NCBI GenBank assembly: GCA_017536695.1
Contig: JAFXGX010000041.1
Location: 52,006 to 116,005 of the forward strand
Length of the DNA: 64,000 bases
Direction: 5' to 3'
From: Bacteroidaceae bacterium
Lineage (GTDB): Bacteria > Bacteroidota > Bacteroidia > Bacteroidales > Bacteroidaceae
Shown: positions 1 through 64,000 of the stretch, piece after piece
Layout of the letters: each line of letters begins with the position of its first letter
How positions within the stretch are numbered: the first letter of the stretch is position 1
The notes under the pieces: model-generated
The model's input: only the letters and a program-made list of their open reading frames with translations
Told to the model about the DNA's origin: nothing
The model's database searches: none
Position numbers and translations under genes: made by a program

Positions 1-397
1 TGCGCTCGCTGCTCGGGTCAACGGCAAGCACTGCCAGTTTACCGCCACAACGCTCAAGCACATGCATTCCGAAAGCATCTATCGAGGTGCTCTTGCCGGC
101 ACCGGGCACGCCTGTAATACCTATACGCACCGAGTTACCGGAAAAGGGAAGACAACGTTCTATTACCTCCTGCGCAATAGCCTGATGCTCGGGCAAAACA
201 CTCTCGACAAGAGTCACTGCCCTGCTAAGCACCGTGACGTCGCCACGCAGAATGCCCTCAACATAGTCATTGACTGACAATGATGCAACACGCTTGCGGC
301 GCATTCTGGAGAGATAAGGATTTACAGAACCGACAGGCTCTACCCCTTCATTCACTTTCAGCCCCTTGTAGAGCTTGTCATTTTCGGGATGTTCCAT
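1..397 (-). CDS. meaB: MeaB/ArgK-type G3E GTPase (methylmalonyl-CoA mutase-associated); N-terminal part only, the rest lies beyond the window edge
   Basis: Absent from the ORF track because it runs off the edge. My minus-strand translation from the ATG at 395-397 gives MEHPENDKLY...RIGITGVPGAGKSTSIDAFG...LAVLAVDPSS. That is the P-loop and following motif typical of MeaB/ArgK. Confidence 0.8.
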   Translation of the reverse strand, partial: MEHPENDKLYKGLKVNEGVEPVGSVNPYLSRMRRKRVASLSVNDYVEGILRGDVTVLSRAVTLVESVLPEHQAIAQEVIERCLPFSGNSVRIGITGVPGAGKSTSIDAFGMHVLERCGGKLAVLAVDPSSER

Positions 398-417
398 ATG
401 CAGTAATAAGAATGCAA

Positions 418-425
418 CGAAATTA
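418..425 (-). promoter_or_regulatory. -7 box variant TAatTTCG (minus strand) for meaB
   Basis: Plus strand reads cgaaatta, 21 nt upstream of the ATG at 397. Confidence 0.35.
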
Positions 426-450
426 GCAATTTACCTTATCAAAAACAACA

Positions 451-474
451 GGACCGCCAAAAAAATGGCGGCCC
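451..474 (-). terminator. Hairpin downstream of the DUF3332 gene
   Basis: ggaccgcca (451-459) pairs with tggcggccc (466-474), 8 of 9 positions, around an A6 loop. It lies 29 nt after the stop at 503. Confidence 0.45.
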
Positions 475-502
475 TGCATATTCCGAATCAAACAATCCCT
501 GC

Positions 503-1039
503 TTATTTCATTGCAAAGCTGTTGTTCATGAGCATGTAAGCCATGTTGATGCCCTGAGCGTCAAGGTTGACATCAACAACATCCTCGCCAACGAAAATCT
601 GTGCAGTGTTGTCACCGTTAAGCTTTACGAGGTTTGTCAGCTGGTTATTGTACTCAGCGCTCCACATCTTCTGCTCCTTATCGAACACGAAGTTCATGGC
701 TGTCTCGCCATTGGATACTGTATAACCGTTCTCAGTCGCTACAATCTGAACATCCTCGCCTGCGCTGTTCTTTACAATCTTTGTATCGCCCGGCTCTGCA
801 ACAAGGTTGTCACCGGTCCAGAATTCTATTGAGTTAAGAACCACAGCGTCGATGAAAACAGAAATCTCATATACAGGAACTATATGAAGAGCAATGAACA
901 CCAATTCGTTAACAAACTTGTTGCCGATACCATTGTTCCAATCCAACACCTTGTTTGTCAGGCCGAAAGAACCGATACATGAAGAGAGGAAGATTGTTGC
1001 AGAAAGCAACAACGCTGTAAGTTTGAAATTCTTTTTCAT
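503..1039 (-). CDS. DUF3332-type lipoprotein
   Basis: Internal start MKKNFKLTALLLSATIFLSSC (signal peptide plus lipobox Cys) within ORF 503..1216. VLDWNNGIGNKFVNELVF and VLNSIEFWTG resemble the DUF3332 family. A -7 box lies at 1106-1113. Confidence 0.7.
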   Translation of the reverse strand: MKKNFKLTALLLSATIFLSSCIGSFGLTNKVLDWNNGIGNKFVNELVFIALHIVPVYEISVFIDAVVLNSIEFWTGDNLVAEPGDTKIVKNSAGEDVQIVATENGYTVSNGETAMNFVFDKEQKMWSAEYNNQLTNLVKLNGDNTAQIFVGEDVVDVNLDAQGINMAYMLMNNSFAMK

Positions 1040-1105
1040 AATAATTGATTTTAGGTTAATAAATACCATTTGTATGCGGCAAATCGTTTGCTCTACATAC
1101 AGACG

Positions 1106-1113
1106 CAAATTTA
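1106..1113 (-). promoter_or_regulatory. -7 box TAaaTTTG (minus strand) for the DUF3332 gene
   Basis: Plus strand reads caaattta, 67 nt upstream of the ATG at 1039. It matches the Bacteroides TAnnTTTG consensus. Confidence 0.45.
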
Positions 1114-1284
1114 TCATTTTTTCATTAAAAACAAGACATTTTTCTCTTTTTTTCGCAAAAACAGTAATTTTATTAGACAGGATTATCTGTAGAAAGGGAA
1201 AGAGCGTGTCCGGCAATGCCAGACACGCTCTTCATGAAATCATATAACAGGAAGGATAAAACCTCCAATACTCCTTATTATATA

Positions 1285-2748
1285 TTAGAGAACACCATTC
1301 ACTACAAGAGACTTGACGAGAGAGTAGAATTTCTCTACTGTAGGAATCTCTACACGCTCTGTAGGAGAGTGAGGCGACATCAATGTAGGACCGAATGACA
1401 CCATATCCATACCGGGATAGTTGGTAGAGATGATACCGCACTCAAGACCTGCATGTATTACGCGCACATCAGGCTCCTTGCCGAACATATCATTGTATGC
1501 ACCCTTGAGCGCTGCCAACAGAGGAGAGTTTACGTTCGGCTGCCATCCGCTGTAACCGCCGCTGAGCTCAACCTTCATGCCGGCCATAGCAAAGCAACTC
1601 GACAACTGCAGAGCAAGGAACTCCTTCATTGTGTCGCAAGAGCTACGGGCAAGAATGTTTATCTCGGCCTTACCCTCTGCTATGCGCACGATAGAGAGGT
1701 TGCTTGAAGTCTCGACTGTATCGGGGATTGTTGGGATGAAACGCAAAACACCGTCATGGCATGCAAGGATTGCATCAAGAAGATTGTCCTGAATCTCCTC
1801 GGGTACGACAGTCTCAGGCATCTCACACTCTGTAACTGCAAGAGTGATGCCCTCCTCTATTGTAGCATACTCGCTGTTGTAGAGAGCCTCATACTTGGCA
1901 GCAATGGCCTTGAGTTCTTCAACGCCTTCGGCAGGGAGTGTGAGCACCACCTCGCAACTTGCAGGAATAGCATTGCGCATGTTGCCACCGTTCCAGCTTG
2001 CAAGGACCACACCGCACTCATCCATAGCCTCGCGCATGAAACGCGCCATCAGCTTGTTCGCATTACCGCGACCGGCATTGATTTCAAGACCCGAGTGACC
2101 GCCACGCAGACCCTTGAGCATAACTTTCACTGCAACATCCTCATCATCACTGCCCTCTTCCATGAACTCCATGGTTGCCGTGATGTCAAGACCACCAGCA
2201 CAACCGATGTAAAGCACACCCTCCTCCTCTGAGTCAAGGTTCAGCAGGATGTTACCCTCAAGTTCGCCGCCTTTGAGGCCAAAAGCACCATACATGCCCG
2301 TCTCCTCATCAGCAGTAATAAGAGCCTCAAGAGGACCATGCTGCAGAGAGTTGTCCTCCATGATTGCCATGATTGCAGCTACACCCAGACCATTGTCTGC
2401 ACCCAGCGTTGTATCATCGGCATAAAGCCAATCGCCTTTCACTACAGTAGTGATAGGGTCATTCACAAAATCGTGCTTGCTCTCAGGAGTCTTCTGGGGC
2501 ACCATGTCCATATGCGCCTGAAGGATAATGCCCTTGCGGCCCTCAAGACCCGGAGTAGCCGGCTTACGCATAATGATGTTACCTGCCTCATCCTGCCATG
2601 TATCTACATTGATGCTCTTGCCGAAATCGAGCAAGAACTTCTGTACTTTCTCAAGATGTCCCGATGGACGTGGAACCTGTGTCAAAGCCTCAAAGTGTTT
2701 CCACACTTCGCGAGGCTGAAGATCTTTAATTGTCAAAGCCATAATCAA
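1285..2748 (-). CDS. pepD: Aminoacyl-histidine (Xaa-His) dipeptidase, peptidase M20C
   Basis: 487-aa ORF. LQPREVWKHFEALTQVPRPSGH, ILQAHMDMVPQK and GADNGLGVA are PepD hallmarks. Confidence 0.9.
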   Translation of the reverse strand: MIMALTIKDLQPREVWKHFEALTQVPRPSGHLEKVQKFLLDFGKSINVDTWQDEAGNIIMRKPATPGLEGRKGIILQAHMDMVPQKTPESKHDFVNDPITTVVKGDWLYADDTTLGADNGLGVAAIMAIMEDNSLQHGPLEALITADEETGMYGAFGLKGGELEGNILLNLDSEEEGVLYIGCAGGLDITATMEFMEEGSDDEDVAVKVMLKGLRGGHSGLEINAGRGNANKLMARFMREAMDECGVVLASWNGGNMRNAIPASCEVVLTLPAEGVEELKAIAAKYEALYNSEYATIEEGITLAVTECEMPETVVPEEIQDNLLDAILACHDGVLRFIPTIPDTVETSSNLSIVRIAEGKAEINILARSSCDTMKEFLALQLSSCFAMAGMKVELSGGYSGWQPNVNSPLLAALKGAYNDMFGKEPDVRVIHAGLECGIISTNYPGMDMVSFGPTLMSPHSPTERVEIPTVEKFYSLVKSLVVNGVL

Positions 2749-3752
2749 ATTCTTTTTTTATTATCAATTGTTTTCTTTAAATATTGTCGTACATGCAACA
2801 TTATCAATGCATAGACACCAAGCACAGCGACAAGCAGCGTCTGCGTGCTATGGACTATCAACGCAAAAACCGATGCGTTGGTTGTGCTGACGCCATAAAG
2901 CACCATTATGCTTATGACAGCGAAATGCCAGGGACCTGCACCGTTCGGAGTCGGCACCACCACCGCGATACTTCCTGCGACAAAAAGCATAAGCCCCGCA
3001 AATAGCGAAAGGGTGCTGCTGAACGGGAAACAGAAGAAACAGAGATAGAACTGCATGAAATAGCAGAACCATATGCCCACCGTCTCGAGCACAAAGAGCC
3101 ATACATGCCTGGTCTTCTTAAGGAAAGTGAGTCCTTCGGAAAAGTTAAGTATAAACACCTTTATCCTTTTCCATAGAGCCATCTTGCGCAACAGGAAGTA
3201 CAGCAGCATTGCTATCGCCACCGCACAGAGCAGCACGACAGCCCAACCGCCGGCAGATGCGAAGAACGAGTTACCCCCGGCACCGAAGCCGGCATCAGAG
3301 AGGAAACGTGTAAAGACAGGCCATTGCAGACAGACAGCAATGACTGTCAGCATCGTAACCATCAATGTATCAATGGCGCGCTCGGCAACCACCGTTCCCA
3401 ACGACTGCGCGAAGGGGACCTTCTCATATTGCTCAAGAACCACGCAGCGCGAAACCTCGCCTACACGAGGTATGACAAGATTAGCGGCATAGGCTATGAA
3501 AATCGAATACACGCTCACTCTTGATGAGGGATTATAGCCCAATGGTTCAAAGGCCAGTCTCCAACGCCAGCCTCTTAAGACATGGCTCATTATACCGAAG
3601 AATGTTGACAATGCAAACCAGTACAAGTCCATCTCCCTCAACGGCTCCCAAAGCTGAGAAAAGTTGAAATCGGAATAAATCATATAAAGAATCAGCGCTC
3701 CCAATACCATTGGCAGAAGAATCTTTACACTCTTATTAAAAATCTTTTTCAC
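2745..3752 (-). CDS. Flippase-like / lysyl-phosphatidylglycerol-synthase TM-region family (UPF0104) membrane protein
   Basis: 335-aa multi-pass membrane ORF. The RGWRWRLAFEPLG motif is typical of the family. Its stop overlaps the pepD start by 4 nt. Confidence 0.65.
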   Translation of the reverse strand: MKKIFNKSVKILLPMVLGALILYMIYSDFNFSQLWEPLREMDLYWFALSTFFGIMSHVLRGWRWRLAFEPLGYNPSSRVSVYSIFIAYAANLVIPRVGEVSRCVVLEQYEKVPFAQSLGTVVAERAIDTLMVTMLTVIAVCLQWPVFTRFLSDAGFGAGGNSFFASAGGWAVVLLCAVAIAMLLYFLLRKMALWKRIKVFILNFSEGLTFLKKTRHVWLFVLETVGIWFCYFMQFYLCFFCFPFSSTLSLFAGLMLFVAGSIAVVVPTPNGAGPWHFAVISIMVLYGVSTTNASVFALIVHSTQTLLVAVLGVYALIMLHVRQYLKKTIDNKKRI

Positions 3753-3782
3753 AACTTTAGGACTATTTTTAATTGTTTTATT

Positions 3783-3790
3783 TACCTTTG
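3783..3790 (+). promoter_or_regulatory. -7 box TAccTTTG for rsmA-mgtE
   Basis: tacctttg lies on the plus strand, 174 nt upstream of the rsmA ATG. Confidence 0.3.
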
Positions 3791-3846
3791 CAACACTACA
3801 ATGGGAGCGAGGGACTGTTCTCCATAGTAATTTTCGCGATTTATTG

Positions 3847-3854
3847 CAAAGATA
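3847..3854 (-). promoter_or_regulatory. -7 box TAtcTTTG (minus strand) for the flippase-like/pepD operon
   Basis: Plus strand reads caaagata, about 95 nt upstream of the ATG at 3752. Confidence 0.4.
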
Positions 3855-3963
3855 ACAATATATTGGACATCAGCCCCATTTTTAAAATTATTTATTTAAG
3901 AAACCATGTCTATTTTAAGATTAATTAAATAGAAACAGTTTCCAAATATCAGGCATATCGGAT

Positions 3964-4767
3964 ATGAAAGCAGTTACAGCAAAGAAAAGATTGGGGCAGC
4001 ACTTTCTTATTGACCTGTCAATAGCAAAGGATATAGCAGACACCGTTGACACATGTCCAGGCATGCCAATTCTTGAGGTAGGACCTGGCATGGGAGTCCT
4101 GACCCGGTTCCTCATCGAGAAGAAACGCCCGCTCAAGGTTGTCGAGATTGATGAGGAGTCGGTAAGCTACCTATGCAAGAACCTTCCACAGCTGCAGGAG
4201 GAGAACATCATTCCCGACGATTTCCTTAAAATGCGTCTCGACCGTCTGTTTGACGGCGGGCAGTTCATGCTCATCGGTAACTACCCCTACAACATATCAA
4301 GCCAGATATTCTTCAAGATGCTCGACTACAAGGAGTATATCCCCTACTGTAGCGGAATGATACAGAAAGAGGTCGGCGAACGCCTTGCGGCAAAGCCCGG
4401 CACAAAGGCATATGGTATATTGAGCATCCTCATCCAGTTGTGGTACGATGTAGAGTACCTGTTTACCGTTGATGAAAACGTATTCTCGCCACCGCCGAAG
4501 GTCAAGAGCGCAGTCGTGCTCATGAAGCGCAACGCACGAACATCACTAGAGTGCGATGAGGCACTGTTCAAGAAGATTGTAAAAGGGACATTCAACCAAC
4601 GCCGCAAGAAACTGAGAAACTCGATACAGCAGATTGTCGGGAAAGACTCTCCGCTCCTTGGCGACCCGATACTCGAGATGCGCCCCGAGCAGCTCTCTCT
4701 TGAGGAGTTTATTGAATTGACAAGAAAGGTCGAACTCGCATTAGCGAAACAGAACGGTTCAAAATGA
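3964..4767 (+). CDS. rsmA: 16S rRNA (adenine1518/1519-N6)-dimethyltransferase
   Basis: KKRLGQHFL start and SAM-binding motif ILEVGPGMGVLT; GNYPYNISSQ; 267 aa. Confidence 0.92.
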   Translation: MKAVTAKKRLGQHFLIDLSIAKDIADTVDTCPGMPILEVGPGMGVLTRFLIEKKRPLKVVEIDEESVSYLCKNLPQLQEENIIPDDFLKMRLDRLFDGGQFMLIGNYPYNISSQIFFKMLDYKEYIPYCSGMIQKEVGERLAAKPGTKAYGILSILIQLWYDVEYLFTVDENVFSPPPKVKSAVVLMKRNARTSLECDEALFKKIVKGTFNQRRKKLRNSIQQIVGKDSPLLGDPILEMRPEQLSLEEFIELTRKVELALAKQNGSK

Positions 4768-6116
4768 CAAAGGAATTCATAACCTACATAAAAGAGCTCA
4801 TCGAGCAGAAGGATTCGGTGCTGTTGCAGGAGAAAATCTCCAAAATGCACCCGGCCGACATTGCAGAGCTCTGCCTTGAACTAGACATAGAGGAGGCACG
4901 CTTCCTATACCGCCAGCTCGACAACGAGAAAGCTGCCGATGCCCTCACCGAGATGGACGAGGACATACGTAACGAGTTGCTTGAGGAGCTCCCCTCCGAG
5001 GCTATCGCCAAGCGCTTCGTCAACTACATGGACACCGATGATGCCGTTGAAATCATCCGTGACATGGATGAAGAGAAACAGGAAGAGGTCCTGCAGCACA
5101 TCAAAGATATTGAACAGGCAGGAGATATCGTCGATCTTCTTCAGTATGACGAGGACACCGCCGGCGGTCTCATGAGTACCGAGATGGTCGTGGTGAACGA
5201 GAACTGGAGTATGCCCGAGTGTCTAAAGGAGATGCGTCAGCAGGCCGAGGACCTTGATGATATATACTACGTATATGTTGTTGACGACAACGAGAGGCTA
5301 TGCGGTCTTTTCCCGCTCACAAAGATGATTACAAGCCCCTCGGTTTCCAAGGTAAAGCATGTGATGAACACCAAGATAGTGAGCGTAGATGTAGACACGC
5401 CCATTGATGAAGTCACAATGCTCATCGAGAAGTACAACCTTGTCGCCATCCCTGTCGTGGACAAAATCAACCGCCTTGTCGGCCAGATTACCGTCGATGA
5501 CATCATGGATGAGGTGCGCGAACAGACAGAGCATGACCAGCAGTTGACAGCCGGTCTTACCCAAGATGTCGAGACAAGCGACAACGTATTCGTACAGACC
5601 AAGGCTCGTCTCCCATGGCTCATCATCGGAATGCTCGGAGGTATAGGCTCATCCATTCTGCTCGACTGTTTCACAAGCACCCTCGGTTCGCACCCCGAAA
5701 TGGCACTGTTCATCCCCCTGTTGGCAGGTATGGGCGGTAACGTAGGCACACAATCATCAGCAATTGCCGTGCAGGGTCTGGCAAACAACTCGCTTAACTC
5801 GCAGCACATATTCAGGCACATAATGAAAGAGATGGTAGTTGCCATAATCAACGCCACTATTCTGTCACTCATGGTCTACGTATACAACTTTGTCATTTAC
5901 GGAGCGCTCGACATCGTGACCTTGGCTGTTCCGTTGAGTCTGTTTGTGGTCGTGCTTTTCGCATCATCGTTCGGCACCATGATACCAATGGTACTTGAGC
6001 GGATAGAGATCAACCCGGCAGTGGCCACAGGACCGTTCATACAGATTATCAACGACATCAGCGGAATGACATTCTACATGATTATCTCAATGGCACTGAG
6101 CCAGATAATGGCATAG
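4764..6116 (+). CDS. mgtE: Magnesium transporter MgtE
   Basis: N-terminal acidic MgtE_N region, a CBS pair, and a C-terminal TM domain with GMGGNVGTQSSA. 4-nt ATGA overlap with rsmA. Confidence 0.92.
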   Translation: MTKEFITYIKELIEQKDSVLLQEKISKMHPADIAELCLELDIEEARFLYRQLDNEKAADALTEMDEDIRNELLEELPSEAIAKRFVNYMDTDDAVEIIRDMDEEKQEEVLQHIKDIEQAGDIVDLLQYDEDTAGGLMSTEMVVVNENWSMPECLKEMRQQAEDLDDIYYVYVVDDNERLCGLFPLTKMITSPSVSKVKHVMNTKIVSVDVDTPIDEVTMLIEKYNLVAIPVVDKINRLVGQITVDDIMDEVREQTEHDQQLTAGLTQDVETSDNVFVQTKARLPWLIIGMLGGIGSSILLDCFTSTLGSHPEMALFIPLLAGMGGNVGTQSSAIAVQGLANNSLNSQHIFRHIMKEMVVAIINATILSLMVYVYNFVIYGALDIVTLAVPLSLFVVVLFASSFGTMIPMVLERIEINPAVATGPFIQIINDISGMTFYMIISMALSQIMA

Positions 6117-6135
6117 AGCCCAAACCACATTAACT

Positions 6136-7332
6136 ATGAAAAAGGCACTTTTAGCAACACTATTACTCCTATCAAGCCTATCATACGCCCAGACCGACAA
6201 GTTCACCGAGTGGCTAAAGGCCCCTGAAGGAGAACTTTGCAAACAGAAATTCGCAAAGAAAAAACTTGACAAGAGAGACGCCAAGGAGGCATCTTTCATA
6301 ATTGACTCACTTTGGCTTCAGGAGAGTGCGAAGGAACTCCGCAAGCAATGGGACAAGCTCACGATATCCAATGACTCGTTAACGTTGCCCTGCGCATGCC
6401 GCACATTCGGAATGTATCCGCAAGACGGCCGCAGCCTCTACATATCACTGCATGGTGGCGGTGAATGTCCTAAAGAGGTAAACGATGAGCAATGGATGAA
6501 CCAGATTTATCTGTACCAGGTGCCCGAAGGTATCTATGTTGCACCACGTGCGCCATGGAACACTTGGAATCTGTGGCACCGCAAGGGACTTGATGAACTG
6601 TTCGAGCAGCTGATAAGAGCATGTGTGGTATTTGAAGGCGTAAACCCCAACAAAGTATACCTCATGGGCTACTCTGCAGGCGGTGACGGCGTGTGGCGCA
6701 TGGCTCCACGTATGGCCGACAAGTGGGCTGCAGCAGCCATGATGGCAGGACACCCGGGCAACTCTTCGCAGGAAAACCTTCTTAACCTTCCTTTTACAAT
6801 ATGGATGGGAGAGAACGATGCCGCATACGACAGAAACCGACTGGCTAAAGAAAAGGGCGAACTGCTTGACTCGCTTGCAGCAGCCAACCCAGGCAAATAC
6901 ATACATAGCACAAACATCATCGAAGGCAAAGGCCATTGGATGGACAACGCCGATGCAGATGCTATCGGCTGGATGTCGCAATACCGCAGAAATCCATACC
7001 CCAAGAGAATCGTATGGAGGCAGGAAGAGGTGTTGCGCGAACATTTCTATTGGCTTTCCGCACCGGCCAACGAACTTGAGCATGGCAAAAGAGTCGAGGC
7101 GAATATCGAAGGAAACACCATAAACATAAGCCGTTGCGACTACTCAAAGTTGACAATATACCTTAATGACAGCATGGTCGACCTTGACAAGAAAGTAAAG
7201 ATCTATTACAAAGGCAAGAAAATCAAGACATACAAGCCCAAACGTACAATTGCAAACCTTTACAGGACGCTTTGGCTACGCGGCGACCGCAGCTATGCTT
7301 TCCCATGCATTGTCGAGGTAACGCTGGACTGA
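6136..7332 (+). CDS. Secreted alpha/beta-hydrolase-fold serine esterase/peptidase; family not resolved
   Basis: Signal peptide MKKALLATLLLLSSLSYAQ and nucleophile elbow GYSAGG (GxSxG). No finer family recognised. Confidence 0.55.
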   Translation: MKKALLATLLLLSSLSYAQTDKFTEWLKAPEGELCKQKFAKKKLDKRDAKEASFIIDSLWLQESAKELRKQWDKLTISNDSLTLPCACRTFGMYPQDGRSLYISLHGGGECPKEVNDEQWMNQIYLYQVPEGIYVAPRAPWNTWNLWHRKGLDELFEQLIRACVVFEGVNPNKVYLMGYSAGGDGVWRMAPRMADKWAAAAMMAGHPGNSSQENLLNLPFTIWMGENDAAYDRNRLAKEKGELLDSLAAANPGKYIHSTNIIEGKGHWMDNADADAIGWMSQYRRNPYPKRIVWRQEEVLREHFYWLSAPANELEHGKRVEANIEGNTINISRCDYSKLTIYLNDSMVDLDKKVKIYYKGKKIKTYKPKRTIANLYRTLWLRGDRSYAFPCIVEVTLD

Positions 7333-7472
7333 CCTATTGAGGCATAAAAATCCCAAATCATTGTCATTTGTTTCCTTTTTTTCATTTTTATTAAGTTTCT
7401 GTGTCGGTTTTTACCCAGAAATCCCTATATTAGCACGATAAATAAAACAGAAATGTATCAACAGCCATAGCC

Positions 7473-10400
7473 ATGAAAACCAAAAAGCTGATAATTAATG
7501 CAATATGTTTTATTGCATGCCTTCTATGCTCTACCACGTCGTTGGCTCAGTCCGGTACAGGAGCAAAGGGAGTCATAACCGATGAGTTCGGTGACCCGTT
7601 GCCAGCAGCCAGTGTAGCCGTAATGAACAACAACAAGATTGCAAGAGGTACCAGTACCAACATCCATGGAGAGTTTAACATTGATATTGACCTCGCGGGA
7701 GGAGATGAGGAACTCGTTTTCAGTTATATCGGAACAAAGACCGTAAAGAAGAAGATTACCAAGGAACTTATAAGCAAGCCCATCGAGGTGGTGCTCAAGA
7801 CCGATGATGCCATGCTTGCCGAGGTCACCATTGTCGAGGATGGTTACAACCGTCTGCCCCGCAAGGATATGGTCGGCGCATTCACGACGGTAAAAGCCGA
7901 TGATATCATGATGCCCGCATATCAGACCATCGACCAGATGTTGCAGGGAAAGGTTGCCGGAATGTCGGTCGTGAACACATCGGCTCGCGTGGGAGCATCG
8001 CCCAAAATCACTATCCGAGGAACATCCACCATTCTGGGCAACAGCGACCCTTTGTGGGTTGTTGACGGTGTAATCCAGGAAGACCCGCTCTCGATTGATA
8101 TGAGTTCTGCAATTACATCCGATATGCGCGAACTCATCGGTAACCAGATATCATGGCTCAATCCCCAGGACATCGACAACATTACCGTACTCAAGGATGC
8201 ATCAGCGACAGCCATATACGGTTCAAAGGCATCTAACGGTGTCATTGTAATTACCACAAAGAAAGGAACACCGGGACGCATCAGCGTAAACTACAACACC
8301 AATGTATCGGTACGCGAACGCCCGACATATGACATGTACGATTTCATGAACTCATATGAGCGCATCCAGTTCAGCAAGGAGGCATATGAAGCCGGCGTAC
8401 GTTATCAGAGCGAGCCGTTGCCACAGATATACACCTACGAAGGCCTTATGGCGATGTTCAACAAGCGCATGATTTCCGAGGAGCAGTTCGCCAGCTATCT
8501 GCAACGCCTCGAAACCGTAAACACCGACTGGTTCGACCTGTTGACACGCAATTCTGTAAGCCAGAGCCACAATCTGAGCGTATCCGGAGGTACCGACAAG
8601 TATACCTACAACGCATCGCTTGGCTACCAGAACAACAAGGGTTATGAAATAGGTAACGACAACGACCAGATAACTGCGCGTCTGAGCATAAACAGCAACA
8701 TCAACGACAGACTGAGCATTAACGCACAGTTGAACGGAAGCGTACGCAATGCCGACGGCTATGGTGCAGGAGTGAACCCGTATACATATGCCATGAACAC
8801 GAGCCGCGCTATTCCCGCCTACGAGGAGAACGGAGACCGCGCATTCTATTCAAAGTACTACACATACCAGTACAACACACTGCTCGGAGGCAAGAACCAG
8901 TACTCATACAACATCTTCAATGAGATGGAGAACAGCTTCTCGACCAACCGCGGAACCAACTTCAACGCATCGGTGAACGTATCGTACAAGATACTCAGCT
9001 GGCTGACATATCAGGGAACAGCAAGCATGGCTGTCACAAACAACAAGAGTGAGAGCTACGCAGGAGAGAAGACATCACGCGTCGAGCAGCTCTACCGAGG
9101 CTATGCCTACGGCACAGAGAAAGCCGGTTCAGACAGGTTCAATGCCGCGCTCATGCCGTATGGAGGCGTGCTGAACCAGGCTAACTCACAGGGTGTGTCA
9201 TACAACACATCACACCGTCTGCAGTTCAGCAAGGAGTTTACCGTTGACCACAGGCTCAACGCCATGCTCGGTATGGAAATCCGCTCAAGCGAAAGTGTGA
9301 GCGAGGGCAACACCGTCTGGGGTTTTGTTCCCGAGCGCGGTTCAATTCTTGTATCCCCCACCCTCCCCGAGAACTTCAAGCCTATCGGCAGTGATGTAAG
9401 TATAGGTTGGGGTGCCCTTGCACAGCTCTATAACGGAGCATGGAACAAGATGTCGACAACAACCAACTACATGTCATTCTTCGCGACATTGGCATACGCG
9501 TTCAAGAACCGCTATGTAATAAACGTAAACGTCCGTTCAGATGCATCGAACCGTTTCGGTCAGGACGTCAACAAGCAGTTCGACCCCACATGGTCATTCG
9601 GTGCCTCATGGAAGATTGCCCAGGAGCCAATAATCATGGAGGCGATACCATGGCTCGACCAGTTGAACCTGCGTGCATCATACGGTATTCAGGGAAATGT
9701 CGTGAACTCGCTCAGCCCCGAGATGATTGTACGTTATCAGGGACTGCTGCAGAGCTACAACGAGTACTACCTCTCGATATCAAGCCTGCCCAACAAACAG
9801 CTCAAATGGGAGCGTACAAAATCGCTCAACCTCGGAGCCGACGTTGCATTGTTCGGCGTTACCATGAACTTCGAGTATTACCACCGCAAGTCAAATGCAA
9901 TCATAAGACAGGATATCGCACAGGAATACGGTATGTCGACCATGCCTTTGAACGGCGGTATGATAAGCAACAGCGGTCTTGAGGCGACTGTAAACTTCAC
10001 TCCGATACGCAACAACAACATCGCATGGACAATCGGACTCAATGCGGGCAAGAACTGGAACAGGTCAAGAAGCGATGACCGCACGGCGAAAGCTGATGAG
10101 CTGACACACACCGACTACCTCAACGGCAGCAGCGACCGCCCACTGAAGAAAGGCTACCCACTGTCGGCATTCTGGTCATATCAGTTCACAGGACTTGACG
10201 GCAAGAACGGCTACCCGACATTCAAGCATGCCACATACGACGAGGTTGATGGTGACGGCAGTGTAGACCCGACAACATTCCTTGTATATTCCGGACAGAG
10301 CGAACCCGACTTCTCGGGAGGATTCAACACTCGTCTGCGTTGGAAGAACTTCAACATAGGTCTTGACTTTGCCGTTGCACTTGGCGCAAAGAAGCGTCTG

Positions 10401-10832
10401 CCCAACCCCTACTCTACATTCACATACGGCAAGATGCCCGACATATTCAGTAACCTATCCAAGGAGCTGAACAACCGCTGGCAGCAGCCGGGCGACGAGA
10501 AACATACAAATATCCCGTCGCTCTACACATCGGTACGCGACCTCTACAACCTGAACCTGCCCAATGGCTTGTATGACAATATCTATTCCATGTGGGCCCA
10601 GTCGGACGTAAGAGTTGCCAGCGCATCATTCCTGCGTTGTACCCAGCTGTCATTGTCATACAGTGTTCCACGCACAATATGCCAGAAGATAGGCCTTGCA
10701 CGAATACAGTTCAGTGCAAACATTAACAACCTGTTTGTAATAGCAAGCGATGACTGGAAGGGTTACGATCCCGAGCTCGGATACAGCATCCAGCCAAGAA
10801 TCTATTCATTAGGATTGAGTATAGGACTTTAA
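7473..10832 (+). CDS. SusC/RagA-family TonB-dependent outer-membrane transporter
   Basis: 1119 aa. Carboxypeptidase-regulatory-like N-domain (GVITDEFGDPLPAASV), plug motifs (ITIRGTSTILGNSDPLWVVDG, NITVLKDASATAIYGSKASNGVIVITTKKG), a long barrel, and a SusD gene immediately downstream. Confidence 0.93.
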   Translation: MKTKKLIINAICFIACLLCSTTSLAQSGTGAKGVITDEFGDPLPAASVAVMNNNKIARGTSTNIHGEFNIDIDLAGGDEELVFSYIGTKTVKKKITKELISKPIEVVLKTDDAMLAEVTIVEDGYNRLPRKDMVGAFTTVKADDIMMPAYQTIDQMLQGKVAGMSVVNTSARVGASPKITIRGTSTILGNSDPLWVVDGVIQEDPLSIDMSSAITSDMRELIGNQISWLNPQDIDNITVLKDASATAIYGSKASNGVIVITTKKGTPGRISVNYNTNVSVRERPTYDMYDFMNSYERIQFSKEAYEAGVRYQSEPLPQIYTYEGLMAMFNKRMISEEQFASYLQRLETVNTDWFDLLTRNSVSQSHNLSVSGGTDKYTYNASLGYQNNKGYEIGNDNDQITARLSINSNINDRLSINAQLNGSVRNADGYGAGVNPYTYAMNTSRAIPAYEENGDRAFYSKYYTYQYNTLLGGKNQYSYNIFNEMENSFSTNRGTNFNASVNVSYKILSWLTYQGTASMAVTNNKSESYAGEKTSRVEQLYRGYAYGTEKAGSDRFNAALMPYGGVLNQANSQGVSYNTSHRLQFSKEFTVDHRLNAMLGMEIRSSESVSEGNTVWGFVPERGSILVSPTLPENFKPIGSDVSIGWGALAQLYNGAWNKMSTTTNYMSFFATLAYAFKNRYVINVNVRSDASNRFGQDVNKQFDPTWSFGASWKIAQEPIIMEAIPWLDQLNLRASYGIQGNVVNSLSPEMIVRYQGLLQSYNEYYLSISSLPNKQLKWERTKSLNLGADVALFGVTMNFEYYHRKSNAIIRQDIAQEYGMSTMPLNGGMISNSGLEATVNFTPIRNNNIAWTIGLNAGKNWNRSRSDDRTAKADELTHTDYLNGSSDRPLKKGYPLSAFWSYQFTGLDGKNGYPTFKHATYDEVDGDGSVDPTTFLVYSGQSEPDFSGGFNTRLRWKNFNIGLDFAVALGAKKRLPNPYSTFTYGKMPDIFSNLSKELNNRWQQPGDEKHTNIPSLYTSVRDLYNLNLPNGLYDNIYSMWAQSDVRVASASFLRCTQLSLSYSVPRTICQKIGLARIQFSANINNLFVIASDDWKGYDPELGYSIQPRIYSLGLSIGL

Positions 10833-10856
10833 AGAACTTTTCTAAAAAAAGCGACC

Positions 10857-12419
10857 ATGAGACTAAAATATAGCATATTTGCGGCCATAGCAGCACTGTC
10901 ACTGACAGCATGCGGAGATTTTCTCGAGCCTGATTCTGAAAGCGAGTTTGTCCCTGAAGATGCGACATCACTCAACGAGCTTCTGCTTGGTGAGGCATAC
11001 CAACGCAATGACATGGACGGTTTCAACATCTACCTTGGACTACTTGATGATGACATAGAGGCGGCACCCTACCAGACACCCAACGAAGGTTTCGACGGTA
11101 ACATATACCTTGCAAGCTACAGTTGGCAACCCGACATGTACAAGATGATGGAGGAGACCAATGCCGGACACATAAATATATATGAGCGCTACTACGAGGT
11201 TATCCTCGGGGCGAATGCCGTACTCGACTACATACCCAACGTAAGTGACAGCGAGGAGAACATCAACAATGTAAAGGCACAGGCATACGCTCTGCGTGGA
11301 TTCTACTATTTCAACCTTGTAAACATATACGGGCAGCCCTACAATGCCAATCCCGAAGCCCCCGGTGTTCCCCTAAAGCTCAACAGCGGTATCGAGGAGA
11401 GCCAGGACTATCTGAAAAGAAAGAGTGTTTCCGAGGTCTATAATCAGATTCTCAGCGACCTACATACAGCAGAGAGCGCATACCTGTCACTGCCCGAAAG
11501 CGAGCGATGGAGCGACAACTACCGCACAAGCCTTCCCATGGTGCAGTTGATGCTATCACGCACCTACCTTTATATGGAGAATTGGGCAAAAGCAGCCGAA
11601 TATGCCAAGCTTGTCATGGACAACAAGCAGTTCAAGCTTGTCGACCTCAACAATGTGCCCCTCAACGGCACCGATGAGGAGGGCAAGCCGGTGCGCAACT
11701 ACTATGTATTCCCTACATACAATTCGAGTGAGACAATATGGCCATATGGAAACGTGAAGGATATGTTCGATTGGACACACAAGGAGGCCAACAGCCAGAA
11801 CTCGAATACCGGCAGCAAGATGCATGCATACTTCCAGGCATCGGAAGAACTGCTCGGCACATATGTCGACTATGACCTCCGCCTCAACCGCTACATAGTC
11901 CAAGCACCGATGGGTAGCAGCAGTGAGCTTATGCGCATGGCATTCGGCAAAGTCTATGTAGGCACCACATACTATCTGCCGCAGAATGCAGTGGGAGTAT
12001 TCGGACGTTGCTTGCGTCTATCAGAGGCCTACCTCAACTATGCCGAGGCCAAAGCAATGCTTGGCGGCGAAAATATGGGAGAGGCGACCGATGCACTCAA
12101 TGCGTTGCGTGAGAAGCGTTTCGACCCCGAGGACTTCGAACCCGAGGAGTTTGACAGCCAAGAGGAGCTTGTACAGTTCATACGCGATGAGCGCCGTCGT
12201 GAGCTCTGCTTCGAGGGACACCGCTGGTTCGACCTCCGCCGTTGGGGAATGCCGGCAATTACACACAAATGGTACGATAATTCAGAGAGCACAAGTTCAT
12301 ACCGTCTCGAAGAAGGCGACCTGCTTTATACACTCCCAATCCCTGATGAGGCAATGAACATGAACTCAAGCCTGGTACAGAACGAGCTCCCTGGCAAACG
12401 AGTACCAACAGTAGAATAA
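10857..12419 (+). CDS. SusD/RagB-family nutrient-binding lipoprotein
   Basis: Lipobox LSLTAC. C-terminal ERRRELCFEGHRWFDLRRWGM is characteristic of SusD. It directly follows susC. Confidence 0.92.
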   Translation: MRLKYSIFAAIAALSLTACGDFLEPDSESEFVPEDATSLNELLLGEAYQRNDMDGFNIYLGLLDDDIEAAPYQTPNEGFDGNIYLASYSWQPDMYKMMEETNAGHINIYERYYEVILGANAVLDYIPNVSDSEENINNVKAQAYALRGFYYFNLVNIYGQPYNANPEAPGVPLKLNSGIEESQDYLKRKSVSEVYNQILSDLHTAESAYLSLPESERWSDNYRTSLPMVQLMLSRTYLYMENWAKAAEYAKLVMDNKQFKLVDLNNVPLNGTDEEGKPVRNYYVFPTYNSSETIWPYGNVKDMFDWTHKEANSQNSNTGSKMHAYFQASEELLGTYVDYDLRLNRYIVQAPMGSSSELMRMAFGKVYVGTTYYLPQNAVGVFGRCLRLSEAYLNYAEAKAMLGGENMGEATDALNALREKRFDPEDFEPEEFDSQEELVQFIRDERRRELCFEGHRWFDLRRWGMPAITHKWYDNSESTSSYRLEEGDLLYTLPIPDEAMNMNSSLVQNELPGKRVPTVE

Positions 12420-12446
12420 GACCATTATGCCATAAAACATAATATC

Positions 12447-13478
12447 ATGAAAAGAGCAATAAGAACAGCAGCAATACTGCTTGCATGCATCGTTTCGCTT
12501 AATGCCTGCAGCGATGAGGAGACACTCAGCCCTTCGGGCAACTACTCTCCTATCCGTGGCGGTTTTCCACAAGGAGACAGCGAGTACGATTCAATCATCA
12601 ATGACATAAAGAACGAGTATGGAGTATACCTGCTTTACAAGGATATCACAGAAGAGGACCTCAACCGCGACTGGGTATCTGTCGGTACAGGCGACATCTA
12701 CGTAGGAGGCTATGAAGATGAGCGCGATGACCAGGCATGGAACCTGCCCGAGGAGCATCTTCCTTTCTATGTAGAATACTTCAACAGCTACATCTTCCCG
12801 AACATAAGCAAGGAGTTCGCCAAGACTACATTCCCGGTAAAGATATATATGATACACAACCTGCGCACCGAGCCCCGTGACTTCGGAGAAGGCGAGGAAG
12901 AGAGCGGAGGTGGAACAGATACCGATCCATCCAAGTCAATCAAACTCGGCAGTTTCGACAACTGGGCCATCAGTTTCAAGGAAGAGATAATTAACGGCAA
13001 CGATGATGAATACACTCTCCGTCAGCAGCGTTGCATGTTCATGATTCAGACTGTATACAACGCTATATCGAAAGGCGAGATTGTTTCACCCGATGAATTC
13101 TGGAGCGGATTCGACTTCTCGACCGACAAGAAGATGAACCATGTCGATCCCGACAAGGCAAACTACAAGTACAAGCTCGGTTTTGTCGACATGATAAACG
13201 ACAACTTCGGCACAGGTGTACTTCAGCAGGTCTGGGCACCGGCATACGCGAACGAGACAAGCTGCTACTATTGGGAGAAAGACAAGTACCCCAACTACAA
13301 TCTCTTTACCACATACATCAAGAACGCCATGTGGCTTACCCCAGAGGAGTTCGAGGCACGCTACCCTGCCGGCAAGTACCCGATGATAAAGGAGAAATAT
13401 GACATAGTGGTAAACCACCTGCTCAACACATATGGTTTTGACCTTGTAGGCATTGCAAGAGGTATAGACAAGCAATAA
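12447..13478 (+). CDS. Lipoprotein of unknown function, PUL-associated
   Basis: Lipobox VSLNAC; 343 aa; acidic. No catalytic motif seen (no HExxH, no GxSxG). 27 nt after susD. Confidence 0.6.
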   Translation: MKRAIRTAAILLACIVSLNACSDEETLSPSGNYSPIRGGFPQGDSEYDSIINDIKNEYGVYLLYKDITEEDLNRDWVSVGTGDIYVGGYEDERDDQAWNLPEEHLPFYVEYFNSYIFPNISKEFAKTTFPVKIYMIHNLRTEPRDFGEGEEESGGGTDTDPSKSIKLGSFDNWAISFKEEIINGNDDEYTLRQQRCMFMIQTVYNAISKGEIVSPDEFWSGFDFSTDKKMNHVDPDKANYKYKLGFVDMINDNFGTGVLQQVWAPAYANETSCYYWEKDKYPNYNLFTTYIKNAMWLTPEEFEARYPAGKYPMIKEKYDIVVNHLLNTYGFDLVGIARGIDKQ

Positions 13479-13488
13479 TAGAAGAGCG

Positions 13489-14616
13489 ATGAAAGAGACC
13501 ATAGTTGCCATATTGTTAATACTTCTGGTGCATACCTCATGCTCTGGAACACCCGAGAACCGCTCCGTAGAGCAGGAACAGGCACGTGTCGACTCATTAT
13601 GGCATAAAGAGTTCGGGAGCGCCGAGGAGATTATCGCTAACTTCAATGCAATAAAAGAGCAGATAAAAGGAAGCGCACGTGAGGTACAGACCGAGAACCT
13701 GTGCCACTACATATGGCAGAGCGGAGAGTACATGTTCCGCTGCCGCGGAAAGAACGAGGACATAACACTCCTGCCTCCTAACATCGAAGAGATAGCACTC
13801 GACGATGCTACGGTAGAGGCATATATGATAGAACGTGACACTGCACGGTTCGCCGACCACTATTTTACCCTAAAGGCAATGAAACGCGGTGACAGTTTCG
13901 AGGAGTCACGAGACGGGATAACAATAACCGTCTTCTACAGACCGCGTAGCATGAACAGCAACGACTATGCCAAGATGAAAGAGGTCTTCTCATGCAAGAA
14001 TGATGCACTGCACATAGCTTACATGAAAAAACTGAAGTTCCCGTTCCGTAATAGCGGCTGCAACGAAGAGTTCTATGCAGTGCGCCCCTTAATAGAGAAA
14101 AATGTCAAAGAGAGCAGACTAAAGAGCGAGATAATAACACTTTTTGACTCATACAGGAACGTGATGCCTGGCGAGCCTGCAGCTACACCCGTGCTCAAAG
14201 ACACAGAAGAGAGGGAACACACATTCGCCGAGTTCCGTGGCAAGGTGCTGGTAATTGATGTCTGGGCCACATGGTGCAGCAGTTGTCTTGCAAAGATGCC
14301 CAAGTTCATTGAACTGTACAACAGCTATAAAGGAAACGATGATATCCGGTTCATCACGGTATCCGTAGACCGCAAGGAGAAGCGTGAAAGCTGGCTTTCA
14401 GCAATCAAAAAGAGGAATATGGGAGAACTGCTCAACCTCTATCCCGACTGTTCTGTCGAGTCTGAGTTCGAGAGTGAATACCACGTATCAGGCATTCCCA
14501 GATATATCATCCTTGACAAGATGGGCAGAATTGTCACAGCATATGCGCCGCCTCCGGGAGAAGGGATGGAAGAGATTATTGAAAAGACATTGAATAAAAC
14601 AGAGATGAATAATTGA
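13489..14616 (+). CDS. TlpA/ResA-like thiol-disulfide oxidoreductase lipoprotein with a ~230-aa N-terminal domain of unknown function
   Basis: Lipobox LVHTSC. C-terminal thioredoxin fold with VLVIDVWATWCSSCLAKMP (CxxC) and GIPRYIILD (cis-Pro loop). Confidence 0.8.
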   Translation: MKETIVAILLILLVHTSCSGTPENRSVEQEQARVDSLWHKEFGSAEEIIANFNAIKEQIKGSAREVQTENLCHYIWQSGEYMFRCRGKNEDITLLPPNIEEIALDDATVEAYMIERDTARFADHYFTLKAMKRGDSFEESRDGITITVFYRPRSMNSNDYAKMKEVFSCKNDALHIAYMKKLKFPFRNSGCNEEFYAVRPLIEKNVKESRLKSEIITLFDSYRNVMPGEPAATPVLKDTEEREHTFAEFRGKVLVIDVWATWCSSCLAKMPKFIELYNSYKGNDDIRFITVSVDRKEKRESWLSAIKKRNMGELLNLYPDCSVESEFESEYHVSGIPRYIILDKMGRIVTAYAPPPGEGMEEIIEKTLNKTEMNN

Positions 14617-14617
14617 T

Positions 14618-15133
14618 ATGGAATATATAAAATCCATCGGCACACTGCTTGTTATTGCAATGTGTTCATGTTCAAGCAACACCACACCGGTAAAAGAACA
14701 GCAGGAAGAGTCACAGACAGTGCAGCAAGCAGTAGAGCAACTGCCCGAGAAAGAGTATAAGAGACTTACCGAGGAGCCAGGTGTCGTATTTTACGACATA
14801 ACCCTTGAGGAAGCCCTTGAAAAAGCGAAGAAGGAAGGCAAGTATGTACTTATAGATTGCCACACCAAGAGTTGCGGTCCATGCCGCAAGATGGAAAACG
14901 GTGTGTTCCCCCAAGAGCAATTGGGAAAGTTCATGAACGAACGCTTTGTACCCATAATGCGCGACATGGAAGAGAGCGAAGGCCTTGAGATTGCCGAGAA
15001 ATACAACATACAGATATATCCTACCATGCTTATACTTCTGCCAAACGCAGCAAAAGAGGGTGAAGTTGTAGGAGCGGAATTCAACATAGACTCCCTCATA
15101 TATATGTTGAAGAACATAATACAAGAAAAATAA
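14618..15133 (+). CDS. Thioredoxin-fold lipoprotein (CGPC active site)
   Basis: Lipobox IAMCSC and YVLIDCHTKSCGPCRKME. The start codon lies 1 nt after the preceding stop. Confidence 0.75.
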   Translation: MEYIKSIGTLLVIAMCSCSSNTTPVKEQQEESQTVQQAVEQLPEKEYKRLTEEPGVVFYDITLEEALEKAKKEGKYVLIDCHTKSCGPCRKMENGVFPQEQLGKFMNERFVPIMRDMEESEGLEIAEKYNIQIYPTMLILLPNAAKEGEVVGAEFNIDSLIYMLKNIIQEK

Positions 15134-15139
15134 ACAGCA

Positions 15140-15175
15140 ACGTAATCAAGCGGGCCAAGGCCCGCTTGATTACGT
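15140..15175 (+). terminator. Perfect 17-bp-stem hairpin ending the SusC-thioredoxin operon
   Basis: acgtaatcaagcgggcc / ggcccgcttgattacgt around a 2-nt centre, 7 nt after the stop at 15133. Confidence 0.75.
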
Positions 15176-15260
15176 ATAAAAGCTTGAGTAACATATGTTA
15201 ATATATCTCTTATTTGACATGTTATCTCTTCATTCATTTTCACAATCCGGAGGAAATGAG

Positions 15261-15268
15261 TAAATTTG
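15261..15268 (+). promoter_or_regulatory. -7 box TAaaTTTG for the T9SS cargo gene
   Basis: taaatttg lies 47 nt upstream of the ATG at 15315. Confidence 0.5.
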
Positions 15269-15314
15269 CAATATGAAAGCAAACATAAGAAACATTATCA
15301 AATAACAAGGAAAT

Positions 15315-17375
15315 ATGAAGAAATTTTTACTTTCACTTTTCTGCCTCATTTTCATGGCAGTGACAGCGGGTGCCGAAACCTACACCCACACATTCAAGAG
15401 CGGTGAACTGACAACTGCCGGTGGTACCGTGACACTCAGCGACATCGAGTGGACTGCATCTTCTGCAACATACATCGGTTGGGACAACAACAATGGCAGA
15501 GGCATCCAATTGGGAAGCAAGAACACATTGAATCCAACTTACCAGCTCAGCACTTCTGCACTTGCAGGTTGCACCATCAGAAGCATCACGGTAAACAGCA
15601 GCATTGCATCCAACGGTGATGCCAAGTTGACAATATCTGTCGGCAGCCAGACATCGGAGGCATACACCTTGACGACATCGGATGCTGCATACACGTTCGA
15701 CTGTGAAGACACTACCGGCGATATCAGTATCAACTGGACTGCTACAGACCGTGCCTACTATGTAAAATCAATCACTATTGAATACACCCCCGATGCCGGT
15801 ACAGTAATAGTACCTACACCGGAGTTCAAGACCCCCGCAGTAATCTATGCCGACAAAGTCGAGAAGGTAACCGTGGAAACAGAGGACCAGAATGCGGTCA
15901 TTTACTACACCACGGACGGCACAGACCCGAGCTATGAGGATTATGTAAACGAGACAGGCAGCACCAAGTGCAGCAAATACTGGGTAATGTACTTCAACCT
16001 TACCGAGACCACGACCATCAAGGCTATCGCTGTAAAGGTTGACGGCGATGTAGCATTCAAGAGTGCAATCGCAGAGCAGACATATATCGTATCGCCAACT
16101 GTACCATATATTCCGGCCAAGGAAATTGTATCGGGCAACAGATATGCAATCGTTGCTGCCGACAGCGCCGCTACATACTTCTACGAGGAGGACACATACG
16201 GTTATCTGCCGACAAAGACAGCAACAGACGTGAACGGCAAGTACATTGCAACTGTAAAATGTGCAGGCTTCACACTCACATCTGTTGACGGAGGCTACAC
16301 CATACAGGATGAGCTCAACCGCTACGTTTACCACAAAGGAACAAACACAAGCTTCAACTTCACAGCAGAGAAACCTGCTGAAGGCGCAATATGGAGCATA
16401 AAGACAGATGCTGACGGCAATGCGACCATTACTTGTGACGGATACACAGTATACTACTCTACCAAATACAAATCATACGGTTGCTACCCCGCCGACAAGG
16501 TTACCGAGGAGCACGTTCTTCCAAAGCTGTTCATGCAGCGCGAATATCCGACATACACCGTGACTCCCGAGAACAATGCAACCATCGATAAACTTGATAA
16601 GATTATCATCACATGCGAGGAGGGTATTGCAGCGACAAAAGACCTTGTGATTAAGGCCGAAGGCAAGTCTGCAACATTCACAATCGAGCAGACCGACAGC
16701 AAGACACTGACCGTCACACCGTCATCGCCCATTACCACTGAGAACAACATGGATTTGAATATAAACATCACTGCCGGAGACATCATTCTTAATCCAGAGG
16801 TTATGAGCATGTCATTCCCTGTACCGACAAAGTATGGTGTACGCAAAATTGCAAAATACCTCCTCACCGGTAATGCACCTGCAGCAACGATAGAGAAGAT
16901 AACACCGGCAAACGGTTCAACAGTTGAAGAACTTTCACACTTTGTCTTCACATTCAGCTACTATGCCGGGCACAGCGATGATGCAAACCTGCAGCCAAGA
17001 CTATATGCCGAAGGCAAGGAGTGGACCTATGCCCTTGAGAAGACCATTGTGAACAGCGACGGCTCGAACATCGGAATGATGCAGGCAGCACTCAAGACCA
17101 CCGAACCATTAAAGGGCAACGGCACGTATTACCTTGAGATACCTACAGGCTATTTTACCGACGCCAACGGCAGGGCCGTAGAGGGCATTTCTCTCAAATA
17201 CACAGTAAAGAATGACAGCGGAGAGATTGCAGGCGTTGAGGATATCACAGCAGGCGAGAGTGGCAGGATTGAGATATTCACAGTAAACGGAACCAGAATC
17301 CTTGACAATGAGAACATAGAATCTCTTCCAAAAGGAATTTATATCATCGGCGGCAAAAAGACCTATATAAGATAA
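15315..17375 (+). CDS. Multi-domain secreted surface protein with a T9SS C-terminal sorting domain
   Basis: Signal peptide. A chitobiase/Fn3-associated-like module (AVIYYTTDGTDPS). Two Ig-like modules. The C-terminus GRIEIFTVNGTRILDNENIESLPKGIYIIGGKKTYIR is typical of Por/T9SS CTDs. Confidence 0.8.
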   Translation: MKKFLLSLFCLIFMAVTAGAETYTHTFKSGELTTAGGTVTLSDIEWTASSATYIGWDNNNGRGIQLGSKNTLNPTYQLSTSALAGCTIRSITVNSSIASNGDAKLTISVGSQTSEAYTLTTSDAAYTFDCEDTTGDISINWTATDRAYYVKSITIEYTPDAGTVIVPTPEFKTPAVIYADKVEKVTVETEDQNAVIYYTTDGTDPSYEDYVNETGSTKCSKYWVMYFNLTETTTIKAIAVKVDGDVAFKSAIAEQTYIVSPTVPYIPAKEIVSGNRYAIVAADSAATYFYEEDTYGYLPTKTATDVNGKYIATVKCAGFTLTSVDGGYTIQDELNRYVYHKGTNTSFNFTAEKPAEGAIWSIKTDADGNATITCDGYTVYYSTKYKSYGCYPADKVTEEHVLPKLFMQREYPTYTVTPENNATIDKLDKIIITCEEGIAATKDLVIKAEGKSATFTIEQTDSKTLTVTPSSPITTENNMDLNINITAGDIILNPEVMSMSFPVPTKYGVRKIAKYLLTGNAPAATIEKITPANGSTVEELSHFVFTFSYYAGHSDDANLQPRLYAEGKEWTYALEKTIVNSDGSNIGMMQAALKTTEPLKGNGTYYLEIPTGYFTDANGRAVEGISLKYTVKNDSGEIAGVEDITAGESGRIEIFTVNGTRILDNENIESLPKGIYIIGGKKTYIR

Positions 17376-17392
17376 AGACCTATATAAGATAA
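17359..17392 (+). repeat. Perfect 17-bp tandem duplication (agacctatataagataa x2) spanning the stop codon of the T9SS cargo gene
   Basis: Read directly: 17359-17375 is identical to 17376-17392. Confidence 0.95.
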
Positions 17393-17415
17393 GGAATTGC
17401 AGCCTGTAATACCAT

Positions 17416-17457
17416 AAAGGGAACTGCGTCAACATTGCTTTTGACACAGTTCCCTTT
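17416..17457 (+). terminator. Hairpin terminator of the T9SS cargo gene
   Basis: aaagggaactgcgtcaa / ttgacacagttcccttt: a 17-bp stem with one mismatch and an 8-nt loop. Confidence 0.65.
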
Positions 17458-17544
17458 GCTTAATATGAATTGACAGGATACAAGACATGCCCGAGATACC
17501 TACAGAGCCAATCAGGACCGTAGTGGCTAATTATTGCTTGCTTT

Positions 17545-17850
17545 GTCATTTCGAGCGCATTCTAGAAATCTCAAGGAATTCAATGGGATGAGATTTCTCC
17601 TCCTGCAAAGAGGAAAGTGATTTCATGAGCAACAGTTCCTCTGTCCTTTGTACACCTTCTGTATAAACAGGGGAGGACTGGAGACCTTCAAGCCAAAAGG
17701 CGTTGGCTGAGATGTTTCGCTTCGCTCAACATGACAGGCGCTGTTTATGGCCTGAACGCAGCGCGGAACTGTTCATTCTGACGGAACGGAAGAACTGCAA
17801 TATTAATAGTGTCCAGTCATTCCGAGCGAGCGTAGCGACGAGGAATCCCA
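17545..17850. repeat. Cluster of four short hairpin repeats (GTCAT-NNN-GAGCG...N'N'N'-ATC type) in a ~520-nt ORF-free region
   Basis: Copies at 17545-17573 (+), 17709-17738 (inverted), 17771-17796 (+, degenerate) and 17816-17848 (+). The stems are atttc/gaaat, atgtt/aacat and attcc/ggaat. Confidence 0.7.
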
Positions 17851-17981
17851 GAACCCGCAAGCAGTACTGGACTGGACCTTGATACCAACAACAACCAGGT
17901 AACTTGCTAATTGTGACGTACCACCCTTTCTCATTTGCAAAAAAGATTGGCGCAAAATAGCATTTTACCGAATTTTATTTT

Positions 17982-17989
17982 TATATTCG
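17982..17989 (+). promoter_or_regulatory. -7 box variant TAtaTTCG for the DUF349 gene
   Basis: tatattcg lies 61 nt upstream of the ATG at 18050. Confidence 0.4.
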
Positions 17990-18049
17990 CAGAATAATGC
18001 GCATGTGCGCAGATAAGTAATTTGACTACAACTCAAAAAAGTTAAGCAG

Positions 18050-19933
18050 ATGAGTGAAACATTGAAACCCGATGCTCAGTTAGAGGAACAGAACATCGCG
18101 AAGACCCCTGAACAGGCTGACAATGCCGCTACGACCGAGTTTAGCAACGAACAGCCTGCCCCAGAGACAGTAGAGGAAATCCCCGCCGTACAGGATGAGG
18201 AGAGTGACAACGTAGGCGCAAGACCGGCTAGCCGTCAGGAGATTATTGAGCGCTTGAAAGCTATTGCTGAGAGCGATGATGTGCTCAGCTGCAAGGCCGA
18301 GACAGAAAGCCTCAAAGTGCAGTTCTACCGCATGCGTACAGCCGAGATTGAGGCTGCCCACAAGGCCTTTGTCGAGCAAGGAGGCGAAGAGGCGCTTTTC
18401 ATTCCACAAGAGGATGAGCTCGATGCCCCCTTCAAGGAGGTAATGAACGTGATTAAGGCAAAGCGCAACGCCTGGATTGCCGCACAGGAAGAAGAGATGA
18501 AGAAGAACCTTGCGCTTAAGGAGGAACTTCTTAAAAAGTTGCAGTCGCTTGTCGAGAAGGCAGAGCAGGGAACACCTGATGTAAGTGAGTTCAAGGCACT
18601 CCAGGCACAATGGAAGGAAATCAAGAGCGTTCCTCAGGAGCACGTTACAACATTATGGAAACAATACCAGCTGCTTGTGGAGCAGTTCTACGATGTACTC
18701 AAGATAAACCATGAGTTCCGTGAGTACGACTTCAAGAAGAACCTTGAGATAAAGACCAGAATATGCGAGGCTGCCGAGGCCCTCGAGAGCGAGGAGGATG
18801 TAATCAGCGCATTCCGCCAGCTGCAGCAGCTGCACAACGAATACCGTGAGACAGGCCCTGTTGCGCCAGAGCTGCGCGAGGAGCTGTGGACACGTTTCAA
18901 GGCAGCATCGACTATCATCAACCGCCGTCATCAGGAGCACTTCGAAACAAAGAAAGAGCAGGAGATGGAGAACCTTGCCAAGAAGAGCGCCATATGCGAA
19001 CAGATTGAGGCCATTGACTACAGCACACTTACCACATACCAGGCATGGAATGCAGCAACAGAGATGATTCTTGACCTCCAGGCACAGTGGAAAGGCATAG
19101 GTTTTGCTCCGCAGAAAATGAACATGAAGATATTCGAGCGTTTCCGTGCTGCATGCGATGAATTCTTCAAGCAGAAAAGCGAGTTCTACAAAGAGACAAA
19201 GAGCACCCTCGCAAGTAACCTTGAGCGCAAGAAAGCCCTCTGTGAGCAGGCCGAGCAGCTCAAAGAGAGCGAAGACTGGAAAGATACAGCCGAGAAGCTT
19301 ACCAGGTTGCAGAAAGAGTGGAAAGAGATTGGCCCTGTACCGCACAAACACTCCGAGGCGCTATGGAAACGTTTCGTGACAGCATGTGACGCATTCTTTG
19401 AGCGCCGCAATGCAGCTACATCATCACAGCGTGCCGAAGAGCAGGAGAACCTGAGACAGAAACGCGAAGTCATAGAGGCACTCAAGGCTATCGACACCAC
19501 GCTGCCGGCCGATGAGCAGACAAAACTCATATCAGAGTTGACAGCCAAGTGGAACAGCATCGGCTTTGTTCCTTTCAGAGAGAAGGACAAGATATACAAG
19601 GAGTACAAGCAGATTCTGAATGCTCTCTACGAGAAGTTGCATATCACTGCTAACGAACGCAAGCTCGCTAACTTCCGAAGCAATGTAGGCAAGGGCTCAA
19701 GCAGCCTGCAGCGTGAACGTGAGCACTTGATACGCCAGTACGAGGCATTGAAGAGCGAGATTGCCACATATGAGAACAACATCGGTTTCCTCAGCGTATC
19801 GAACAAGAAAGGCGCGAGCCTTGTAGATGTTATGCGTCAGAAAGTCGAGAAACTGAAACAGGACGCACAGGTTATCCTGCAAAAAATTCATATAATCGAG
19901 GATGAAATAGAAAAAGAAAAGGAAGGTAAATAA
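18050..19933 (+). CDS. DUF349 repeat protein
   Basis: 627 aa, highly charged. Repeated units of the form W..F..A.D.FF..R (LWTRFKAASTIINRRH, IFERFRAACDEFFKQK, LWKRFVTACDAFFERR). Confidence 0.8.
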   Translation: MSETLKPDAQLEEQNIAKTPEQADNAATTEFSNEQPAPETVEEIPAVQDEESDNVGARPASRQEIIERLKAIAESDDVLSCKAETESLKVQFYRMRTAEIEAAHKAFVEQGGEEALFIPQEDELDAPFKEVMNVIKAKRNAWIAAQEEEMKKNLALKEELLKKLQSLVEKAEQGTPDVSEFKALQAQWKEIKSVPQEHVTTLWKQYQLLVEQFYDVLKINHEFREYDFKKNLEIKTRICEAAEALESEEDVISAFRQLQQLHNEYRETGPVAPELREELWTRFKAASTIINRRHQEHFETKKEQEMENLAKKSAICEQIEAIDYSTLTTYQAWNAATEMILDLQAQWKGIGFAPQKMNMKIFERFRAACDEFFKQKSEFYKETKSTLASNLERKKALCEQAEQLKESEDWKDTAEKLTRLQKEWKEIGPVPHKHSEALWKRFVTACDAFFERRNAATSSQRAEEQENLRQKREVIEALKAIDTTLPADEQTKLISELTAKWNSIGFVPFREKDKIYKEYKQILNALYEKLHITANERKLANFRSNVGKGSSSLQREREHLIRQYEALKSEIATYENNIGFLSVSNKKGASLVDVMRQKVEKLKQDAQVILQKIHIIEDEIEKEKEGK

Positions 19934-19951
19934 TCTACCCTACCAATAAGA

Positions 19952-19987
19952 ATCAGAGGTCAGCACCGATGGATGCTGACCTCTGAT
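19952..19987 (+). terminator. Hairpin after the DUF349 gene
   Basis: atcagaggtcagca / tgctgacctctgat: a perfect 14-bp stem with an 8-nt loop. Confidence 0.7.
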
Positions 19988-20045
19988 TTATACTAAAATC
20001 ATAAAGTTCTTAAACAGTGCATGTAACTCACATAGCCTGCCACCT

Positions 20046-20099
20046 ACAGCAAGTCAAAAAAAAGAAGCGCAATTGCGCTTCTTTTTTTTGACTTGCTGT
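20046..20099. terminator. 54-bp perfect palindrome; bidirectional terminator between DUF349 (+) and secG (-)
   Basis: acagcaagtcaaaaaaaagaagcgcaa|ttgcgcttcttttttttgacttgctgt has an A8/T8 run in each arm and sits between convergent genes. Confidence 0.8.
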
Positions 20100-20111
20100 C
20101 CTGTCCTTGAA

Positions 20112-20408
20112 TTAAAGAGCCGGAGTCTCAGCTGCGGGAAGAGTTGTCTCGACTGCCGCAGGGTTAGTAATCTCAACCTCGCCCTCTCTTGGAAGAGAGT
20201 AAGCAGCCGCGATGCTGATGATTACAATCAGTGCTGCGAGTGTCCATGTAGCCTTCTCAAGGAAGTCTGTTGTCTTTCTGACACCCATAATCTGGTTCGA
20301 AGAAGCGAAACCTGCAGCCAAACCACCACCCTTTGAGTTCTGAATCAATACTATTCCGCACATCAGTACAGAAACCAACACGATAAGTATAACACAAAGT
20401 AAATACAT
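20112..20408 (-). CDS. secG: Preprotein translocase subunit SecG
   Basis: 98 aa, two TM segments, LIQNSKGGGLAAGFASSNQIMG motif. Confidence 0.85.
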   Translation of the reverse strand: MYLLCVILIVLVSVLMCGIVLIQNSKGGGLAAGFASSNQIMGVRKTTDFLEKATWTLAALIVIISIAAAYSLPREGEVEITNPAAVETTLPAAETPAL

Positions 20409-20409
20409 A

Positions 20410-21135
20410 CTATTCCTTTTTTATATGTTTTATTATTTTTTCCAAAAATCTTATTTGGTCTGCAAAGTAACGATTTTTATTCGGATATTCCAAACATAAT
20501 CGTTTAATAATTTCAAGAGCTTTTTCATATTTCCCCTGTTTGATGTAAATTCCCGCAAGCGTCTCTGTAAAGAAAGAAGCCTCGGCCGGACTCTCTTCCG
20601 GTTCCTGGGGTCCGGCATCGACCACCGCAGGCTCCTGCACGTTATCTCCCCTGAAGTCAATCGCAATCTTCTCACTACCGCCCGCAAGGAACTCATCTAT
20701 AAGGTCCTGACCACGCAATGCCGGAACATCAGTACTTTCTTCGGAACACCGGTCCTTAAGATAAGCCGAGACATAATCGACCGCAGCGGCGCCCTCGGCC
20801 TCAAGTGAGACAGTCTCAGCCGGCAGAGTATCAAGGAAAGCATCAATGAGAGACATTGTCCTGTCTACCGATATGTCATCGGGCGCATTGTCGGCAACAT
20901 CAGAGACCCCGTAACCGGACATCAATTCGAACAGAGGCCACCGGCTCTTGAGATAAAGCGCCGACTTGCGCATCTCGCGTCCGAAATCGATATCATGCAG
21001 GATATACAGATTCTTCAGCATCAGAAGACGCGCCACATCAAAATAAGGGTATTTACCCACCAGAAGACGCAGTTCATAGAGGGTATCGCGGTTCAGACGC
21101 TCGGGGTGCGAAATGTATGTCGCCAGACTCTCCAT
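20410..21135 (-). CDS. Conserved hypothetical protein with a C-terminal TPR-like helix pair
   Basis: 241-aa ORF packed between the lptE-like gene and secG (3-nt and 1-nt gaps). C-terminus is YIKQGKYEKALEIIKRLCLEYPNKNRYFADQIRFLE. Confidence 0.55.
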   Translation of the reverse strand: MESLATYISHPERLNRDTLYELRLLVGKYPYFDVARLLMLKNLYILHDIDFGREMRKSALYLKSRWPLFELMSGYGVSDVADNAPDDISVDRTMSLIDAFLDTLPAETVSLEAEGAAAVDYVSAYLKDRCSEESTDVPALRGQDLIDEFLAGGSEKIAIDFRGDNVQEPAVVDAGPQEPEESPAEASFFTETLAGIYIKQGKYEKALEIIKRLCLEYPNKNRYFADQIRFLEKIIKHIKKE

Positions 21136-21138
21136 TGC

Positions 21139-21669
21139 TTACCAGTTAGCCAAAGCGGCATTGAAAATCGACTCTACAATTTCATCCACCATCTGCTTCA
21201 CAAGCTCCTCCTGCACCGAGTCGAGCGACTGGGTCGCATCAAAGTCACGTGTTGCGCTGAACGGACGTTCAAAATCCTCATCATGGTTCGTGTTGTTAGT
21301 GAAACGCACATTCACAGTCATCTTCAGCTGAACCATTGATGAAAAGCCGTCCGAAGATATCGACTTGTTGAGCTGGTCATAAGCTGTAATCTCGCCCTCG
21401 AGCTGGAGGTCACCGCCACGCTGCACCTGCTGCAACTTTGTCTGCTGCACGAACATGTCACTCAACGCCTCGTTGAACATGGTAGCCATCGGCGCCCACT
21501 GGTATGCGGCACGGTTCTGGAACTGCGCAATCGAGACTGTCTTTACTTTAGTGTAGTCAATTGAGGCACCTGTAAACTTGTAGCTGACAGTGCAGCCATA
21601 GGCCAACATCACAACAACAATGATGAGCGGCAACAGCAGCACGCCCTTTATTCCTTTATTCGATACCAT
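21139..21669 (-). CDS. LptE-like LPS-assembly lipoprotein
   Basis: Lipobox MLAYGC; 176 aa. From memory, this position between a sigma-54 activator and secG is typical of genes annotated as LptE family in Bacteroidales. Not verified by search. Confidence 0.5.
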   Translation of the reverse strand: MVSNKGIKGVLLLPLIIVVVMLAYGCTVSYKFTGASIDYTKVKTVSIAQFQNRAAYQWAPMATMFNEALSDMFVQQTKLQQVQRGGDLQLEGEITAYDQLNKSISSDGFSSMVQLKMTVNVRFTNNTNHDEDFERPFSATRDFDATQSLDSVQEELVKQMVDEIVESIFNAALANW

Positions 21670-22879
21670 ATTCTTTTATTTTTCTGTACAGAGTACGTTC
21701 CGATATATTCAGTTCCTTGGCAGCATTCCTTCTCTTACCCTTGTTCCTCTCAAGCGCCATTATAATAGTCTTCTTCTCTACATCATCGAGCGACACAGCC
21801 TCCTCGACATACTCATCGGTCGCAACAATATGCTCATAGTGGCCCGGCTGTGACTGGATGTGGTATGCCGGCGCATGCTGCACGATAGAGACATCATGCG
21901 CATCGGTATAATACGGCACATGTTCTGTGTTCTCCTTGCTCATGGCGCGCAGGCTCTCAATCTGGCTCTTGAGCTCTGTGATATCGCGCCTCATGTCAAA
22001 CAACACGCTGTAAAGAATCTCCCTCTCGCTCTCGAAGCTCTTTCCCTCGGCAGTACCATGCCCCGAAAGCATAGGCAGGTTACTCTTCGGTTCCTGCGGC
22101 AGATAGCGCATGAGTACCTCAGCCGTAAGCTCACGGTTGAGTTCAAGGATAGAGACCTGCTCGGCGATGTTTTTGAGTTGGCGGATATTACCGGGCCAGG
22201 AATATGCAACAAGAGCAGCTGCGGCATCCTCGTTGAGTTGCAGACGCGGAACATTATATTTTGCAGCGAAATCCATGCAGAATTTCTTGAAGAGCATCAC
22301 TACATCATCGCCTCTCTTGCGCAATGGCGGCACCGTTATGGGCACAGTGCTCAAACGGTAATAGAGGTCCTCGCGGAAACGTCCCTCGGCTATGGCCTCC
22401 TGTAGGTTCACGTTCGTCGCACACACTATGCGTACATTTGTCTTCTCCACCTCCGATGAGCCCACCCTGATAAACTCACCGTTCTCAAGAACACGCAACA
22501 GACGTGCCTGAGTAGGCATAGGCAGCTCAGCCACCTCATCAAGGAAGATAGTTCCACCGTCAGCCTCGCTGAAATATCCCTTTCGCTCATTCACAGCACC
22601 TGTAAAGGCACCCTTAATGTGACCGAACAGTTCCGAGTCAATGGTACCTTCCGGAATTGCTCCGCAGTTCACTGCTATGTATTTGCCATGCTTGCGCACG
22701 CTGTTCGTATGTATTATTTTAGGGAAGAACTCCTTACCCACACCACTCTCTCCGGTAATAAGCACCGTCAGGTCAGTCTTGGCAACCTGTATGGCAGTAT
22801 CTATTGCCCTCAGCAGAGCCGGGTCATTACCGATGATTCCGAACTGCTGTTTCGCTTTCTGAACTTCCGTTACATCCAT
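21656..22879 (-). CDS. Sigma-54-dependent transcriptional activator (AAA+ plus Fis-type HTH) with no N-terminal sensory domain
   Basis: Walker A GESGVGKE, GAFTGA loop (HIKGAFTGAV), Walker B IFLDEV, C-terminal HTH AAKELNISERTLYRKIKEYG. The AAA+ domain begins at about residue 13. Confidence 0.88.
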   Translation of the reverse strand: MDVTEVQKAKQQFGIIGNDPALLRAIDTAIQVAKTDLTVLITGESGVGKEFFPKIIHTNSVRKHGKYIAVNCGAIPEGTIDSELFGHIKGAFTGAVNERKGYFSEADGGTIFLDEVAELPMPTQARLLRVLENGEFIRVGSSEVEKTNVRIVCATNVNLQEAIAEGRFREDLYYRLSTVPITVPPLRKRGDDVVMLFKKFCMDFAAKYNVPRLQLNEDAAAALVAYSWPGNIRQLKNIAEQVSILELNRELTAEVLMRYLPQEPKSNLPMLSGHGTAEGKSFESEREILYSVLFDMRRDITELKSQIESLRAMSKENTEHVPYYTDAHDVSIVQHAPAYHIQSQPGHYEHIVATDEYVEEAVSLDDVEKKTIIMALERNKGKRRNAAKELNISERTLYRKIKEYGIE

Positions 22880-22967
22880 GTCTTATTTCTATTTTGTGAC
22901 AAAAATACACATTTCGCGCTTAAAAACGGCAATTTTGGCAGAAAAAATATCCAACATATCTATTGGC

Positions 22968-24821
22968 TCAAAACGGGAAGAGCAAAGGAAGCACAAGAAT
23001 CATCACAATGCCGAGTATAATCTGCAACGGCAGACCCACCTTCACATAATCGGAGAACTTGTACTGACCCGCTGGCATGACAAGAGCGTTGGGCGGTGTC
23101 GAGAACGGCGATGCGAAGCAGAGACTTGCACCCAATGTAACAGCGAACAGGAAAGGAACCGGACTCACAGCCACCTGTTGGGCTGCACTCATTGCAATGG
23201 GAGCCATAAGCACCGCCGTTGCCGTATTGCTTATGAACATTGTCATGAAGGAGGTCGTAAAATATATTCCCGCCATCAGCAGCATGGGACTATACCCGCC
23301 GAGTGTAGAGACAAGCGAGCCTGAAATCCATTCCGAGACACCGGTCTTCTGCAGTGCCACAGACATCGGCATCATCGCTGCGATGAGCACGATGCTCTCC
23401 CAGTTGATTGTCTTGTATGCAGCCTCGACATTGCGGAAACAGCCGGTAAGCACCATAAGCAGACCCGCTATCATAACCGCAGTGACGGGAGCAATGGGAA
23501 TGAAGTCAAACACCATGACTGCAATCATCGCAAGCATGATTATTGCCGCTACAGGCGCTTTGTAGTCGAGCGTGACCTTTGCAGCTTCCTCAAGCGGACG
23601 TCCTACAACAATCCACTCGTTATTATCCTTCTCAAGGCTACCTATATGATCCCAAGAGCCCTGCACCAGCAACACGTCACCCACATGAATGGCCTCATCG
23701 GCTATGCCCTGAAGAATATATTTGTTGTTTCGGCATATGCCAAGCACACTCAAGTTGTATTTTGTCCTGAACTCAACCTCTTTTATTGTCTTGTTCACCA
23801 CAGAAGATGTCGACATCACGACAATCTCGGCAACACCGATATCATAGAAGTCAAGACCGCTCTTGTTCTCATCTTCGACATCGTTCAGCACCTCAAGATT
23901 ATACCGTGAAGCAAAAAACCGCACCTTCTCATCTGTACCAGACACATAAAGCATATCATCGGCCCTAAGGATAGTGTCGGAATCTGCAGCCTCCTGAACC
24001 ACGTTCTTCGAGAGGATGTTTCTCTGAGTACGCTCAATATGGCGTACCTCAATGATATTGATACCGAAATTGTTGCGCACATCAAGTTCTCCAATCATCT
24101 TGCCAATGAGCAACGACCTTGAGTGCACCTGCAGACGGTGCAGATTGTTTGCGATGCCATACTCCTTGACAAGCGTCTTGAGCGATTTTCCGCTGCTCGC
24201 GCTTGCGCCGCTCAACGCTCCCGGCTTCGAAAGGAACCTCTTGCTCAACGGCATGAGGAGCAGCGTGCCTACAAAAGCACATATCAGGCCCACCGGCAGG
24301 AACGTAAAGAAGCCCAATCCTTCATATCCATTGTTTATGAGCGCCTCGTTTATCACAAGGTTAGGAGGGGTACCGATAAGAGTCATCATACCGCTCATGC
24401 TGCTCGCAAAGGCAAGAGGCATGAGCAGACGGCTCGGGTTCATCTTAACGCTCATGGCCATACTGACCACAATAGGTATCATTATTGCTACGGTACCGGT
24501 ATTGCTCACAAATGCTCCCATGAGAGAGGTCACAACCATAACCAGTATGAAGAGCTTTGTCTCGCTGTTGCCTGCAAGCTTCATAAGCTTGGAGCTTATC
24601 ATTTTTGCCAGTCCTGTCTGGAAAATGGCACCTCCGACAACGAAAAGACCGACCATCATTATTATTACATTGTTCGAAAAACCCGAGAGAGCCTCGGCAG
24701 GCTCAAGTATCCCCAGAACCATCAACGCCACAAGCGAGCACAGCGCGACTATATCCGAACGCACCTTTCCGCTTATAAAGAAGAATACCGAAAGAAGAAG
24801 TATGACTACTGTTTCTATCAT
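22968..24821 (-). CDS. SLC13/DASS-family anion permease with internal TrkA-C domains
   Basis: Multi-pass N- and C-terminal halves flank two soluble RCK_C-like segments. The start is set at MIETVVILLL because the longer ORF start (24872) lies upstream of the -7 box at 24843-24850. Confidence 0.75.
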   Translation of the reverse strand: MIETVVILLLSVFFFISGKVRSDIVALCSLVALMVLGILEPAEALSGFSNNVIIMMVGLFVVGGAIFQTGLAKMISSKLMKLAGNSETKLFILVMVVTSLMGAFVSNTGTVAIMIPIVVSMAMSVKMNPSRLLMPLAFASSMSGMMTLIGTPPNLVINEALINNGYEGLGFFTFLPVGLICAFVGTLLLMPLSKRFLSKPGALSGASASSGKSLKTLVKEYGIANNLHRLQVHSRSLLIGKMIGELDVRNNFGINIIEVRHIERTQRNILSKNVVQEAADSDTILRADDMLYVSGTDEKVRFFASRYNLEVLNDVEDENKSGLDFYDIGVAEIVVMSTSSVVNKTIKEVEFRTKYNLSVLGICRNNKYILQGIADEAIHVGDVLLVQGSWDHIGSLEKDNNEWIVVGRPLEEAAKVTLDYKAPVAAIIMLAMIAVMVFDFIPIAPVTAVMIAGLLMVLTGCFRNVEAAYKTINWESIVLIAAMMPMSVALQKTGVSEWISGSLVSTLGGYSPMLLMAGIYFTTSFMTMFISNTATAVLMAPIAMSAAQQVAVSPVPFLFAVTLGASLCFASPFSTPPNALVMPAGQYKFSDYVKVGLPLQIILGIVMILVLPLLFPF

Positions 24822-24842
24822 AATATAATATCTATTTTTCGG

Positions 24843-24850
24843 CAAAGTTA
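24843..24850 (-). promoter_or_regulatory. -7 box TAacTTTG (minus strand) for the SLC13 permease
   Basis: Plus strand reads caaagtta, 22 nt upstream of the ATG at 24821. Confidence 0.45.
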
Positions 24851-24915
24851 ATCTTTTTGCGTGCAAAAACAAAGCAAAAAGGAGGCCGAGAAGGCTTTTT
24901 GTAAACTATTTTATA

Positions 24916-24923
24916 TATCTTTG
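24916..24923 (+). promoter_or_regulatory. -7 box TAtcTTTG for the TamB-like gene
   Basis: tatctttg lies 62 nt upstream of the TTG at 24985. Confidence 0.45.
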
Positions 24924-24984
24924 CCGATAATGCAAAAATGCCATACGCCACCCTTCGGGCAAGACAGGAAGGGACAAATCATTA

Positions 24985-27900
24985 TTGCAAGAATCCGTAA
25001 AAAAACGACAGGCCATCAAGATACTCAAATACATATCAATAATTGTTGCAATCCTGATAGCGTTATTCTATTCGGGTGTGCTGTTTCTGCAGTCCGATGC
25101 CGCCAAGCATCGAATTGCATCTTTTACCACAGACAAGATTGGCAAGCTCTACGGCATTCCGGCGACAATAGGCAGCATCGAGATAAAGAACCTCAACGAA
25201 GCAACGCTCGAGAATGTACTCATCCTTGACCTTGACGGCGACACACTCATTTATGCCAGAAGAGCAATGGCAAGCATCGAGCCCACCAGTCTGCTCGAAA
25301 ACAGAATACAGATAAACACTCTGGCATTCGAATCGCCCGACATCAGGCTCAACCGCCCCACGAAGGAGTTGCCCTTGAATGTTCAGTTCATACTCGACAG
25401 GATTAGCTCGGACAAGAAGAAAGAGAGCGACACCAACCTAAGAATAAACCAGTTGCTCGTTTATGACGCAAAATTCAGATATGACGTGAAAAATGAGAGC
25501 CATGTTACCGACAGGCTCGACCCGAACCATATATCAGTCAACGACTTCGCATGCAACATCTCCCTGAAGAACTTCAACAAGGAGAGCCTGAACCTGTACA
25601 TACGCTCCATCAGCGGAATGGAGAGGAGCGGTCTTCAGCTCGACAAGTTCAAGGCACACATAATCGCAAAGGAGAACGGAGTCAAACTGACGGACCTCCT
25701 CATAGAACTACCTGACAGTAAAATTTCATCACAGAGCATTGAGTTCAGCAACCTCAATGACAGTCTGCAACAGATTGGCATTGACGGCGAGCTCAACTGC
25801 AGAAAGATATCATTCGATGACCTGACGCCCATACTGCCGCAACTCTCATCCCAACTGCCCGAGCTAATGTTTGACATCAAGGGCTACATGAATAACGGCA
25901 TAGCACAGGGAGACATTACCGTTGCCGCGTCAGACAACTCCTTCAGGTTAAATGGCAACACAAGAGTTGTATCGCCATACAGCGATGAACGCGAGATTGA
26001 GGCCACTATCGACACCATGTTCATCACTGAACAGGCAATGGAGATGCTTTCTTCGTTCTTCGACAGAATACCGGTGGAACTGCCCCGAAGAATCGGCGAC
26101 ACAAGCATAAGCGGCGATATATTCTACTCCAAGGACTCGCTTGACGGTAATGCCGTCATAAACAGCAGGAGCGGCATCATCAATGCCGACGTACTCCTTG
26201 ACAGTTGCGGCAACTACATGCTCACCGCCGAAGGAAAAGACATACACCTTGGCAGGATTCTGGAGAATGGCAGTTTTGAGGAGTGCGACATAAAAGCCAC
26301 ATCAAAAGGCAACATAAGAAGCACAGGAGAGCTTGCCGACTTTGACATCGAGGTAAGTTCCCTCAAGCTCCTCGAATATACTTATGCCCCTATAAGGATA
26401 ACGGGAAAGGCCAACGACAAAGAGGCAGATGCCACACTCATTACCGATGACCCCAACGTAGCCCTGTCGGCAAAGATGGAGTACCGCAAGGGGCAGAAGG
26501 AGCAAAAAATGCGGTTTACCCTCAACGTCGACTCCATAATCCCCAACAACCTGAACCTGAGTAAAAGATACCAGGAGTGCAAGTTCGCATTCGGCATCGA
26601 GTGCGACCACACGATACACCCGGCAGGTAAAAGCATAACGAATATCAAAATGCGCGACTTTGTCTTCGATGACGGCAACGACCGCGACATGCTCAAGAAC
26701 CTGCATATATATGATGACAACAACGAAGAGAAAAGGACCATAACAATCAACTCCGATATACTCAAAGCCGACCTTGTGGGCAGCTTCAGCACCTCGAGCC
26801 TGCATGAGAGTTTCCTGAAGATAGCCAAGGTTCATCTTCCCTCATTAAAGACAAGTCTCAAGAAAAGAACAAAGAGCAACAACTACTTTTACAGGGTTGA
26901 GATCAAGGAAACCAGACTGCTCAACAAACTGTTCGACTTGCCCTTTGCCATCAACGAGACATCAATCATTTCAGGCTCATGCAATGAGGACAACAACACG
27001 TTCAACGTCGAGGCCGACCTCAACAACATTGTCGCGGGAGGCACTCAGCTCCGCGCAATAAATCTCAAAGGCTCATCCGACAAGGAGCAGATTGCAATTG
27101 ATGCGAACATCCTCAAGCCGACGAAGAAAGACAAGAAAGAATTGGACTACCGTGACACAGGCAGCGATGTAATGATAGGATTCCGTTCAAAGCTCCACAA
27201 CGACACCATAAACAGCATCATCGACTGGAGCGACATAACAGAGAGCAACAAGAACAACGGCTCAGTACAGGTAGACCTGGCACTGGAACTCGACAAGAGG
27301 AACAAACTTAATTTCGACGCAAGAATAATCCCGAGCCGTTTCACTCTCAACGGACAGGAATGGCACATCACACCCGGAAACATCAAAGGCAACGGCGACA
27401 GGCTCCTTGTCAACAATCTGCACATGTCGAATGCCGGGCAGAGCCTGAGCATTGACGGTGTGGCAGGGAAATTCATTGATGACAGCCTCAATGTCAATAT
27501 AAAGAACCTTGATGTATCAACCATCCTTGGACTTACCAATTTCAGAGTGTTCAAATTCGGTGGCAAAGCGACAGGCCACGCCCTCATGACAAGTGTACTG
27601 CACAGCCTTGACGTCAACGGGCGTTTCATGATAGACAGCATGCTCATCGATGGCGCACACATGGGCAACGGCGACATAGGCATCGGTTGGATGAGCTACA
27701 ACAGTACACTCTCGCTCGACTGCGGCATCATCGGCAAGGAAAAGACCACCAGAGTGTCGGGATTCCTTTCAAGTCCAAGAGACACGATGAATCTAAGGAT
27801 TGACGCCAACGACCTGAACATTGCATTCCTCGGCAACAAGATTGACGCATTCATAAGCGAGCCCACAGGTGTCGCCAACGGCACTGTCTATGTATTGGGC

Positions 27901-29388
27901 AAGATGCGGAAACTGGACCTTGCAGGAGCGGCTGCACTCGACTGCAGTCTCAAGGTAAAGGCCAACAACGTCACATACAACATCAACGGAGACACCCTAT
28001 ACTTGCGTCCGAACACGTTGGCATTCGATAATGTAGGCATTACCGACAGATACGGCAACCATGGCCGGCTCAGAGGAAGCGTAAGCCACAGCCACCTCTC
28101 GAACTGGAGATGCGACCTAAATGTCGATGCAGAGAACATGCTTGTATATGACACACACAGTTTCGACAACATGCCATTCTATGGAACGGTATTCGCTACA
28201 GGTACAGCCAATATCAACAGCCCCGGAAGCGGTCTTTACCTCAAGGCCGATATGAGCAGCGAGCCCAACTCACACTTCTACTACAACTCGACAAGTGCCA
28301 GCGGAGCACACGACAACAGTTTCGTGACCTTCACTGACAGCAAGAAAAGCAGCACAAGGCGAAACATCAATACGGCAGAAGAGAAGAACAACACCTATGC
28401 GCTCGTGACAAGCAAGCTGAACCTCGACTTCATGCTTGACATAACCGAGACATTCCATATCAAGGTATACACCAACCTTAAGACCGATGACTACATTGAT
28501 TTCTATGGCCGGGGAACAGTGAATGCCCTTTACGATGAGAAGAACGGTTTCTCCATGAAAGGCGGCCTCAACCTTGACCGCGGAACATACAAGTTCACAA
28601 TCCAGGACATATTCCCCAAGGAGTTCAAGATTGAGAACGGCAGCACACTCTCTTTTGACGGAGACCCGTTCAGGGCCGGCCTTAACCTGAAGACCAAATA
28701 TCTTGTACCCTCGGCCTCACTCAGCGACCTGACTACAGAGACCACAAAAAACAAGACCGTCAAAGTAAACTGCGTCATGGACATCGGTGGCACGCTCGAA
28801 AGTCCCGACTTGAGTTTCGACCTCGAGCTACCCGAGGGCAGCGAGGAGGAGAAGGAGCTCCTTGCAAGCGTTGCGAGCACAAGCGAGCAGAAAAACATGC
28901 AGTTCATCTACCTGCTTGGCGTAGGCAAGTTCTACACCTTCGACTACAACAACACTGGCAGTGACAGCCAGTCATCCACAGCCATGGAGTCGCTTATCTC
29001 GAACACCCTCTCGGGACAGCTGAACAACATGCTCAGCCAGATAATAGACAACGACAACTGGGACATAACAGGCAATTTCTCTACCAGCGAGAGAGGTTGG
29101 AACCGCATGGAGGTAGAAGGCATGCTGCGCGGACGTCTGCTCGACAACCGTCTGCTCATCAACGGCAATTTCGGCTACAGGGAGAACCCCATAGCCAACA
29201 GCAACTTCATCGGAGACTTCGAGATACAATGGTTGCTGAACAAAAAAGGCAACATAAACCTAAAAGCCTACAGCAAAACCAACGACCGCTACTTCTCGAA
29301 GACCAACCTCACAACACAGGGAGCAGGCATACTCTTCAAGTTCGACTTCAACAAATGGAGATGGTGGAAGAAGGATGAGGAACAATAA
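24985..29388 (+). CDS. Translocation and assembly module TamB-like protein (DUF490 C-terminus)
   Basis: 1467 aa with one N-terminal TM anchor (YISIIVAILIALFYSGVLFL), a long beta-rich body, and a C-terminus GNFGYRENP...INLKAYSKTNDRYF...QGAGILFKFDF. The start is TTG; there is no in-frame ATG between the upstream stop (24928-24930) and about codon 94. Confidence 0.8.
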   Translation: MQESVKKRQAIKILKYISIIVAILIALFYSGVLFLQSDAAKHRIASFTTDKIGKLYGIPATIGSIEIKNLNEATLENVLILDLDGDTLIYARRAMASIEPTSLLENRIQINTLAFESPDIRLNRPTKELPLNVQFILDRISSDKKKESDTNLRINQLLVYDAKFRYDVKNESHVTDRLDPNHISVNDFACNISLKNFNKESLNLYIRSISGMERSGLQLDKFKAHIIAKENGVKLTDLLIELPDSKISSQSIEFSNLNDSLQQIGIDGELNCRKISFDDLTPILPQLSSQLPELMFDIKGYMNNGIAQGDITVAASDNSFRLNGNTRVVSPYSDEREIEATIDTMFITEQAMEMLSSFFDRIPVELPRRIGDTSISGDIFYSKDSLDGNAVINSRSGIINADVLLDSCGNYMLTAEGKDIHLGRILENGSFEECDIKATSKGNIRSTGELADFDIEVSSLKLLEYTYAPIRITGKANDKEADATLITDDPNVALSAKMEYRKGQKEQKMRFTLNVDSIIPNNLNLSKRYQECKFAFGIECDHTIHPAGKSITNIKMRDFVFDDGNDRDMLKNLHIYDDNNEEKRTITINSDILKADLVGSFSTSSLHESFLKIAKVHLPSLKTSLKKRTKSNNYFYRVEIKETRLLNKLFDLPFAINETSIISGSCNEDNNTFNVEADLNNIVAGGTQLRAINLKGSSDKEQIAIDANILKPTKKDKKELDYRDTGSDVMIGFRSKLHNDTINSIIDWSDITESNKNNGSVQVDLALELDKRNKLNFDARIIPSRFTLNGQEWHITPGNIKGNGDRLLVNNLHMSNAGQSLSIDGVAGKFIDDSLNVNIKNLDVSTILGLTNFRVFKFGGKATGHALMTSVLHSLDVNGRFMIDSMLIDGAHMGNGDIGIGWMSYNSTLSLDCGIIGKEKTTRVSGFLSSPRDTMNLRIDANDLNIAFLGNKIDAFISEPTGVANGTVYVLGKMRKLDLAGAAALDCSLKVKANNVTYNINGDTLYLRPNTLAFDNVGITDRYGNHGRLRGSVSHSHLSNWRCDLNVDAENMLVYDTHSFDNMPFYGTVFATGTANINSPGSGLYLKADMSSEPNSHFYYNSTSASGAHDNSFVTFTDSKKSSTRRNINTAEEKNNTYALVTSKLNLDFMLDITETFHIKVYTNLKTDDYIDFYGRGTVNALYDEKNGFSMKGGLNLDRGTYKFTIQDIFPKEFKIENGSTLSFDGDPFRAGLNLKTKYLVPSASLSDLTTETTKNKTVKVNCVMDIGGTLESPDLSFDLELPEGSEEEKELLASVASTSEQKNMQFIYLLGVGKFYTFDYNNTGSDSQSSTAMESLISNTLSGQLNNMLSQIIDNDNWDITGNFSTSERGWNRMEVEGMLRGRLLDNRLLINGNFGYRENPIANSNFIGDFEIQWLLNKKGNINLKAYSKTNDRYFSKTNLTTQGAGILFKFDFNKWRWWKKDEEQ

Positions 29389-29425
29389 CAAGGAACTATA
29401 ATCAAAAAAACTATATAATTAATAT

Positions 29426-30385
29426 ATGAGATATTTCCTTTCGGTAAAAGATATCGGCAACCTTGACACGGCAGTCAAGGAGGCGCTTGAGATTAAGGCC
29501 GACCGTTTCAGATACAATACTCTGGGTAAGAACAAGACCCTTATGATGGTATTCTTCAACTCCAGTCTGCGCACAAGGCTAAGCACACAGAAGGCAGCCC
29601 TCAACCTTGGCATGAATGTCATTGTGCTCGACATCAATCAGGGTGCATGGAAACTGGAGACCGAGCGCGGAGTAATAATGGACGGCGACAAGCCCGAGCA
29701 TATCCTTGAGGCTATCCCGGTCATGGGAAGCTATTGTGATGTCATCGGAGTACGCTCGTTCGCCCGCTTCGAGAGCAAGGAGGATGATTACAACGAGACT
29801 ATCCTCAACCAGTTCATCAAATACAGTGGACGCCCTGTCTTTTCAATGGAGGCAGCCACACGCCACCCGTTGCAGAGTTTTGCCGACCTCATCACAATAG
29901 AGGAACACAAGAGCAAGAAACGTCCGAAAGTTGTACTTACATGGGCGCCCCACCCCAAGGCCTTGCCACAGGCCGTTCCCAATTCATTTGCCGAGTGGAT
30001 GAATGCAGCAGACTACGAATTTGTAATCACACACCCGAGAGGCTATGAGCTTGCCCCTGAATTTGTAGGCAATGCACGCGTGGAATATGACCAGATGAAA
30101 GCCTTTGAGGATGCCGATTTCATCTATGCAAAGAACTGGGCGGCATACACAGGCGAGAACTACGGCAAGATACTGAGCACCGACCGTTCATGGACCGTAA
30201 GCGAGCGTCAGATGTCAGTGACCGACAATGCACACTTCATGCACTGCCTGCCTGTGCGCCGTAATATGATTGTGACCGATGATGTCATCGAGAGTTCCCG
30301 CTCGCTTGTCATTCCCGAAGCCGCTAACCGCGAGATATCGGCAACGGTAGTACTGAAGAGGATTCTTGAAGGATTGGAGAAATAA
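29426..30385 (+). CDS. argF': ArgF'-type N-acyl (succinyl/acetyl)-ornithine carbamoyltransferase
   Basis: 319 aa. FFNSSLRTRLS (carbamoyl-phosphate site) and HCLPVRRN. The length and N-terminus resemble the Bacteroides ArgF' class rather than classical OTCase. Confidence 0.85.
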   Translation: MRYFLSVKDIGNLDTAVKEALEIKADRFRYNTLGKNKTLMMVFFNSSLRTRLSTQKAALNLGMNVIVLDINQGAWKLETERGVIMDGDKPEHILEAIPVMGSYCDVIGVRSFARFESKEDDYNETILNQFIKYSGRPVFSMEAATRHPLQSFADLITIEEHKSKKRPKVVLTWAPHPKALPQAVPNSFAEWMNAADYEFVITHPRGYELAPEFVGNARVEYDQMKAFEDADFIYAKNWAAYTGENYGKILSTDRSWTVSERQMSVTDNAHFMHCLPVRRNMIVTDDVIESSRSLVIPEAANREISATVVLKRILEGLEK

Positions 30386-30400
30386 AGAATTTTCTTATAC

Positions 30401-30446
30401 AATACAGTAACAGAGGAACGGCATGCCGTTCCTCTGTTACTGTATT
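30401..30446. terminator. Perfect 22-bp-stem palindrome; bidirectional terminator between argF' (+) and rarA (-)
   Basis: aatacagtaacagaggaacggc at gccgttcctctgttactgtatt. Confidence 0.8.
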
Positions 30447-30457
30447 AATGTACAAAC

Positions 30458-31738
30458 TCATTTACTAAAAGGCTTCTCATCTCCCCAGCACTGCTGCATC
30501 CAAGCCTTGCTCTTGGCCTCGACAGGGTTCTCCTGCGGAATCCAGAAGGAGAATTCCTCACCACCTGCGGGCAGGAATTGCTGCTTGACAAAGTGTCCCG
30601 GGAAATCGTGTGAGTACTTATATCCGTCTGAATATCCCAAATCGGCCATAAGTTTGGTGGGAGCGTTCCTCAGATGCAACGGCACAGGCAGATTACCTGT
30701 CTCCCTTACTGTGGCAAGCGCATTGTTGATACCCATATATGCAGAGTTGCTCTTTGGCGATGTCGCAAGATAGACCGTCGCCTCGGCAAGAGGGATGCGC
30801 CCCTCGGGCCAACCGATTTTTGTGACAGCGTCGAATGCCGCGTTGGCAAGCAGCAGAGCATTGGGATTTGCAAGCCCCACATCCTCCGAAGCGGAGATTA
30901 TCAGACGACGGGCAATGAAGGCCGGGTCTTCCCCACCCTCAATCATGCGGGCAAGCCAATAGAGCGCAGCATCGGGGTCACTTCCACGGATAGACTTTAT
31001 GAATGCCGAGATTATATCATAATGCATCTCGCCGTCCTTGTCATAGGCAAGCGGGTTCTGTTGCAAGCATAGTTTGACCTTCTCATCGGTTACCACAACC
31101 GGCGACTCGGGGTCACTCTCCACAACCAGTTCAAGGATATTGAGCAGTTTACGTGCGTCGCCACCGCTGTAACGCATCATGGCTGCCGTCTCGCGCAACT
31201 CCACCCCGCGGTTCTTCAGAGCCTCATCGGCCGTTATGGCATGGTTGAGCAGTTTCATAAGGTCATCGGCCTCAAGAGACTTGAGCACATACAGCTGACA
31301 ACGCGACAGCAAAGGACGTATGACCTCGAACGACGGATTCTCAGTTGTAGCACCTATGAGAGTTACAGTACCCGTCTCAACCGCGCTGAGCAAGGAATCC
31401 TGTTGCGATTTGTTGAAACGATGGATCTCATCTATGAAAAGGATAGCTCCACCACGTGCAAACAGCGGCGAACTTTTTGCCTTGTCAATGACCTCGCGCA
31501 CCTCCTTGACACCCGATGACACGGCATTGAGTGTGTAGAAAGGACGATTCAACTGATGGGCTATTATCCTCGCGATTGTTGTCTTGCCCGTACCCGGAGG
31601 GCCCCACATTATAAACGAGAGGATGCGCCCCGAATCAATCATACGACGCAGCACAGCACCCTCTCCAACAAGGTGCTGCTGACCTACATAACCGTCAAAG
31701 GAGGTAGGACGCAGACGTTCCGCCAATGGTTGTGCCAT
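30458..31738 (-). CDS. rarA: Replication-associated recombination protein A (AAA+ ATPase)
   Basis: MAQPLAERLRP start, Walker A GPPGTGKTT, ILFIDEIHRFNK, and a MgsA C-terminal region. Confidence 0.92.
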   Translation of the reverse strand: MAQPLAERLRPTSFDGYVGQQHLVGEGAVLRRMIDSGRILSFIMWGPPGTGKTTIARIIAHQLNRPFYTLNAVSSGVKEVREVIDKAKSSPLFARGGAILFIDEIHRFNKSQQDSLLSAVETGTVTLIGATTENPSFEVIRPLLSRCQLYVLKSLEADDLMKLLNHAITADEALKNRGVELRETAAMMRYSGGDARKLLNILELVVESDPESPVVVTDEKVKLCLQQNPLAYDKDGEMHYDIISAFIKSIRGSDPDAALYWLARMIEGGEDPAFIARRLIISASEDVGLANPNALLLANAAFDAVTKIGWPEGRIPLAEATVYLATSPKSNSAYMGINNALATVRETGNLPVPLHLRNAPTKLMADLGYSDGYKYSHDFPGHFVKQQFLPAGGEEFSFWIPQENPVEAKSKAWMQQCWGDEKPFSK

Positions 31739-31831
31739 AGAATATAATAACTTGAGCGAACACCGCCCCGCTTGACGCGAGGCAGTGTATCTTCAATCAA
31801 TAATAAGAAATAGTCAAGGTATCTTAAAAGA

Positions 31832-33493
31832 TTAGCTGAGACCTACAATCTCCCCATCGACAAAATCAATATGGTTGGCCTGCGGGTCCTTCGGTAATCC
31901 GGGCATGCGGATAATGTCACCGGCAATGGCAACAATCATCTCGGCACCGGCATTGAGCACTACGTCACGAATCTGCAGGTTGAAGCCCTTGACTGCACCA
32001 TACTGCTTGGCATCGGCACTGAAGGAGAACTGGGTCTTTGCGATACATACAGGGAACTTCGCAAGGCCATATTTCTCGGCAAGTTTTATGCGGTCGAGTG
32101 CCGGTTTTGCGAATGTCACAGAAGCTGCACCGTAGATATTCTTGGCAACCTTCTCAATCTTTGTCTGAATGCTGTCCTCATCGTTGTATGTGAACTCGAG
32201 TTTCTTGGACGGGTTGTTCTCGATAGTATCGACCACAATCTGCGCCATCTCTACAGCGCCCTCACCACCCTGGGCGAATGCGTTGTTGATAACGAACGGC
32301 AAACCGAGTTCCTTCTCGCAGTGCTCACGCAGCAATGCCATCTCCTCATCGGTATCAGTAGCGAAACGGTTGAACACCACGACTACCGACTGACCGAATG
32401 AGCGCAGGTTGGCAACGTGACGGTCAAGGTTTGCAAGACCATTGCGAAGACCATCCATATCAGGCTCCTTAATCTTGTCAAGCTCAACACCACCGTGCAT
32501 TTTCAGGCCCTGGGCTGTAGCAACGATTACTGTAGCATCGGGCTGCAGACCGCTCTTGCGGCAAAGAATATTGTAGAATTTCTCGGCACCGAGGTCTGCG
32601 CCGAAGCCGGCCTCAGTGATTGTATATTCGCTGTGCGCGAGCGCCATCTTTGTTGCGAGCTGCGAGTTGCAACCGTGAGCGATGTTGGCGAACGGACCGC
32701 CATGGATGATTGCAGGAGTATTCTCGGTTGTCTGCACAAGGTTCGGCTGGATAGCATCCTTGAGGAGCACCATTATTGAACCGGCAACGCCAAGGTCCTT
32801 CACAGTGAAAGGCTCGCCCGCATATGTGTAGCCGAGCATTATATTCTCGATGCGGCGACGAAGGTCGGCCTCATCGCTTGCGAGGCAAAGGATTGCCATG
32901 AGTTCCGAAGCGGGAGTAATATCAAAACCGGCCTGCTCAACGAGTCCGTTGGTCGCAGGGCCTACACCTGTGATTATCTGGCGCAAAGAGCGGTCATTCA
33001 CGTCAAGCACGCGACGCCAAAGGATTTCCTTTAGACCGAAACCCTCCTTTGCATGCTGATAGAGATAGTTGTCGAGCAGCGCAGAAATCATATTGTGCGC
33101 CGATGTTATCGCGTGGAAGTCACCTGTAAAATGGAGGTTGATTTTCTCCATCGGAAGCACCTGTGCATAACCGCCGCCGGCAGCACCACCCTTCATGCCG
33201 AAGCAGGGACCGAGTGAAGGCTCGCGCAATGCGACAACAGCCTTCTTGCCTATTTTGTTGAGACCCAGCGCAAGACCTATTGAAACAGTGGTCTTGCCGA
33301 TACCGGCCTTTGTAGCAGTGATTGCTGTAACAAGAATGAGTTTACCCTTCTGCTCCCCGATAAGATTAAGGGGCAACTTTGCTATGTACTTGCCATAATG
33401 TTCAAGGTCGTTTGCATCTATGCCCATCATGGCAGCCACGTTCTCAATGCGCTCAAGCTTGGTTTCATGAGCAATCTGAATGTCACTCTTCAT
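31832..33493 (-). CDS. fhs: Formate--tetrahydrofolate ligase
   Basis: 553 aa. [11 protein letters not shown] nucleotide loop; full-length FTHFS pattern ([13 protein letters not shown]). Confidence 0.93.
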
Positions 33494-33537
33494 AAATATA
33501 TGCTTTTTTTAGTTTGAAATTCTTTCTTTCCGTCTTG

Positions 33538-33545
33538 CGAAGATA
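33538..33545 (-). promoter_or_regulatory. -7 box variant TAtcTTCG (minus strand) for fhs
   Basis: Plus strand reads cgaagata, 45 nt upstream of the ATG at 33493. Confidence 0.45.
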
Positions 33546-33609
33546 ATAAAATATATCATAAAATTCAATTATTCAGAAGTTGTTTGATAAAGTTCGGGAA
33601 TAATTGTAC

Positions 33610-33617
33610 TATCTTTG
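33610..33617 (+). promoter_or_regulatory. -7 box TAtcTTTG for the GT2 gene
   Basis: tatctttg lies 19 nt upstream of the ATG at 33636. Confidence 0.4.
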
Positions 33618-33635
33618 CTGTGACAGCAAAGCCGA

Positions 33636-34538
33636 ATGCGTATGTTATCGATACTGATTCCCACAAAAGACTACGATTGCCACATCCTGGTAGAGGAACT
33701 CCACAGGCAAGGAGAATTCCTGGGATTGCCATACGAAATCATCATAGGGGAAGACGGTACCGCCGAAGAGAACCTGCGACTGAACACAATGGCCGACTCG
33801 CTGACGCATTGCCGCAGGATAATAAAAAAAACGAACATCGGGCGTGCCGCGATACGCAACCTGCTTGCAAGGGAATCACGTTACCCGAACCTCATATTCA
33901 TTGACAGCGATGCAGTAGTCGAGAAGGATGATTTTCTACGTTTATACGTTGACGCCCTGAAAGATTACGATGTAGTTTGTGGAGCTCTCTACCATGCAAA
34001 TGAGCAGCCAAACGATGAGTGTTCCCTCCGTTACCGATATGAAAAGGAGGCCGACAAGCAGCGCGATGCCATAACCCGCAGCAAGGCACCGTACGACAAA
34101 TTCACCACATTCAACTTTGCAATTAAAAAGGATATTTTCACGTCAATTTTATTTAACGAATCCATAACCCGCTACGGATATGAGGATGCACTTTTCGGCA
34201 AAGAGCTCAAGAGGCGGGGTATACCTATCGGACACATTGACAACAAGCTGCTTCACAGCGGGCTGGAGAGCAATGCCGTATTCCTTGCAAAGAGCGAACA
34301 AGCATTGGCTACCCTCCTCACGATTGAGGATAGAATGGAGAGCACCCCACTGCTTGCCACACTCCGCAAGATGCGGGCATTGCATCTTGAGAACATCTTC
34401 ATGATATACTGGAATTTGCGCAAGGAGAGTCTCAGGAAGAACCTGTTGGGCAGGAAACCCTCGCTCTTGAAATTCAAGATATACAAGTTAGGCTATTACA
34501 TTTCGCTCCAGAGGAAAGATGGCATCAACACTCTTTAA
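33636..34538 (+). CDS. Glycosyltransferase family 2
   Basis: LSILIPTKDYD start, EIIIGEDGTAEE, IFIDSDAVV (DxD-like); 300 aa. Confidence 0.75.
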   Translation: MRMLSILIPTKDYDCHILVEELHRQGEFLGLPYEIIIGEDGTAEENLRLNTMADSLTHCRRIIKKTNIGRAAIRNLLARESRYPNLIFIDSDAVVEKDDFLRLYVDALKDYDVVCGALYHANEQPNDECSLRYRYEKEADKQRDAITRSKAPYDKFTTFNFAIKKDIFTSILFNESITRYGYEDALFGKELKRRGIPIGHIDNKLLHSGLESNAVFLAKSEQALATLLTIEDRMESTPLLATLRKMRALHLENIFMIYWNLRKESLRKNLLGRKPSLLKFKIYKLGYYISLQRKDGINTL

Positions 34539-34687
34539 TATCCTTTAACCCCACTACGTAGGTTTGAATCGGCTCCCGCCCATTGCTAGAGTTCAAGCAA
34601 GCTTGCCTTGCGCTCATTTGAACAAGCTTTCCTATTTCAGCATTCAGTTTTCAGCTTATACATCCCTCATTTTTTGAAAAAAAGAGT

Positions 34688-34695
34688 TATTTTTG
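34688..34695 (+). promoter_or_regulatory. -7 box TAttTTTG for glnS
   Basis: tatttttg lies 58 nt upstream of the ATG at 34753. Confidence 0.45.
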
Positions 34696-34752
34696 CAAAT
34701 TGGAACAATATTCCAACAAAAGACGTATATAAACATAAAACATAATACAGCG

Positions 34753-36504
34753 ATGACCGAAATTAACGAAACTGAAAAAATCGAGAAAAAGAGCATCAGT
34801 TTTATTGAGCAGATTATAGTAGATGACCTGGCACAGGGCAAGAACGGGGGAAGATTGCAGACCCGATTCCCGCCCGAGCCCAACGGTTATCTTCACATAG
34901 GCCACGCCAAGGCTATTGCAATAGACTTTGGCATGGCTCAGAAACATGGCGGTGTGTGCAACCTGCGTTTCGATGACACCAACCCGCAGAAAGAGGATAT
35001 GGAGTTCGTGCGCGCCATTGAAGAGGACATCAAATGGCTCGGTTTCGAATGGGGCAAGGTATGCTATGCCAGCGACTATTTCCAGGAGCTTTGGGATTTT
35101 GCCGAGTGGTGCATCATGACAGACCGCGCATATATTGACGAGCAGACATCCGAGGAGATTGCGCAGCAGAAAGGCACCCCCACCGAACCCGGAAAGAACA
35201 GCCCATACCGTGACCGACCTGCCGAGGAGAGCCTGCGCCTTTTCCGAGAAATGAACAGTGGCAACGTAGAACCGGGCAAGATGATTCTCCGTGCCAAGAT
35301 TGACATGGCAAGCCCCAACATGCACTTCCGCGACCCGATTATGTACCGTGTCCTGAACATGCCGCACTGGCGTACAGGCAATAAATGGAACGCCTACCCC
35401 ATGTATGACTTCACCCATGGACAGAGCGATTACCTCGAAGGCGTAACACACTCTATCTGTACTCTTGAGTTCGTGCCCCACCGCGACCTCTATGACCTGT
35501 TCGTTACATGGATTAAGGAGTGGAAGGGCGATGAAGGCGACATTCAGGATAACCGTCCACGCCAGTATGAGTTCAACAAGCTGAACCTCAACTACACACT
35601 CATGAGCAAGCGCAACCTGCTCATCCTCACCAAAGAGGGAGTTGTAAACGGTTGGGATGACCCCCGTATGCCGACTATCTGCGGTATACGCCGTCGCGGT
35701 TACAGTCCTCAGGCAATACTCAACTTCATAGACAAGATAGGATACACCACATTCGATGCCCTCAATGACATAAAGCTGATGGAGGCCGCATGCCGCGAGG
35801 ACCTCAACGCACGTGCCCTTCGAGTAAGCGCTGTCGTGGACCCTGTACGTCTTGTAATCGACAACTACCCCGAAGGAACGGTTGAGGAGATGCAGGCCAT
35901 AAACAACCCCGAGGATGAGAATTCCGGCTCACACATCATACGTTTCTCTCGCGAGCTCTACATCGAGCGCGAGGACTTCATGGAGGATGGCGGAAAGAAA
36001 TTCCTGCGACTGGGCCCCGGCAAGGAGGTACGCCTGAAGAACGCATATATCATCAAGTGTGACGAAGACCCTGCCAACTGCATCGAGAAGGATGAGAATG
36101 GCAACATCACATGTATCCATGCCACATACGACCCCGACAGCCGCAGCGGCATGCCTGGAGCCGACCGCCGCATCAAGGGCAAGACGCTGCATTGGGTAAG
36201 CTGTGCCCACAGCGTACCTTGCGAAGTACGCGACTACAGCTGCCTGTGGACATGCGAGAACCCGCGCGACGCCATCAAACAGTACGAGAAGGAGAATGGA
36301 GTAAGAGGTATTGAGGCCATGCGCCCTTTCCTTAACCCCGATTCTCTGCGCATAAACAAGAATGCGTATATTGAAGAGTGGGCGGCAGACCTCCCGCACC
36401 TTAGCTACCTGCAGTTCCAGCGCATCGGCTACTTCAATGTAGACCCCGACAGCAAGCCCGGGAAGCCCGTATTCAACCGCACTGTATCGCTCAAGGGCAA
36501 GTAA
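34753..36504 (+). CDS. glnS: Glutamine--tRNA ligase
   Basis: Start taken at MTEINETEK, downstream of the promoter box. HIGH motif (YLHIGHAKA) and KMSKS-like LMSKR. 583 aa. Confidence 0.92.
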   Translation: MTEINETEKIEKKSISFIEQIIVDDLAQGKNGGRLQTRFPPEPNGYLHIGHAKAIAIDFGMAQKHGGVCNLRFDDTNPQKEDMEFVRAIEEDIKWLGFEWGKVCYASDYFQELWDFAEWCIMTDRAYIDEQTSEEIAQQKGTPTEPGKNSPYRDRPAEESLRLFREMNSGNVEPGKMILRAKIDMASPNMHFRDPIMYRVLNMPHWRTGNKWNAYPMYDFTHGQSDYLEGVTHSICTLEFVPHRDLYDLFVTWIKEWKGDEGDIQDNRPRQYEFNKLNLNYTLMSKRNLLILTKEGVVNGWDDPRMPTICGIRRRGYSPQAILNFIDKIGYTTFDALNDIKLMEAACREDLNARALRVSAVVDPVRLVIDNYPEGTVEEMQAINNPEDENSGSHIIRFSRELYIEREDFMEDGGKKFLRLGPGKEVRLKNAYIIKCDEDPANCIEKDENGNITCIHATYDPDSRSGMPGADRRIKGKTLHWVSCAHSVPCEVRDYSCLWTCENPRDAIKQYEKENGVRGIEAMRPFLNPDSLRINKNAYIEEWAADLPHLSYLQFQRIGYFNVDPDSKPGKPVFNRTVSLKGK

Positions 36505-36532
36505 CACACATAAATCAGAACAACATCCCTGT

Positions 36533-37936
36533 ATGAACTACGAAAAAGGATATTTCGACACGCCGGAATTCCGCGAGCTACTCAAGAGGTATGAGCATGC
36601 CAAGGCAATGAACATGCACTCATATTATGCCATTGATGAGCTTGTGGACCTGCTGTCATACTATCTTTACGTAGAGAAGCATGATGAGGCGGAACAGATT
36701 CTGAAGATTGCAGGACAGATTCATCCTGCCGCGCCCGAGAACACCAAGATGGAGATAAAGCTGATGCTCAGCAAGGGCGAAGCCAAAAGGGCTCTCGAAT
36801 TGTTCGCCGGTATACAGTACATCGATGACAACGAGACAAAGATTCTGCATGCCGAGATACTGCTCGCACTGAAGGATTTCAAGAACGCAAGAGAGATTGC
36901 ACTCGATATAATAAGGACAACAACACCGGAACAGGAGAACCTTTACGAGGCGCTTGAGATTCTGCTCGATTGCGGCTTTGCGCTCGATGCCCTCTACATT
37001 TGTGAGAAAGCCCTGAAACTGGCACCCGCCAACAGGAGCCTGCTCGAAGTAAAGGCCGAATGTTTCATCGAGATGCAAAGGATAAACGAAGCAATCGACC
37101 TGTACAACAGCCTACTCGATGCCGACCCCTATTCCACTTTCTATTGGGAGCAGTTGGGACACATCTATTATATGGTAAAGCGTTACGGTAAGGCACTCGA
37201 ATGCTTTGAGTACGAGAGTACGATAAACGACGAGATAGAGTACGCAAGGATGATGCAGGCCTACTGCTACTACCATGTGGGCGACTATGCCAGAACGAAG
37301 GAGATGTTCGGCTTGTTCAAGGAACGCTACCCGCAATCGGTAATCCCGCGTTTCTACATAGCATTGTCGCAATACCACGAAGGCGACCCGCAAAGCGCCG
37401 TCGAGAGTTTCAAGGAGATAATCGACATTGCTCCCGAAGGCACAATAGAGATGATGCTTGCGAGAGTGAACAAAGCTATGATACTCGACAGCATCGGCGA
37501 GGGAACACGCGCCGAGGAGGCGATATCCATGGCTATCATGATGCACCCCGACAACATGAAACAGCTTATCCTACGCGGAACACATCTTTATGAGCTGCGC
37601 GATAAGGAGAACCTGATATTCAGTGATATGAACGCACTAGAGCAGAAGGAGTGGACACAGGAAGAGGAACTATACGAACTCGGTGTACACCTTTTCGAGC
37701 ATGGGCATCCGAATCTCGCGCTCAGGATATTCCGCTACATGCGCCCGTTCAGTCATGATGCTTCGGACGTTGACGCGTACATTGCCAATATACTCTGGCA
37801 GAACGGTGAGAGAGAGAAGGTCGAACCTTCAATAGAGAATGCCATTAACGGACGCTCGTGCATACTCTTCAGGCTGTTCGGCATCACTTATGACGCGGGT
37901 ATCACTCCACAGGAATTCATTGCAAGAATCAGATAA
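36533..37936 (+). CDS. Tetratricopeptide-repeat protein
   Basis: 467 aa of repeated helical 34-aa-like units (e.g. YWEQLGHIYYMVKRYGKALECFEY). No other domain recognised. Confidence 0.6.
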   Translation: MNYEKGYFDTPEFRELLKRYEHAKAMNMHSYYAIDELVDLLSYYLYVEKHDEAEQILKIAGQIHPAAPENTKMEIKLMLSKGEAKRALELFAGIQYIDDNETKILHAEILLALKDFKNAREIALDIIRTTTPEQENLYEALEILLDCGFALDALYICEKALKLAPANRSLLEVKAECFIEMQRINEAIDLYNSLLDADPYSTFYWEQLGHIYYMVKRYGKALECFEYESTINDEIEYARMMQAYCYYHVGDYARTKEMFGLFKERYPQSVIPRFYIALSQYHEGDPQSAVESFKEIIDIAPEGTIEMMLARVNKAMILDSIGEGTRAEEAISMAIMMHPDNMKQLILRGTHLYELRDKENLIFSDMNALEQKEWTQEEELYELGVHLFEHGHPNLALRIFRYMRPFSHDASDVDAYIANILWQNGEREKVEPSIENAINGRSCILFRLFGITYDAGITPQEFIARIR

Positions 37937-37980
37937 ATAACAGCGAGGCAACGTCAGTGGACGTTGCCTCGCTGTTATTT
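37935..37980. terminator. Perfect 21-bp-stem hairpin; bidirectional terminator between the TPR gene (+) and the ManC-like gene (-)
   Basis: aaataacagcgaggcaacgtc agtg gacgttgcctcgctgttattt. Confidence 0.8.
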
Positions 37981-37992
37981 AAAGACAAATGG

Positions 37993-39051
37993 TTATTCTG
38001 TAAAATCCCTGAGCCTGTTCTCTTCGCCCATCCGGCATATGAGAAGATTCTCATCCTTCTCGGCCACAATGCAGTCATTCATTCCAATCACCACCACCTT
38101 TTTCATGTCGCGCGTGCTTACAAAGCAGTTGCGGGACTCCGAGAAAGCAACTTCGGCACCCACAGCCACATTGCCATTAAGGTCCTTCTGCATATTCTCA
38201 TGAAGCGAAATCCATGTGCCCAAATCACTCCATCCGAAATCAGCAGGGAATACGAAAATCTCCTCGGCACGTTCCATAATTGCATAATCGACCGAAATAT
38301 TACGGCACTCGGGGAACTTTTCGTTAATAAATTCCTGCTCCTGAGGGGTAAAATAGTAAGGAACGAGCGATTCGAATATAGATGCAATAGGAGACTGATA
38401 CACACGGAAAGCGTTCACGATGGTAGAGACATTCCATATGAATATACCCGAATTCCAGTAGAAATTCTTCTTCGCCACATACGTCTCGGCTATCTCAAGT
38501 GAAGGTTTCTCCTTGAAAGAATCGACCCTGTAGACCTCCTTGTTCGACAAGGCCGAAGCGCCGAGCACTGCCTCAATATATCCATAGCCAGTCTCGGGAC
38601 GGGTAGGTTTGATACCCAAGGTAAGTATCGCATCGGAACCATTCACGAAGCCGAGTGCCGATGTAATGACACGACGGAACTCCTGCACATCGGCTACGAA
38701 ATGGTCACTCGGGGTCACCACCATATTTGCCGACGGGTCGCGTTTCTTGATTTTCCATGCAGCATATGCAATGCAAGGGGCTGTATTCCTGCGACAAGGT
38801 TCCCTGAGGATATTCCCGACCGGAATCATAGGCAACTGCTCCTGAACGATATGCGCATATTTCTCCGAAGTGACAACCCACACATTCTCAATCGGACATA
38901 TTCCTGCAAAACGGTCCACCGTCAACTGGAGCAACGACTTGCCGCAACCAAGCACATCAACGAACTGCTTGGGAACATCCCCTGTACTCATAGGCCAAAG
39001 ACGACTCCCTACTCCGCCGGCCATTATGACTATGTGATTAGAACCTGCCAT
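37993..39051 (-). CDS. manC: Mannose-1-phosphate guanylyltransferase (sugar-nucleotidyltransferase fold)
   Basis: IMAGGVGSRLWPMS glycine-rich loop, GIKPTRPETGYGYIE, and a WSDLGTW motif. 352 aa. Confidence 0.85.
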   Translation of the reverse strand: MAGSNHIVIMAGGVGSRLWPMSTGDVPKQFVDVLGCGKSLLQLTVDRFAGICPIENVWVVTSEKYAHIVQEQLPMIPVGNILREPCRRNTAPCIAYAAWKIKKRDPSANMVVTPSDHFVADVQEFRRVITSALGFVNGSDAILTLGIKPTRPETGYGYIEAVLGASALSNKEVYRVDSFKEKPSLEIAETYVAKKNFYWNSGIFIWNVSTIVNAFRVYQSPIASIFESLVPYYFTPQEQEFINEKFPECRNISVDYAIMERAEEIFVFPADFGWSDLGTWISLHENMQKDLNGNVAVGAEVAFSESRNCFVSTRDMKKVVVIGMNDCIVAEKDENLLICRMGEENRLRDFTE

Positions 39052-39072
39052 AATTATTTAAGTGTTAGATTT

Positions 39073-39099
39073 ATAACAAAACTGTTACCGTTTTGTTAT
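39073..39099 (-). promoter_or_regulatory. Perfect 10-bp hairpin in the predicted manC 5' leader
   Basis: ataacaaaac tgttacc gttttgttat lies between the -7 box (39114-39121) and the ATG (39051). Confidence 0.4.
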
Positions 39100-39113
39100 T
39101 TACATAGTTATTG

Positions 39114-39121
39114 CGAAGATA
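39114..39121 (-). promoter_or_regulatory. -7 box variant TAtcTTCG (minus strand) for manC
   Basis: Plus strand reads cgaagata, 63 nt upstream of the ATG at 39051. Confidence 0.45.
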
Positions 39122-39259
39122 ATCAAAAAACATAAATCCAACAAACCGATGCGATTATTTATAAAATTATTATCCGAAGAATCTTATGGTTTTTATATAA
39201 TAGAGAAAAAGCCGCAAAGCCACAGAAGCACTCCTGAACCATTACTACAGCATTCCAGA

Positions 39260-39281
39260 CTATCAACAAGCTATCAACAAG
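39260..39281 (+). repeat. 11-bp perfect tandem direct repeat (ctatcaacaag x2) upstream of the WecA-family gene promoter
   Basis: Read directly. It ends 56 nt upstream of the -7 box at 39337. Confidence 0.9.
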
Positions 39282-39336
39282 CAACGATTAACAAAATATT
39301 TACACCAATAATTGCTTTATTTCAAAAGATTTAAAT

Positions 39337-39344
39337 TAATTTTG
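39337..39344 (+). promoter_or_regulatory. -7 box TAatTTTG for the WecA-family gene
   Basis: taattttg lies 168 nt upstream of the ATG at 39512, which implies a long leader. Confidence 0.4.
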
Positions 39345-39511
39345 CACAGAATATGGTAAATGGGCTACGTCGGCCGAAAGACACACCGGCAGAACAGGCG
39401 TACCAATCACTTGCATAATACAGCAAAAGCCAAAGCATGCAATGAGCCTTATCGGATTTGATAATAGACAGAGAGATAAACAAAAATATCAACCACTTAA
39501 AATTTTTGTCA

Positions 39512-40681
39512 ATGTCACATATTTACCACATCATAATACCTGCATTATTGGCGTTTATCGGGACACTCTGGGTACATCCTAAAGTTCTCAAGATTGCCAT
39601 AATGAAGAACCTTGTCGACAATCCCGACGCCCGCAAGCTTCAGCGTAACCCGGTGCCGGTAATGGGAGGAATAGCCGTATTTTTTGGAATAATTATAGGT
39701 CTATGCTGTTCACAGACAATATTTGTCCGTTCCGACGTATTCCTGCTTATATCGGCAATGCTCATCATGCTGTATGTGGGCACCATTGATGACATTCTTA
39801 ACCTTAGCCCATACACACGCTTTTTTATAGAAATATTGATTGTGCTGTGGCTCATGTATGTCAACGAAGCCTCTATCAATTCACTTTGGGGACTTTGGGG
39901 CATTGACGCGTTGCTTCCCTCATGGCTGGCATGGCCACTGACCGTCTTTGCAGCAGTAGGTATAATAAACGCCATAAACCTGATTGACGGAGTAAACGGA
40001 CTATCATCGGGATTCTGTTTCATGGCTTCGGTTCTGTTCGCAATAATATTCTACAAGACCGGCAACGTCACCATGACAATCCTTGCTGTCTCAGCAGCCG
40101 GGGCTATTGTGCCGTTCTTCCTTCATAACGTGTTTGGAAATTCTACTAGGATGTTCATCGGCGACGGCGGCACATTGGTAATAGGAACCATGATGTCAAT
40201 ATTTGTCATCAACATCCTGCACTCCGGCTCTTCATGCGCACCTATAGTTTCAAAAGGTCTGGGCCTTGTACCAATGACACTCTCAATTCTGGCAATACCG
40301 GTCTTTGACACACTACGTGTGATGTCAATGAGAATACTGAGAGGAGCGTCCCCATTCCACCCCGACCGTACACACCTTCACCACATATTTCTGGAACTGG
40401 GATTCTCGCACGTAGGCGCAACAGTATCTATTCTCTCGCTCAACACACTTGTCATTGCGTCATGGTATCTCTCATATAAGTTCGGCGCATCGGTCAATGC
40501 ACAGCTATACATAGTACTTGCACTCAGTATAGCGGTCACATTCGTTTTCTACAAATTCGCGAGTACACAGATAAGGAGAAACGGCAAGGGGCTTAAGATG
40601 CTGAAGAGCATAGGCAAGAAGATGAACTTCGAGAAGAAAGGTTTCTGGCTTGTAGTACAAAGCTGGGTCGACAAACTATAA
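39512..40681 (+). CDS. MraY/WecA-family polyprenyl-phosphate hexosamine-1-phosphate transferase
   Basis: Start set at the ATG MSHIYHII (the ORF-track start at 39458 is TTG). DNPDARKLQ, GTIDDI and NLIDGVNGL motifs; about 10 TM segments. Confidence 0.85.
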   Translation: MSHIYHIIIPALLAFIGTLWVHPKVLKIAIMKNLVDNPDARKLQRNPVPVMGGIAVFFGIIIGLCCSQTIFVRSDVFLLISAMLIMLYVGTIDDILNLSPYTRFFIEILIVLWLMYVNEASINSLWGLWGIDALLPSWLAWPLTVFAAVGIINAINLIDGVNGLSSGFCFMASVLFAIIFYKTGNVTMTILAVSAAGAIVPFFLHNVFGNSTRMFIGDGGTLVIGTMMSIFVINILHSGSSCAPIVSKGLGLVPMTLSILAIPVFDTLRVMSMRILRGASPFHPDRTHLHHIFLELGFSHVGATVSILSLNTLVIASWYLSYKFGASVNAQLYIVLALSIAVTFVFYKFASTQIRRNGKGLKMLKSIGKKMNFEKKGFWLVVQSWVDKL

Positions 40682-40756
40682 TGCTGCCATAGCACATATA
40701 CGACAAAAGAGAACCGCAGAGGTTCTCTTTTGTCGTATAATAGCATTTCTGCAGAA

Positions 40757-42010
40757 TCAGTTATTCTCAAGTGAATAGCCAACCTCGCACACACCCACAA
40801 GCCTGTCGTACCTCTCACCGAATCCCCTATAATACAGGTATATCAGATACTCGTTCTCCGTATCGTACATATCGCCCTCGGCATGATATGTCTCTGCGAT
40901 GCCGCCACCATCGGGAAGCCATACATACATATAGTTATACAATCCCAACTTGAGCAGCTGTGTCGTATGATAGTATCCCTCCTCAGCGTCATAGTCAAGC
41001 CTGCTGACAGGAGAGAGCGCGTTGCCGCACATGTCACCGAGAAGATAGTAACTGCCACCTTCTTTATAAGGCACATCAAGCGCGAAATGCACATAAACGT
41101 AATCGGCCTCATTGGCAGAGCCATAGCCCTCGAGTGTATTCACATAGTAGCGTCCATTCTCATCAATATACGATGCGTGTGACACACGACGTTTATCCAT
41201 ATACAGCAATGCATGATACTCATCGCCATACCTCACCACCTCCTCGACATTCATCCCCGGATTATTCGGGTCGGTAAGCTCAAAGCGGCGATACTCGTTA
41301 CCCGCGTTGAAGATGAGCCTGCTGTTATGGAGATATTCGAGAGTATTTCCTGTCATATATGTAGGCTTTATCCCCCTGACGGCGTTGTCGCCCCTACGGT
41401 TCTGATAGACAACAGGCATAATCTCGCTCGAAGGCGAAGCTATATTCCAATTGGCATAATCGACCACAAACGACAGCTGCTGATGCCCTTCGTTCAAGGA
41501 TATGTCGGTATCTCCGCTGACCGATGCCGATATATGGAGTTTGGGTTCAACGACCGAGAAACAGAACTGCGCGACAGGAAACCCGCTCTCATCCTCATCA
41601 TCAAAAATCTCAACCCTGTAGTTTCCCGAGAGCAGGAGCGACACATTCTCGTTGGGCAAAGCAAACTGATAATTGGTATACAGTTGTGTCGTATTGACGG
41701 AATTCTCCCACTCCTCGACCGGTACATCATTGAACCCCTCGAGATACTCTATCTCATGCAAATCGGATGGGGTCCAATCCTGATTGCAATGGGTAATGCG
41801 ATATGTAAAGCGATGATAGGCATGCGACATCTCATCGAACGAGAACAGCATGATATCATCACTGCCGAGAGTCATAACAGGCAGAGCGCCCCACTCGCCG
41901 TTCAGCTCCATGCGTAACGAACGCACACTGGGAGCATTGGCATGCATGAACTGAGCGCCACTTGCCAAGGGCAGCAGAGAGAGCAGCATTACATATATAA
42001 TCTTCATCAA
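40757..42010 (-). CDS. DUF5103 / T9SS plug-protein-like secreted protein
   Basis: Signal peptide. SLRMELNG, YRITHCNQDWTPSDLHEIEYLEGFN and LLLSGNYRVEIFDDED match my memory of the DUF5103 family (N-terminal domain of the T9SS plug protein). Confidence 0.65.
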   Translation of the reverse strand: MMKIIYVMLLSLLPLASGAQFMHANAPSVRSLRMELNGEWGALPVMTLGSDDIMLFSFDEMSHAYHRFTYRITHCNQDWTPSDLHEIEYLEGFNDVPVEEWENSVNTTQLYTNYQFALPNENVSLLLSGNYRVEIFDDEDESGFPVAQFCFSVVEPKLHISASVSGDTDISLNEGHQQLSFVVDYANWNIASPSSEIMPVVYQNRRGDNAVRGIKPTYMTGNTLEYLHNSRLIFNAGNEYRRFELTDPNNPGMNVEEVVRYGDEYHALLYMDKRRVSHASYIDENGRYYVNTLEGYGSANEADYVYVHFALDVPYKEGGSYYLLGDMCGNALSPVSRLDYDAEEGYYHTTQLLKLGLYNYMYVWLPDGGGIAETYHAEGDMYDTENEYLIYLYYRGFGERYDRLVGVCEVGYSLENN

Positions 42011-42027
42011 AACCCGCTATTTTTAAC

Positions 42028-42035
42028 GCGAAGAT
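42028..42035 (-). promoter_or_regulatory. -7 box variant TAtcTTCG (minus strand) for the DUF5103 gene
   Basis: Plus strand reads cgaagata, 18 nt upstream of the ATG at 42010. Confidence 0.45.
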
Positions 42036-42089
42036 AATCATTAATAAATAATATTGCTGTATATTTACATAATTTATGTTTTAAGCAAG

Positions 42090-42962
42090 ATGATGAGGAG
42101 CATAACGATAACTCTGCTAACACTGTTTTCTGTATTCGCCGCTGCACAGGAGAGCATATACGAAAAGAGCGACAGCATTGCCATTGAGAGAATTATTAAG
42201 AAACACTCGGCAACAGGATACGGCTCCACTGGGGAGCTTGCCCTTGCTGTGGCTCAAGAGTTCATCGGCAAGAAGTATGTTGCCGGCACACTGGAGAACG
42301 GCAAAGCAGAGCCGCTTTACGTGAGTTGCGACAAGTTCGACTGCACGACATTCGTGGAACTTGTCACCGCCATTACAATAAGCATAAGACACAACGATAA
42401 GAGATTCGGCGATGTATGCATGAACCTTGAAAGGGTGCGTTACCGCGGTGGCGTGCGCGACGGGTACGCAAGCAGACTGCACTATACAAGCTGGTGGATT
42501 GAAGACAACACATCCAAAGGCATAATCAGAGAAATCACAGAAGAGTGCAACCACAGATCCAGGACTTTGAATCTCTGCTTCATGAGCAAGCACCCCGGGA
42601 GTTATCCGCTGCTCAAGGAAGATACTCTGATGCAGAAGAGTATAGAAGAACTTGAGAAACCGTTCAGAGACACAAAAAGCAGTTATATCCCTAAAGAGTA
42701 TCTGAACGACAAGGGCAAAATCAAGCATATCAGGAATGGTGATATCATTGCGTTGGTCACCACTATTGACGGCCTTGACATATCACATGTTGGATTCGCC
42801 TTTTGGGAAGACGGCAGGCTCCACCTGCTGCATGCGTCAAGCGGAAAAGGGGAAGTAATCATGGATTCTACGCCATTGTACGAATACCAGAGAAACAAGA
42901 GTAAACAGATTGGAATAAAGGTTATGAGAATAACCTCAGATACATATAATCAAAAAAAATGA
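42090..42962 (+). CDS. DUF1460 (N-acetylmuramoyl-L-alanine amidase-like) secreted protein
   Basis: Start at the ATG MMRSITITLLTLFSVFAAAQ (signal peptide). CDKFDCTTFVE, LHYTSWW and DISHVGF motifs. Confidence 0.7.
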   Translation: MMRSITITLLTLFSVFAAAQESIYEKSDSIAIERIIKKHSATGYGSTGELALAVAQEFIGKKYVAGTLENGKAEPLYVSCDKFDCTTFVELVTAITISIRHNDKRFGDVCMNLERVRYRGGVRDGYASRLHYTSWWIEDNTSKGIIREITEECNHRSRTLNLCFMSKHPGSYPLLKEDTLMQKSIEELEKPFRDTKSSYIPKEYLNDKGKIKHIRNGDIIALVTTIDGLDISHVGFAFWEDGRLHLLHASSGKGEVIMDSTPLYEYQRNKSKQIGIKVMRITSDTYNQKK

Positions 42963-42968
42963 CATATT

Positions 42969-44018
42969 ATGAGAATATTGCTGTTCTGTGAAAACAAGTA
43001 TGCCTTTGACATTCTCATGCCCATCCAGGAAGAGGCCGAGAGAGAAGGCGGCAACGAAGTCATGTGGTATGTACATCCAAAAAAGATAAAGGAGTTCCCT
43101 TACAGCAAATGGGCAAAATGGAGCAACGACATTCAAGATGCCTATGATTTCGCGCCCGAGGCCATATTCTGTCCTGGGAACATAGTGCCATATTACCTCC
43201 CTGGAGTCAAGATACAGGTCTTTCATGGCTATGCAGGAGAGAAGAAGGGACACTGGATTATAAGGCATTACTTTGACACATACTTTACCCAAGGCCCGCA
43301 TTTCACAAAGGGTTTCAAGAGGCTTGCCGAAAAATACGGCGATTTCGAGGTGCTGGAGACGGGATGGTCAAGACAGGATTGGGTATACAGGCACCGGAAC
43401 GATTTTGCCGATGAGAAAGCCGATATACTGAAGAAACATGGAAGGGAGAAGATTGTGCTCTATGCCCCGACATTCTCGCCATCGCTGACATCGTTGCCAA
43501 TAATGAAGGAGGCGCTTGTAGAGCTTGTAGAAAAGAAGGATTGTGTTGTAATCATCAAGTTACATCCGCTGACCAAGGAAGAGTGGATTGCGGAATACAA
43601 GGAACTTGCCGGAAAGCACGAACATATAATATGGACCGACGATTTCTCGGTTGCCAAGTACCAGCTCATGGCCGACATCATGATAAGCGACACATCATCG
43701 ACCATATACGAGTTCCTGCTCAAGGACAAGCCCGTAATCACATACAATGCATCTGCAAAGAGCATCTACTGGAAAGACATCAACGATGTCGCCGAATTGT
43801 GCGACGCATACGAAGAGGTACAAGGAGAGAAATACACCGTGCTGCGCAAATGGATTATAGAGAACTACGACCCATACAATGACGGCAAGGTTGCCCACCG
43901 CATGCTCGAAGGTGCACGCGATTACATACGCAGGCATGGTGTTCCCGAAAAGAGGAAACTCAATCTGTGGCGCAAGTACACCAGTATAAAGACATTCGGA
44001 CGCATCAGAAAGAGATAA
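42969..44018 (+). CDS. CDP-glycerol glycerophosphotransferase (TagB/TagF) family protein
   Basis: 349 aa. KIVLYAPTF, ISDTSSTIYEFLLKDKPVITY and DPYNDGKVAHR are typical of the Glyphos_transf family. Confidence 0.7.
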   Translation: MRILLFCENKYAFDILMPIQEEAEREGGNEVMWYVHPKKIKEFPYSKWAKWSNDIQDAYDFAPEAIFCPGNIVPYYLPGVKIQVFHGYAGEKKGHWIIRHYFDTYFTQGPHFTKGFKRLAEKYGDFEVLETGWSRQDWVYRHRNDFADEKADILKKHGREKIVLYAPTFSPSLTSLPIMKEALVELVEKKDCVVIIKLHPLTKEEWIAEYKELAGKHEHIIWTDDFSVAKYQLMADIMISDTSSTIYEFLLKDKPVITYNASAKSIYWKDINDVAELCDAYEEVQGEKYTVLRKWIIENYDPYNDGKVAHRMLEGARDYIRRHGVPEKRKLNLWRKYTSIKTFGRIRKR

Positions 44019-44021
44019 TAC

Positions 44022-44058
44022 AAGTGGGTGACCCAAAAGTAAAATGGGTCACCCACTT
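44022..44058 (+). terminator. Hairpin after the TagF-like gene
   Basis: aagtgggtgaccca aaagtaaaa tgggtcacccactt: a perfect 14-bp stem. Confidence 0.7.
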
Positions 44059-44063
44059 TGTAG

Positions 44064-44264
44064 GGAGGTTGGATAAAAAGAGCTATTTTTAGGCTTGCGA
44101 AGCCCGAAAAAACGCAACCGACGCTGTAATGCGAGAGCAGAGAGTGCTCGCATTCTATGCCGAGCTACGAGGAGGAAAAGCCACTTAGTGGGTTAATTTA
44201 CTAAGCGTAAATGAGTATTTTTCGGGCAAGCGTAACAACAAAAGAGCCTTTTTAGTCAGCCTCC
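44064..44264. repeat. ~200-bp element bounded by imperfect ~48-bp inverted repeats, with an internal 8-bp hairpin (MITE-like element or structured RNA)
   Basis: Collinear complementary blocks: ggagg/cctcc (44064-68 / 44260-64), taaaaag/cttttta (44074-80 / 44248-54) and cccgaaaaa/tttttcggg (44103-11 / 44218-26). Central hairpin aatgcgag...ctcgcatt at 44128-44154. Confidence 0.6.
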
Positions 44265-44287
44265 TGTAATCATTCTTATGCAGTCGA

Positions 44288-44977
44288 TTATTCCAACGCG
44301 CCGTTGCTTGCAGCGTTAATCATCGCCTCGCTTGCATAGAGGTAAATCTCGACGCGACGGTTCTCGGCACGGCCGACAGCAGTTCTATTATCGGCAACCG
44401 GTTCCTTTGAACCCTTACCGATGACACTCTTTATCTGTGTTGGAGCTACACCCTGAGAAAGGAGGTAGTCAGCAACTGCATTTGCACGGTTCACAGAAAG
44501 CGGGTCATTGATTGCATCTGTACCTGTTGAATCGGTGTGGCCGAAGATTGCGACGTCAGCATCATTGAACTCGATGAGAACCTTTGAGAAATCGCGGAGG
44601 TCAGACATCGCATTTCTCTTAAGGTTATACTTGTTTGTATCGAACATAAGACCAGAGTTGAATGTAACCTTGACAGCTGTAAGGTCATTTGCATCCTTCA
44701 CAGTCTCTACCTTCGCATTCTCAATCTCTGCGGCCGCTGCTGCAGCCTTGTCCATTCTCTTGCCGATGATTACGCCGGCACCTGTACCAACAGCAGTACC
44801 AACAGCAGCACCTACAGCTGTATTACCGGCCAACTTGCCGATGAGAGCACCGAGAGCAGCACCACCTGCAGCACCTATAACACCACCCTTGGCAGTGTTG
44901 TTCCAAGTTGCACAACCGGTCATAAGCATTGTTGCACTGAGCAATACACAAATTGATTTTACTAAATTTCTTTTCAT
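44288..44977 (-). CDS. OmpA-family lipoprotein with a glycine-zipper segment
   Basis: Start at MKRNLVKSICVLLSATMLMTGC (lipobox). A Gly/Ala zipper GGVIGAAGGAALGALIGKLAG. C-terminal OmpA_C motifs (FDTNKYNL, GHTDSTG, NRRVEI). Confidence 0.85.
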   Translation of the reverse strand: MKRNLVKSICVLLSATMLMTGCATWNNTAKGGVIGAAGGAALGALIGKLAGNTAVGAAVGTAVGTGAGVIIGKRMDKAAAAAAEIENAKVETVKDANDLTAVKVTFNSGLMFDTNKYNLKRNAMSDLRDFSKVLIEFNDADVAIFGHTDSTGTDAINDPLSVNRANAVADYLLSQGVAPTQIKSVIGKGSKEPVADNRTAVGRAENRRVEIYLYASEAMINAASNGALE

Positions 44978-45118
44978 AACTATAAATATTTTAAGTAATA
45001 CTTCAAGCAATCATAGGAACAAAAGCGGAGCCGATAAAGATTCGCAGAATACTCATTCTCAAATCCAGCCCTTGTAGATACACAACAAAAATAACATTTT
45101 ACCGCCCCCCTTTCTATG

Positions 45119-45126
45119 CAAAGTTA
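45119..45126 (-). promoter_or_regulatory. -7 box TAacTTTG (minus strand) for the OmpA-family gene
   Basis: Plus strand reads caaagtta, about 142 nt upstream of the ATG at 44977. Confidence 0.35.
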
Positions 45127-45230
45127 ATCAATAATAAGCGAATTTGAGCAAAACTTGTCAAAATTTATGTAAGTGTAAAGAAAAAAGCACAAAGGAGCAT
45201 CCCATATTCGGCGTTTACAATAAATTTTTG

Positions 45231-45238
45231 TACTTTTG
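45231..45238 (+). promoter_or_regulatory. -7 box TActTTTG for proS
   Basis: tacttttg lies 71 nt upstream of the ATG at 45309. Confidence 0.45.
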
Positions 45239-45308
45239 CACTAAACTGCAAAAGCAGCACATTCCGAGGATTTCGGGAACTTTTTTTGGAAATTATAAAA
45301 TCTAAGAT

Positions 45309-46787
45309 ATGGCAGAGTTAAAAGAACTTACAAAACGCAGCGAGAGCTACTCGCAGTGGTATAACGACCTCGTGCTCAAGGCAGACCTCGCCGAGCAGTC
45401 ACCCGTTAGAGGATGTATGGTAATCAAGCCTTACGGCTATGCAATCTGGGAGAAGATGCAGAGAGTACTTGATGACATGTTCAAGGAGACAGGACACCAG
45501 AACGCATATTTCCCATTGCTCATCCCGAAGTCATTCCTCAGCCGCGAGGCGGAACACGTGGAAGGTTTCGCAAAGGAGTGCGCCGTAGTGACACACTACC
45601 GTCTGAAGAACGCCGAGGACGGCAGCGGTGTTGTGGTTGACCCTGCAGCAAAGCTCGAGGAGGAGATGATTATACGCCCAACGTCTGAGACCATCATATG
45701 GAGTTCATACAAGAACTGGATACAGTCGTACCGCGACCTTCCTATCAAGATTAACCAGTGGGCGAATGTAATGCGCTGGGAGATGCGCACACGTCTGTTC
45801 CTGCGTACAGCCGAGTTCTTGTGGCAGGAGGGACACACTGCACACGCCACAAAGGAGGAGGCCGAGGAGGAAGCACGCACAATGCTCCACGTATACAACG
45901 ACTTCGCCAACAACTACATGGCGTTGCCCGTAGTTATGGGCGTGAAGAGTGCGAACGAGCGTTTCGCCGGTGCCCTTGACACATACACCATCGAGGGTAT
46001 GATGCAGGACGGCAAGGCTCTGCAGTGCGGAACATCACACTTCCTTGGACAGAACTTCGCAAAGGCATTCAACGTGCAGTTCGTCGACAAGAGCAATATC
46101 CTTGACTATGTATGGGCTACATCGTGGGGTGTTTCTACACGTCTTATGGGTGCGCTCATCATGACCCACTCCGATGACAACGGCCTTGTATTGCCGCCGG
46201 CACTTGCGCCTATCCAGGTTGTCATTGTACCAATATACAAGAACGAAGAACAGCTCAACATAATCAAGAGCAAGACCGACCCGATGATTGCAGAGCTGAA
46301 GAAGCTCGGCATAACCGTAAAGTTCGACGATGCCGACAACAAGCGCCCGGGCTTCAAGTTCGCCGAGTACGAGCTCAAGGGTGTACCAGTACGTCTTGTG
46401 CTCGGTGCACGAGACATTGAGAACGGCACAATCGAGGTCATGCGCCGCGACACATTGACAAAGGAGACACGCGAGATTGAGGGTATCGTAGAGCACGTTA
46501 AGCAGCTGCTCGATGACATACAGAAGAACCTTCATGCAAAGGCACTTGCCATGCGAGAGGCATGCACACGCAGCGTCGACACATACGAGGAGTTCAAAAC
46601 CGAGATTGAGAAGGGTGGATTTATCCTCGCACACTGGGACGGCACACCCGAGACAGAGGAGCAGATAAAGAACGAAACAAAGGCAACAATCCGTTGTATA
46701 CCGTTGGGCTGGGATGAGACCCCGGGCACATGTATGGTAACAGGCAAGCCTTCAGCACGCAGAGTACTCTTTGCAAGAGCATATTGA
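45309..46787 (+). CDS. proS: Proline--tRNA ligase (archaeal/eukaryote-like class II type)
   Basis: 492 aa. [20 protein letters not shown] and [16 protein letters not shown] motifs. No bacterial-type INS editing insertion. Confidence 0.92.
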
Positions 46788-46867
46788 TAACATTGGAACA
46801 GTGGTGACCGCAAGAGGAGCATTGCAGCCCCTCACGGTCACCTTTTCTTTTTCAAACAATAATCATC

Positions 46868-48625
46868 ATGTCAAACATACTCATTGCCCTGGCATTGTGG
46901 GGCATCGCCTTCGCAGTGTACACATGCTGCAACAAAGGCCTACCGCGCAACTGCGTAAGACAGCAGTTCCGCAGATACCTGATTGCAACCATTATCGCAT
47001 CGGTTCCTGTAGCCATAACCGGTACAGACGTGTGTCAACCGGCCATAATGGCGGCAGGTATCACATCCTTGGCATGGATTGTCACCTATCCGTTGCTCTA
47101 TCATCTGTCGAACAGACGCACGTCGACCGAATACGACAACCAGATTGACCCGGCCTTCGGGATATACCTCTACGGTCTGCTGACTGGTGCGCTTGTCACA
47201 ATACCTTATTCGGTATACCTGGTAGCCCTGTTAGAGACAGCTCTCTTTGCCATACCGGTAACAATGTGGGGATACTATTTCCTATCGGGAGAGTGTGTCG
47301 ACATCAATGACATGAAGACACTGCAACAAACAGACAAGCATGAGGTTGCGGAGTTCTTCGTATCGTGGAAGGCACGCTTTGCCGTGCTTGGCATAGTTTT
47401 ACTCACAGTACTGTTCATTTCAATGAGCATTGCCACCGAATTTAGTACAGGCATACAGGAGTGGTGGCAGACCGCCATTGCTGCAGCTGCGGCTCTCTTC
47501 ATCGCCGTGTATCTGTGGAAGCCACAGAGAGGCCTTTTCTCAAGGACCGGCATCGCGGTACTTTACCGTTCGGTAAAAGAGTATGTAGCACAGAACAAGA
47601 GATACAAGAGCGAGGCAGAGGAGCGCATAAAGAACCTGAACGTTACGCCCACAGCCAAGCCTTTCAAGAAGCCATCGACAATAATGTTTATCCTGGGAGA
47701 ATCGGCCACACGTGACTATATGAGTGCATTCAGCGACACAAAGGTAGACACCACCCCTTGGATGCGCACCATGCTTGAGGATGAGCGGCACTGCACCGCC
47801 TTTCCCAATGCATACAGCTGCCATGTGCGCACGGTACAGGTGCTCGAGAAGTCACTGACCGAGTTTAACCAGTATGACGGCGGCGAGTTCTTCAGTTCAT
47901 GCTCAATTGTCGACATCGCCCACAAGCTCGGCATGAAGGTACACTGGTACAGCAACCAGGGTTACGTAGGCGATGTAGACACCCCTGTAACGCTTGTAGC
48001 CAACACATCGGACGTTGCAAAATGGACAATGCAGGAGAAAGCGAACCAGAAACCCCCATACGACGAAGTTCTGCTTGACTACCTCGATGAACTCGACCCA
48101 ACGAAGGACAATTTCCTTGTACTGCACCTCAAAGGCAACCACTTCAACTTCATCAACCGCTACCCCGAAGATTGCCGCATGTGGGGAAAGGCCGAGGAAT
48201 ATGACAATGTAACCGAGTTCAACAACTCGTTGCACTACACCGATGCCACAATCAAGCGTTTCTTCGAGTATTCAAAAGAACATCTGAACCTTCAGGCGAT
48301 GGTATACATGTCCGACCACGGATGTACACCGACCAACTCACGCCGACGTGTACCCAGCGACTTTGTCAACTCGCGCATCCCGCTCATGACGTGGCTGAGC
48401 GATGAGTACATCGACATACATCCCGAAAGGGTTGCCGCGCTAAAGAGCAACAGCAACAAGTATTGGACAAACGATCTTTTCTATGAACTGATGTGCGGAA
48501 TATTCGACATCGAAAGCGACCACTTCAACAAGAAGAACTCCCTTGCGCACGCAGACTACTGCCACACAAGAGAGAGCCTTACAATAATGGAGGGAGAAAT
48601 CAAACTTACCGAAGACAACGGATAA
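46868..48625 (+). CDS. Phosphoethanolamine transferase (sulfatase-fold, EptA/EptB-like) membrane protein
   Basis: About 5 N-terminal TM segments, then a sulfatase-like domain (MFILGESATRDYMS, HLKGNHFNF, YDNVTEFN, VYMSDHG). Confidence 0.75.
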   Translation: MSNILIALALWGIAFAVYTCCNKGLPRNCVRQQFRRYLIATIIASVPVAITGTDVCQPAIMAAGITSLAWIVTYPLLYHLSNRRTSTEYDNQIDPAFGIYLYGLLTGALVTIPYSVYLVALLETALFAIPVTMWGYYFLSGECVDINDMKTLQQTDKHEVAEFFVSWKARFAVLGIVLLTVLFISMSIATEFSTGIQEWWQTAIAAAAALFIAVYLWKPQRGLFSRTGIAVLYRSVKEYVAQNKRYKSEAEERIKNLNVTPTAKPFKKPSTIMFILGESATRDYMSAFSDTKVDTTPWMRTMLEDERHCTAFPNAYSCHVRTVQVLEKSLTEFNQYDGGEFFSSCSIVDIAHKLGMKVHWYSNQGYVGDVDTPVTLVANTSDVAKWTMQEKANQKPPYDEVLLDYLDELDPTKDNFLVLHLKGNHFNFINRYPEDCRMWGKAEEYDNVTEFNNSLHYTDATIKRFFEYSKEHLNLQAMVYMSDHGCTPTNSRRRVPSDFVNSRIPLMTWLSDEYIDIHPERVAALKSNSNKYWTNDLFYELMCGIFDIESDHFNKKNSLAHADYCHTRESLTIMEGEIKLTEDNG

Positions 48626-48645
48626 GTGAAGATTAAGGAAAACAA

Positions 48646-48689
48646 GACAAAAAAATAACGAAGCTGTGATGCCTCGTTATTTTTTTGTC
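48646..48689. terminator. Bidirectional hairpin between the PEtN transferase (+) and the GT10 gene (-)
   Basis: gacaaaaaaataacga...tcgttatttttttgtc: 16-bp arms with A7/T7 runs. The right arm reaches the GT10 stop codon. Confidence 0.7.
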
Positions 48690-49728
48690 AATAGAGTGAA
48701 TTCTTGTTGAACAGCCTGCTAAAGAAACGGCGCACCTTGAATATGTTGCGCTTGATCATATAATTATACACATTATGCAGGCTATGCATCGAGTTGCATG
48801 GTTTTATAGTAACCCTGCGACGCGGAAGAGATGGATCCATGTCATCCATTATGCGCGCAAGATAATTGAAAAGGTTATACTCATCAAGGACTTTGTCCTT
48901 ACACTCCTTGAGCAACGGCTTGGCCTTTTCATACGCATCCTCTGCCAAGAGCCTGTCGATAACCTTGACAGCGCCATCGAAATCATTGATATCTATCGTG
49001 CTGTATGACCCTTCGGGGAAATAGTCACCAATATTGGTACATCCATAGTAAATAGGATAGGACTCGCATATAAAACTGTCGGCAAGTTTTTCGGTCCAAT
49101 AATACTTTGCCCTGGTATTCTCTATTACAATATGATATTTGTAAGGGGCAACGACATCGCATTTGTCCTCAAAGCCATTATAGCCACGTCCGAAGACATC
49201 TATCTTGTCGCCATAATATTCCTTAAGGCGTTCCACGAAGCGTATTCTGTCAACATGCCCTTTTGTAAAGGCCTTTACAGAACTCACTACCGAGATGAGT
49301 TTTTTCTTCTCGGGGGTCGGCGCTGCCTTCAGATAATCATAGTCCTTAATAGGAGATGGACACCCTTTACTGTCAAAGCGTACACCGGCAAACCAGAAGA
49401 TGATGGCTTGGGTGAACTTCACATTCTTGTGTTTGAGGTTCTCCTGACATGAGCACACCAACCCGAACTGCCTGCAATAGTCGCGCGGGTAAGCCAACAC
49501 TGAGTACGGCTCACTTGTGGTAAGTATGAGATTCTCGGGGGCAACGTTGAAAGTAAGAGGTTTCTTGAATGACTTTCCCCTGACAATAACAAAGTCGGGG
49601 TCATCTATCTTCTCGTTGACATAGAACTGATACTTTCCGCAATCAGAGACTCCTTTTCCGCCTTTTGTCTGCGACAGAATCCAGCGGCCGCTATCCTTAG
49701 CGCCGCTTATGAGTAATACCTTATACAT
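48688..49728 (-). CDS. Glycosyltransferase family 10 (alpha-1,3/4-fucosyltransferase-like)
   Basis: Start set at MYKVLLISG (ATG 49726-49728), which overlaps the upstream gene stop by 8 nt. YKYHIVIENTRAKYYWTEKLADSFICESYPIYYG matches the FucT motif (YKF.L.FEN....Y.TEK). Confidence 0.75.
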   Translation of the reverse strand: MYKVLLISGAKDSGRWILSQTKGGKGVSDCGKYQFYVNEKIDDPDFVIVRGKSFKKPLTFNVAPENLILTTSEPYSVLAYPRDYCRQFGLVCSCQENLKHKNVKFTQAIIFWFAGVRFDSKGCPSPIKDYDYLKAAPTPEKKKLISVVSSVKAFTKGHVDRIRFVERLKEYYGDKIDVFGRGYNGFEDKCDVVAPYKYHIVIENTRAKYYWTEKLADSFICESYPIYYGCTNIGDYFPEGSYSTIDINDFDGAVKVIDRLLAEDAYEKAKPLLKECKDKVLDEYNLFNYLARIMDDMDPSLPRRRVTIKPCNSMHSLHNVYNYMIKRNIFKVRRFFSRLFNKNSLY

Positions 49729-50674
49729 TTTTCTTACTGTTTTCCACCAATTTCTTACGGTCCTCGACACGCTTTGCCTCACGCCTTGCATAACCCTCAC
49801 GCGTACGTTTCCAGCGATTATGCGTCCACAGCCACAGCTCCGGCACTTCACGGATATTCTCGGACAGGAGTCTGTAGTACATATTCGTAGCCTCAAACTC
49901 AGGCAACAATGCAGCATCATCGGCCATTTTATCTATCCTCAACACATAATGTCCTCTCTTCTCACGGTGCACGTGAGCATAGAAGAGAGCGGCATGCGTG
50001 CGCTGGGCAATCTTCTCGGTACCGGTAAATACCGGAGTATCTCGATGGAAGAAATCCAGCCAATGGTTTATTGATTCCCATGTAGGAACCTGGTCTGCGA
50101 TAAAGCCTATCACATACTTCTTGCCCTCCTTGCTTATCTGCATGATGCGCCTTAGGGTATTCGCCATTGTTATGGCCTCGGTTCCGAACTGCGCACGCAT
50201 ATTCTTTACAAGCGCATCGAAACGTCTGTTCTCAAGAGGATGATATATGGCACCCACAGCCGTATCCTCCCTGTTGAAGTGGAGTGTTATTGAGGTCACA
50301 TACTCCCAATTGAATATATGTCCCATATAAAGCACACAGGAGTGCCCGGCATCCACCGCCTCATGGAATTTCTCAAGTCCCTCGAATCTCATGTAGCGCT
50401 TTACCTTCTCCTCGCTCATACCGTAGTACTTTATCATCTCCATGAAATAATCGCACAGGTTACGGTAGAATTTCTTTTCAATGGCAATTATCTCCTTCAA
50501 ATCCTTCTCGGGAAAAGATTTCACAAGATTATCGCGCACCACCTTTCTGCGGTAGCGTACAATGTAGTACATAGGATAATAGAGGAGAGTCGAAAAGAAG
50601 TGCAGCACACACAACGGCAGTTTGTTTAGGACAAACAGGAGTGCAACAGCAATATGATACAGGACTGTTTTCAT
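49721..50674 (-). CDS. Lipid A secondary acyltransferase family (LpxL/LpxM/HtrB-like)
   Basis: Start at MKTVLYHIAV; the longer ORF would overlap the tRNA. HX4E motif (MGHIFNWE), N-terminal TM anchor, FIADQ block. Confidence 0.8.
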   Translation of the reverse strand: MKTVLYHIAVALLFVLNKLPLCVLHFFSTLLYYPMYYIVRYRRKVVRDNLVKSFPEKDLKEIIAIEKKFYRNLCDYFMEMIKYYGMSEEKVKRYMRFEGLEKFHEAVDAGHSCVLYMGHIFNWEYVTSITLHFNREDTAVGAIYHPLENRRFDALVKNMRAQFGTEAITMANTLRRIMQISKEGKKYVIGFIADQVPTWESINHWLDFFHRDTPVFTGTEKIAQRTHAALFYAHVHREKRGHYVLRIDKMADDAALLPEFEATNMYYRLLSENIREVPELWLWTHNRWKRTREGYARREAKRVEDRKKLVENSKKNV

Positions 50675-50706
50675 AGGAAAGAATCTCTGTGCCCAAAGGC
50701 AGTATG

Positions 50707-50780
50707 TGATCCCGGTGGGATTCAAACCCACGACCTTCAGAACCGGAATCTGACGCTCTATTCAGCTAAGCTACGGGACC
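50707..50780 (-). tRNA. tRNA-Arg (anticodon CCG)
   Basis: Folded by hand into a cloverleaf: GGTCCCG TA GCTT AGCTGAATA GAGC G TCAGA TTCCGGT TCTGA AGGTC GTGGG TTTGAAT CCCAC CGGGATC A. 74 nt, 7-bp acceptor stem with one G-U pair, CCA not encoded. Confidence 0.9.
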
Positions 50781-50799
50781 ATATTTACTATAACCGACG

Positions 50800-50807
50800 C
50801 GAAGATA
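50800..50807 (-). promoter_or_regulatory. -7 box variant TAtcTTCG (minus strand) for tRNA-Arg (and possibly the downstream lpxL-like/GT10 genes)
   Basis: Plus strand reads cgaagata, 20 nt upstream of the tRNA 5' end. Confidence 0.5.
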
Positions 50808-50964
50808 CTAAAAAATGCCGATATACGACTATCTGTAATGCCAAAATGTTCACATACACGAGAGATGCCGCTAAAATGGAACAGAAATCATGAATATAAA
50901 GATATTTTTGCCAAAAGCGCCTCAAAGAAGGCTTCTTTCATTTGCATATTGTATTTTATTATCC

Positions 50965-50972
50965 TACATTTG
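50965..50972 (+). promoter_or_regulatory. -7 box TAcaTTTG for asnA-ung
   Basis: tacatttg lies 92 nt upstream of the ATG at 51064 and overlaps a 21-bp palindrome (50968-50988). Confidence 0.4.
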
Positions 50973-51063
50973 CATGAATTATGCAAATATTCATTGAAAA
51001 ATAAAAAACTTTTTGCAATTTCAAAAGAAACAATAACGACAAATTGTCAACAGAACAACAGAT

Positions 51064-52101
51064 ATGAAACTTTTCGAGCTTACATCAGAGTACACTCCAC
51101 TGCTTGACCTCAAGCAGACCGAGCTTGCAATCAAGCAGATAAAAGAGGTCTTTCAGCTGAATCTCTCATCATCATTGCGTCTTAGGCGTGTTACAGCGCC
51201 ATTGTTCGTGCTTCAGGGCACAGGACTCAACGATGACCTCAACGGATATGAGAATGCCGTAAGTTTCCCCATCCAGGACATGAACGGTGCTGTAGCCGAG
51301 GTTGTCCACTCGTTGGCAAAATGGAAGCGCGTGACACTTGCCGAGTACGACATTGCACACGGCTATGGAATATACACCGACATGAACGCCATACGCGCCC
51401 ATGAGGAGCTTGACAACCTGCACTCGCTGTATGTCGACCAGTGGGACTGGGAGCGGGTCATTTCGCCACAGGAACGCACCATTGAATTCCTGAAGATAAT
51501 AGTAAACGAGATATATTCCGCCATTCTGCACACCGAGTTCACGCTCAGCGAGAACTACCCGCAACTGAAGCCCTCTCTCCCGGCCAAGGTAACATTCATC
51601 CACAGCGAGGAACTGCGCCTCAAATACCCCGAACTTACAGCCAAGGAACGCGAGGAGAGGTTTACCAAGGAGCATGGCGCAGTGTTCATCATCGGCATTG
51701 GCGAAAAACTCGGCGACGGCATTCCGCACGACAACCGTGCGCCCGACTACGATGACTACAGCACACCCAACGAGGACGGGTTCAAAGGCCTGAACGGCGA
51801 CCTGCTCATCTGGTGCGACCTGCTCGGCAAGGCCATAGAGCTCTCATCCATGGGCATTCGCGTAGACAGGGAGGCGCTTATACGCCAACTTCAGGAGTCA
51901 GGAAAAGAGGAGCGCAAGGAACTCTATTTCCACCGCCGATTATTGGCAGGCGAGTTGCCGCTGTGCATTGGAGGCGGTATAGGACAGTCACGTCTCTGTA
52001 TGCTGCTGCTGAAAAAAGCACACATAGGCGAGATACAGTCGAGTATATGGCCCGTAGAGATGCGCGAACAGTGCAGACAGATGAATATACCTATTATATA
52101 A
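51064..52101 (+). CDS. asnA: Aspartate--ammonia ligase
   Basis: 345 aa. LLDLKQTELAIKQIKEVFQLNLSSSLRLRRVTAPLFV is a near-canonical AsnA N-terminus. Confidence 0.92.
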   Translation: MKLFELTSEYTPLLDLKQTELAIKQIKEVFQLNLSSSLRLRRVTAPLFVLQGTGLNDDLNGYENAVSFPIQDMNGAVAEVVHSLAKWKRVTLAEYDIAHGYGIYTDMNAIRAHEELDNLHSLYVDQWDWERVISPQERTIEFLKIIVNEIYSAILHTEFTLSENYPQLKPSLPAKVTFIHSEELRLKYPELTAKEREERFTKEHGAVFIIGIGEKLGDGIPHDNRAPDYDDYSTPNEDGFKGLNGDLLIWCDLLGKAIELSSMGIRVDREALIRQLQESGKEERKELYFHRRLLAGELPLCIGGGIGQSRLCMLLLKKAHIGEIQSSIWPVEMREQCRQMNIPII

Positions 52102-52111
52102 CATAACCGCC

Positions 52112-52777
52112 ATGGATGTAAAGATTGATGCAAGTTGGAAAGAGGTACTGCAGCCCGAGTTCGAGAAGGAGTATTTCACACGCCTCACCTCATTTGTCAA
52201 AGAGGAGTATACCGGCACAACGCCCATATACCCGCCTGCAAGACTCATATTCAACGCATTCGACCACTGTCCGTTCAACGAAGTGAAAGTAGTAATCCTG
52301 GGGCAGGACCCCTACCATGGTGCCGGTCAAGCCAACGGACTATGCTTCTCGGTAAACAAAGGAGTGCCGTTCCCGCCCTCACTGCTCAACATCTTCAAGG
52401 AGATTGAGAGCGATACCGGAACACCGATACCACAGGACGGCGACCTGACACGTTGGAGCGACCAGGGTGTGCTGCTGCTGAATGCCACACTGACCGTACG
52501 TGCATCACAGGCGGGCTCGCACCAGAAACGCGGCTGGGAAGAGTTTACCGATGCCGCAATACGAGAGCTTGCCAACCGCAGAGAAAACATCGTGTTCATC
52601 CTATGGGGCAGCTACGCACAGAAGAAAGGCGCCTTCATCGACCGGAACAGACATCTTGTATTGACATCACCCCACCCTTCACCCCTATCGGCCTATCAGG
52701 GGTTCTTCGGTAACCACCACTTCAGCAAGGCAAACAGCTACCTTGTCGAGCATGGCAAGAGCGCTATAATATGGTAA
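52112..52777 (+). CDS. ung: Uracil-DNA glycosylase (family 1)
   Basis: ILGQDPYHG water-activating loop and a HPSPLSA leucine-loop region. 221 aa. Confidence 0.93.
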   Translation: MDVKIDASWKEVLQPEFEKEYFTRLTSFVKEEYTGTTPIYPPARLIFNAFDHCPFNEVKVVILGQDPYHGAGQANGLCFSVNKGVPFPPSLLNIFKEIESDTGTPIPQDGDLTRWSDQGVLLLNATLTVRASQAGSHQKRGWEEFTDAAIRELANRRENIVFILWGSYAQKKGAFIDRNRHLVLTSPHPSPLSAYQGFFGNHHFSKANSYLVEHGKSAIIW

Positions 52778-52817
52778 AACAAAAACAACAGCATGAGCTG
52801 TTGTTTTTGTTTTACCA
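52772..52817. terminator. Perfect 21-bp-stem hairpin; bidirectional terminator between ung (+) and lptD (-)
   Basis: tggtaaaacaaaaacaacagc atga gctgttgtttttgttttacca. It overlaps the ung stop codon. Confidence 0.8.
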
Positions 52818-52833
52818 TTATCATAATACTTCA

Positions 52834-55569
52834 TCAATACCACTCCACATTGCTTGAGACACCGCTACGCTTGTCCCACTTGAGGGCATCGGCAAGCATC
52901 TGCGACGTCGCACGGAAACTGAAGTTGAATGATGTGTAAGGACTGAGTACAATGCCGCACGACATCTCAAAGCAATGAAGGTCACGCGAGATATGCACCG
53001 TAGTAGTTGTCAGTTTCTTGTATTCAAAGTTATATCCCGATGTGAAGTTTATGCGCCAGTTGTCCGATATACCGATATTTCCCGAAAAATTCATGTTCTG
53101 TGTAAACTTGTACGGGTAACGCATGGTCTTGACATTAATCTTGCCAGCAGTATTCTCGGACATCGTAATACCATATGAAACTGTAAAGTTCCATGGAAAC
53201 TTGAAAGGCATATATCCATCCTCATCAACATCGGCATTCTTGGCCTTATCGGCATTTGCAGACCTGAGCGATGAAGACTTTTTCTTGCCGTCCAGTTTCT
53301 CCTCCTCCGGAATATCCTCCACTACATTCCCCTCTTCTTCATCATCGCCACCCTTAAACCAGTTCTTTATCTTGGTCAAGGTTTTGTTATTGAATGTATA
53401 TGATAGGTTCTGGCTCATTCCCTGGAATCGTCCGAAACGGCCATATGACCACTCGGTCCTGTCACCCACGACCACCTGTCCCCTGTCATTGAAAGTATAG
53501 GCATAGGTTGCCCATGTAGCATTGAAACTGAAAGTATAGTTCTTCGTGAGCTTGAGGCGCAGTCGCGTTGATAGGTTACTCCAAGGTCTGCTCTTTGCAG
53601 CCAGATTATATGAGATTGAAGCACCGAGTTCATCAATGATGCTTATCTTCCTGATTGAGTCGCTTTTGGTACGCCATTTCATCTCGACATTGTTGCTCAC
53701 ACTGAAAGATACACTTCCGGTCTTACCTCTCGAAGGTATACCATAGAGCGAACCCTGATAAGGAGAATACTCCACCGTACGTGCCTCGCCTTTCTCATCG
53801 GTATACACATATGTCTCATAGTAGCCGTAACGCTCGGCACCGAAGTCCGGGGCATAAGAGAACGACACAGAAGGTTTGAACACGTGACGGACAGCCTGCA
53901 CCCTGCTGTTCTTCATGAAACCCGCAGGCTGATAGAAACCATAGAGCGTGGTGTTCGCCGAGAGCGACAGATTATAGTTGTACACACGGTTGAAACCATA
54001 CACGGTATCCCTCGCCACCTTGTTGGCCGCATAGTCCCACTCCTGATTAACCCTCTGGAAGTACCAGCGCTCGGTATAATTGAAACTTGGTGTTATGTTT
54101 ATGAAATCGAACAGCTGGAATGTCGCACTGACAGGTATATTGTGCTTCACACCATTACGCCAGTCCTTGATGATATTGGATTTGAGCACCTTATCTTCTT
54201 TTGTCCTTATGCTGTTGCTCAACTGACCGCTGTATGAGAGCGAGATTTTTTCGTACCAACGCTCCTCGCCCATACGTTTCTTACGTTTGAACGGATACTT
54301 CTTCGACAGCGACACATTCAGGTTGGGCAGCGTCAATGAGAGTGTGGAATCCTGCATGTTCTGCGCAACGTTCATTGTCGCTGACACAGTAAGGCCAATC
54401 CCGGGGAAGCTATGCGAATAGCTGACACTCGACGTTCTCATACTCTGCGAGTTGAGGACGGGATTATAGAGGCTGTTCAAGTTTGAGCGTTCATAGCTTG
54501 ACGTAGCGAAGTTCACACTTGCCGAGAAGTTGCTGTTCGGACGGAACTTCGGGTCCTGACGATGACTCCACTGCAGACGGAAGTTCTTTCCTACGGCATA
54601 ATCGGGCAATCCTTTCTCGCCGTTCTTCGTTACCAGATAGCTGAAGTCGAAACTGCCTGAGAACCTGTAGCGCAAGGCATAGGTGGATGATGCACCCAAG
54701 CCCCATGAGCCTTTAGTGAATATCTCACCTGTGAGGCGAAGGTCTATCTTGTCACTGATGGCAAAATAGTATCCTCCGTCGCGCAGATAGAATCCGCGCT
54801 CAGTCTCATCGCCGAATGTAGGCATGATGATACCCGAAGAGTAGCTGCTTGTGAAAGGGAAATAGCCGAAAGGCAATGCCAATGGCAATGGCACGTCCTC
54901 TACTACAAGATACAACGGACCCGAAACAACATCTTTTTTCGGACGCACCTTCGCACGCGTCAGTTTCACGTAGAAGTGCGGATGCTCGGCATCGCATGTC
55001 GTGTACATGCCATCCTGGGAATAGAATATACCCGCAGAATCCTTCTTTGCCTTACCGCCCATTATAAAACCGTCGCCCTGCTGGGTGTAGACATTGTTAA
55101 TATACCCCTTCTTGCTTTTGAAGTTATACCGAATCTGGTCCGACTCATAGGGGGTTCCACTGTCAGTGAACACCGGCAGACCCACGGACATGCCGGCAGT
55201 ATCGATGCTGCCCGTCGCATGCACCACACTGCTGTCCATGTTCATTTTGATAACATTTGCAGTAAGTTCAATTTTGTCATAACGGACCTTGCCCGCACCA
55301 TAGAGATAGGCATTTCCGTTGCGTGACCACACCATAGAATCGGTACATTCGTAGAAAACCGGAGCATCGATGGCATCCTTCTGTTCCTTCTTGCCCTTGA
55401 GAGAATCGGCTTGCAGGGCTGTGCTGTCGGCCGAGATAATGAGTCGCGGCATGCGACGCCCCGTCAATGGCCCGGCATGCGCATTTGAAGCCGACGGCAA
55501 CGCCAAAGCAACGACCGCCAACAGCAATGTTACGAAATATATCTTGTAAAAATCAAGTCTCATCAGCAA
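52834..55569 (-). CDS. lptD: LptD/OstA-like LPS-assembly outer-membrane protein (Bacteroidota long form)
   Basis: 911 aa. Signal peptide, an OstA-like N-terminal beta-jellyroll region and a long beta-barrel body. The call rests on size, architecture and similarity to Bacteroides LptD as I remember it. Confidence 0.7.
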   Translation of the reverse strand: MLMRLDFYKIYFVTLLLAVVALALPSASNAHAGPLTGRRMPRLIISADSTALQADSLKGKKEQKDAIDAPVFYECTDSMVWSRNGNAYLYGAGKVRYDKIELTANVIKMNMDSSVVHATGSIDTAGMSVGLPVFTDSGTPYESDQIRYNFKSKKGYINNVYTQQGDGFIMGGKAKKDSAGIFYSQDGMYTTCDAEHPHFYVKLTRAKVRPKKDVVSGPLYLVVEDVPLPLALPFGYFPFTSSYSSGIIMPTFGDETERGFYLRDGGYYFAISDKIDLRLTGEIFTKGSWGLGASSTYALRYRFSGSFDFSYLVTKNGEKGLPDYAVGKNFRLQWSHRQDPKFRPNSNFSASVNFATSSYERSNLNSLYNPVLNSQSMRTSSVSYSHSFPGIGLTVSATMNVAQNMQDSTLSLTLPNLNVSLSKKYPFKRKKRMGEERWYEKISLSYSGQLSNSIRTKEDKVLKSNIIKDWRNGVKHNIPVSATFQLFDFINITPSFNYTERWYFQRVNQEWDYAANKVARDTVYGFNRVYNYNLSLSANTTLYGFYQPAGFMKNSRVQAVRHVFKPSVSFSYAPDFGAERYGYYETYVYTDEKGEARTVEYSPYQGSLYGIPSRGKTGSVSFSVSNNVEMKWRTKSDSIRKISIIDELGASISYNLAAKSRPWSNLSTRLRLKLTKNYTFSFNATWATYAYTFNDRGQVVVGDRTEWSYGRFGRFQGMSQNLSYTFNNKTLTKIKNWFKGGDDEEEGNVVEDIPEEEKLDGKKKSSSLRSANADKAKNADVDEDGYMPFKFPWNFTVSYGITMSENTAGKINVKTMRYPYKFTQNMNFSGNIGISDNWRINFTSGYNFEYKKLTTTTVHISRDLHCFEMSCGIVLSPYTSFNFSFRATSQMLADALKWDKRSGVSSNVEWY

Positions 55570-55639
55570 ATGCTTTCAAAAGCAAATGGCAAAATATATA
55601 CAACAAGCGAAGTACACATTGCCTATCCCTGCACGTTCT

Positions 55640-55850
55640 ACAGCGAGTGCAGTATATCTTCGCAGTTTAGTGCAATGATATCGACAAACGAGCGAGAAAC
55701 ATGAAGTTTACTTCAATGTTTTTCACAGCGAGTGCAGTATATCTTCGCAGTTTACTGCAATGATATCGACAAACGAGCGAGAAACACGAAGTTTACTTCA
55801 ATGTTTTTCACAGCGAGTGCAGTATATCTTCGCAGTTTACTGCAAAGATA
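55640..55850. repeat. 85-bp tandem repeat, about 2.4 copies
   Basis: Units start at 55640, 55725 and 55810. Copies 1 and 2 differ at 2 positions. Copy 3 is identical to copy 2 for 36 nt and then diverges. Confidence 0.95.
55843..55850 (-). promoter_or_regulatory. -7 box TAtcTTTG (minus strand); candidate lptD promoter at the distal edge of the tandem repeat
   Basis: Plus strand reads caaagata, 274 nt upstream of the lptD ATG. It is the only consensus box I find in this intergenic region on that strand. Confidence 0.35.
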
Positions 55851-55927
55851 CTAAATTTAAAGTACTATTCTTTAATTTACAGGCAAAATTGCATGCTCAA
55901 CAGCCACATTTATGCAAAAAAGGAAAA

Positions 55928-56467
55928 TCAAAGGAACATTTCAGCCCATTTTTCAACCTTTTTCACAGAATCTTCCGATATCTTCCGCATGCTATCCACT
56001 ACCTGTTCGAATGTCCTGGGCTCGTGCAGAAACTTTGTCTTCGAAAAGAACTTGTCAGCAAAACATATCAGTTGCTCCTCAAGCGTCTCGGGGACAAAAT
56101 CCTTTACCGGGAGATTCCACCCGTTCCGCTCGATAACCTCCTTGGTAAGTCCGGTTCCCGTATGCCTCTCACACACCCTCGCATGGCGCTCAAGGCCAAT
56201 TGAGCGCAACAGTTCGGCACCCAGATAGCCATGACAAAGATACTCCTCTGACCCATAGCAATGTATACGCGGCGCATCGGTAAGAAAGATACCGATGTCA
56301 TGCAGCATCGCAGCCTCATAAATGAAAGCCTCATCAAGTTCAAGTTCGGGATGTTTCCTTGCCAAACCAAGAGCGAAATCCGCAACTGCCCTGGCATGAA
56401 CCATGTAAATATTTTTCAATTCATTTTCACAAGGGTAGTACCTGTCAATTATCTCCTTTACATTCAT
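55928..56467 (-). CDS. HD-domain metal-dependent phosphohydrolase
   Basis: 179 aa. AAMLHDIGIF (HD dyad) and CHGYLGAELL. Confidence 0.75.
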   Translation of the reverse strand: MNVKEIIDRYYPCENELKNIYMVHARAVADFALGLARKHPELELDEAFIYEAAMLHDIGIFLTDAPRIHCYGSEEYLCHGYLGAELLRSIGLERHARVCERHTGTGLTKEVIERNGWNLPVKDFVPETLEEQLICFADKFFSKTKFLHEPRTFEQVVDSMRKISEDSVKKVEKWAEMFL

Positions 56468-56497
56468 CGCGGAAATATTTGTTCATGTTATTTGTAG

Positions 56498-56505
56498 CGA
56501 AGATA
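56498..56505 (-). promoter_or_regulatory. -7 box variant TAtcTTCG (minus strand) for the HD hydrolase gene
   Basis: Plus strand reads cgaagata, 31 nt upstream of the ATG at 56467. Confidence 0.45.
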
Positions 56506-56621
56506 CTATTTTTAAGGTTCTGCGCAAAAGCCCACACCGAAGAAAAACCGCCTTTTGCCTACAAAAAGGACATTTTAACTATAATAAACATAAACAAATA
56601 GTCATTTATAAAACTTTTGTA

Positions 56622-56629
56622 TATTTTTG
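56622..56629 (+). promoter_or_regulatory. -7 box TAttTTTG for the VTC operon
   Basis: tatttttg lies 39 nt upstream of the ATG at 56668. Confidence 0.45.
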
Positions 56630-56632
56630 CAA

Positions 56633-56666
56633 ATAGATATATTTTTAAAATAGATATATTTTTAAA
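56633..56666 (+). repeat. Perfect 17-bp tandem direct repeat (atagatatatttttaaa x2) filling the VTC leader
   Basis: Read directly: 56633-56649 is identical to 56650-56666. It ends 1 nt before the ATG. Confidence 0.95.
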
Positions 56667-56667
56667 A

Positions 56668-57435
56668 ATGACAGAAAGAATTGCCGACAAAGCCCTACAG
56701 CTTCCCCCGATAACACTCGAAGAGATGTCGGGAATCAAGCTCATGAACAGGACCGACACAAAGTTTGTGGCCACCCTTGACCAGCTTGTCGCGTTCCTCA
56801 CAGCCGTCAAAGGAAAGTATTTCATTCAGCAGATTGGCGACAAACGCATCGCCGAGTATCACACCACCTATTTCGACACAGATGACTACGAGATGTACCG
56901 CATGCATCACGCAGGCCGTTGTGTCAGGGAAAAGATAAGGGTGCGCACATATCTTGACAACTATGACACTTTCCTCGAAGTAAAGAACAAGAACAACCAC
57001 GGGCGCACAAAGAAAAAACGCATTATCGTGGGTGGAGTACACACATTGCATTCCGAAAAGGAGAATGTAGTTCCTTTTCTGAGCAAGGTTGCATGGTACA
57101 GGCTCGAAGAGGTCTCGCCGGTCATCGAGAACTGGTTCAACCGCATAACGCTGGTCAACTACGGCAAGACAGAACGTCTTACCATTGACTTTAACCTCAG
57201 ATTCCACCACCTGAAGAGCGATGGGCGACACGAACTGAGGAGAGTGGCTATCATCGAGCTCAAACGTGACGGAAACGTCCCCTCCCCTGCGCTTGACCTG
57301 CTGCGCGAGACACGTATCAAGCGCTCAGGTTTCAGCAAGTACTGCATCGGCAGCGCTCTCACTCACAGTGGGCTGAAGCGCAACAACTTCAAGGAGAGAC
57401 TGATAATGATAAACAAAATGGAAAACAAACGATAA
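56668..57435 (+). CDS. Stand-alone VTC-domain protein (triphosphate-tunnel / polyphosphate-polymerase-like)
   Basis: Start at MTERIADK. MNRTDTKF, YHTTYFDT, REKIRVRTY, FLEVKNK, IIELKRD: the alternating basic/acidic beta-strand pattern of the VTC/CYTH tunnel. No TM segment. Confidence 0.75.
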   Translation: MTERIADKALQLPPITLEEMSGIKLMNRTDTKFVATLDQLVAFLTAVKGKYFIQQIGDKRIAEYHTTYFDTDDYEMYRMHHAGRCVREKIRVRTYLDNYDTFLEVKNKNNHGRTKKKRIIVGGVHTLHSEKENVVPFLSKVAWYRLEEVSPVIENWFNRITLVNYGKTERLTIDFNLRFHHLKSDGRHELRRVAIIELKRDGNVPSPALDLLRETRIKRSGFSKYCIGSALTHSGLKRNNFKERLIMINKMENKR

Positions 57436-57445
57436 AAAAACAATA

Positions 57446-58321
57446 ATGATGAGACTTCTAACTACCCTATTGCTATTCTGCATGTCATTCTCACTGCATG
57501 CACAGGATGTAACCACCGCAAACGAGCAGGCACAAGAAGCCGTTGCGATTGCCGGGAAAGTGAACGACAGCGCTTCGGAAACCACGAACATCTACATTGA
57601 CTATGACGAGGACAACGACTCCGGGTCAAACGAGAAGATGTCGGTTTCCGTAAAGGAGAAACGCCAGAGCGATGCATTCATCGACTTAGTGCATGTAAAG
57701 GAACTGCTGTTGGCATTCCTCATCAACCTTATTGCGATACTCATCATCGTGCGCGGACTCTACTACCCCAAGTGCAAACGTGGCGAGTTCTTTTTTACGT
57801 ACGTTCTCATTGCCATAAGCACCTTCATGCTCATCTACGTGCTCGGCGACGTCAAGCTCAAGGCAGGAATTGCATTGGGACTCTTTGCAATATTCAGCAT
57901 CATACGTTACCGCACCGAGCAGGTTGCAATCAGGGAGATGACCTATCTGTTCATCATCATCGCCTTGAGCGCCATCAACGGACTTACCGTGAGCGAGCTC
58001 AGCATTGGCGAGGTCATCATCATAAACATCCTTTTCATCGCGTCCATCTGGATTTGCGAGAGCAAGCTGCTCATCAGCCACTATTCATACAAGGTCATCA
58101 AGTATGATAACGTGAACCTCATCACTCCCGAGAAGCGCGAGGAGCTGATTGCCGACCTCGAGAAGCGCACCGGTCTCAAGATTGAGAAAGTAGAAGTGGG
58201 CAGCATAGACTTCCTAAAGGATGCGGCTATTGTCAAGATGTATTACAAGAGCAAATCAGCGAACAATTCAGTAGATACAACTTTAAAAGCACCAGTAGAT
58301 GAATACAAACTTAAAGACTAA
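57446..58321 (+). CDS. DUF4956-type multi-pass membrane protein with a signal peptide and an acidic N-terminal extension
   Basis: 291 aa. About 4-5 TM helices (LLAFLINLIAILIIVRGLYYP, FTYVLIAISTFMLIYVL, ALGLFAIFSIIRYRTE ...). From memory, DUF4956 genes usually sit directly downstream of VTC genes. Confidence 0.65.
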   Translation: MMRLLTTLLLFCMSFSLHAQDVTTANEQAQEAVAIAGKVNDSASETTNIYIDYDEDNDSGSNEKMSVSVKEKRQSDAFIDLVHVKELLLAFLINLIAILIIVRGLYYPKCKRGEFFFTYVLIAISTFMLIYVLGDVKLKAGIALGLFAIFSIIRYRTEQVAIREMTYLFIIIALSAINGLTVSELSIGEVIIINILFIASIWICESKLLISHYSYKVIKYDNVNLITPEKREELIADLEKRTGLKIEKVEVGSIDFLKDAAIVKMYYKSKSANNSVDTTLKAPVDEYKLKD

Positions 58322-59138
58322 GAAAAAACTGTTCGGATGCCTGCTTCTGGCAGCATTCATCCTTGCACCGGTTCTCGGTGCTAACGCACAGAACGAAGAC
58401 GATGAGTTCGGCGTGTGGACCACACTCGAGGCATCGAAAAAAATCAACAAGAAACTGAAGCTCGATTTTGAGGCCGAGTTACGTACCATTGAAGGAGTGG
58501 ACGACATTGACCGCGTATCGGTAGGCGCCGGAGCAAGCTACAAACTGGCAAAATGGTTGAAAGCAAGCGCCGGATACATATTCATATACAGCCATAGCCT
58601 CGACAGCAAGAGCATAAAAGATGTTCTTGATGAGGAGAATGGGTTATGTAACTACAACATAGACCATGCATACTGGACCGAGCGCCACCGTCTTCACGTC
58701 TCTTTGACCGGTGAATACAAGATTGGGCGCGTAGAGTTCTCATTACGCGAGCGTCTGCAGTACACCCGCACCAATTCCGCCACTACCGATGAGACAAAGT
58801 ACCGTTGGGAATACACAGACATTATTGAAGGCATTGGAGAATACACTTCAGTAACAGAGCCCGAACTCAAGGAGGCAAAGGAGAACACAACACTGCGTTC
58901 ACGTCTCAGTGCAAAATGGGATATACGCAACTGCAAGGTTACCCCATTCGCATCGGTTGAGCTATACACCCGTATCGACGATTGGAAAGGTTGCGACAAG
59001 ATGCGCTACCGCATAGGAGCAAGCTACAAGATAAACAAGGACAACGAGATTTCGCTATTCTATCTTTATCAGGATGCCAACGATGATGATGAACCAAAAG
59101 GACATGCCATAGGCATCGGCTATTCAATTGACCTTTAA
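58299..59138 (+). CDS. DUF2490-like predicted outer-membrane beta-barrel protein
   Basis: Signal peptide then alternating-hydrophobicity strands (FGVWTTLEASKKI, LDFEAELRT, VSVGAGASYKL, ASAGYIFIYS ... GIGYSIDL). Aromatic-rich C-terminal strand. 23-nt overlap with the preceding gene. Confidence 0.55.
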   Translation: MNTNLKTKKKLFGCLLLAAFILAPVLGANAQNEDDEFGVWTTLEASKKINKKLKLDFEAELRTIEGVDDIDRVSVGAGASYKLAKWLKASAGYIFIYSHSLDSKSIKDVLDEENGLCNYNIDHAYWTERHRLHVSLTGEYKIGRVEFSLRERLQYTRTNSATTDETKYRWEYTDIIEGIGEYTSVTEPELKEAKENTTLRSRLSAKWDIRNCKVTPFASVELYTRIDDWKGCDKMRYRIGASYKINKDNEISLFYLYQDANDDDEPKGHAIGIGYSIDL

Positions 59139-59143
59139 TTTAT

Positions 59144-59602
59144 ATGAAAAAGCTATTTACAATACTTTTTGTTCTTGCCTTTACATTGCCGGCTACAGCC
59201 CAGCAGATGATTATCGAGAAGAACGGCAGCAATAACGAGATTGTCAACCTTGAAAACCTCAAGCAGATAACATTCAGCGGCACGATAGTGAATGTTGAGC
59301 AGACCAACGGTGCAAAGAGCAGCACATCAATGTCTGCCATCAATGCAATAAGTTTCGGCGACTACACAAGCATCGGACAAGTAAGACCTGCCGACGGCGA
59401 ACTGGTAGCATACATCTCAAGCGATGAGATTGCCGTAAACTGCGAAGCCGGAAACCTTGTCACTATATATAATATTGTCGGCACACAGGTATTGAGCGTG
59501 CGCATCGGCGCCGACTACGGCAGCATAAGCATCGCCAACCTGCCCAAAGGCATATACATTGTAAAGGCCGGCAACAGAACCGCAAAAATTGTAAGACGAT
59601 GA
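59144..59602 (+). CDS. Mini T9SS cargo: a ~50-aa passenger plus a T9SS C-terminal sorting domain
   Basis: 152 aa. Signal peptide ...PATAQ. C-terminus LVTIYNIVGTQVLSVRIGADYGSISIANLPKGIYIVKAGNRTAKIV is a typical Por/T9SS CTD. Confidence 0.75.
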   Translation: MKKLFTILFVLAFTLPATAQQMIIEKNGSNNEIVNLENLKQITFSGTIVNVEQTNGAKSSTSMSAINAISFGDYTSIGQVRPADGELVAYISSDEIAVNCEAGNLVTIYNIVGTQVLSVRIGADYGSISIANLPKGIYIVKAGNRTAKIVRR

Positions 59603-61275
59603 GAAAGACATTACTCACAGCATGCCTGCTCATTGCCACATCAATGCAGGCACAGGTGCTGCACGTGAACAACAGCGACGGCACATATCAGGCCATAGAC
59701 ACCAAAAGCTGCGGCGACATCACATTCAATGAGGAGAAGCAGCTCATTAATATCGGCCTTGACAAGGAGAACAGCATTATCAGCCGTTTCTTCACAGGAA
59801 AGATAACGAATATAGCTCCGGCATCAAACCAAGGCAATGAGCTTACATACACACTCGCACCATCTGTTACCTTCGATGCAGCAGACAAGGAGAATTTCAA
59901 CGAAATTACTCAGGCTATCCCCACCGATGAACTTGATGAGGAATACGGCGACTTTATCGAGAACTACAGCACCGGGCGAATGGTCACAATAACCTTCAGC
60001 GAGAACGGAGTAAAAGCAAGCGGCCTCACTTCGGGCATTACAGCAACCACTGACGGTGGACACATTGTCATCAATTCCACTATAGGCAAAGTAGGTTACA
60101 TTGTAAAAGGAACCTGCAGCAACGGCTCGCTGAAGATATACAGCGAAAAGAAGTTCAGGATTGTGCTTAACGGTCTGAACCTCACCAACCCCGGCGGCCC
60201 CGCCATTAACATACAGAGCGGAAAGACCGTATACTTCTCCATTGCCGACGGAACCGTTAACACACTGTGCGACGGCGCCACATACGGCGCTCCCGCCTTG
60301 GCTGCCGACGGCACAGAGGAAGACCAGAAAGGTACTCTTTTCAGCGAGGGACAGATAATATTTGACGGATACAACAAAGGTACCGGCACACTCAATGTAA
60401 AGAGCCTTGGCGGCCATGCAATCTGTAGCGATGACTACATAAGGGTGCGTGGCGGCAACATCAATATCCTTGAGGCTGCCAAAGACGGGTTCCGCACAAA
60501 GGACAAGTTCATCATAGGCCGCACCGAGGCATATTCACCCGTAATCACCGTAAATGCAGCAGGCAACGGTATTGATTGCAGCGAAGGTACACTCACCGTT
60601 GAGGCCGGCAAACTAAGTATAAATTCTGTGGACGAAGGAATAAAGGTTGAATACGAAGAACTTGTACCCGACCCGGCAGTCATCCCTGACGCAAACATCA
60701 ATGGCGGTTACATAAACATCGTTACAACCGGCGAGAAGAGTTCAGCCATAAAGACCACCCGCAATTTCACACAGAGAGGCGGAACAATACACGCCGATGT
60801 AAAAGGCAACGGTTCCAAAATCATCAACTGCGACGGCGAGGTGCTCATTACAGACGGCAAACTGACAGGCCTTTCAAGCGGCACACTTGCTGCTGACACC
60901 ACGAGTGCGGGCGGCATCAAGAGCGAGGGCAACTGCACCATCAACGGCGGAAATATAGCCATAGAGTGCAATGGGTCATTCTCAAAGGGCATCAACTGCA
61001 ACAGCAATGTAATCATCAATGACGGTGATGTGACACTGCTCTCTACGGGCAGAATCGAGAACTATGACAAGCGCGGATATGCCATCACCACTCTCGGGCT
61101 GACCATAAACGGAGGCAAGCTTGTGACAAGCTCGTTCGATGAGTGCGTATCTGCGACTGCAGTCGGCATAAACGGCGGCATCTACCATGCCATAACGGAG
61201 AGCCGGACAACAGGTCTTGAAGATATAACGACACAGACCGGAGGCTGGCTGCTCTACCGCACAGGCGAGGAGTAA
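59599..61275 (+). CDS. Cthe_2159-like carbohydrate-binding right-handed beta-helix protein, secreted, without a T9SS CTD
   Basis: Signal peptide. FRIVLNGLNLTNPGGPAINIQSGK, GTLFSEGQIIFDG, HAICSDDYIRVRGGNINI and DGFRTKD are periodic beta-helix rungs matching my memory of that family. ATGA overlap with the preceding gene. Confidence 0.7.
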   Translation: MRKTLLTACLLIATSMQAQVLHVNNSDGTYQAIDTKSCGDITFNEEKQLINIGLDKENSIISRFFTGKITNIAPASNQGNELTYTLAPSVTFDAADKENFNEITQAIPTDELDEEYGDFIENYSTGRMVTITFSENGVKASGLTSGITATTDGGHIVINSTIGKVGYIVKGTCSNGSLKIYSEKKFRIVLNGLNLTNPGGPAINIQSGKTVYFSIADGTVNTLCDGATYGAPALAADGTEEDQKGTLFSEGQIIFDGYNKGTGTLNVKSLGGHAICSDDYIRVRGGNINILEAAKDGFRTKDKFIIGRTEAYSPVITVNAAGNGIDCSEGTLTVEAGKLSINSVDEGIKVEYEELVPDPAVIPDANINGGYINIVTTGEKSSAIKTTRNFTQRGGTIHADVKGNGSKIINCDGEVLITDGKLTGLSSGTLAADTTSAGGIKSEGNCTINGGNIAIECNGSFSKGINCNSNVIINDGDVTLLSTGRIENYDKRGYAITTLGLTINGGKLVTSSFDECVSATAVGINGGIYHAITESRTTGLEDITTQTGGWLLYRTGEE

Positions 61276-61287
61276 GCCACATAACGG

Positions 61288-61326
61288 TACACGAGAAGGG
61301 CGATGCCAAGCATCGCCCTTCTCGTG
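61288..61326 (+). terminator. Perfect 18-bp-stem hairpin ending the VTC operon
   Basis: acacgagaagggcgatgc caa gcatcgcccttctcgtgt. Confidence 0.8.
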
Positions 61327-61381
61327 TATTCAGCAGGAACATAAACCACTGTCCAAACAGATATACAAGCTGGACTGTTCC

Positions 61382-61618
61382 TTACCTTCTTCTCTCCTCT
61401 TTCTTCTCGTTCATCTCCCTCTCACGTTCACGGCGCAGTTTCTCGCGTTTGCGCAACAGCACCCACAGAAGGGCGAGGACAGCCACCGAGACACCGCCGG
61501 TTACCCATTTTTCGGTAACAGACATCTCTGTGTTGCGGGGCATGAGTATTATATACATGACGGCCGTATATACGGCAAAAAGGGCAATGGTCACATTAGG
61601 GTTTCTGAAGAATCTCAT
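61382..61618 (-). CDS. Small membrane protein (2 TM) with an Arg/Glu/Lys-rich tail
   Basis: 78 aa. IALFAVYTAVMYIIL and VTGGVSVAVLALLWVLL, then RKREKLRREREREMNEKKEERRR. It has its own -7 box at 61655-61662. Confidence 0.55.
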   Translation of the reverse strand: MRFFRNPNVTIALFAVYTAVMYIILMPRNTEMSVTEKWVTGGVSVAVLALLWVLLRKREKLRREREREMNEKKEERRR

Positions 61619-61654
61619 ATTCGGATATTATGAGGCATACGCCTTATTACGGCA

Positions 61655-61662
61655 CGAAGTTA
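61655..61662 (-). promoter_or_regulatory. -7 box variant TAacTTCG (minus strand) for the small membrane protein gene
   Basis: Plus strand reads cgaagtta, 37 nt upstream of the ATG at 61618. Confidence 0.4.
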
Positions 61663-61771
61663 CATCAAACTTTTCGCAAAAAGGAATTTATGCAACCTTT
61701 TGGCAGCAATTATAGCATATTTTAAGAAATTGCCTTATATTTACAGAAGAATAAATATAATACATAGACAT

Positions 61772-62482
61772 ATGGCAAGGTATAAAAGAATTCTTTTGAA
61801 GCTCAGCGGCGAGAGCCTCATGGGCGAGCAGGGTTATGGTATTGACGTGAAACGCCTCAATGAGTATGCGGCACAGATTAAGGAGGTTGCAGCAATGGGC
61901 GTACAGATAGGTATTGTCATCGGTGGCGGTAACATTTTCCGTGGTCTGACAGGTGCCGGCAAGGGCTTCGACCGCGTTAAGGGCGACCAGATGGGCATGA
62001 TGGCAACAGTAATCAACAGCCTTGCGCTCAGTTCTGCCCTCGGTGCAGCAGGCGTTCCCAACAAGGTGCTCACAGCAATACGCATGGAGCCTGTGGGCGA
62101 GTTCTACACAAAATGGAAGGCCATTGAAGCGATGGAGCAAGGCATGGTAGTTATAATGGCTGCGGGTACAGGAAGCCCCTACTTCACCACCGATACAGGT
62201 TCATCACTGCGCGGCATTGAGATTGAGGCCGACGTTATGCTCAAGGGTACACGCGTCGACGGCATATACACTGCTGACCCCGAGAAGGACCCTACAGCCA
62301 CAAAGTTCCAGGACATTTCATACGATGAGGTAATATCACGCGGACTCAAGGTCATGGATATAACTGCAACAGCAATGTGCAAGCAGAACAACCTCCCTAT
62401 CTACGTATTCAACATGGATATTGTCGGCAATCTCAAAAAGGTAATGGAAGGCGAGGAGATTGGTACATTCGTACATCCGTAA
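61772..62482 (+). CDS. pyrH: UMP kinase
   Basis: Start at the ATG MARYKRILLKLSGE (the ORF-track start is TTG). GGGNIFRG and the TGSPYFTTDT motif. 236 aa. Confidence 0.93.
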   Translation: MARYKRILLKLSGESLMGEQGYGIDVKRLNEYAAQIKEVAAMGVQIGIVIGGGNIFRGLTGAGKGFDRVKGDQMGMMATVINSLALSSALGAAGVPNKVLTAIRMEPVGEFYTKWKAIEAMEQGMVVIMAAGTGSPYFTTDTGSSLRGIEIEADVMLKGTRVDGIYTADPEKDPTATKFQDISYDEVISRGLKVMDITATAMCKQNNLPIYVFNMDIVGNLKKVMEGEEIGTFVHP

Positions 62483-62501
62483 GAGAGAACTCGCAATAAA
62501 G

Positions 62502-62534
62502 CAACAAGAGCCGAATTGAATTTTCGGCTCTTGT
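62502..62534. terminator. Hairpin between pyrH (+) and birA (-)
   Basis: aacaagagccgaa ttgaatt ttcggctcttgtt: a perfect 13-bp stem. Confidence 0.7.
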
Positions 62535-62538
62535 TATT

Positions 62539-63291
62539 TTATACAATGAACATCATCTGCTCAACCTCCTTGAATGCATAACGCGACAACGTACCGTCGC
62601 TGCGGCGGAGCAATAGATGCCCTGTAGGCTCAACGCCCTCGACAACAGCCATGAAAGCGCCATCAGTATCAACATAATTGCGCTGTTCGCCAAAGCCCAG
62701 CAACAGTTCGCGATACTCTGCAGAGATTGCTTCTTTGCAGCCCCAACGCATCTCGGAATAATAACGGTTAAAGATGCAAAGCACTTCGCTCAACACATCT
62801 TCAACAGGAAAATCCTTTCCCAACAGCATTTTCATTGAAACAGGCACGCGGTCCATTTGCGGAAAATCAGTCTGGTTCACATTGAGCCCGATTCCCACTA
62901 TCGCTTGCTCCACGAAAGCGCCGGAATAGTCGAGCTCGACAAGAATGCCTGCCAGTTTCCTGTTGCCCACATATATGTCATTAGGCCATTTGAGCCTTGT
63001 TTCAATGCCATAACACTTCATTGCAGCATGTAAAGAAACAGCCACTGCCTGCGACAACAGGAACTGGTTAGCGACCTCAAGAGAGTTGCCCGGGCGAACA
63101 AGCATGCTGAGCAGAAGATTTTCACCATCCTTTGACGACCACACATTTCCACGTTGCCCACGCCCTGCCGTCTGATGCCGTGCTGTGACAGCAACAATAT
63201 CCTTGCCATCTACCCACAAGTAGTCAGCCTCATCGCGTAGATAACGGTTGGTAGAATCCACCACATCAAGGCGCTTGATATAAATTGACAT
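62539..63291 (-). CDS. birA: Biotin--[acetyl-CoA-carboxylase] ligase (group I, no HTH)
   Basis: 250 aa. DSTNRYL, HQTAGRGQRGNVW, KWPNDIY. Confidence 0.9.
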   Translation of the reverse strand: MSIYIKRLDVVDSTNRYLRDEADYLWVDGKDIVAVTARHQTAGRGQRGNVWSSKDGENLLLSMLVRPGNSLEVANQFLLSQAVAVSLHAAMKCYGIETRLKWPNDIYVGNRKLAGILVELDYSGAFVEQAIVGIGLNVNQTDFPQMDRVPVSMKMLLGKDFPVEDVLSEVLCIFNRYYSEMRWGCKEAISAEYRELLLGFGEQRNYVDTDGAFMAVVEGVEPTGHLLLRRSDGTLSRYAFKEVEQMMFIV

Positions 63292-63305
63292 ATGCTTTCA
63301 GTTCT

Positions 63306-63653
63306 TTACAGTCCATATTTTACACGTATTTTCTTGGGAAGTTTCTTCAAGACCTCCACGTAAGAATGGTCAACAAGAGAATAAAACAACTCATCATCAA
63401 GCGCAGCAATGTCCAGTTGGTTCCAGTAGCGTTTGTTCATATGCCATGCGGGCTGAATCTGCGGATATCGGTCACGCAGTTCAATGGCATAATCGGCATC
63501 ACATTTCACACAGAACCATTTGGTATTCTCAAGGTCGCATATCGCAAATATCTTGTTCTCGACCCTGAAAGCCAGTGTAGTCTCATCGAAAGGAAAATCC
63601 TCGGTAGCATTCTCCTTGCTCAGGCAATATATGCGTGCATCTTCAATATTCAT
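63306..63653 (-). CDS. MmcQ/YjbR-family protein
   Basis: Start preferred at MNIEDARIYCLSKENATEDFPFDE (the family-typical N-terminus). An alternative ATG at 63680 would overlap the yraN stop (ATGGTAA). Confidence 0.7.
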   Translation of the reverse strand: MNIEDARIYCLSKENATEDFPFDETTLAFRVENKIFAICDLENTKWFCVKCDADYAIELRDRYPQIQPAWHMNKRYWNQLDIAALDDELFYSLVDHSYVEVLKKLPKKIRVKYGL

Positions 63654-63673
63654 TGCAAAAACAATGTTTAGTG

Positions 63674-64000
63674 TTACCATTGTGGAGCAAAGGCATCCTC
63701 AATGTGTTCAATACGGTAAGGTTCGCACTTTCCGATGACTGTTATTATATCGAAGCGGAAACGGCAGTCCAGCTTATACTTGAGTATATATGACTGCGCC
63801 GCCGATATGAGCAGCCGTATCTTGTTGTCATCTACGGCATCGGCCGCATTGCCGTACTGCTCGCTCGCACGGCTTTTGACCTCGACAAAGACAAGCACAT
63901 CACGTTCCTTGGCTATGATGTCAATCTCTTTGTGCCCCGAACGCCAGTTACAGTGCAGCACGGCATACCCCTTGTCGAGCAGATAGCGCGATGCAAGCAT
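63674..64000 (-). CDS. YraN-family (UPF0102) endonuclease-like protein; N-terminus may lie beyond the window edge
   Basis: ASRYLLDKGYAVLHCNWRSGHKEIDIIAKERDVLVFVEVKSR matches the YraN core. The ORF reaches the window end. Confidence 0.75.
   Translation of the reverse strand: MLASRYLLDKGYAVLHCNWRSGHKEIDIIAKERDVLVFVEVKSRASEQYGNAADAVDDNKIRLLISAAQSYILKYKLDCRFRFDIITVIGKCEPYRIEHIEDAFAPQW

Follow-up and report, generated by a model that had tools for sequence, protein, structure and literature searches.

In the window, a stretch of 64,000 nucleotides from a Bacteroidaceae bacterium, five plus-strand genes were packed between 56668 and 61275 (Table 1). ORF1 and ORF2 are 10 nt apart and ORF3 and ORF4 5 nt apart; ORF2 overlaps ORF3 by 23 nt, and ORF4 overlaps ORF5 by 4 nt (ATGA). 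The coordinates and spacings of the original prediction were the same on recheck, and its five family assignments (VTC, DUF4956, DUF2490, T9SS CTD and Cthe_2159) agreed with profile-HMM searches, in which all five products passed the Pfam gathering thresholds. The envelope layer proposed for each product also matched its predicted location. An export signal was carried by all partners except VTC.

The TAnnTTTG box that had been placed at 56622 was present, and the TAnnTTTG(CAAA) box recurred in the same place before the orthologues in L002, L004 and L005; L006 has it with one mismatch. Across the window the motif was found 40 times against 34 expected, which is no enrichment, so the support for this box comes from its position and conservation only. 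Behind ORF5 a hairpin had been predicted with an 18-bp stem; the hairpin is there, with a stem of 21 bp, a folding energy of -38.1 kcal/mol and a z of -8.45, and none of 200 shuffles folded as well. Lacking a T-run, this hairpin departs from the classical pattern of an intrinsic terminator; it is likely a transcription terminator or an RNA-stabilising end. Within the cluster, the plus strand had no terminator-like site.

Table 1. Genes and sequence features of the cluster and its borders (positions in the window)
Feature	Position	Strand	Remark
HD hydrolase gene	55928-56467	-	Pfam HD 3.1e-9
-7 promoter box, Bacteroidetes-type (TAnnTTTG)	56622-56629	+	TATTTTTG; 39 nt 5' of ORF1 ATG
ORF1, VTC gene	56668-57435	+	255 aa
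ORF2, DUF4956 gene	57446-58321	+	291 aa
ORF3, DUF2490 gene	58299-59138	+	279 aa
ORF4, mini T9SS gene	59144-59602	+	152 aa
ORF5, Cthe_2159 gene	59599-61275	+	558 aa
Perfect hairpin	61286-61330	+	21-bp stem, 3-nt loop; 10 nt past ORF5 stop

The longest frame of ORF1 started at TTG 56617, and translation from the ATG at 56668 gave a product whose length fits its homologues (254-255 aa, 100% coverage). It matched the full Pfam VTC model (2.8e-29, 1-235 of 235), its relatives are named 'polyphosphate polymerase domain-containing protein' at NCBI, and it was predicted to be a soluble cytoplasmic tunnel protein of the Vtc4 type, without signal peptide. The AF2 model (pLDDT 93.1) was compared with the PDB by Foldseek. 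The best matches were all tunnel domains of Vtc4, Vtc3 and Vtc2 (E 4e-13 to 2e-10), headed by the Vtc4 catalytic domain (3g3r and 3g3q; E 4e-13, TM 0.6-0.65), while ygiF and CYTH enzymes were significant matches ranked behind them. Among triphosphate-tunnel enzymes, the Vtc4 polymerase comes closest to the modelled ORF1 fold.

Residues K32, R91, R93, K106, F157 and R159 of ORF1 corresponded to K200, R264, R266, K281, Y359 and R361 of Vtc4, and R373 was also kept. Vtc4 has six basic ligands for the triphosphate, of which five (K200, R264, R266, K281 and R361) were invariant in the bacterial family. One of the nine active-site residues was changed, Tyr359 being replaced by Phe, and the Y359F substitution in yeast Vtc4 lowered polyphosphate (polyP). 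Another three of the nine, E426, S457 and K458, were not alignable with ORF1; E426 and S457-K458 would be expected where ORF1 has the invariant motifs E197-x-K199 and S223-K224-Y225. K458 distinguishes active Vtc4 from inactive Vtc2/3. Strand beta1 of ORF1 reads R-T-D-T-K with an invariant Asp30, where Vtc4 has Thr. We take this position to match the second Glu in the ExExK motif that CYTH hydrolases carry, so a hydrolase-type metal site would be possible in ORF1. To our knowledge, no bacterial VTC protein has been characterised biochemically.

ORF2 matched Pfam DUF4956 (3.7e-56). Its residues 1-80 comprise a signal peptide with an acidic periplasmic stretch, residues 81-205 the five TM helices and residues 214-267 an ACT-like domain, with core pLDDT above 90 in the AF2 model. 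It was predicted to be an inner-membrane protein with the ACT-like domain in the cytoplasm; domains of this kind are typical of ligand-sensing regulators. The unusual signal peptide and acidic extension pointed out by the original prediction are real, and they are specific to one clade, being limited to L001-L003. The conserved basic residues of DUF4956 were all predicted to be cytoplasmic, namely the KxKR loop, the invariant RYRT motif (154-157 in ORF2), IRE, and RTG in the ACT-like domain. No PDB fold matched the ORF2 model at E < 1e-3, the yeast VTC transmembrane domain and solved transporters included, and an obvious pore was not seen in the monomer model. Neither Pfam nor hhalign against E. 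coli YhiD detected homology of DUF4956 to MgtC.

ORF3 matched Pfam DUF2490 (4.2e-33), with OMP_b-brl and porin matches below threshold and a signal peptide ending ANA|Q, and is a putative outer-membrane beta-barrel. The literature lists DUF2490 as a putative porin family (TC 1.B.81) without an assigned function. ORF4 consists of a signal peptide, an N-terminal domain of ~60 aa and a T9SS type A C-terminal sorting domain, which scored 28.0 bits for Por_Secre_tail (cutoff 27) and 31.2 bits for TIGR04183 (cutoff 23). ORF5 has an SPI signal (MQA|Q), an N-terminal domain common to ORF4 and a right-handed beta-helix of the Cthe_2159 type, with residues 155-482 matching Pfam Cthe_2159 (1.9e-44) and the solved structure 4peu/4phb (1e-7); neither a lipobox nor a T9SS tail was found in it. 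A BACON domain was observed on the Cthe_2159 protein of one relative.

The ORF4 family occurred in 21 related loci, always sandwiched by DUF2490 and Cthe_2159. Among loci without the mini gene, Cthe_2159 was a lipoprotein with an acidic stretch after the Cys in 14-16 of 17, and it was a lipoprotein in none of the 22 loci with the mini gene (Fisher p = 4.5e-8). A new point is that Cthe_2159 comes as a lipoprotein in some loci and, in others such as the present one, with a mini T9SS protein as partner. Residues 1-80 of ORF4 were profile-homologous to residues 1-80 of ORF5 (E 9e-15). This homology of the ORF4 passenger to the N-terminus of the tail-less ORF5 suggests that ORF4 supplies the sorting signal to ORF5 in trans, an arrangement for which no description was found in the literature searched.

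Synteny was compared in 81 loci, the contig of the window and 80 fetched related loci, which are nearly all from Bacteroidota, phylogenetically non-independent and essentially from one phylum. In 80 of the 81, VTC and DUF4956 shared a strand, with VTC directly 5'; DUF2490 lay directly 3' of DUF4956 in 75, and Cthe_2159 was found in 38; a DUF4956 relative occurred in at least 597 GTDB species genomes. The VTC-DUF4956-DUF2490 order and orientation was kept across Bacteroidota families despite wholly different flanking genes, and the pair of mini T9SS and Cthe_2159 genes recurred as a unit, duplicated together in L058. The near-universal core and the recurrent pair bore out the synteny proposed in the original prediction. 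Predicted fusion ORFs among relatives joined VTC to DUF4956, DUF4956 to DUF2490 and DUF4956 to CotH. Two-component systems were adjacent in some related loci, and no glycosyltransferase, polysaccharide synthase or Wzx/Wzy-type genes were found in the cluster or among the recurrent neighbours. The divergent HD hydrolase that had been counted with the system does exist; it stood beside the cluster in 6 of the 81 loci, only on the contig of the window and in its five closest relatives (L001-L006), and is a local neighbour outside the system. A CotH kinase is absent here, as had been noted; of the 80 related loci, 3 had CotH immediately 5' of VTC and 77 had none, and CotH with export signals adjoined VTC in L012, L026, L073 and L086.

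The best-supported reading of the cluster, to which we give a probability of about 45%, is a trans-envelope system for polyphosphate synthesis and export, which would be a bacterial counterpart of eukaryotic VTC. ORF1 would build polyphosphate from the gamma-phosphate of ATP or another NTP within its basic tunnel in the cytoplasm, as its fold and conserved residues suggest. It would then dock on the arginine-rich cytoplasmic face of a five-helix DUF4956 oligomer, which would move the nascent polyanion over the inner membrane; the obligate adjacency, the predicted topology and the rare fusion point to this step. The DUF2490 barrel, a near-universal neighbour, may be the outer-membrane passage for the chain. 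At the surface the Cthe_2159 beta-helix would bind, hold or use the polymer, and ORF5, which lacks an anchor, is probably carried or tethered by ORF4 through the shared N-terminal domain and the T9SS tail, in keeping with the mutually exclusive pattern across loci. Binding of polygalacturonic acid, a polyanion, is reported for Cthe_2159. In Gram-positive bacteria, too, VTC and DUF4956 are accompanied by a secreted CotH. In other lineages the surface partner was a lipoprotein Cthe_2159 and/or a secreted CotH kinase, and these differing partners suggest a common task of VTC and DUF4956, the delivery of a phosphate polymer or phosphoryl donor outside the cytoplasmic membrane. Against polyP export stand the lack of a VTC-channel or transporter fold in DUF4956, the absence of an obvious pore in its monomer model, its ACT-like domain and published likeness to MgtC, the invariant Asp30 of ORF1, the Phe at Tyr359 and the unaligned E426, S457 and K458; moreover, the sole genetic phenotype of relatives concerns Pel polysaccharide and not polyP.

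It is unlikely, though to be weighed, that the pair forms a regulatory or hydrolytic module, in which ORF1 would be a tunnel hydrolase or another enzyme consuming NTP or triphosphate and no polymer would cross the membrane. DUF4956 would then act as a membrane regulator of the MgtC kind that senses a ligand by its ACT domain and controls, or is controlled by, ORF1, and the output would be phosphate or cation homeostasis, or the production or display of the co-encoded barrel and beta-helix adhesin. The five TM helices and ACT-like domain without a transporter-like fold match favour such a role, as do Asp30 at the presumed CYTH Glu position, the Phe for Tyr359, the significant ygiF and CYTH fold matches of ORF1 and the two-component systems beside some loci. 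A homologue was also called MgtC-like with an ACT domain in a study of S. intermedius (PMC12345266). However, both the modelled fold and the basic tunnel residues of ORF1 clearly resemble Vtc4 more than the hydrolases, and MgtC homology was not detected. Had the pair been purely regulatory, one would expect neither an outer-membrane barrel gene immediately 3' of it in 75 of 81 loci nor the company of exported proteins in two phyla whose envelopes differ.

Somewhat less probable still is a role as exopolysaccharide accessory, in which VTC and DUF4956 would make phosphoryl groups or energy available beyond the membrane for the phosphorylation or processing of a glycan or surface protein. CotH kinases would act in some lineages, here the carbohydrate would be held by the Cthe_2159 beta-helix, and the output would be a modified exopolymer or an adhesion phenotype rather than free polyphosphate. 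The contiguity of cotH, VTC and DUF4956 with pel operons in Streptococcus and Clostridium speaks for it, together with the exported CotH beside VTC in the four loci above and the BACON domain of one relative. Cthe_2159 itself is described as a polysaccharide-lyase-like beta-helix binding cellulose and pectate. In S. intermedius, where SIR_1592-1594 belongs to the cotH/VTC/DUF4956 accessory group, deletion of the DUF4956-like or the CotH gene beside VTC lowered Pel polysaccharide and aggregation (PMC12345266), and the earlier statement that no function had been shown for bacterial VTC/DUF4956 pairs needs to be qualified by this phenotype. On the other side, the glycan synthesis and Wzx/Wzy-type genes are absent from the cluster and its recurrent neighbours, and CotH is missing here and in 77 of 80 related loci. 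This role overlaps with polyP export and does not exclude it, since an exported phosphate donor would still be needed.

That the five genes are functionally separate and packed by genome compaction is very improbable: the promoter and terminator calls are indeed at consensus level only, but the core order is kept amid entirely different flanking genes, the mini and Cthe_2159 genes were duplicated as a unit, adjacent members have predicted readthrough fusions, and stop and start codons overlap.

Several known systems can be compared with the cluster. MgtC, a regulatory membrane protein, has a published likeness to a DUF4956 homologue (PMC12345266). DUF4956 resembles MgtC/SapB in its overall architecture of five TM helices and an ACT-like C-terminal domain, whereas sequence or profile similarity was not detected and a full-length MgtC structure was not among the fold matches.

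With the yeast VTC complex (Vtc4/Vtc3 or Vtc2/Vtc1), the cluster shares the Pfam VTC family and tunnel fold of ORF1, with Vtc4 as the best PDB match, and the retained K200, R264, R266, K281, R361 and R373. In both, the enzyme is obligatorily paired with a polytopic membrane protein with conserved basic residues on the cytoplasmic side, and the Lys/Arg rings at the VTC channel mouth are paralleled by the predicted cytoplasmic basic residues of DUF4956. In contrast, the cluster has no SPX domain, its catalytic domain is a separate soluble protein, ORF1 has Phe for Tyr359 and an unaligned K458 equivalent, and the three-helix VTC transmembrane domain has no structural relation to DUF4956 with its five TM helices and ACT-like domain. 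The original prediction, that the catalytic and membrane parts had been split into adjacent genes, thus fails as homology; without structural likeness to the yeast channel, the modelled VTC and DUF4956 pairing is at best analogous to yeast VTC. The yeast product enters the vacuole lumen, while the proposed destination here is the bacterial envelope or surface, and the cluster adds an outer-membrane barrel and surface proteins.

ORF4 resembles T9SS type A cargo in its sorting domain, above both curated thresholds, and differs in its passenger of only ~60 residues, homologous to the N-terminus of tail-less ORF5. ORF5 shares the beta-helix family with Clostridium thermocellum Cthe_2159 (4peu/4phb), a binder of cellulose and polygalacturonic acid, and differs by an extra N-terminal domain of ~130 aa, partly common to ORF4, and by its place in a phosphate-enzyme operon instead of a cellulolytic context.

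Gram-positive pel operons have an adjacent accessory group of cotH, VTC ('PPP'), DUF4956 and DUF4832 (Whitfield et al., 10.1101/768473). This group has the same VTC and DUF4956 core with exported proteins and is likewise biochemically uncharacterised. Unlike it, the cluster is without CotH, DUF4832 and pel genes, and has DUF2490, the T9SS mini protein and Cthe_2159, which fits the diderm envelope of Bacteroidota.

The cluster formed by ORF1 to ORF5, which encode a VTC-domain enzyme, a DUF4956 membrane protein, a DUF2490 protein, a mini T9SS protein and a Cthe_2159 protein, is a well-conserved system with an enzyme that is already annotated. Judged from sequences and predicted structures, vectorial synthesis and export of polyphosphate (polyP) is the best-supported model for it, with a probability of roughly 0.45. 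A Vtc4-like polymerase would act at the cytoplasmic face, the polymer would pass the inner membrane via DUF4956 and the outer membrane via DUF2490, and the surface beta-helix could be its receptor or user, with CotH kinases as possible alternative users in other lineages.

The coordinates and spacing of the five ORFs were as in the original prediction, with a 10-nt gap, a 23-nt overlap, a 5-nt gap and a 4-nt ATGA overlap in order, and curated profile searches agreed with the predicted VTC, DUF4956, DUF2490, T9SS and Cthe_2159 assignments for every product. From its ATG, ORF1 was 255 aa, the same length as the homologues aligned end to end, so this start was favoured over the upstream TTG 56617. 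The predicted TAnnTTTG box was found in the leader, and the motif is unremarkable across the window (40 sites vs 34 expected). The hairpin expected behind ORF5 also exists, but its stem is longer than the predicted 18 bp. No plus-strand terminator-like site was seen inside the five-gene cluster, and no RNA element was returned by an Rfam search of the leader. A 17-nt tandem direct repeat at 56625-56658 (TTTTGCAAATAGATATA / TTTTTAAAATAGATATA) overlaps the -7 box and lies just 5' of the ORF1 start; it is not conserved, orthologous leaders being without the second copy. Just past the hairpin, a 78-aa ORF at 61382-61618 (minus strand) has two predicted membrane helices and a K/E/R-rich, strongly charged tail, and all its Pfam matches were sub-threshold.

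Features of the cluster in the window and in related loci (L, numbered related locus; P, DUF4956 cluster representative)
Feature	Location	Strand	Remarks
HD-domain gene	55928-56467	divergent	200 bp upstream of ORF1
TAnnTTTG box	56622	+	equivalent position kept in leaders of orthologous loci
ORF1, VTC	56668-57435	+	Pfam 2.8e-29
ORF2, DUF4956	57446-58321	+	Pfam 3.7e-56
ORF3, DUF2490	58299-59138	+	Pfam 4.2e-33
ORF4, T9SS sorting tail	59144-59602	+	Pfam 28.0 bits vs cutoff 27; TIGR04183 31.2 vs 23
ORF5, Cthe_2159	59599-61275	+	Pfam 1.9e-44
Shared N-terminal domain	59144-59602 (ORF4), 59599-59840 (ORF5)	+	compared across L002-L080
Hairpin, perfect 21-bp stem	61286-61330		downstream of ORF5; -38.1 kcal/mol, z = -8.45
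CotH kinases beside VTC	L073 4579-6132; L086 6001-11919; L012 5445-7193; L026 5035-7080		
VTC-DUF4956 joined ORF	P0368/L083 6001-7452		one contig
DUF4956-DUF2490 joined ORFs	P0245/L084 5001-6383; P0344; P0359		P0245 on two independent assemblies
DUF4956-CotH joined ORF	P0323/L086 6001-8016		locus with three further CotH genes

ORF1 matched the Pfam VTC family (PF09359) with 102.8 bits (cutoff 23) over all model positions (1-235 of 235), and relatives close to the cluster protein, labelled as Bacteroidaceae MAG proteins, bear the NCBI name 'polyphosphate polymerase domain-containing protein'. In a Foldseek search of the PDB with its AlphaFold (AF2) model (pLDDT 93.1), the tunnel domains of Vtc4, Vtc3 or Vtc2 from yeast filled the top 13 places (E 4e-13 to 2e-10, TM 0.59-0.66), with ygiF and the CYTH enzymes ranking below them. 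By its model ORF1 is predicted to be a closed beta-barrel tunnel fold with Vtc4 as the nearest relative. Neither phmmer nor profile searches with ORF1 reached the yeast VTC proteins among the PDB sequences, and fragments of Vtc4 and Vtc3 were recovered via a chimeric query, used solely to display the yeast sequences. These fragments were aligned with 36 bacterial sequences (alignment A4), and the resulting profile was then run against the PDB.

The active-site residues of Vtc4 were taken from a cryo-EM study (10.1101/2023.01.27.525886). The basic triphosphate ligands K200, R264, R266, K281 and R361 of Vtc4 are all kept in ORF1, as K32, R91, R93, K106 and R159, which are invariant or nearly so among the 36 bacterial sequences, and R373 corresponds to R170; the mapping of the central region depends on the seeded Vtc4/Vtc3 fragments, and the K200 match, made through columns of bacterial sequences only, is independent of them. 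Tyr359 of Vtc4 is not kept, its place being taken by Phe157, which is nearly invariant across the bacterial family, and the Y359F change lowers polyP in yeast (10.1101/2023.01.27.525886). When the C-terminal third of ORF1 was searched with its own profile, Vtc4 was not found, leaving E426, S457 and K458 without alignment; the invariant E197-x-K199 and S223-K224-Y225 of ORF1 are candidate counterparts by order and spacing only, an equivalence that seems plausible. E426 is a Mn2+ ligand of Vtc4 (10.1101/2023.01.27.525886). A counterpart of K458 in ORF1 matters because this residue is present in active Vtc4 and missing from the inactive Vtc2 and Vtc3 subunits (10.1101/2023.01.27.525886).

Strand beta1 of ORF1 reads R-T-D-T-K, with an invariant Asp30 where Vtc4 has Thr. 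CYTH-family hydrolases have Glu at this position, so hydrolytic chemistry may be possible for ORF1. This feature would suit a different reading, in which the cluster is a regulatory or hydrolytic module and the partner is MgtC-like, and a Streptococcus homologue of DUF4956 has been likened to MgtC in a publication (PMC12345266). Such similarity was not recovered here: with E values up to 1 allowed, no match to Pfam MgtC came from any of 44 DUF4956 sequences, and alignment to E. coli YhiD with hhalign, a weak test with a single sequence as template, reached a probability of 0.1%. A module of this kind was judged unlikely.

Polymer export would place the DUF4956 protein, ORF2, at the inner membrane. 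ORF2 matched PF16316 with 189.9 bits (cutoff 30.6), in a family of 1543 clusters at 50% identity. In its predicted model (core pLDDT >90), five transmembrane helices (81-205) lead into a small beta-alpha-beta-beta domain (214-267). With the N-terminus outside, as the positive-inside rule and the cleavable signal peptide of the clade indicate, the C-terminal domain would be cytoplasmic, along with the KxKR loop and the RYRT motif (154-157), which is invariant. No PDB match below E 1e-3 was found by Foldseek for the ORF2 model, and the C-terminal domain gave weak ACT- or dodecin-like matches and nothing else. Likeness of DUF4956 to the yeast VTC channel was rejected, as the channel structures 7ytj and 8i6v are in the Foldseek library yet absent from the ORF2 matches. 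ORF2 is therefore not a detached piece of Vtc4, and the idea that the catalytic and membrane parts of Vtc4 were 'split' into adjacent genes had to be dropped.

Only in L001-L003 does the DUF4956 protein have the signal peptide and acidic DYDEDNDSGSNE stretch seen in ORF2; the DUF4956 proteins of other loci have a shorter acidic N-terminal tail and no signal. The acidic run sits in a periplasmic extension of ORF2 (57446-57685). In yeast Vtc4 an acidic helix plugs the mouth of the channel (10.1101/2023.01.27.525886), and any analogy between the two would be pure speculation.

ORF3 matched PF10677 (DUF2490) with 115.1 bits (cutoff 29.8) and has a Sec signal peptide, with an N-terminus ending ANA|Q; DUF2490 (TC 1.B.81) is catalogued as a putative porin family. 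The sorting tail of ORF4 was recognized by PF18962 with a narrow margin and by TIGR04183. ORF5 matched PF14262 (Cthe_2159) with 152.3 bits (cutoff 25.8) and the solved structure 4peu_A at 1e-7. By profile comparison, ORF4 and ORF5 are homologous over their first 80 residues (E 9e-15), and the ORF4 N-terminus also matches the N-termini of Cthe_2159 proteins in other loci with a mini gene, that is, a gene of the ORF4 family.

The export signals of 39 full-length Cthe_2159 neighbours were compared. All 22 beta-helix proteins with a mini gene next door had an SPI signal together with the shared N-domain, and none of them had a lipobox. Where the mini gene is missing, Cthe_2159 is a lipoprotein with an acidic stretch after the Cys (14 of 17 by the strict pattern, 16 of 17 by eye), resembling the surface-export signal of Bacteroidetes lipoproteins. 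The lipoprotein form and the mini-gene pairing were mutually exclusive (Fisher's exact p = 4.5e-8, kinship between loci ignored). No T9SS tail was found by Pfam scan in ten longer Cthe_2159 proteins, and one locus (L058) has the mini and beta-helix pair twice. The simplest reading of these signals is that the Cthe_2159 beta-helix protein would be destined for the cell surface. The co-occurrence pattern across loci, taken by itself, suggests that in the lineage of the window ORF4 may supply the T9SS sorting and anchoring signal in trans via pairing of the shared domains. This 'sorting tail in trans' pattern is a new observation. When other T9SS cargo was sought within the 64-kb window, a 686-aa protein at 15315-17375 (plus strand) with a CHB_HEX_C_1 / Fn3-associated domain had a weak C-terminal match to our own T9SS-tail profile, which Pfam did not confirm.

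For conservation, GTDB was searched with a profile (A1) built from diverse DUF4956 sequences. At least 597 species genomes had a match, and the best 80 loci together with the window contig gave 81 loci, in which the window proteins served as queries for iterated profile searches that scored the neighbour genes. Nearly all of the 80 came from Bacteroidota (Bacteroidaceae/Prevotella, Muribaculaceae, Paludibacteraceae, Tannerella, Prolixibacteraceae, Rikenellaceae and Flavobacteriales). VTC was directly upstream of DUF4956 on the same strand in 80 of the 81 loci and DUF2490 directly downstream in 75, which bears out the predicted synteny for the trio as near-universal; Cthe_2159 was found in 38 loci and the mini gene in 21, each time between DUF2490 and Cthe_2159. 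The housekeeping genes flanking the cluster were entirely different from lineage to lineage. Since the VTC-DUF4956-DUF2490 trio is conserved amid changing neighbours, it is the conserved unit; the exported accessories that go with it vary, and the HD gene belongs to the local neighbourhood. That gene was confirmed where predicted, but its proposed role as a component was rejected, as it is kept in L001-L006 only.

The accessories differed among lineages. In Paludibacteraceae, DUF2490 is immediately followed, in the same orientation, by the gene for a DUF3413-sulfatase membrane protein that resembles a phosphoethanolamine transferase or LTA synthase (L043 9340-11199; also L048, L050, L052 and L056). 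In the Paludibacter, Prolixibacteraceae and Tannerella lineages two extra same-strand genes precede VTC (13 loci each), one encoding a lipoprotein of some 350 aa that has CarboxypepD_reg-like repeats (L078 5711-6766), the other a protein of around 164 aa that matched nothing in Pfam (L063 2748-3242). Two-component systems were among the other accessories in some related loci. A partial ORF with dockerin-like repeats (DVNNDGEVNISDVN) lies past the Cthe_2159 gene at L035 10853-11605, which is unusual in a Bacteroidota bin. Contigs labelled Lachnospiraceae, Oribacterium and Opitutae (L020, L069 and L042) bear a Bacteroidota-type cluster including DUF2490, with a lipoprotein-type Cthe_2159 in the first two and a mini-T9SS and Cthe_2159 pair in the third, and they are probably mis-binned.

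The window has no CotH, as rightly reported, and the gene is missing from 77 of 80 related loci; in L012, L026 and L073 it lies directly upstream of VTC, and it also occurs in L086. CotH kinases near VTC in Bacteroidota are marked for export, by a T9SS tail in L073 and by a lipobox in L086. Four CotH copies stand in a row in L086, one joined to DUF4956 and three as separate genes, and the CotH of L026 has an F5/8 type C domain. In S. intermedius, mutants of the DUF4956-like and CotH genes have lower Pel levels and less aggregation (PMC12345266). Exopolymer modification, in which an exported phosphoryl donor would serve glycan or protein phosphorylation, is a reading to be weighed beside these kinases; it overlaps the polyP export model, and as an explanation of its own it was considered quite unlikely.

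Predicted ORFs that join neighbouring members were also found among the cluster representatives. Each downstream half of these ORFs retains a Met of its own and either a lipobox or a signal peptide with an AxA|Q cleavage site. True domain fusions of DUF4956 with DUF2490 or with CotH were rejected, since the downstream parts keep their own Met and export signal, and the joined ORFs look like stop-codon-less readthrough of abutting genes. Such readthrough ORFs show very tight coupling of the members without a topological paradox, and adjacency of the five genes by coincidence, set beside this coupling and the synteny counts, is highly improbable.

Altogether the original observation was confirmed and its interpretation partly supported. 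Bacterial polyP is at present generally ascribed to PPK1 and PPK2 and regarded as intracellular. It is conceivable, though somewhat unlikely, that the cluster represents a third, PPK-independent route, in which a Vtc4-like polymerase on a DUF4956 channel would feed a dedicated barrel and then a surface beta-helix that captures the polymer and is sorted by the T9SS tail of its tiny partner, the polymer being extruded across the inner membrane while being made. The route may occur in Bacteroidota and, with other partners, in Firmicutes and Actinobacteria. If true, a VTC polymerase wired to the envelope would let abundant gut and rumen Bacteroidota put polyP or a phosphoryl donor outside the cell, with bearing on metal and phosphate scavenging, biofilm and adhesion, host signalling by extracellular polyP and the source of phosphate donor for secreted CotH-type kinases. 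It would also mean that bacteria have a secretion pathway dedicated to an inorganic polymer and a new mode of T9SS cargo recruitment, for which the ORF4/ORF5 pairing is a testable case of a sorting signal from a separate small protein. The cluster occurs in tractable species such as B. thetaiotaomicron, where BT3498-99 are annotated as DUF4956 and DUF2490 in a transcriptome table, so the hypothesis is directly testable there.

Beyond this one transcriptome table, the searches for Bacteroidota literature on the cluster genes, including the B. thetaiotaomicron locus tags, returned nothing, and no paper on the activity of a bacterial VTC protein was found in the searchable literature. There the VTC/DUF4956 pair has been noticed only in Gram-positive pel, C. 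perfringens and S. intermedius contexts: with cotH it forms an accessory group beside Gram-positive pel operons (10.1101/768473), and the pair is in a C. perfringens pathogenicity locus. The cotH-VTC-DUF4956 accessory cluster has an adjacent CotH kinase gene, whereas the window cluster does without it. In the eukaryotic VTC complex a fused three-helix transmembrane domain forms the channel, a domain to which ORF2 has no structural match. The eukaryotic complex also has an SPX domain, whereas ORF1, with no SPX, is made of the VTC domain only.
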